DNA of 15,599 nt. Origin: Planctomycetota bacterium. GTDB lineage: Bacteria; Planctomycetota; UBA8108; UBA1146. Location: contig JAYZBV010000055.1 in the NCBI GenBank assembly GCA_036338595.1, positions 1-15,599 of the forward strand, read 5' to 3'. Positions 1 to 15,599 of this stretch are shown here, in pieces (the stretch's first letter is position 1; every line of letters begins with the position of its first letter). A program made the translations under genes and the position numbers. Under the pieces are notes generated by a model, which saw nothing but the letters and a program-made list of their open reading frames with translations, had not been told where the DNA came from and ran no database searches.

Positions 1-504
1 TTCGTGCTGCCGGAGCCGCCACCGCCGGTTGTGGTGCCGCCACTGATCGCCGCCCCACAACCGGGCGGGGTCGCGCCCGCTGCCACCAGCGAGAACACGG
101 CCCACCCACCCGCGGATCCCGACGCAGCAGCAGATCCTGCACCCGAGCCTGCGGTGGAACCTGTACTCGAGCCTGCGGTGGAACCGACGCCCGAGCCTGA
201 GCCTGCGCCGGAATCGGCGCCCGAGCCTGAGCCTGCGCCTGCGCCGGAATCGGCGCCCGAGCCTGCGGTGGAACTAGCACCCGAGCCTGCGGTGGAACCG
301 GCGCCCGAGCCTGCGGTGGAACCAGCACCCGAGCCTGCGGTGGAACCGGCGCCCGAACCTGCGGTGGAACCGGCGCCCGAACCTGCTGTGGAACCGGCGC
401 CCGAACCTGCGCCGGAACCGGCGCCCGAACCTGCGCCGGAACCGGCCGAGAGTCCCGACGACCTGGGACCTCCGCCGCCCGATGACGGTGGTGGTCGGTT
501 CTGA
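1..504 (+). CDS. 3' end of a gene entering from the left edge; C-terminal Pro/Glu/Ala-rich low-complexity tail (identity not determinable; lspA or lgt are candidates from position upstream of rluD)
   Basis: Frame is open from base 1 (F-V-L-P-E-P...) to TGA at 502-504. The repeat units are multiples of 3 and keep the frame. The 3' end overlaps the predicted start of the next gene. Confidence 0.7.
133..447 (+). repeat. Coding tandem repeat: 12-bp E-P-A-[V/P] modules, with a core of six 24-bp units (EPAVEPAP) at 259-402
   Basis: Units such as gagcctgcggtggaaccggcgccc are repeated with mostly synonymous variation, followed by EPAP x3 at 403-438. Confidence 0.95.
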
Positions 505-1507
505 AGGGCCACCCGGGCCCTCTCAAGACGAGCCGCAGCTGATACACGTCGAGCCTTCCGATGTCGGCGAACGACTGGATCGTTGGCTGTCACAGCAGAT
601 TCCCGAGCACTCCCGTTCCGCCATTCGACGCTTCATCGATGAAGGTCGAGTCACCATCGGTGCCAAGCGATGCCGAGCTTCTCACAAGATGCTCCTCTCG
701 GAAGTGGTGCTGTTCGATCCTCCTCCCATCCCTTCGGTGATCCCACTGCCCGAAGATCACCAACTCGATGTGCTGCACCAGGATGAGGAACTGATCGTGA
801 TTTCCAAGGTCGCAGGAATGATCGTTCATCCGGCGCCCGGAGCGGCCCCCGAGGGAACTCTCGTCAACGCACTTCTCGGACATACGGAAAAACTGTCCTC
901 GGTAGGCGATCCAGGGCGTCCAGGCATCGTCCACCGACTCGACCGCGAGACTTCAGGCGTGATGGTGATTGCACGGACCGATGCAGTACATCGTGAATTG
1001 TCGCGACAGTTTCACGACAGGGAAGTTTCGAAGGAATATCTGGCGCTCTCGCATGGCACACCGACCACGACCACAGGAGAGATCGACCTGCCGCTGGCAA
1101 GATCCTTGACCGACCCGAAGAAACGTGTGGTGAGACATGATCAGCAGGCGCGTGATTCCTTCACTGCATGGAAACTGGTGCGAAAACTAGGAGATGGCCC
1201 GGAAGGGAGCGCTTGCTGGTTTCATTGTTTCCCCCGCACGGGAAGAACCCATCAGATCAGGGTTCACTTACGTGCCATCGGCCATCCGATCCTGTGTGAC
1301 TTCCTGTACGGCCGAGAATCTAGCCTCGAACTGTCCCGGTGGGACGGCGATGCACCCCCCGCAAGGCTCCAGCGCCACGCATTACACGCCTGGCGCCTCC
1401 ACTTCCGACATCCGGGAAGCCAGCAACTGTTACAATTCGAGGCCCCACTCCCTGCTGACCTGAAACCGTGGTGGGAGTCAGCAAGGCCTCTCGATATCGC
1501 CCAGTAA
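482..1507 (+). CDS. rluD: RluA-family 23S rRNA pseudouridine synthase (RluD-like, with N-terminal S4 domain)
   Basis: S4-like 'RLDRWLS..SRS.IRRFI..GRV', 'KVAGMIVHP', catalytic '[12 protein letters not shown]', '[10 protein letters not shown]...GHPILCD..YG', 'ALHA..L.F.HP'. Exact start uncertain. Confidence 0.93.
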
Positions 1508-1523
1508 CAAGACTGCGGTAAGA

Positions 1524-1552
1524 TTGCAGCATCGTCTCGAAAACGCTAAGGT
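1524..1552 (+). promoter_or_regulatory. Putative sigma70-type promoter for the cNMP-binding gene and rsmD
   Basis: TTGCAG (1524-1529), 17-bp spacer, TAAGGT (1547-1552) in the intergenic gap. Confidence 0.35.
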
Positions 1553-1621
1553 GTGGATTCTTGGAGGCTTTTCGATCCGGGATCATCCGGATTTCAGGGT
1601 CACCGATGAGGGAGTTGAAAC

Positions 1622-2059
1622 TTGAGCGAATACGTCGAATCCTTCCAGAAAGTACCCCTGTTCGAAGGACTCTCCCCCTCCGAGATCGCGGATTTACTGC
1701 GCATCTCGGAAGATATCTCGGCCAAGAAGAGCGACACGGTTGTGCTGCAAGACACACCCGGAGACGGGTTCTACATCATCGGAGCGGGCGCTTTCGAGGT
1801 CCTCAAGTCTGGCAATCGAAATGAGGTTCTCGGACGTCTGGAGGAACTCTCTTTCTTCGGTGAGATGTCGCTGATCAGCAGCGATGTGCGCAGTGCGACC
1901 GTGATGTGCGTGGAGGATGGTCGCCTCAAGAAGATCCCTGCCGAGCCCTTTCGGCAACTGCTCGAAGAGGGCGACATGGTCGCCTACAAGGTGATCCTCA
2001 ACATGGCCCGCATCCTGGCCCAGAGACTCGCGGCATCTGACGACCGCCTCGTCTCCTGA
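1622..2059 (+). CDS. Stand-alone cyclic nucleotide-binding domain protein (Crp-type cNMP domain, no HTH)
   Basis: 'VPLFEGLS..E', 'QDTPGDGFYII.AG', phosphate-binding cassette 'FFGEMSL....RSATV', C-helix 'ILAQRL'. TTG start preceded by SD GAGGGAG. Confidence 0.9.
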   Translation: MSEYVESFQKVPLFEGLSPSEIADLLRISEDISAKKSDTVVLQDTPGDGFYIIGAGAFEVLKSGNRNEVLGRLEELSFFGEMSLISSDVRSATVMCVEDGRLKKIPAEPFRQLLEEGDMVAYKVILNMARILAQRLAASDDRLVS

Positions 2060-2077
2060 TCGACTGGAAGCACGGCT

Positions 2078-2677
2078 TTGGCTCCTTCCGGCTCGCTTCG
2101 AATCGCCAGCGGCCTGCTGCGCGGACGAAAGATAGATGTCCCCGCAGGCTCGATAGTCCGCCCGATGAGAACCCGCGTCAGAGAGTCCCTCTTCAACATC
2201 ATCCATGAACAGCTGGACGGGGCGCGTGTCCTCGATGTGTTTGCGGGATCGGGGGCACTGGGAATAGAGGCAGTCTCGCGGGGAGCTCTCCAGACAGTCC
2301 ATGTCGAGAAGGATCGCATGGTGCTCGCTCTGCTTCGAAAAAACCTGGGGGCTCTGGGTATCCAGGCGCAGTGCAAGGTGCTCGAACAGGATGCGTATCG
2401 CCTGCCAGCCCGGCCAGCAGTCGGTGGAGGATTCGATGTGATCCTGCTCGATCCCCCCTTCCCTGATTATTCCCGCCCGGGATCGATTCCGTGGCGACTG
2501 GCCATCGATCTCGCTGGAGGAGATTGGCTGCAGCCCGGTGGCGTGCTCGCCATCGAGCACCCGTCCCGCGAAGAAGCGGCCGCTCCTCCGCCGGGCCTTG
2601 ATGCCGATCAGGGTCGCCGCTACGGAGACACCCGACTCACCATCTGGAAGAAGCAGGGTGTCGATCAGCCTTCATAG
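2078..2677 (+). CDS. rsmD: 16S rRNA (guanine(966)-N2)-methyltransferase RsmD
   Basis: 'LRIASG..RGRK', 'RP..RVRESLFN', SAM-binding 'LDVFAGSGALGIEAVSRGA', 'LDPPF', 'RRYGDT'. Confidence 0.93.
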   Translation: MAPSGSLRIASGLLRGRKIDVPAGSIVRPMRTRVRESLFNIIHEQLDGARVLDVFAGSGALGIEAVSRGALQTVHVEKDRMVLALLRKNLGALGIQAQCKVLEQDAYRLPARPAVGGGFDVILLDPPFPDYSRPGSIPWRLAIDLAGGDWLQPGGVLAIEHPSREEAAAPPPGLDADQGRRYGDTRLTIWKKQGVDQPS

Positions 2678-3708
2678 CTGAGATCGATCTCGTGGGCACG
2701 GTCCAGGAATCCCGCCAGCAGTGCCACCGTCGCTTCCAGATCCCTGGCATCGATGGTCTCGACCACGGTGTGGACATAGCGGCAGGGAACCGACAGTGTG
2801 ATCGCTGGTACAGCGCTACCCCCACGCTGGATCCCACCTGCGTCGGTTCCACCCATCGTCAAGATCTCCATCTGAAATGGGATCTTCTGCTCGCGGGCGA
2901 TTTCTCGCATCGCCTTGACCATCTTCGGGTTCGAGATGCTGGACGAATCGTGGATCTTGATCGCAACCCCATCTCCGAGGCTTGTGATCTTTTCATGTTC
3001 ACTGGCTCCGGGAGTGTCGCAGGCGAGCGTCACATCGATGGCCACCCCACAGTCGGGCGCTATTCGATGGGATGCTGTCATCGCACCTCGCAGCCCGATC
3101 TCTTCCTGGGTAGTCGCCACCGCATAGACGCTGACATTTTCATTGGAGTATCGACGGACTGCCTCGATCAGCGTGTAGATCGATACACGGTTATCGAGAC
3201 TCTTTCCGCTGCAACGATCACCGTTGACCTGGAACGGCTGCTGGAGCGTCACCGGATCGCCGATCTCGATGCGAGCACGAGCATCATCTGCAGACAGACT
3301 CACATCGACAAACAACTCCGGCACAGTGGGCATCTTCTTGCGATCTTCAGGCGTCATGATATGAATCGGCTTCGACCCGACCATTCCTGTGATCTCTTCG
3401 TTGGCGCTGGTGATGATGGTGACTCGCTTGGCAATCAGGGTCTTTGGATCGAATCCACCCAGCGGTGACAGACGGATGAAGCCCTTGTCGTCGATATGTT
3501 TGACCACGAACCCGATCTCATCCATGTGGCCGGCTAGCATCACCTTGGGAGACCCTGGCTTCCCTTCCTTGATGGCGATGCAATTGCCGATTCCATCGAC
3601 CTCGATCCGGTCGACGTGTGGCTCGATCTCACGACGGAAGATGGCCCGGATACGATCCTCGAATCCCGGTGCTCCGTATGCCTCACACAGTTCCTTCAGA
3701 AGCTTCAT
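2665..3708 (-). CDS. M42 family metallo-aminopeptidase (TET/FrvX-like)
   Basis: 'GAPGFE', 'GHMDEIG', 'LGGFD', 'KSLDNR', 'QEEIGLRGA', 'DVT', 'GGTDAG', 'RYVH'. Start moved from 3732 to the ATG at 3708 (MKLLKEL), which has a purine-rich SD (AGAGGGG). Confidence 0.93.
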   Translation of the reverse strand: MKLLKELCEAYGAPGFEDRIRAIFRREIEPHVDRIEVDGIGNCIAIKEGKPGSPKVMLAGHMDEIGFVVKHIDDKGFIRLSPLGGFDPKTLIAKRVTIITSANEEITGMVGSKPIHIMTPEDRKKMPTVPELFVDVSLSADDARARIEIGDPVTLQQPFQVNGDRCSGKSLDNRVSIYTLIEAVRRYSNENVSVYAVATTQEEIGLRGAMTASHRIAPDCGVAIDVTLACDTPGASEHEKITSLGDGVAIKIHDSSSISNPKMVKAMREIAREQKIPFQMEILTMGGTDAGGIQRGGSAVPAITLSVPCRYVHTVVETIDARDLEATVALLAGFLDRAHEIDLSYEG

Positions 3709-3820
3709 CCAGTCGCCCCTCTTTCGATTCATCGCGCGTCATGCGATTCGGTTGGCGGTTCCCATAACGATCTCGTCCATCGATCAGAATCCAGATCCTT
3801 ACCGCCAGAGACTCTTCTCG

Positions 3821-4183
3821 TCAAGGGAAGGACCCTGGAGGATCCCCATCGCTGGTCTCATCGGCCAGACGACTGAGATTGACCGAGCCTGCCCGCTCGG
3901 GCGTTCCATCGGGAAGAACCACCCTCCAGCGTTCAGCAACCAGGTGATGCTGCCTGGAGAAGGGGTGCGGGCGGGGATGTCTGAGAATCTGAAATGTGAA
4001 GGCGATGATCTCATCGTCTTGAATCTCGATATCCACGACATCACACCGACCCAGGTGGTGCTGGCGAAGGGAGGTGCCGGCGAGACGCGCAGGTTGCTCG
4101 AACAGCCTCCTGAGATGGGACCGGGCCCTGGACCGAAGCCTCCAGCGATTCCACCAGCAACCAGCCCTCTTCAGCAGGCTCAA
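3821..4183 (-). CDS. Hypothetical protein (120 aa, Arg/His-rich)
   Basis: The TTG start overlaps the rhomboid TGA stop (TTGA, 4183-4180), consistent with translational coupling. It fills the gap in a co-oriented gene run. No family recognised. Confidence 0.6.
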   Translation of the reverse strand: MSLLKRAGCWWNRWRLRSRARSHLRRLFEQPARLAGTSLRQHHLGRCDVVDIEIQDDEIIAFTFQILRHPRPHPFSRQHHLVAERWRVVLPDGTPERAGSVNLSRLADETSDGDPPGSFP

Positions 4184-5052
4184 GAGGAATCTCGCCTCTT
4201 CCTGCTGATCCGATTCAGATCGTCGCGTTCCTCATCGCTGAGGGCATCGATTCCTTCCCTGCTGACCTTGGTCAGCAGGTGATCGAGGCGCTCCTCCTCT
4301 CTGAGGTCGCGGCCATCGGGAGATGGAGTCGGATAATAATCTGCCGGTTTCCGTCGTCCCTGACCACGAACCGAGGAGCTCGAATCATTACTGCGAGTGT
4401 TAGAGGACGAAAAATTGATGAACCGAGGAACGATCATCAAGACGAATAACCCGAACAGGATCCCTCCGAGGTGTGCGGCGTGACCGATCCCGGTGTTGCC
4501 CCCATTGATCTGGGTGAGCAACCCCTTCAGGTCGAAGAAGGCAAATGCAGCGACGATGAGCCATGCAGGAGCTGGCAGGATTCCCCAGATCAAGATGACG
4601 TTCTTCGGATAATAGATGGCATATGCAGTGGTGATGGCACACACCGCGCCGGAGGCACCGAGCCCCGGCAAGTCTCTCACCCCCCAGAGTGGCATCGATG
4701 CCATCAGGAACGAAGAAAAGACTGCTGAACCGAGATAGAAGTAGAGAAAACGTCGCTTCCCCCACCGCGCCTCAAGCACGGGAGCAAAGGAGAGAAATAC
4801 GAGCATGTTGATGAAGAAGTGAAACAATTCGTAGTGAGAAAAAGCAGCCGTCAGAAGGGTCCAGATCTTTCCGGAGGTGACCGCATGCCAGCTGACCATG
4901 AACTGACTTCTCATTAATTCCTGCGGCAACAGATACCAGGCAATGAAGACGGAAAGATTGAGGACGATGATCATCTTCACCGCGCTCATCTGGCGGATCA
5001 TGTTGCCGGTACTGCCTGCACCCTGCATGTAGTCGCGATCGAAGATCCCCAA
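4180..5052 (-). CDS. Rhomboid family intramembrane serine protease with C-terminal DUF6576-like domain
   Basis: Multiple TM segments, 'FSHYELFHFFINM', catalytic 'GASG' and 'HAAHLGG'. Tail 'EERLDHLLTKVSREGIDALSDEERDDL' resembles DUF6576. SD AGGAAGGG precedes the TTG start. Confidence 0.93.
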   Translation of the reverse strand: MGIFDRDYMQGAGSTGNMIRQMSAVKMIIVLNLSVFIAWYLLPQELMRSQFMVSWHAVTSGKIWTLLTAAFSHYELFHFFINMLVFLSFAPVLEARWGKRRFLYFYLGSAVFSSFLMASMPLWGVRDLPGLGASGAVCAITTAYAIYYPKNVILIWGILPAPAWLIVAAFAFFDLKGLLTQINGGNTGIGHAAHLGGILFGLFVLMIVPRFINFSSSNTRSNDSSSSVRGQGRRKPADYYPTPSPDGRDLREEERLDHLLTKVSREGIDALSDEERDDLNRISRKRRDSS

Positions 5053-5065
5053 GTTGGCCCTTCCT

Positions 5066-5413
5066 TCAGGATTCCAGAACTTCCGAGTACGCCTCGTGGT
5101 GGAACCCCACGATGAGTGTCTTACCGATCTTCAGCGTCGGAGCTCTCAGGTTGCCGCTGGGTCCGACGATTCCCTTCACGAGGACATCGTCATCGGGAGC
5201 ATCCTTCTTCATATCGTAATCGACAATCTTCTTCCCCCGTGCAACCAGCACTCGATGGGCCGCCCGTGCCAGCGAGATCGCCTCGTCGGCATCGATGCGC
5301 GACTTCTTTGCATCGACACGTTGCCTGCAGGCGGGGTCATCTCCCAGGAACTCCTGGGCTCGTTTGCAGGATGTTCAGCCGTTGCGATGATACCACCAGT
5401 CGATCTTCTTCAT
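5066..5413 (-). CDS. ArsC/Spx-like thioredoxin-fold selenoprotein, 115 aa, Sec at codon 13 (UxxC)
   Basis: SD GGAGG (5423-5419) then ATG at 5413. Translation is MKKIDWWYHRNG-TGA(5377-5375)-TSCKRAQEFLG...RVLVARGKK...GPSGNLRAPTLKIGKTLIVGF..., in frame with the listed 61-aa ORF 5066..5251. A SECIS-like hairpin lies just downstream of the TGA. Confidence 0.9.
5338..5373 (-). promoter_or_regulatory. Bacterial SECIS-like stem-loop
   Basis: After the UGA come 16 nt and then CCCAGG-AGUU-CCUGGG (5358-5343). The apical loop is 22 nt from the UGA with G then U in loop positions 2-3. A lower stem CAUC/GAUG is possible (5373-5370 with 5341-5338). Confidence 0.8.
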
Positions 5414-5469
5414 CGGATCCTCCAGAAACATCTCCCCGGTGAGCAGCGACAGTGCGTAGGGGCCGTCTC

Positions 5470-5498
5470 ATTTTACCCGACCCGGCAACGGCACCCAA
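5470..5498 (-). promoter_or_regulatory. Putative sigma70-type promoter for the selenoprotein-rhomboid unit
   Basis: TTGGGT (5498-5493), 17-bp spacer, TAAAAT (5475-5470), 56 nt upstream of the ATG at 5413. Confidence 0.45.
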
Positions 5499-5579
5499 GG
5501 GCGACCAGACGATCTGTGTGGGGAAGATTCGATGGATGCGACACTCACGCCATGAGCGGCCACCCATTTGCATTTCTCG

Positions 5580-8500
5580 TCAGGAGCCTGCCGAGACCTG
5601 GTTGTTCCTGGGCAGGAGTAATCCCAGTAGACCGGCATGGGTCTCCAGCAACGTCTTTCCCCGGCCGCTGGAGAGGGTTGCCGGTTCAGGATCGGCGAGA
5701 TAGGCGACCGCTCGAACCGCTCCATCGGCACGGAGCGGAATCACTGCCAGGCTCTGGACTCCCGAAATGTAGAGTTCCTCCATCGCTTGCACCCTCGGCT
5801 CATCGACAATCCGTGCCGCGAGAATCGATTTTCCACTTTCCCAGACATCCTCGACTGCGGCGAGCGCAAGACGTTCGTGGAATCCCTTGAGCGGTGCTCC
5901 AGCAGAATCCGCGGCACAGATGACCCGCACCTCGTCCCCGCGTCGGACCAGAACCCAGCCCTGGCTGGCTCCAGCGGCGCGTACCATGCAAGCGAGCGCT
6001 TTCGGGATCAGAACCCTCGGCAAGGAGGCAGAAGCGGCCTCTGTCAGAAGTGAAGCGACTCGCAACATCTCCTCGGAATGAGATTCGGGGTCACTCACCT
6101 CGACCTCACCGCCCTTTGCTGAATCGCGCTGGATCGGATCGGAGACAGGTTCCTCGGATGGGATCTCCCGTGCGGTTCCTTCACCTGCAGGCCCCTCGCC
6201 GATGTGGTTGCTGGTCAGGTAATGATCCCTCAACGCATGGGGCAGTCTCTCTGCAAAGGCCTGGTGCAAGTCATCCGCCTCCTGGTAGCAGCGACGAGAT
6301 TCTTCCAGATTCCTCGATTCGATGTGAAGTTCCGCTTGCTCCAGGAGTGCTGCGGCGCGAAGCGGTCGATCCCCACAGTCTCGCCCCGAATTTTCAGCCT
6401 CTGCCAGAAGTTCGAGCGCGGTCGCGCTGTCGCCACCGTTCTTCCTGAGCCAGCGCGCTCTCAGCAGACGAGCCTTACCCTCGAACCCGACATGAGAAAG
6501 GTCAGCGAGCACCGTCGTGGCGCGCTCCAGTTCCTCATCGGCGCGAGAGGATTCCCCCCCCTCGATGTGCAGTTCTGCCAGTTCCAGCAGGCATTCGACC
6601 AGACCGATCCCGGTTCCGGCACGCGCGTGGACTCCCAGCGCACGGAGAAGATCGCCTTCTGCTCCGCGGCGATCCGCCCTGAAACGACGGATGCGTCCGC
6701 GGGCCAGGTGGTTTCTGACTCCCAGGAATCTCATTCTCTGATCCTGGCTGATCTCCAGTGAAGCCTCGATTCTCTGCTCGGCGGCATCCAGGTCACCGCA
6801 GATGAGCAACACCTCGGCTTCTCTGTGCAAAGCGATGGCCCTGCCGGAGAGGTCTCCCACCTCATCCGCCATCTCCATCGCCTGCTGCGCCAGCTCCAGA
6901 GCCTCGATCGGCTCTCCTGCTGCCAGATACGCCTCGGATAGGGAATTGAGAGAACTGATCATGGCGGGCACATCGCCGAGGTCCTCGCGAATTTCCATCG
7001 CCCGGCGATGAAAATCTCTCGCCTGGTCCACTTCACCTCGGCAAAGAGAAGCGCTTCCGATGCAACTGAAGAAGATGGCGTGCTCTGCGGATTTTTCTTC
7101 ATCGCCTGCGAGGGAAAGTCCCTCTCCGCTGATCTTCATCGCACGGTCATAATCGCCGATACAAACCTGAAGCCATGCCAGTTGGCTGAGCACTCGAAGT
7201 TGCTCACCATCACGATCGCCACCTTCGAGACGCGAAACCACCTCGGACGCCTCGCGTACCAGGCGAAGTGCTCCCGGGTAGTCACCGCGAATCTCATCGA
7301 TCTTACCTAGCTTTCTCAGCGCTCGAACCCGACACAGATCCAGTTCGACCGTCAACGCTTCCGGCTCGATCCGGGTCTCCTGGATGATCTCCAGTGATGA
7401 CTGCGCCAGGTCCAGTTCCCCGACCACGGTTGCTGCATCCCCGATCCGTTCATGGATGGCAAACCAGTCGACGACACGTTCTTCTCTCTGCTCGATCTGG
7501 AGCAAGGCTCCTCGGTAGTGCTCAAGAGCCTTCGAGTGGGCGTGCATCTCCTTCATCGCATCTCCTGCAGCCAGAAGGTGCTCCAGTGCACGTTCTGGAT
7601 GATCGGAGAGTTGGTAATGATGCGAAAGTTCTTCCCTGACGGGATCGAGATCTTCGTGGTGATGCTGCTCGATCGCATCGGCTAGCATTCCGTGCAACCT
7701 GCGCCCCTCACTGGGGGGGATGTCTCTGCTGACGATCTCTCGCAACTTCGGCTGCTGGATCGAGTAGACCGGCCTGCCTCCCTCGAGAGATCTACCGATC
7801 ATCCCTCTCTCCTCCAGCTCCCTGATCTGCTGGCGGAGGCCTTCTCCCAGACCGTCAATCGCCTCGATCAGTCGCAACGGCACCGGTCGACCATGCAAGG
7901 AGATCAAGCGCAAGATGCTCCGCGATTCCTCGCTGATCACCTTCACCCTGCGATGTAGAACCTGATGAATCCCTGCGGGAAGTTCGACACGGGCCAGATC
8001 TCCCCCGCCTCGGATGCTCCACGCCTCACCCTGACGCTGGATGATGCCTTCCTCCTGAAGGACCTTCAGCATCTCGACGATGAAGAGTGGATTGCCACCG
8101 GTTCGTTCCTCTAGCCGGTCGAGAAATGTCGATGGAATCTCCTCGACTTGCAGCACATGGTGGATCAACTCGGTGATCTGGGTCCTGCCGAACCGCTTCA
8201 ATTTCAGGTCGTCCACCACAGATGATTCCCGAACTCCATCCAGGAATTCTGTAGTGACCGCTGAACGCTTCTCGTCATCTCGAATCGTGACTACGATGAA
8301 GATGCGTCCGCAACTTCCATCGCGTTGCAGCCTCTGCATCAGGCGCGATAGCAAGGCGATGCTCGGATCGTCTGCCCAGTGAAGATTATTGAGCACCAGC
8401 ACACAGGGATGGATCGCCGAGGCCTCCTCGAGAAACGCTGCAATCCGGTCCATGAAACGGACACGATCCCGATCGGGGCGATCTCCGCTCTCCTGAACAA

Positions 8501-9851
8501 CGGTCTCGCCCGGGTCCTTCAATCGCGGACAGATCCTGCGCAGTTGTTCCTCATATTTTCGAAACAACTCGGAATCGAGTCCCATCGAAAGGGCTAGTTG
8601 TTCGACGATCGAACGAAACGGATGGTAGGCATCGCGAACCGATTCATGACAGTTACCGCCAAAGAGCGGCACCTCTCTCAATTTCAGGTGGTGACTAAAC
8701 TCGTCGATGAGGCGCGATTTTCCGATTCCAATCTCTCCTGATATCAGCATCAGAGGCCGACTCAGGTCTGCAGGACGGTGCTTCCCACCATCGCGTAGTG
8801 AAAGACCCAGGTTGCGCTCTGCGCTCTCCCTGAGGTGTTCCAGTTCAAGGCGGCGCCCCACCAATCTGCTGCTGTGCAGGTAGGAGAGTTGCGTTTCAGC
8901 GGTCTCCACCTGCCAGTGTTGCCCCGCCCCTGCACTGAGTGCATGGATGATCTCTCGGGCACTGGAAAATCTGTCCTCGGGATCCTTTTCGAGCAACCGC
9001 AAGACGATCTCTATCAGATACTCCGGCTCACCTTTCAGGTCCGCACGCATCTCTTCGCGCCAGTTCCCACCAGAACGACCGGTCGTGGAACCGTCTGCCG
9101 CAACAAATGGCAAGCGACCGGTCAGGATCTGATGGAGCGAAACACCGAAGGAGTAGAGGTCGGCTCTCCTGTCGGGAGTGCCTCCATCGATGATCTCGGG
9201 AGCCACATAGTGCAGGGTTCCCTTGATGGCAAAATCAAAGGTCCCGGAGATCTTCTCTGCGAGTCCGAAATCGATCAACTTCGCACGCGGGGGTCCAAGG
9301 CACCGGTCGGTAGAAGCGGGTTGGTCCTCGACCTGGACGATTTTCGATGTTTCATCTTCGCCAATTTGCCGCGATCGCGTCACGAGGATGTTATCTGGCT
9401 TGATATCGAAATGAACATAGCCCTGGGAATGGGTGTATTCCAGAGCCCTGCAGATCTGTACGACTATATCCAGAAACTCCTGCTCCTCGAAGGTCGTGGA
9501 TGCGCCGAGAAGATCGTCTCCGCGAATGAACTCGCTGACGATGAACCAGTCGTGGCTGTCGGAAACCCTGCCGAAATCATGCACTCTCGCCAGATTCGGA
9601 TGGCGTAATCTGGTCAGCGCCTCGTACTCGACCTTGGACCATTCCCCCGAATCCTCGACTCGATCGGATCGAAGTAACTTGAGGGCAACCTTGCGCCGCA
9701 CCTGGAGGATGTCCTCGCACAGGAACACGGTACCCATCGCTCCGGCACCGAGCTGCCGCAGCACCCGATACCTGCCGTTGATGCAATCTCCTGCGCTGAA
9801 GGAACCCATGATGACCCCGGGAACGGGGCTCCAGGGCGTCGCAAACGACAC
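5580..9851 (-). CDS. Multidomain Ser/Thr protein kinase: Hanks kinase + AAA_16/STAND-like NTPase + TPR repeats + C-terminal GAF-like domain
   Basis: Kinase motifs LGAGAMGTV, VALK, HPNL, HFDIKPDN, DFG, GTLHYVAPE, ADLYSFG. NTPase motifs 'LVGR..EL', Walker A GEIGIGKS, 'LHWAD', 'TGGNPLF'. Ala-rich TPR helices. GAF-like end 'SLAVIPL...VRAVAYL'. Start could alternatively be the ATG at 9809. Confidence 0.92.
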   Translation of the reverse strand: MSFATPWSPVPGVIMGSFSAGDCINGRYRVLRQLGAGAMGTVFLCEDILQVRRKVALKLLRSDRVEDSGEWSKVEYEALTRLRHPNLARVHDFGRVSDSHDWFIVSEFIRGDDLLGASTTFEEQEFLDIVVQICRALEYTHSQGYVHFDIKPDNILVTRSRQIGEDETSKIVQVEDQPASTDRCLGPPRAKLIDFGLAEKISGTFDFAIKGTLHYVAPEIIDGGTPDRRADLYSFGVSLHQILTGRLPFVAADGSTTGRSGGNWREEMRADLKGEPEYLIEIVLRLLEKDPEDRFSSAREIIHALSAGAGQHWQVETAETQLSYLHSSRLVGRRLELEHLRESAERNLGLSLRDGGKHRPADLSRPLMLISGEIGIGKSRLIDEFSHHLKLREVPLFGGNCHESVRDAYHPFRSIVEQLALSMGLDSELFRKYEEQLRRICPRLKDPGETVVQESGDRPDRDRVRFMDRIAAFLEEASAIHPCVLVLNNLHWADDPSIALLSRLMQRLQRDGSCGRIFIVVTIRDDEKRSAVTTEFLDGVRESSVVDDLKLKRFGRTQITELIHHVLQVEEIPSTFLDRLEERTGGNPLFIVEMLKVLQEEGIIQRQGEAWSIRGGGDLARVELPAGIHQVLHRRVKVISEESRSILRLISLHGRPVPLRLIEAIDGLGEGLRQQIRELEERGMIGRSLEGGRPVYSIQQPKLREIVSRDIPPSEGRRLHGMLADAIEQHHHEDLDPVREELSHHYQLSDHPERALEHLLAAGDAMKEMHAHSKALEHYRGALLQIEQREERVVDWFAIHERIGDAATVVGELDLAQSSLEIIQETRIEPEALTVELDLCRVRALRKLGKIDEIRGDYPGALRLVREASEVVSRLEGGDRDGEQLRVLSQLAWLQVCIGDYDRAMKISGEGLSLAGDEEKSAEHAIFFSCIGSASLCRGEVDQARDFHRRAMEIREDLGDVPAMISSLNSLSEAYLAAGEPIEALELAQQAMEMADEVGDLSGRAIALHREAEVLLICGDLDAAEQRIEASLEISQDQRMRFLGVRNHLARGRIRRFRADRRGAEGDLLRALGVHARAGTGIGLVECLLELAELHIEGGESSRADEELERATTVLADLSHVGFEGKARLLRARWLRKNGGDSATALELLAEAENSGRDCGDRPLRAAALLEQAELHIESRNLEESRRCYQEADDLHQAFAERLPHALRDHYLTSNHIGEGPAGEGTAREIPSEEPVSDPIQRDSAKGGEVEVSDPESHSEEMLRVASLLTEAASASLPRVLIPKALACMVRAAGASQGWVLVRRGDEVRVICAADSAGAPLKGFHERLALAAVEDVWESGKSILAARIVDEPRVQAMEELYISGVQSLAVIPLRADGAVRAVAYLADPEPATLSSGRGKTLLETHAGLLGLLLPRNNQVSAGS

Positions 9852-9990
9852 CTACCGTTCCTGGATAAGAATACGACGAAATCGACGATGTGGCCGATGC
9901 CCGGCAACCACGGATCCGCATGACTGGAGGCTACTGGAGCCAATTGGCGAGGAGGAGCACCTCAATGACGGTTGAGGGCAGATGCTTCGA

Positions 9991-10518
9991 TCAACGAATC
10001 TGCCTGAACGGGTCCTCCCGGTCGAGTTCGGAGCGTAGCTTGTCGATCTTCGAGATCCACTCCTGGGTTGCGTCTCGGACCAGGGTCTTCATCTCCAGAT
10101 CGAGCGCCGTTGCATCCAGCACGCGCGACAGGTCATCCGCTGCTTCCCCGAGCACCCCGATGGCAATCCCTTGCCAGTAGTTTTTCTCCTGCGCTGCATC
10201 GGTACCTCGAGAGCGACGGATGTAATCGGCGGCACGATCATCGACCCAGAATTGCACGCGCTGAAGCGTGATCTGAGCCTCCTTGATGGTCATCGGTGGC
10301 GTGTACCCCTTGACATCACGAATCTGTTGCACCTGGTCCACATTCAATCCTCCGGAACCGCCAACAGGCATACCGACAATACCGAGCAAGATGGCCACCA
10401 GCACCGGCATGACGATGGCCGCTACAACTCCCAGAGTGAGATCACCGAAATCCAGTTGATCTGAATCGTCCTGGATGGGCGCCTTGGGTGCTGGACGTGG
10501 AGGGGACTTTTTTGCCAC
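9991..10518 (-). CDS. Hypothetical single-pass membrane protein (~175 aa)
   Basis: Lys/Pro-rich N-terminus, TM 'LTLGVVAAIVMPVLVAILLGIVGM', helical C-domain. Preferred start is the GTG at 10518 (SD GAGGA, 4 nt after the upstream stop) rather than 10563. Confidence 0.75.
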   Translation of the reverse strand: MAKKSPPRPAPKAPIQDDSDQLDFGDLTLGVVAAIVMPVLVAILLGIVGMPVGGSGGLNVDQVQQIRDVKGYTPPMTIKEAQITLQRVQFWVDDRAADYIRRSRGTDAAQEKNYWQGIAIGVLGEAADDLSRVLDATALDLEMKTLVRDATQEWISKIDKLRSELDREDPFRQIR

Positions 10519-10522
10519 TGAA

Positions 10523-11068
10523 CTAATCCTCGACATCCCAGTCTCCATCGAGAGGAGCAACATGGATCAGGTCATTGATGAGCGTCTGCAATTGCGTGAA
10601 ATCTATGTTGTACCCCGAGTACTCATCCGGCAGTGCGCCCTCTGGGTTTCTGACAGGCGCGGTCATTGCCCTGAGCATATCGAGAGTCGTGCCTGCGTAT
10701 TCGTTTGCCTCTGTCCACTTCCTGGAAAAGCGCTCGGTATCATCATCACTGCGGAGCTGGACAACCTCTCGCACGAGCGTCTTGGACTGGATGATCCGGC
10801 GCTTGATGATGTTGTACTCCGTGTTGGTGTCGGTTTCGATCACCACCGTATTGACCTCGTCGGAGCGATTTACCAGCGAATAGACGAAGAAGACACCCGA
10901 GACGAGGAACAGGACCAGGGTCCCGATGACAACCCCTGGATGAGCACCCTTCTTGGCCGGTGGCCTGAAAGCTGGGCGTCCATCCTGTGACGATCGATCT
11001 GCTTCGGAAGATCGAGCATCTCGATTGCTGGAACCCGCGCGAGGCGGGCGTCTCCGGGCGCTGGACAT
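10523..11068 (-). CDS. Hypothetical single-pass membrane protein (~181 aa)
   Basis: Arg/Ser/Pro-rich N-terminus, TM 'VVIGTLVLFLVSGVFFVYSLV', helical C-domain. Preferred start is the ATG at 11068 with SD GGGAGGG 7 nt upstream. Confidence 0.78.
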   Translation of the reverse strand: MSSARRRPPRAGSSNRDARSSEADRSSQDGRPAFRPPAKKGAHPGVVIGTLVLFLVSGVFFVYSLVNRSDEVNTVVIETDTNTEYNIIKRRIIQSKTLVREVVQLRSDDDTERFSRKWTEANEYAGTTLDMLRAMTAPVRNPEGALPDEYSGYNIDFTQLQTLINDLIHVAPLDGDWDVED

Positions 11069-11161
11069 CTTCATTCCCTCCCGGGAATCGATGCGCCACT
11101 CCACGAAGGTCCCCGTGCGCATCGTCCCGATCACTGATGGTAGCCAGCGGTCCTCACAGCG

Positions 11162-12184
11162 TCAACGCACACCCACTGGTGAAGATGCGCAAAGAACCCA
11201 ACTATCACTCCTGGAGTTCATTTCCTGGCATACCAGGCCCTGAGGGCTGGCTCCCTGAGATGGCAACATGAAGCGCACATCGCCCTCGCCAAGTGGTGAT
11301 TCATGGCCCTTGAGGTGCAGTTGACCCTGCAATACGACGACGATGGAGAAGCAGCGCGGATCCGCAGGCCAACGGCCTTGAAACTCACCCCGTAACTCAT
11401 CGAGAAGAATGGGTCCATCACAGATGGGACGCCACCAACCCTGATCCTCTGCTGGCCTACCGATCGGTCCTGGATCGCTGGATGGAGGAGTAGTGGTCAT
11501 CAGCACCTGGTCGAGATGCAACTGGCGCGGCTTTCCATCGAGTCCCACACGTCCACCGTCATCGACACGCCAGGTCACATCTGATGATTGCTGGATCTCT
11601 GCCAGCAGCACTCCAGCTCCGATCGAGTGGATCGTTCCGGCGGGAAGATGGATGATGTCTCCTCGATGGATCGGGTGTTCTCGAAGCGCCCTGGAGATGT
11701 CCTGCCCAGATCTGGCCAGTTCCACCAGGCTCTCCACATTCCAGTCCTCCTTCAAACCGACCTGGAGAGTGGCACCGGGTATCGCATCGAGGATGATCCA
11801 CGCCTCACTCTTTCCCCAATGGCCCAGACCCAGCCGCCTTGCGAGCTGGTCATCGGGGTGGACCTGCACCGATAGATCCTGCGCAGCATCGATGAACTTG
11901 AAGAGCAAGGGAAGTCTGGGCGGCGAAATGCCATCTGCGATCTGACCGAGGACGCGCTCGGGATCCGCTTCTATCAGACTCCGTAATGTCTGCCCCGCAT
12001 CGGAGCCCTCCACAACGACAGAATGCAGCGATGCGTCATCTTCTCCAACATCAGAGACCTCCCAGCATTCCCCGATGGGAGGCAACGCATCCAGGTGGGG
12101 GCGGAGTTGTGCGAGCCGTCGGTCGCCTCCCCACGGCTTCCTCAACCCGATCGGCCTCAGATGGAGCAACTCCTGGCGCTGCAT
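11162..12184 (-). CDS. manA: Type I mannose-6-phosphate isomerase (cupin), ~340 aa
   Basis: 'KPWGG', 'IGECWE', 'PLLFKFIDAAQDLSVQVHPDD', 'GKSEAW', 'PAGTIHSIG', 'EIQQSSDVT.R', 'RQLH'. True start is taken as the ATG at 12184, overlapping the recN stop (TGATG). Confidence 0.88.
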   Translation of the reverse strand: MQRQELLHLRPIGLRKPWGGDRRLAQLRPHLDALPPIGECWEVSDVGEDDASLHSVVVEGSDAGQTLRSLIEADPERVLGQIADGISPPRLPLLFKFIDAAQDLSVQVHPDDQLARRLGLGHWGKSEAWIILDAIPGATLQVGLKEDWNVESLVELARSGQDISRALREHPIHRGDIIHLPAGTIHSIGAGVLLAEIQQSSDVTWRVDDGGRVGLDGKPRQLHLDQVLMTTTPPSSDPGPIGRPAEDQGWWRPICDGPILLDELRGEFQGRWPADPRCFSIVVVLQGQLHLKGHESPLGEGDVRFMLPSQGASPQGLVCQEMNSRSDSWVLCASSPVGVR

Positions 12185-13887
12185 CAACGATCTGTTTCCG
12201 GTTCCAGGATCTGAGCCTCCTCGAGCATCTCGCTCGCTTCCGCAACGGACCTCTCGGTGGCTCGATCGCCTCTCAGCATCATCGCCAGTTCCTGAATCCT
12301 CTGGTCTCCAGAAACCTCCTCGATGCATGTTCGGGTCTGCTCGCCATGCATCTCCTTGATCACGCGATGATGTCGAGTGCCATGACATGCGACTTGCGGC
12401 AGATGAGTGACACAGAGCACCTGGTGATCCCGGCCGATCTGTTTCAACTTTTCGCCGATGGCATCTCCCAGTCTGCCACCCACGCCGGAGTCGATCTCGT
12501 CGAAAACAAGGGTTCCCGTATTCGAGGAACCCGCAAGCACTCGTTGCAGGGCGAGCATCAGACGTGACAGTTCTCCACCACTGGCAACATTTCCAATCGA
12601 TCGCATTTCTTCACCCGGATTGGCACAAAACAGCATCTCGAAATGATCCGCTCCTCGCTCGTCCATCCCATTCCAGCCGATTCCAGAATCGAGTGGCTGA
12701 AGCGACCCCTCGAGCCTCGCTTTGGACAGCCCCAGATCGGCAAGGTCAACGCAGACCTGCTCGACCATCTTGGCCACCACACCGGACCTTGCCTCGTGTA
12801 AACTCTCCACGCCTTCGCGGAGGCGTGAAACACATCGCTGCAGGCCTTCGCGCAACTCTGGCAACTCCTCGTCCGCTCCACCGAGCAGATCCAGTTCCTT
12901 GCGGCACTCCTCTCGATACTCCATCAGATCGGTGCCGGATCGGTGATATCGGTGCTCGAGGGTGACCAGTTGATCGACCCGTTGCCGTTTTTGCTCGAGC
13001 ACTTCCGGATCGAGATCGAGGCTCGATTCCACTTCGGAGAGCCCTCTCAGGGCATCCCCGAGGAGGATCGAGGACTCGCGGCAGCTCTGAACCATCGACT
13101 CGATTCCCGGGTGAAGCGTGGTCATCGCCTGAAGATCTCTGCCCGTTTCGCCGATCTGGTCCAGGATACTGTTCTCCTGCTCCTCGAAGCGATGTCGTAC
13201 CGATTCGATGGAAGCGAGTAATCGATCGCGGTCCTCCAGCAAGACCAGTTCCTGCTCCAGATTTTCCCGTTCATCCCCGGACAACTCTGCTTCGTCCAGT
13301 TCCCTCAGGATGTGTTCCAGGAACAGACAGCGGTCACTTCTCTCCCTGACCCCGTCTTCGATGTGGAGGACTTTCCGTTCCAGCTCGCGTGCTTCCAGCC
13401 ATGCATGGGTGTGCTGCTGGCGCAGTTCCAGCAGTCCGCCAAAGCGATCGAGCAGGTCCAGCTGCGCACCGGGCTGCACCAATGTGAGGGCGTGCCCCTG
13501 CCCGATCACATCGATCAATATCGGCGCGATGCGCCTGAGCAGTGTCGCTGTGGTTTCCCTGCCATCGATACGGCATCTGCTTCGACCTTCTCGTCTGACC
13601 TCACGCTCGATGACCAGTTCGCCATCCTCGATGTCAGTTCCGATCAGTTCGGAGATCCGCATGGCGACCGGCTCGTCGAGTTGAAAGATGCCAGCGACCT
13701 TGGCGCGATCTGCCCAGCGACCCACGAGATCCGAGCGTGTTCTCTCACCACGCAAGATCGCCATCGAGGCCAGAAGCATCGACTTTCCGACACCTGTCTC
13801 GCCCGTGAGGACCTGAAGACCCGGTCCCATCTCCAGTCCGGCATGTTCGATGAGCCCGAGGTTCTCGATCGAGAGATGGACCAGCAC
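12184..13887 (-). CDS. recN: DNA repair protein RecN
   Basis: Walker A 'LTGETGVGKS', Q-loop 'IGQG', 'LDLLDRFG', coiled coil, 'NPGE', signature 'ASGGELSRLMLA', Walker B 'VFDEIDSGVGG', 'VTHLPQVA'. 567 aa; SD AAGGAG. Confidence 0.96.
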   Translation of the reverse strand: MLVHLSIENLGLIEHAGLEMGPGLQVLTGETGVGKSMLLASMAILRGERTRSDLVGRWADRAKVAGIFQLDEPVAMRISELIGTDIEDGELVIEREVRREGRSRCRIDGRETTATLLRRIAPILIDVIGQGHALTLVQPGAQLDLLDRFGGLLELRQQHTHAWLEARELERKVLHIEDGVRERSDRCLFLEHILRELDEAELSGDERENLEQELVLLEDRDRLLASIESVRHRFEEQENSILDQIGETGRDLQAMTTLHPGIESMVQSCRESSILLGDALRGLSEVESSLDLDPEVLEQKRQRVDQLVTLEHRYHRSGTDLMEYREECRKELDLLGGADEELPELREGLQRCVSRLREGVESLHEARSGVVAKMVEQVCVDLADLGLSKARLEGSLQPLDSGIGWNGMDERGADHFEMLFCANPGEEMRSIGNVASGGELSRLMLALQRVLAGSSNTGTLVFDEIDSGVGGRLGDAIGEKLKQIGRDHQVLCVTHLPQVACHGTRHHRVIKEMHGEQTRTCIEEVSGDQRIQELAMMLRGDRATERSVAEASEMLEEAQILEPETDR

Positions 13888-13902
13888 TGAACGCTCTCCT
13901 TC

Positions 13903-14265
13903 TCAGTGAGCCTGGGAACCGGGAGCGACCTTGCCGTCGGGACCGATGAGCCGCACGACTCCCTCGTCCTCGACTGCCAGCAGCATCCCTTGCGATGTCT
14001 CCCCGCGGATCGTTGCGGGCTGGAGATTCCATACCACCATGATGGTCCGACCAAGCAGTTCGTCTCGGGTGTAGTGAGCACGCACACCTGCAACGATCTG
14101 GCGCTTCTCATCTCCGCCGTCGATGGTCAGCAGCCAGAGTCGGTCCGCTTTCGGATGCGGCACCACCTCGAGCACCGTGGCGGTTCGCAGCTGCACCCTG
14201 GCAAAGTCATCGATGCTGATCAGATCGGTCTCCGATGTGGTTTCAGATCCGGTCTCGGAAGTCAT
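13903..14265 (-). CDS. Stand-alone tRNA-binding OB-fold protein (Trbp111/CsaA/MetRS C-terminal-like)
   Basis: 'ISIDDFARVQLR', 'HPKADRL', 'RQIVAGVR..Y..DEL.G', 'NLQPATIRGETSQGMLLA'. The ATG at 14265 fits SD AAGGGG spacing better than 14271. Confidence 0.88.
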   Translation of the reverse strand: MTSETGSETTSETDLISIDDFARVQLRTATVLEVVPHPKADRLWLLTIDGGDEKRQIVAGVRAHYTRDELLGRTIMVVWNLQPATIRGETSQGMLLAVEDEGVVRLIGPDGKVAPGSQAH

Positions 14266-14305
14266 GAGCATACCCCTTCTGGCTGGTCCGTTGATCGAGA
14301 TGACC

Positions 14306-14334
14306 GTTCTAAGGGGCTACCACTGCAGGTGCAA
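14306..14334 (-). promoter_or_regulatory. Putative sigma70-type promoter for the tRNA-binding/recN/manA unit
   Basis: TTGCAC (14334-14329), 17-bp spacer, TAGAAC (14311-14306), directly after the upstream terminator. The -10 lacks the final T. Confidence 0.35.
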
Positions 14335-14340
14335 TCCCGG

Positions 14341-14380
14341 GATGAAAAGGAGCCTGCGAACATCTCGGTGCGCAGGCTCC
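14341..14380 (-). terminator. Rho-independent terminator after the FlgM-like gene
   Basis: Perfect 10-bp inverted repeat GGAGCCTGCG/CGCAGGCTCC (14349-14358, 14371-14380), followed on the minus strand by TTTTCATC. Confidence 0.75.
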
Positions 14381-14412
14381 AGAATTCAGGATGAAAGTGT
14401 CACCGGTCAGCT

Positions 14413-14736
14413 CTAGAGACCCTCCTCCAGAAGGTTGTCGATGATCTGCTGGATTCGAGCCTCGTCGGCAGGATCAAAGCCCTGGTTGGCAATCCGATCC
14501 AGTTCGCTGCCTGCCTCGACCTGCTGATCTCCCAGTTCACGGATCTTGTCGAGCCACCGCGCAGACTCCGGGCCCGGATCAAAACTGTCACCGTCGCCCA
14601 TTCCAGCGACGGTACCGCCGCCGTCCTTGGCACCGTCAAGGCCTCCTGCTCCCTCAGTCTTGGGAGTTGGCTCTGGCCGTGCCGGTCCATCAGGACCGCC
14701 AACTGAACCGATTCCATCCACTCCTTCTGTCACCAT
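14413..14736 (-). CDS. Small acidic protein, putative divergent FlgM (anti-sigma28)-like
   Basis: 107 aa with a disordered Gly/Pro-rich N-half, then 'DSFDPGPESARWLDKIREL...IANQGF...IIDNLLEE', which resembles the FlgM C-terminal helices. SD AGAGGGG; sigma28-like promoter upstream. The gene is probably real, but its function is inferred. Confidence 0.55.
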   Translation of the reverse strand: MVTEGVDGIGSVGGPDGPARPEPTPKTEGAGGLDGAKDGGGTVAGMGDGDSFDPGPESARWLDKIRELGDQQVEAGSELDRIANQGFDPADEARIQQIIDNLLEEGL

Positions 14737-14838
14737 GGGAAAACCCCTCTTCCCTCCGAGGCTGCTAAAACTGGTTCCAAGCAGGGTCCCTCGAACTCCC
14801 TACCCTCCGCGAGACCCATAAATCGGTCTCTGTAAAAT

Positions 14839-14866
14839 AGATCGGGTGCAGTTCGGCAAGACTTGA
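14839..14866 (-). promoter_or_regulatory. Putative sigma28 (FliA/SigD)-type promoter
   Basis: TCAAG (14866-14862), 15 nt, CCCGATCT (14846-14839), compared with the consensus T(A/C)AA-N15/16-GCCGATAA. It lies about 100 nt upstream of the FlgM-like ATG. Confidence 0.5.
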
Positions 14867-15046
14867 ACACATTCCGAAAAAAATCTGAAGCCCTGTCCAG
14901 ATTCACTGCCGGAGATCGTACACACCTGCCAAAACCTCGCAACCCCTTACTGCACATGGAGTTCGGAAGGCGTTACCAGAGCGAGACTTGGGCCGAAAAA
15001 CGGTGCCAGGGGAACACTGACGAACGCAAGATGGGCTCCTGGGCCC

Positions 15047-15084
15047 AAAAAAAACGAGACCTCCCCCGGACCTTCCGGGGGAGG
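15047..15084 (-). terminator. Rho-independent terminator downstream of the right-edge gene
   Basis: 11-bp perfect stem CCTCCCCCGGA/TCCGGGGGAGG (15084-15060), then TCTCG and T8 on the minus strand. Confidence 0.8.
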
Positions 15085-15218
15085 CACCTGATTCGGTGCC
15101 CCCGAGTACGCACGCGCGGGACCCGCGTATCGCGCGACGCACCACGAAATGGGGAGCACTGTCAAAGGTCTTCAGGGATTCTCGTCGACCTTGCGTCGGC
15201 GAGGATCGCTGCGCTCGT

Positions 15219-15599
15219 CTACAACACGACCCTTCCATTGAGGGTCAGCACCTCGTTCTTCAACTGGTACTGGATCGCCTTGTCTCGCTTCTTCTGGTCA
15301 GGATTCTTCTTGACGGGTTTCTTGTTCTTGTTGTTCTTCTTGTTCTTCTTGTTCTTGTTGGCTGCCGCTTTCTTTTTCCCGGCCTTGGCCTTCTTGTTCT
15401 GGCCATCACCCTCGGCGATCTTCTCGATCAGGATGGTCCCGCCGTGACCCTCACCGCCACCGAACTGGATCGCTCCCCCTTCGAGATCGTCGATGATCTC
15501 CTGGATGGCGGCCGGAATCTGATCCAGGTCTCCGTTCCACTCGATGACTTTCTCGTCATGATTCCCATCGTGTTCGATGATGGTGTGGATCTCGATCTC
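15219..15599 (-). CDS. 3' end of a gene entering from the right edge (126 aa visible), unknown function, Lys/Asn-rich tail
   Basis: Open frame EIEIHTIIEHDGNHDEKVIEWNGDLDQIP...GQNKKAKAGKKKAAANKNKKNKKNNKNKKPVKK...LTLNGRVVL-TAG(15221-15219). Third codon positions are GC-rich and a terminator lies downstream. It is absent from the ORF track because no start lies in the window. Confidence 0.8.
   Translation of the reverse strand, partial: EIEIHTIIEHDGNHDEKVIEWNGDLDQIPAAIQEIIDDLEGGAIQFGGGEGHGGTILIEKIAEGDGQNKKAKAGKKKAAANKNKKNKKNNKNKKPVKKNPDQKKRDKAIQYQLKNEVLTLNGRVVL
15318..15359 (-). repeat. AAC/AAG trinucleotide low-complexity repeat encoding NKNKKNKKNNKNKK
   Basis: Plus strand reads tttcttgttcttgttgttcttcttgttcttcttgttcttgtt. 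Confidence 0.85.

What the first reader, a model, noticed from the sequence alone, without database searches (positions are those of the whole stretch)
5066..5413. Hidden selenoprotein: ArsC/Spx-like thioredoxin fold with a U-T-S-C motif
Seen: the ORF track shows only a 61-aa fragment, but the frame extends upstream through a single in-frame TGA (5377-5375) to an ATG at 5413 with a GGAGG SD. This gives MKKIDWWYHRNG-U-TSCKRAQEFLG...GNLRAP...LIVGF (115 aa). Known: ArsC/YffB/Spx proteins begin with Y-x4-C-x-x-C-x-x-A (B. subtilis Spx has CTSCRKA) and end with an R-P cis-proline motif and 'VGF'. Sec typically replaces the first Cys of CxxC, and ArsC-like selenoproteins have been described, so the family is not new, but standard callers truncate such genes or call them pseudogenes. 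Inference: the UGA is decoded as Sec and the organism has Sec machinery. An extra Cys29 could take part in resolution.
Basis: partly seen in the sequence, partly recalled or inferred. Interest (0 to 1): 0.85.

Follow-up and report, generated by a model that had tools for sequence, protein, structure and literature searches.

The report
Known ArsC-like selenoprotein gene, confirmed
This small bacterial gene has an internal UGA codon and a conserved RNA hairpin behind it, so it very likely makes a selenium-containing redox protein, but it is an ordinary member of a family catalogued in 2008 whose substrate is still untested.

Summary
The gene is as described: 115 codons, 5413-5066 (-), one in-frame TGA at codon 13 giving U-T-S-C. 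It scores 129.5 bits against NCBIfam NF041106 'ArsC family (seleno)protein' (cut-off 85), the 'Arsenate reductase 2, UxxC' family of the 2008 GOS survey. The genome has selA, selB, selD and tRNA-Sec. All 35 matches in 61 genomes carry a TGA; Cys forms exist. All 54 tested TGA-only genomes have selA, against 2 of 10 whose copy has no stop. Two reader details fail: Cys29 is in only 3 of 30 loci, and the motif is R-A-P, not R-P. ArsC and Spx signatures are partly missing and no arsenic gene was identified among 171 neighbours, so a general selenol/thiol oxidoreductase is the likeliest role. Sec insertion and function are untested. This scan has noted the family in other genomes. Real, but ordinary.

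The parts
5066..5413 (-). Coding sequence, 115 aa with Sec predicted at residue 13; NF041106 ArsC-family (seleno)protein
5419..5423 (-). GGAGG Shine-Dalgarno-like site, 5 nt before the ATG
   Evidence: purine-rich sites before the start in most relatives (by eye)
5375..5377 (-). In-frame TGA, codon 13, aligned with the first Cys of CxxC in homologs
5366..5377 (-). U-T-S-C motif (residues 13-16) at the start of predicted helix 1; C16 invariant in 42 of 42
5343..5358 (-). bSECIS-type hairpin: 6-bp stem, AGUU loop (5352-5349) starting 22 nt after the UGA, -10.0 kcal/mol; overlaps codons 19-24
5213..5254 (-). Predicted beta-hairpin (strands 54-59 and 62-67) around the conserved [RK]59-G60-K61 turn, where Spx/YffB are helical
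   Evidence: model only
5138..5146 (-). R90-A91-P92 within GNLRAP; P92 aligns with the cis-Pro of Spx/YffB, Ala takes the place of the Arg that precedes it there
4180..5052 (-). Downstream rhomboid-family gene, 13 nt after the stop (possible operon partner; linked only in close relatives)
5580..9851 (-). Upstream Ser/Thr kinase-AAA-TPR-GAF gene, ends 166 nt before the ATG

Best explanation
The gene belongs to the catalogued NF041106 family, and its UGA is very likely decoded as selenocysteine, giving a small protein that likely works as a general selenol/thiol oxidoreductase rather than as an arsenate reductase. Shown: gene, family membership, Sec machinery, conserved UGA and hairpin. Inferred: SelB with Sec-tRNA binds the hairpin 22 nt downstream and inserts Sec13 (about 0.97). 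Predicted: a thioredoxin/glutaredoxin core with U13-x-x-C16 at the start of helix 1 next to Pro92. Inferred mechanism: the Sec13 selenolate attacks a substrate disulfide or oxidised thiol, Cys16 resolves the mixed bond to a Se-S bridge, and the thioredoxin reductase system re-reduces it. The invariant basic residues (R10, K37, R/K59, K61, R90) probably select an anionic or acidic substrate that is not identified.
For: Family. Machinery: selA 526.5 bits, selB 390.4, selD 348.7 (itself with one TGA), tRNA-Sec with TCA anticodon. Co-occurrence: selA in 54 of 54 and selB in 52 of 54 TGA-only genomes, both in 2 of 2 genomes with both forms, and in only 2 of 10 genomes whose copy has no stop. Hairpin: meets the four published bSECIS constraints; inner six pairs intact in all 29 distinct close sequences, 4 two-sided changes, 1 of 500 shuffles as high; 4 of the 6 most codon-frozen positions of 65 lie in it; in 65 distinct distant sequences a register shifted by one base shows 48 two-sided changes, 0 of 500 shuffles; 94 of 109 distinct TGA sequences fit one of the two registers, 0 of 12 TGC sequences do. 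Fold: AlphaFold2 pLDDT 94.6; best matches Spx, YffB, NrdH and glutaredoxins. Redox partner: thioredoxin reductase over cut-off. No resolving Cys other than C16 is conserved. Sporadic redox neighbours: DCC1-like thiol-disulfide protein at 2 of 83 downstream positions, a thioredoxin at 1 of 88 upstream.
Against: No protein-level evidence of Sec. No activity data found (0 papers). The hairpin is partly dictated by the protein: 504 of 3000 synonymous recodings of the same peptide gave a qualifying hairpin. My strict perfect-stem test passed only 3 of 15 distant TGA genes at -7.5 kcal/mol (6 of 15 at -5; Cys genes 0 and 2 of 9), and 15 of 109 TGA sequences fit neither register. The registers were read off the same sequences they were counted on, and kin are not independent; 7 of the 8 sel-less Cys genomes are one family. 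selA is also common in genomes without the gene (10 of 14). Neighbourhoods give no substrate. Fold scores are middling (best Z 8.1, TM about 0.5). The basic surface and Spx as best profile hit leave a nucleic-acid or regulator role open.
Confidence: 0.62

Rival explanations
1. It is a selenoprotein arsenate reductase: Sec13 attacks arsenate held by the basic residues and Cys16 or a low-mass thiol releases arsenite.
For: Family name; weak Pfam ArsC hit (17.6 bits, cut-off 24); H9-x3-U13 fits the first half of the HX3CX3R motif; R/K59 aligns with Spx Arg60, the position I recall as matching E. coli ArsC Arg60; no PF03960 ArsC found in this genome and its only LMWP domain is a Sua5 fusion, so the job could be vacant.
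Against: The Arg before the cis-Pro is Ala or Ser in 42 of 42; position x3 after Sec is variable (K in 17 of 42); no arsenic-resistance gene identified among 171 nearest-neighbour ORFs of 96 distant loci (one FMN reductase and three methyltransferases fall far below the ArsH and ArsM cut-offs); no Acr3/SBF-family transporter found in this 88%-complete genome.
Confidence: 0.13
2. It is an Spx-like redox-sensing regulator whose Sec13-Cys16 bridge switches binding to DNA or RNA polymerase.
For: Spx chains are the best profile hits (E 7e-10) and best Foldseek hits. Several Spx DNA-contact residues (T11, S12, R14/K15, R60, K62, R91, Y105-E107) align with conserved T14, S15, R/K18, R/K59, K61, R90 and GF[NH]xE. 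Median net charge +5. No conserved operon, as for many global regulators.
Against: TIGR01617 score 16.6 against cut-off 75.05. G52 is not kept (A51; Gly in 9 of 42), the RPI motif is R-A-P-T, and the C-terminal helix that contacts sigma is absent. The model has a beta-hairpin where Spx has the helices that bind alpha-CTD and DNA (TM about 0.5, rmsd 6-7 A).
Confidence: 0.12
3. It is a selenoprotein that binds a metal or metalloid through U-x-x-C (chaperone or sensor) without turning over disulfides.
For: Sec is proposed as a metal ligand in other small selenoproteins (passage of PMC13188914); MoeB/MoeZ-rhodanese genes lie directly upstream in 7 of 96 distant loci and an Rrf2 regulator nearby in 4.
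Against: Those links are confined to single clades; the Pro aligned with the thioredoxin cis-Pro is invariant, which by established knowledge (recalled) disfavours metal binding at CxxC.
Confidence: 0.1
4. The TGA is a nonsense mutation, an assembly error or a reassigned codon (Trp), and no selenoprotein is made.
For: Some database entries show Trp at this place (12 of 70 with a residue there; P0004, P0016).
Against: Same TGA in 35 of 35 matches and 76 of 80 metagenome loci; confirmed by contigs of 4 runs; TGA is this genome's main stop; alternative residue in DNA is always Cys; the Trp entries are best explained as gene-caller code choices (inference).
Confidence: 0.03

Closest known systems
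NCBIfam NF041106 ArsC_rel_Se_1 'ArsC family (seleno)protein' = 'Arsenate reductase-like protein, UxxC' (PMC13188914 table) = 'Arsenate reductase 2, UxxC' (PMC2398784)
   Same: 129.5 bits over model positions 1-107; same G-U-T-S-C and GNLRAP motifs and length as the GOS Dataset S1 sequences (20 GNLRAP occurrences).
   Different: Nothing of kind. This clade uses a 4-nt-loop hairpin register, most distant members a 3-nt-loop register.
Spx/MgsR regulators (TIGR01617; PDB 1z3e, 7f75)
   Same: Thioredoxin core with an inserted subdomain; CTSC-type motif; basic residues at Spx 60, 62 and 91.
   Different: Far below cut-off; no G52, no RPI, no C-terminal helix; predicted beta-hairpin in the insert.
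YffB (PDB 1rw1) and Grx-dependent ArsC (PF03960)
   Same: Best VIA match 1rw1, Z 8.1, rmsd 3.0 A over 85 residues; Pro at the cis-Pro position; C-terminal VGF.
   Different: Second Cys present; Arg before the Pro replaced by Ala; Pfam score below cut-off; no ars context found.
NrdH-redoxin / small glutaredoxin-like proteins (PDB 1h75, 3zij)
   Same: Core superposes at Z 7.0-7.2, rmsd 2.6-2.8 A over 71-73 residues; CxxC-type dithiol.
   Different: About 40-residue insert; Sec at the attacking position; GlrX_YruB score 25.8 against cut-off 88.55.

Membership tests
NF041106 ArsC family (seleno)protein | Score above the curated cut-off of 85 bits | tested here: met
   129.5 bits; 121.9 bits on the genome, single copy
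NF041106 ArsC family (seleno)protein | U/C-x-x-C near the N-terminus and GNLRAP motif as in the published set | tested here: met
Bacterial selenoprotein gene | In-frame UGA aligned with Cys in homologs | tested here: met
   TGC in 9 of 9 stop-free loci fetched and 4 of 80 metagenome loci
Bacterial selenoprotein gene | bSECIS: 3-9 nt loop with G in its first two places, 4-16 bp stem, 16-37 nt from UGA, at most -7.5 kcal/mol (PMC13188914) | tested here: met
   4-nt loop, G second, 6 bp, 22 nt, -10.0 kcal/mol; 30 of 30 close loci; covariation
Bacterial selenoprotein gene | selA, selB, selC, selD in the genome | tested here: met
   all over cut-off; the assembly is 88.3% complete, 7.2% contaminated, and they lie on other contigs
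Bacterial selenoprotein gene | Sec found in the protein | not testable with these tools
   needs 75Se labelling or mass spectrometry
Grx-dependent arsenate reductase ArsC (PF03960) | Pfam score above 24 bits | tested here: not met
   17.6 bits
Grx-dependent arsenate reductase ArsC (PF03960) | HX3CX3R motif (PMC3169414) | tested here: not met
   H9-x3-U13 fits; residue 17 is Lys here and variable in the family
Grx-dependent arsenate reductase ArsC (PF03960) | Arg triad 60/94/107 | tested here: inconclusive
   R/K59 present; Arg before the Pro is Ala/Ser in 42 of 42 but an invariant R90 lies one place earlier; Arg94 equivalent not mapped; E. coli ArsC was not aligned directly
Grx-dependent arsenate reductase ArsC (PF03960) | ars operon context | tested here: not met
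   none identified among 171 nearest ORFs of 96 loci; one ORF per side only, many were shadow frames
Grx-dependent arsenate reductase ArsC (PF03960) | Arsenate reduction | not testable with these tools
   bench assay
Spx/MgsR (TIGR01617) | Score above 75.05 bits | tested here: not met
   16.6 bits
Spx/MgsR (TIGR01617) | CXXC motif | tested here: met
   as UxxC
Spx/MgsR (TIGR01617) | G52 and RPI motif (PMC8501982) | tested here: not met
   A51 (Gly in 9 of 42); R-A-P-T
Spx/MgsR (TIGR01617) | Binding to RNA polymerase alpha-CTD | not tested
   no complex model was obtained; the question is open

The most novel reading that the evidence does not exclude
NF041106 is a selenium-based Spx-like redox switch: the Sec13-Cys16 bridge controls a basic nucleic-acid-binding face (R10, R/K59-G60-K61 on a beta-hairpin that replaces Spx's helices, R90), making it a selenoprotein regulator of gene expression, kept in single copy across many Planctomycetota.
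Probability: 0.1. Interest if true: 0.65.

Novelty: new member of a known kind. Interest (0 to 1): 0.15.

Why it matters
Little for this gene alone: the family has been listed since 2008 and has a curated model. It matters modestly in three ways. Annotation: 80 of 150 database representatives lack the active-site column and 12 more carry Trp there. Distribution: 73 of 301 genomes of the phylum carry the family, mostly as the TGA form. Testability: the two hairpin registers, the natural Cys forms and the predicted beta-hairpin give concrete constructs for a family on which I found no experimental paper.

Tried and rejected
Cys29 as resolving residue: 3 of 30 loci, rejected. Alternative genetic code: rejected. 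Sigma-70 promoter or terminator in 3600-6200: 0 found, uninformative. Rfam on 4900-5700: 0 matches. Fusions as a clue: 3 longer hits, each from one contig; two look like frame read-throughs of neighbouring genes and one like a chimeric gene call, not used. Conserved neighbourhood beyond the family level: none. Glutathione synthetase: no hit over cut-off, which is weak in an 88% genome. RNA libraries: contigs of 3 studies lie on the gene and two bridge the TGA, but the runs were found with this stretch and are contigs, so transcription is not shown; runs with shares of 0.04 or less are no evidence of habitat. ESM Atlas with the Cys homolog P0007 returned ArsC-family and unnamed clusters only. 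Sequence look-up in earlier findings: nothing. Haft and Tolstoy 2025 (PMC12013261) was not held, so I saw nothing of it. No model of a complex with alpha-CTD was obtained. The upstream intergenic ORFs (78 and 87 aa) were not pursued.

Full report
Observation. On the minus strand a GGAGG lies 5 nt before an ATG at 5413; the frame runs through one TGA at 5377-5375 (codon 13) to a TGA stop at 5068-5066, 115 residues in all. Standard ORF calling gives only the last 61 residues. Contigs from 4 of 4 DNA runs (4 studies) bridge the codon with 0-1 differences from the window and none listed at the TGA. TGA ends 696 of 1080 long ORFs in the genome, so it is a normal stop here. The organism is probably a marine planctomycete: 17 of 22 titled hits are Planctomycetota records and the runs that hold the DNA are mostly marine; this is inference.

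Family. The read-through protein scores 129.5 bits on NCBIfam NF041106 (cut-off 85) and far below cut-off on Spx/MgsR, GlrX_YruB and Pfam ArsC. A 2026 review lists NF041106 as 'Arsenate reductase-like protein, UxxC' and cites the 2008 GOS survey (PMC13188914, passages and table rows seen). That survey counted 42 sequences of 'Arsenate reductase 2, UxxC' (PMC2398784, passages), and its Dataset S1 sequences show the same motifs (supplement passages). ArsC-like selenoproteins also appear in PMC1794560 and PMC9312934 (passages). One search for activity data found 0 papers; the library lacks most subscription journals and PMC12013261 was not held, so absence from print is not shown.

Sec machinery. 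selA, selB and selD pass their cut-offs, selD has its own in-frame TGA, and a tRNA with TCA anticodon passes RF01852; selA, selD and selC lie together on contig C72. The assembly is 88.3% complete and 7.2% contaminated.

Conservation of the UGA. 35 of 61 genomes (own plus 60 relatives) have a match and all 35 contain one TGA; I checked its position in the 30 loci fetched. In 301 genomes of the phylum, 73 pass the family cut-off with 76 matches, 64 with a TGA and 12 without a stop; 9 of those 12 were fetched and all have TGC. Of 80 metagenome loci, 76 have TGA and 4 TGC (these are the 80 best of 585, ranked by likeness to a Sec-form query, so the ratio is biased). I tested 80 genomes for selA and selB: 54 of the 61 TGA-only genomes (six close relatives and the own genome were left out), 2 with both forms, 10 with only a stop-free copy, 14 without a match. 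selA was found in 54 of 54 (one partial, below cut-off), 2 of 2, 2 of 10 and 10 of 14; selB in 52 of 54, 2 of 2, 2 of 10 and 10 of 14. No TGA form was seen in a genome lacking both. Seven of the eight sel-less Cys genomes are one family, so this is few independent events.

A 6-bp stem with an AGUU loop starts at 5358; the loop begins 22 nt after the UGA. It meets the four published bSECIS constraints in 30 of 30 close loci, own included. The inner six pairs are intact in all 29 distinct sequences, with 4 two-sided changes. Among 65 conserved codon positions in 22 ungapped genes, 6 use one codon in at least 95% of genes and 4 of these are Q20-L23. Distant homologs use a register shifted by one base with a 3-nt loop: 48 two-sided changes in 65 distinct sequences, 0 of 500 shuffles as high, and lower scores for slid controls. 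94 of 109 distinct TGA sequences fit one register, 0 of 12 TGC sequences do. Against: 504 of 3000 synonymous recodings also give a qualifying hairpin; the strict test passes only 3 of 15 distant TGA genes; 15 TGA sequences fit neither register; the registers were derived from these same sequences, and relatedness inflates shuffle tests.

Protein anatomy. AlphaFold2 on a 42-sequence alignment (Cys for Sec) gives pLDDT 94.6: a thioredoxin-type core with the motif at the start of helix 1 and an insert holding two helices and a beta-hairpin at 54-67. Profile search finds Spx first (E 7e-10), then YffB and glutaredoxins. Foldseek has no hit at E 0.001 or better, Spx at TM about 0.5; VIA gives YffB Z 8.1, NrdH Z 7.2. 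In YffB the insert is helical (PMC3169414, passages), so the hairpin is a predicted difference. Invariant in 42 sequences: R10, U/C13, C16, A35, G60, G84, G87, L89, R90, P92, G103. The Arg that precedes the cis-Pro in Spx and YffB is Ala or Ser; Spx G52 and the C-terminal helix are missing, while counterparts of several Spx DNA-contact residues remain (PMC8501982 and PMC2801614, passages). Cys29 occurs in 3 of 30 loci.

Context. In close relatives the gene follows a kinase gene (24 loci) and often a periplasmic binding protein gene (20 loci) and precedes a rhomboid gene (27 loci). None of this holds further out. For 96 distant loci I scanned one long ORF per side where there was room (88 upstream, 83 downstream); neighbours were diverse and none was identified as an arsenic gene. 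The genome has thioredoxin reductase; no GshB over cut-off, Acr3/SBF or PF03960 ArsC was found.

Mechanism. Shown: gene, family, machinery, UGA and hairpin conservation. Inferred with high confidence: Sec at residue 13. Inferred with moderate confidence: Sec13 attacks a disulfide or oxidised thiol, Cys16 resolves, the Trx system recycles. The chemistry is taken from established thioredoxin-fold knowledge, recalled. Arsenate reductase, Spx-like regulator and metal-binding roles remain as rivals; binding to RNA polymerase was not examined.

Verdict. Observation confirmed, interpretation supported with two details corrected. New member of a known family; eight earlier notes of this scan report the same family in other genomes, which I treat as agreement and not as evidence. 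Interest 0.15.

Noticed in passing
G000 contigs C12, C21, C23, C28, C34, C38, C77 (loci L173-L181): Further UxxC thioredoxin-fold selenoprotein candidates: 9 of 10 hand-picked TGA read-through ORFs hit thioredoxin-like models at the UxxC domain, none passes a curated selenoprotein cut-off. Several have signal-peptide-like starts and long extra domains. C21 and C34 are near-identical copies (possible bin redundancy) and carry a hairpin with the same AGUU loop at 22 nt. Conservation not tested; some may fall outside curated families.
   Followed up: partly
window 5414-5579; compare L011, L041:3135-3911: A periplasmic binding protein gene (PF01497, weakly BtuF-like) lies between the kinase and the selenoprotein gene in 20 of 30 close loci but is missing here, and tblastn found it nowhere in this assembly.
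   Followed up: partly
window 5414-5500 (-): A motif like CTTGGG-N(9-11)-TCGGGTAAAA recurs upstream of the start in many close relatives (by eye); possible promoter. The sigma-70 scan found nothing.
   Followed up: no
window 3821-4183 (-): 120-aa ORF overlapping the rhomboid stop, conserved in 25 of 30 close loci, no Pfam family.
   Followed up: partly
window 5580-9851 (-): 1423-aa Ser/Thr kinase-AAA-TPR-GAF protein.
   Followed up: no
G000:C72:32145-34795: selA, selD (with in-frame TGA) and tRNA-Sec are adjacent; selB is on C108.
   Followed up: yes
L072, L075-L077, L085, L087, L089, L135, L147, L152, L159, L164: TGA forms with A/S-D at residues 19-20 fit neither hairpin register and fold into longer bulged stems; possibly a third SECIS type in this family.
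   Followed up: no
G133, G297; G271, G335: Two genomes hold both a TGA form and a stop-free form; two hold only the Cys form although they have selA and selB.
   Followed up: partly
G000:C23:21215-21658: A protein with two RNA polymerase alpha-CTD-like domains besides the true rpoA on C15.
   Followed up: no
window 1-504 (+): Pro/Glu-rich tandem repeat ORF running in from the contig start.
   Followed up: no
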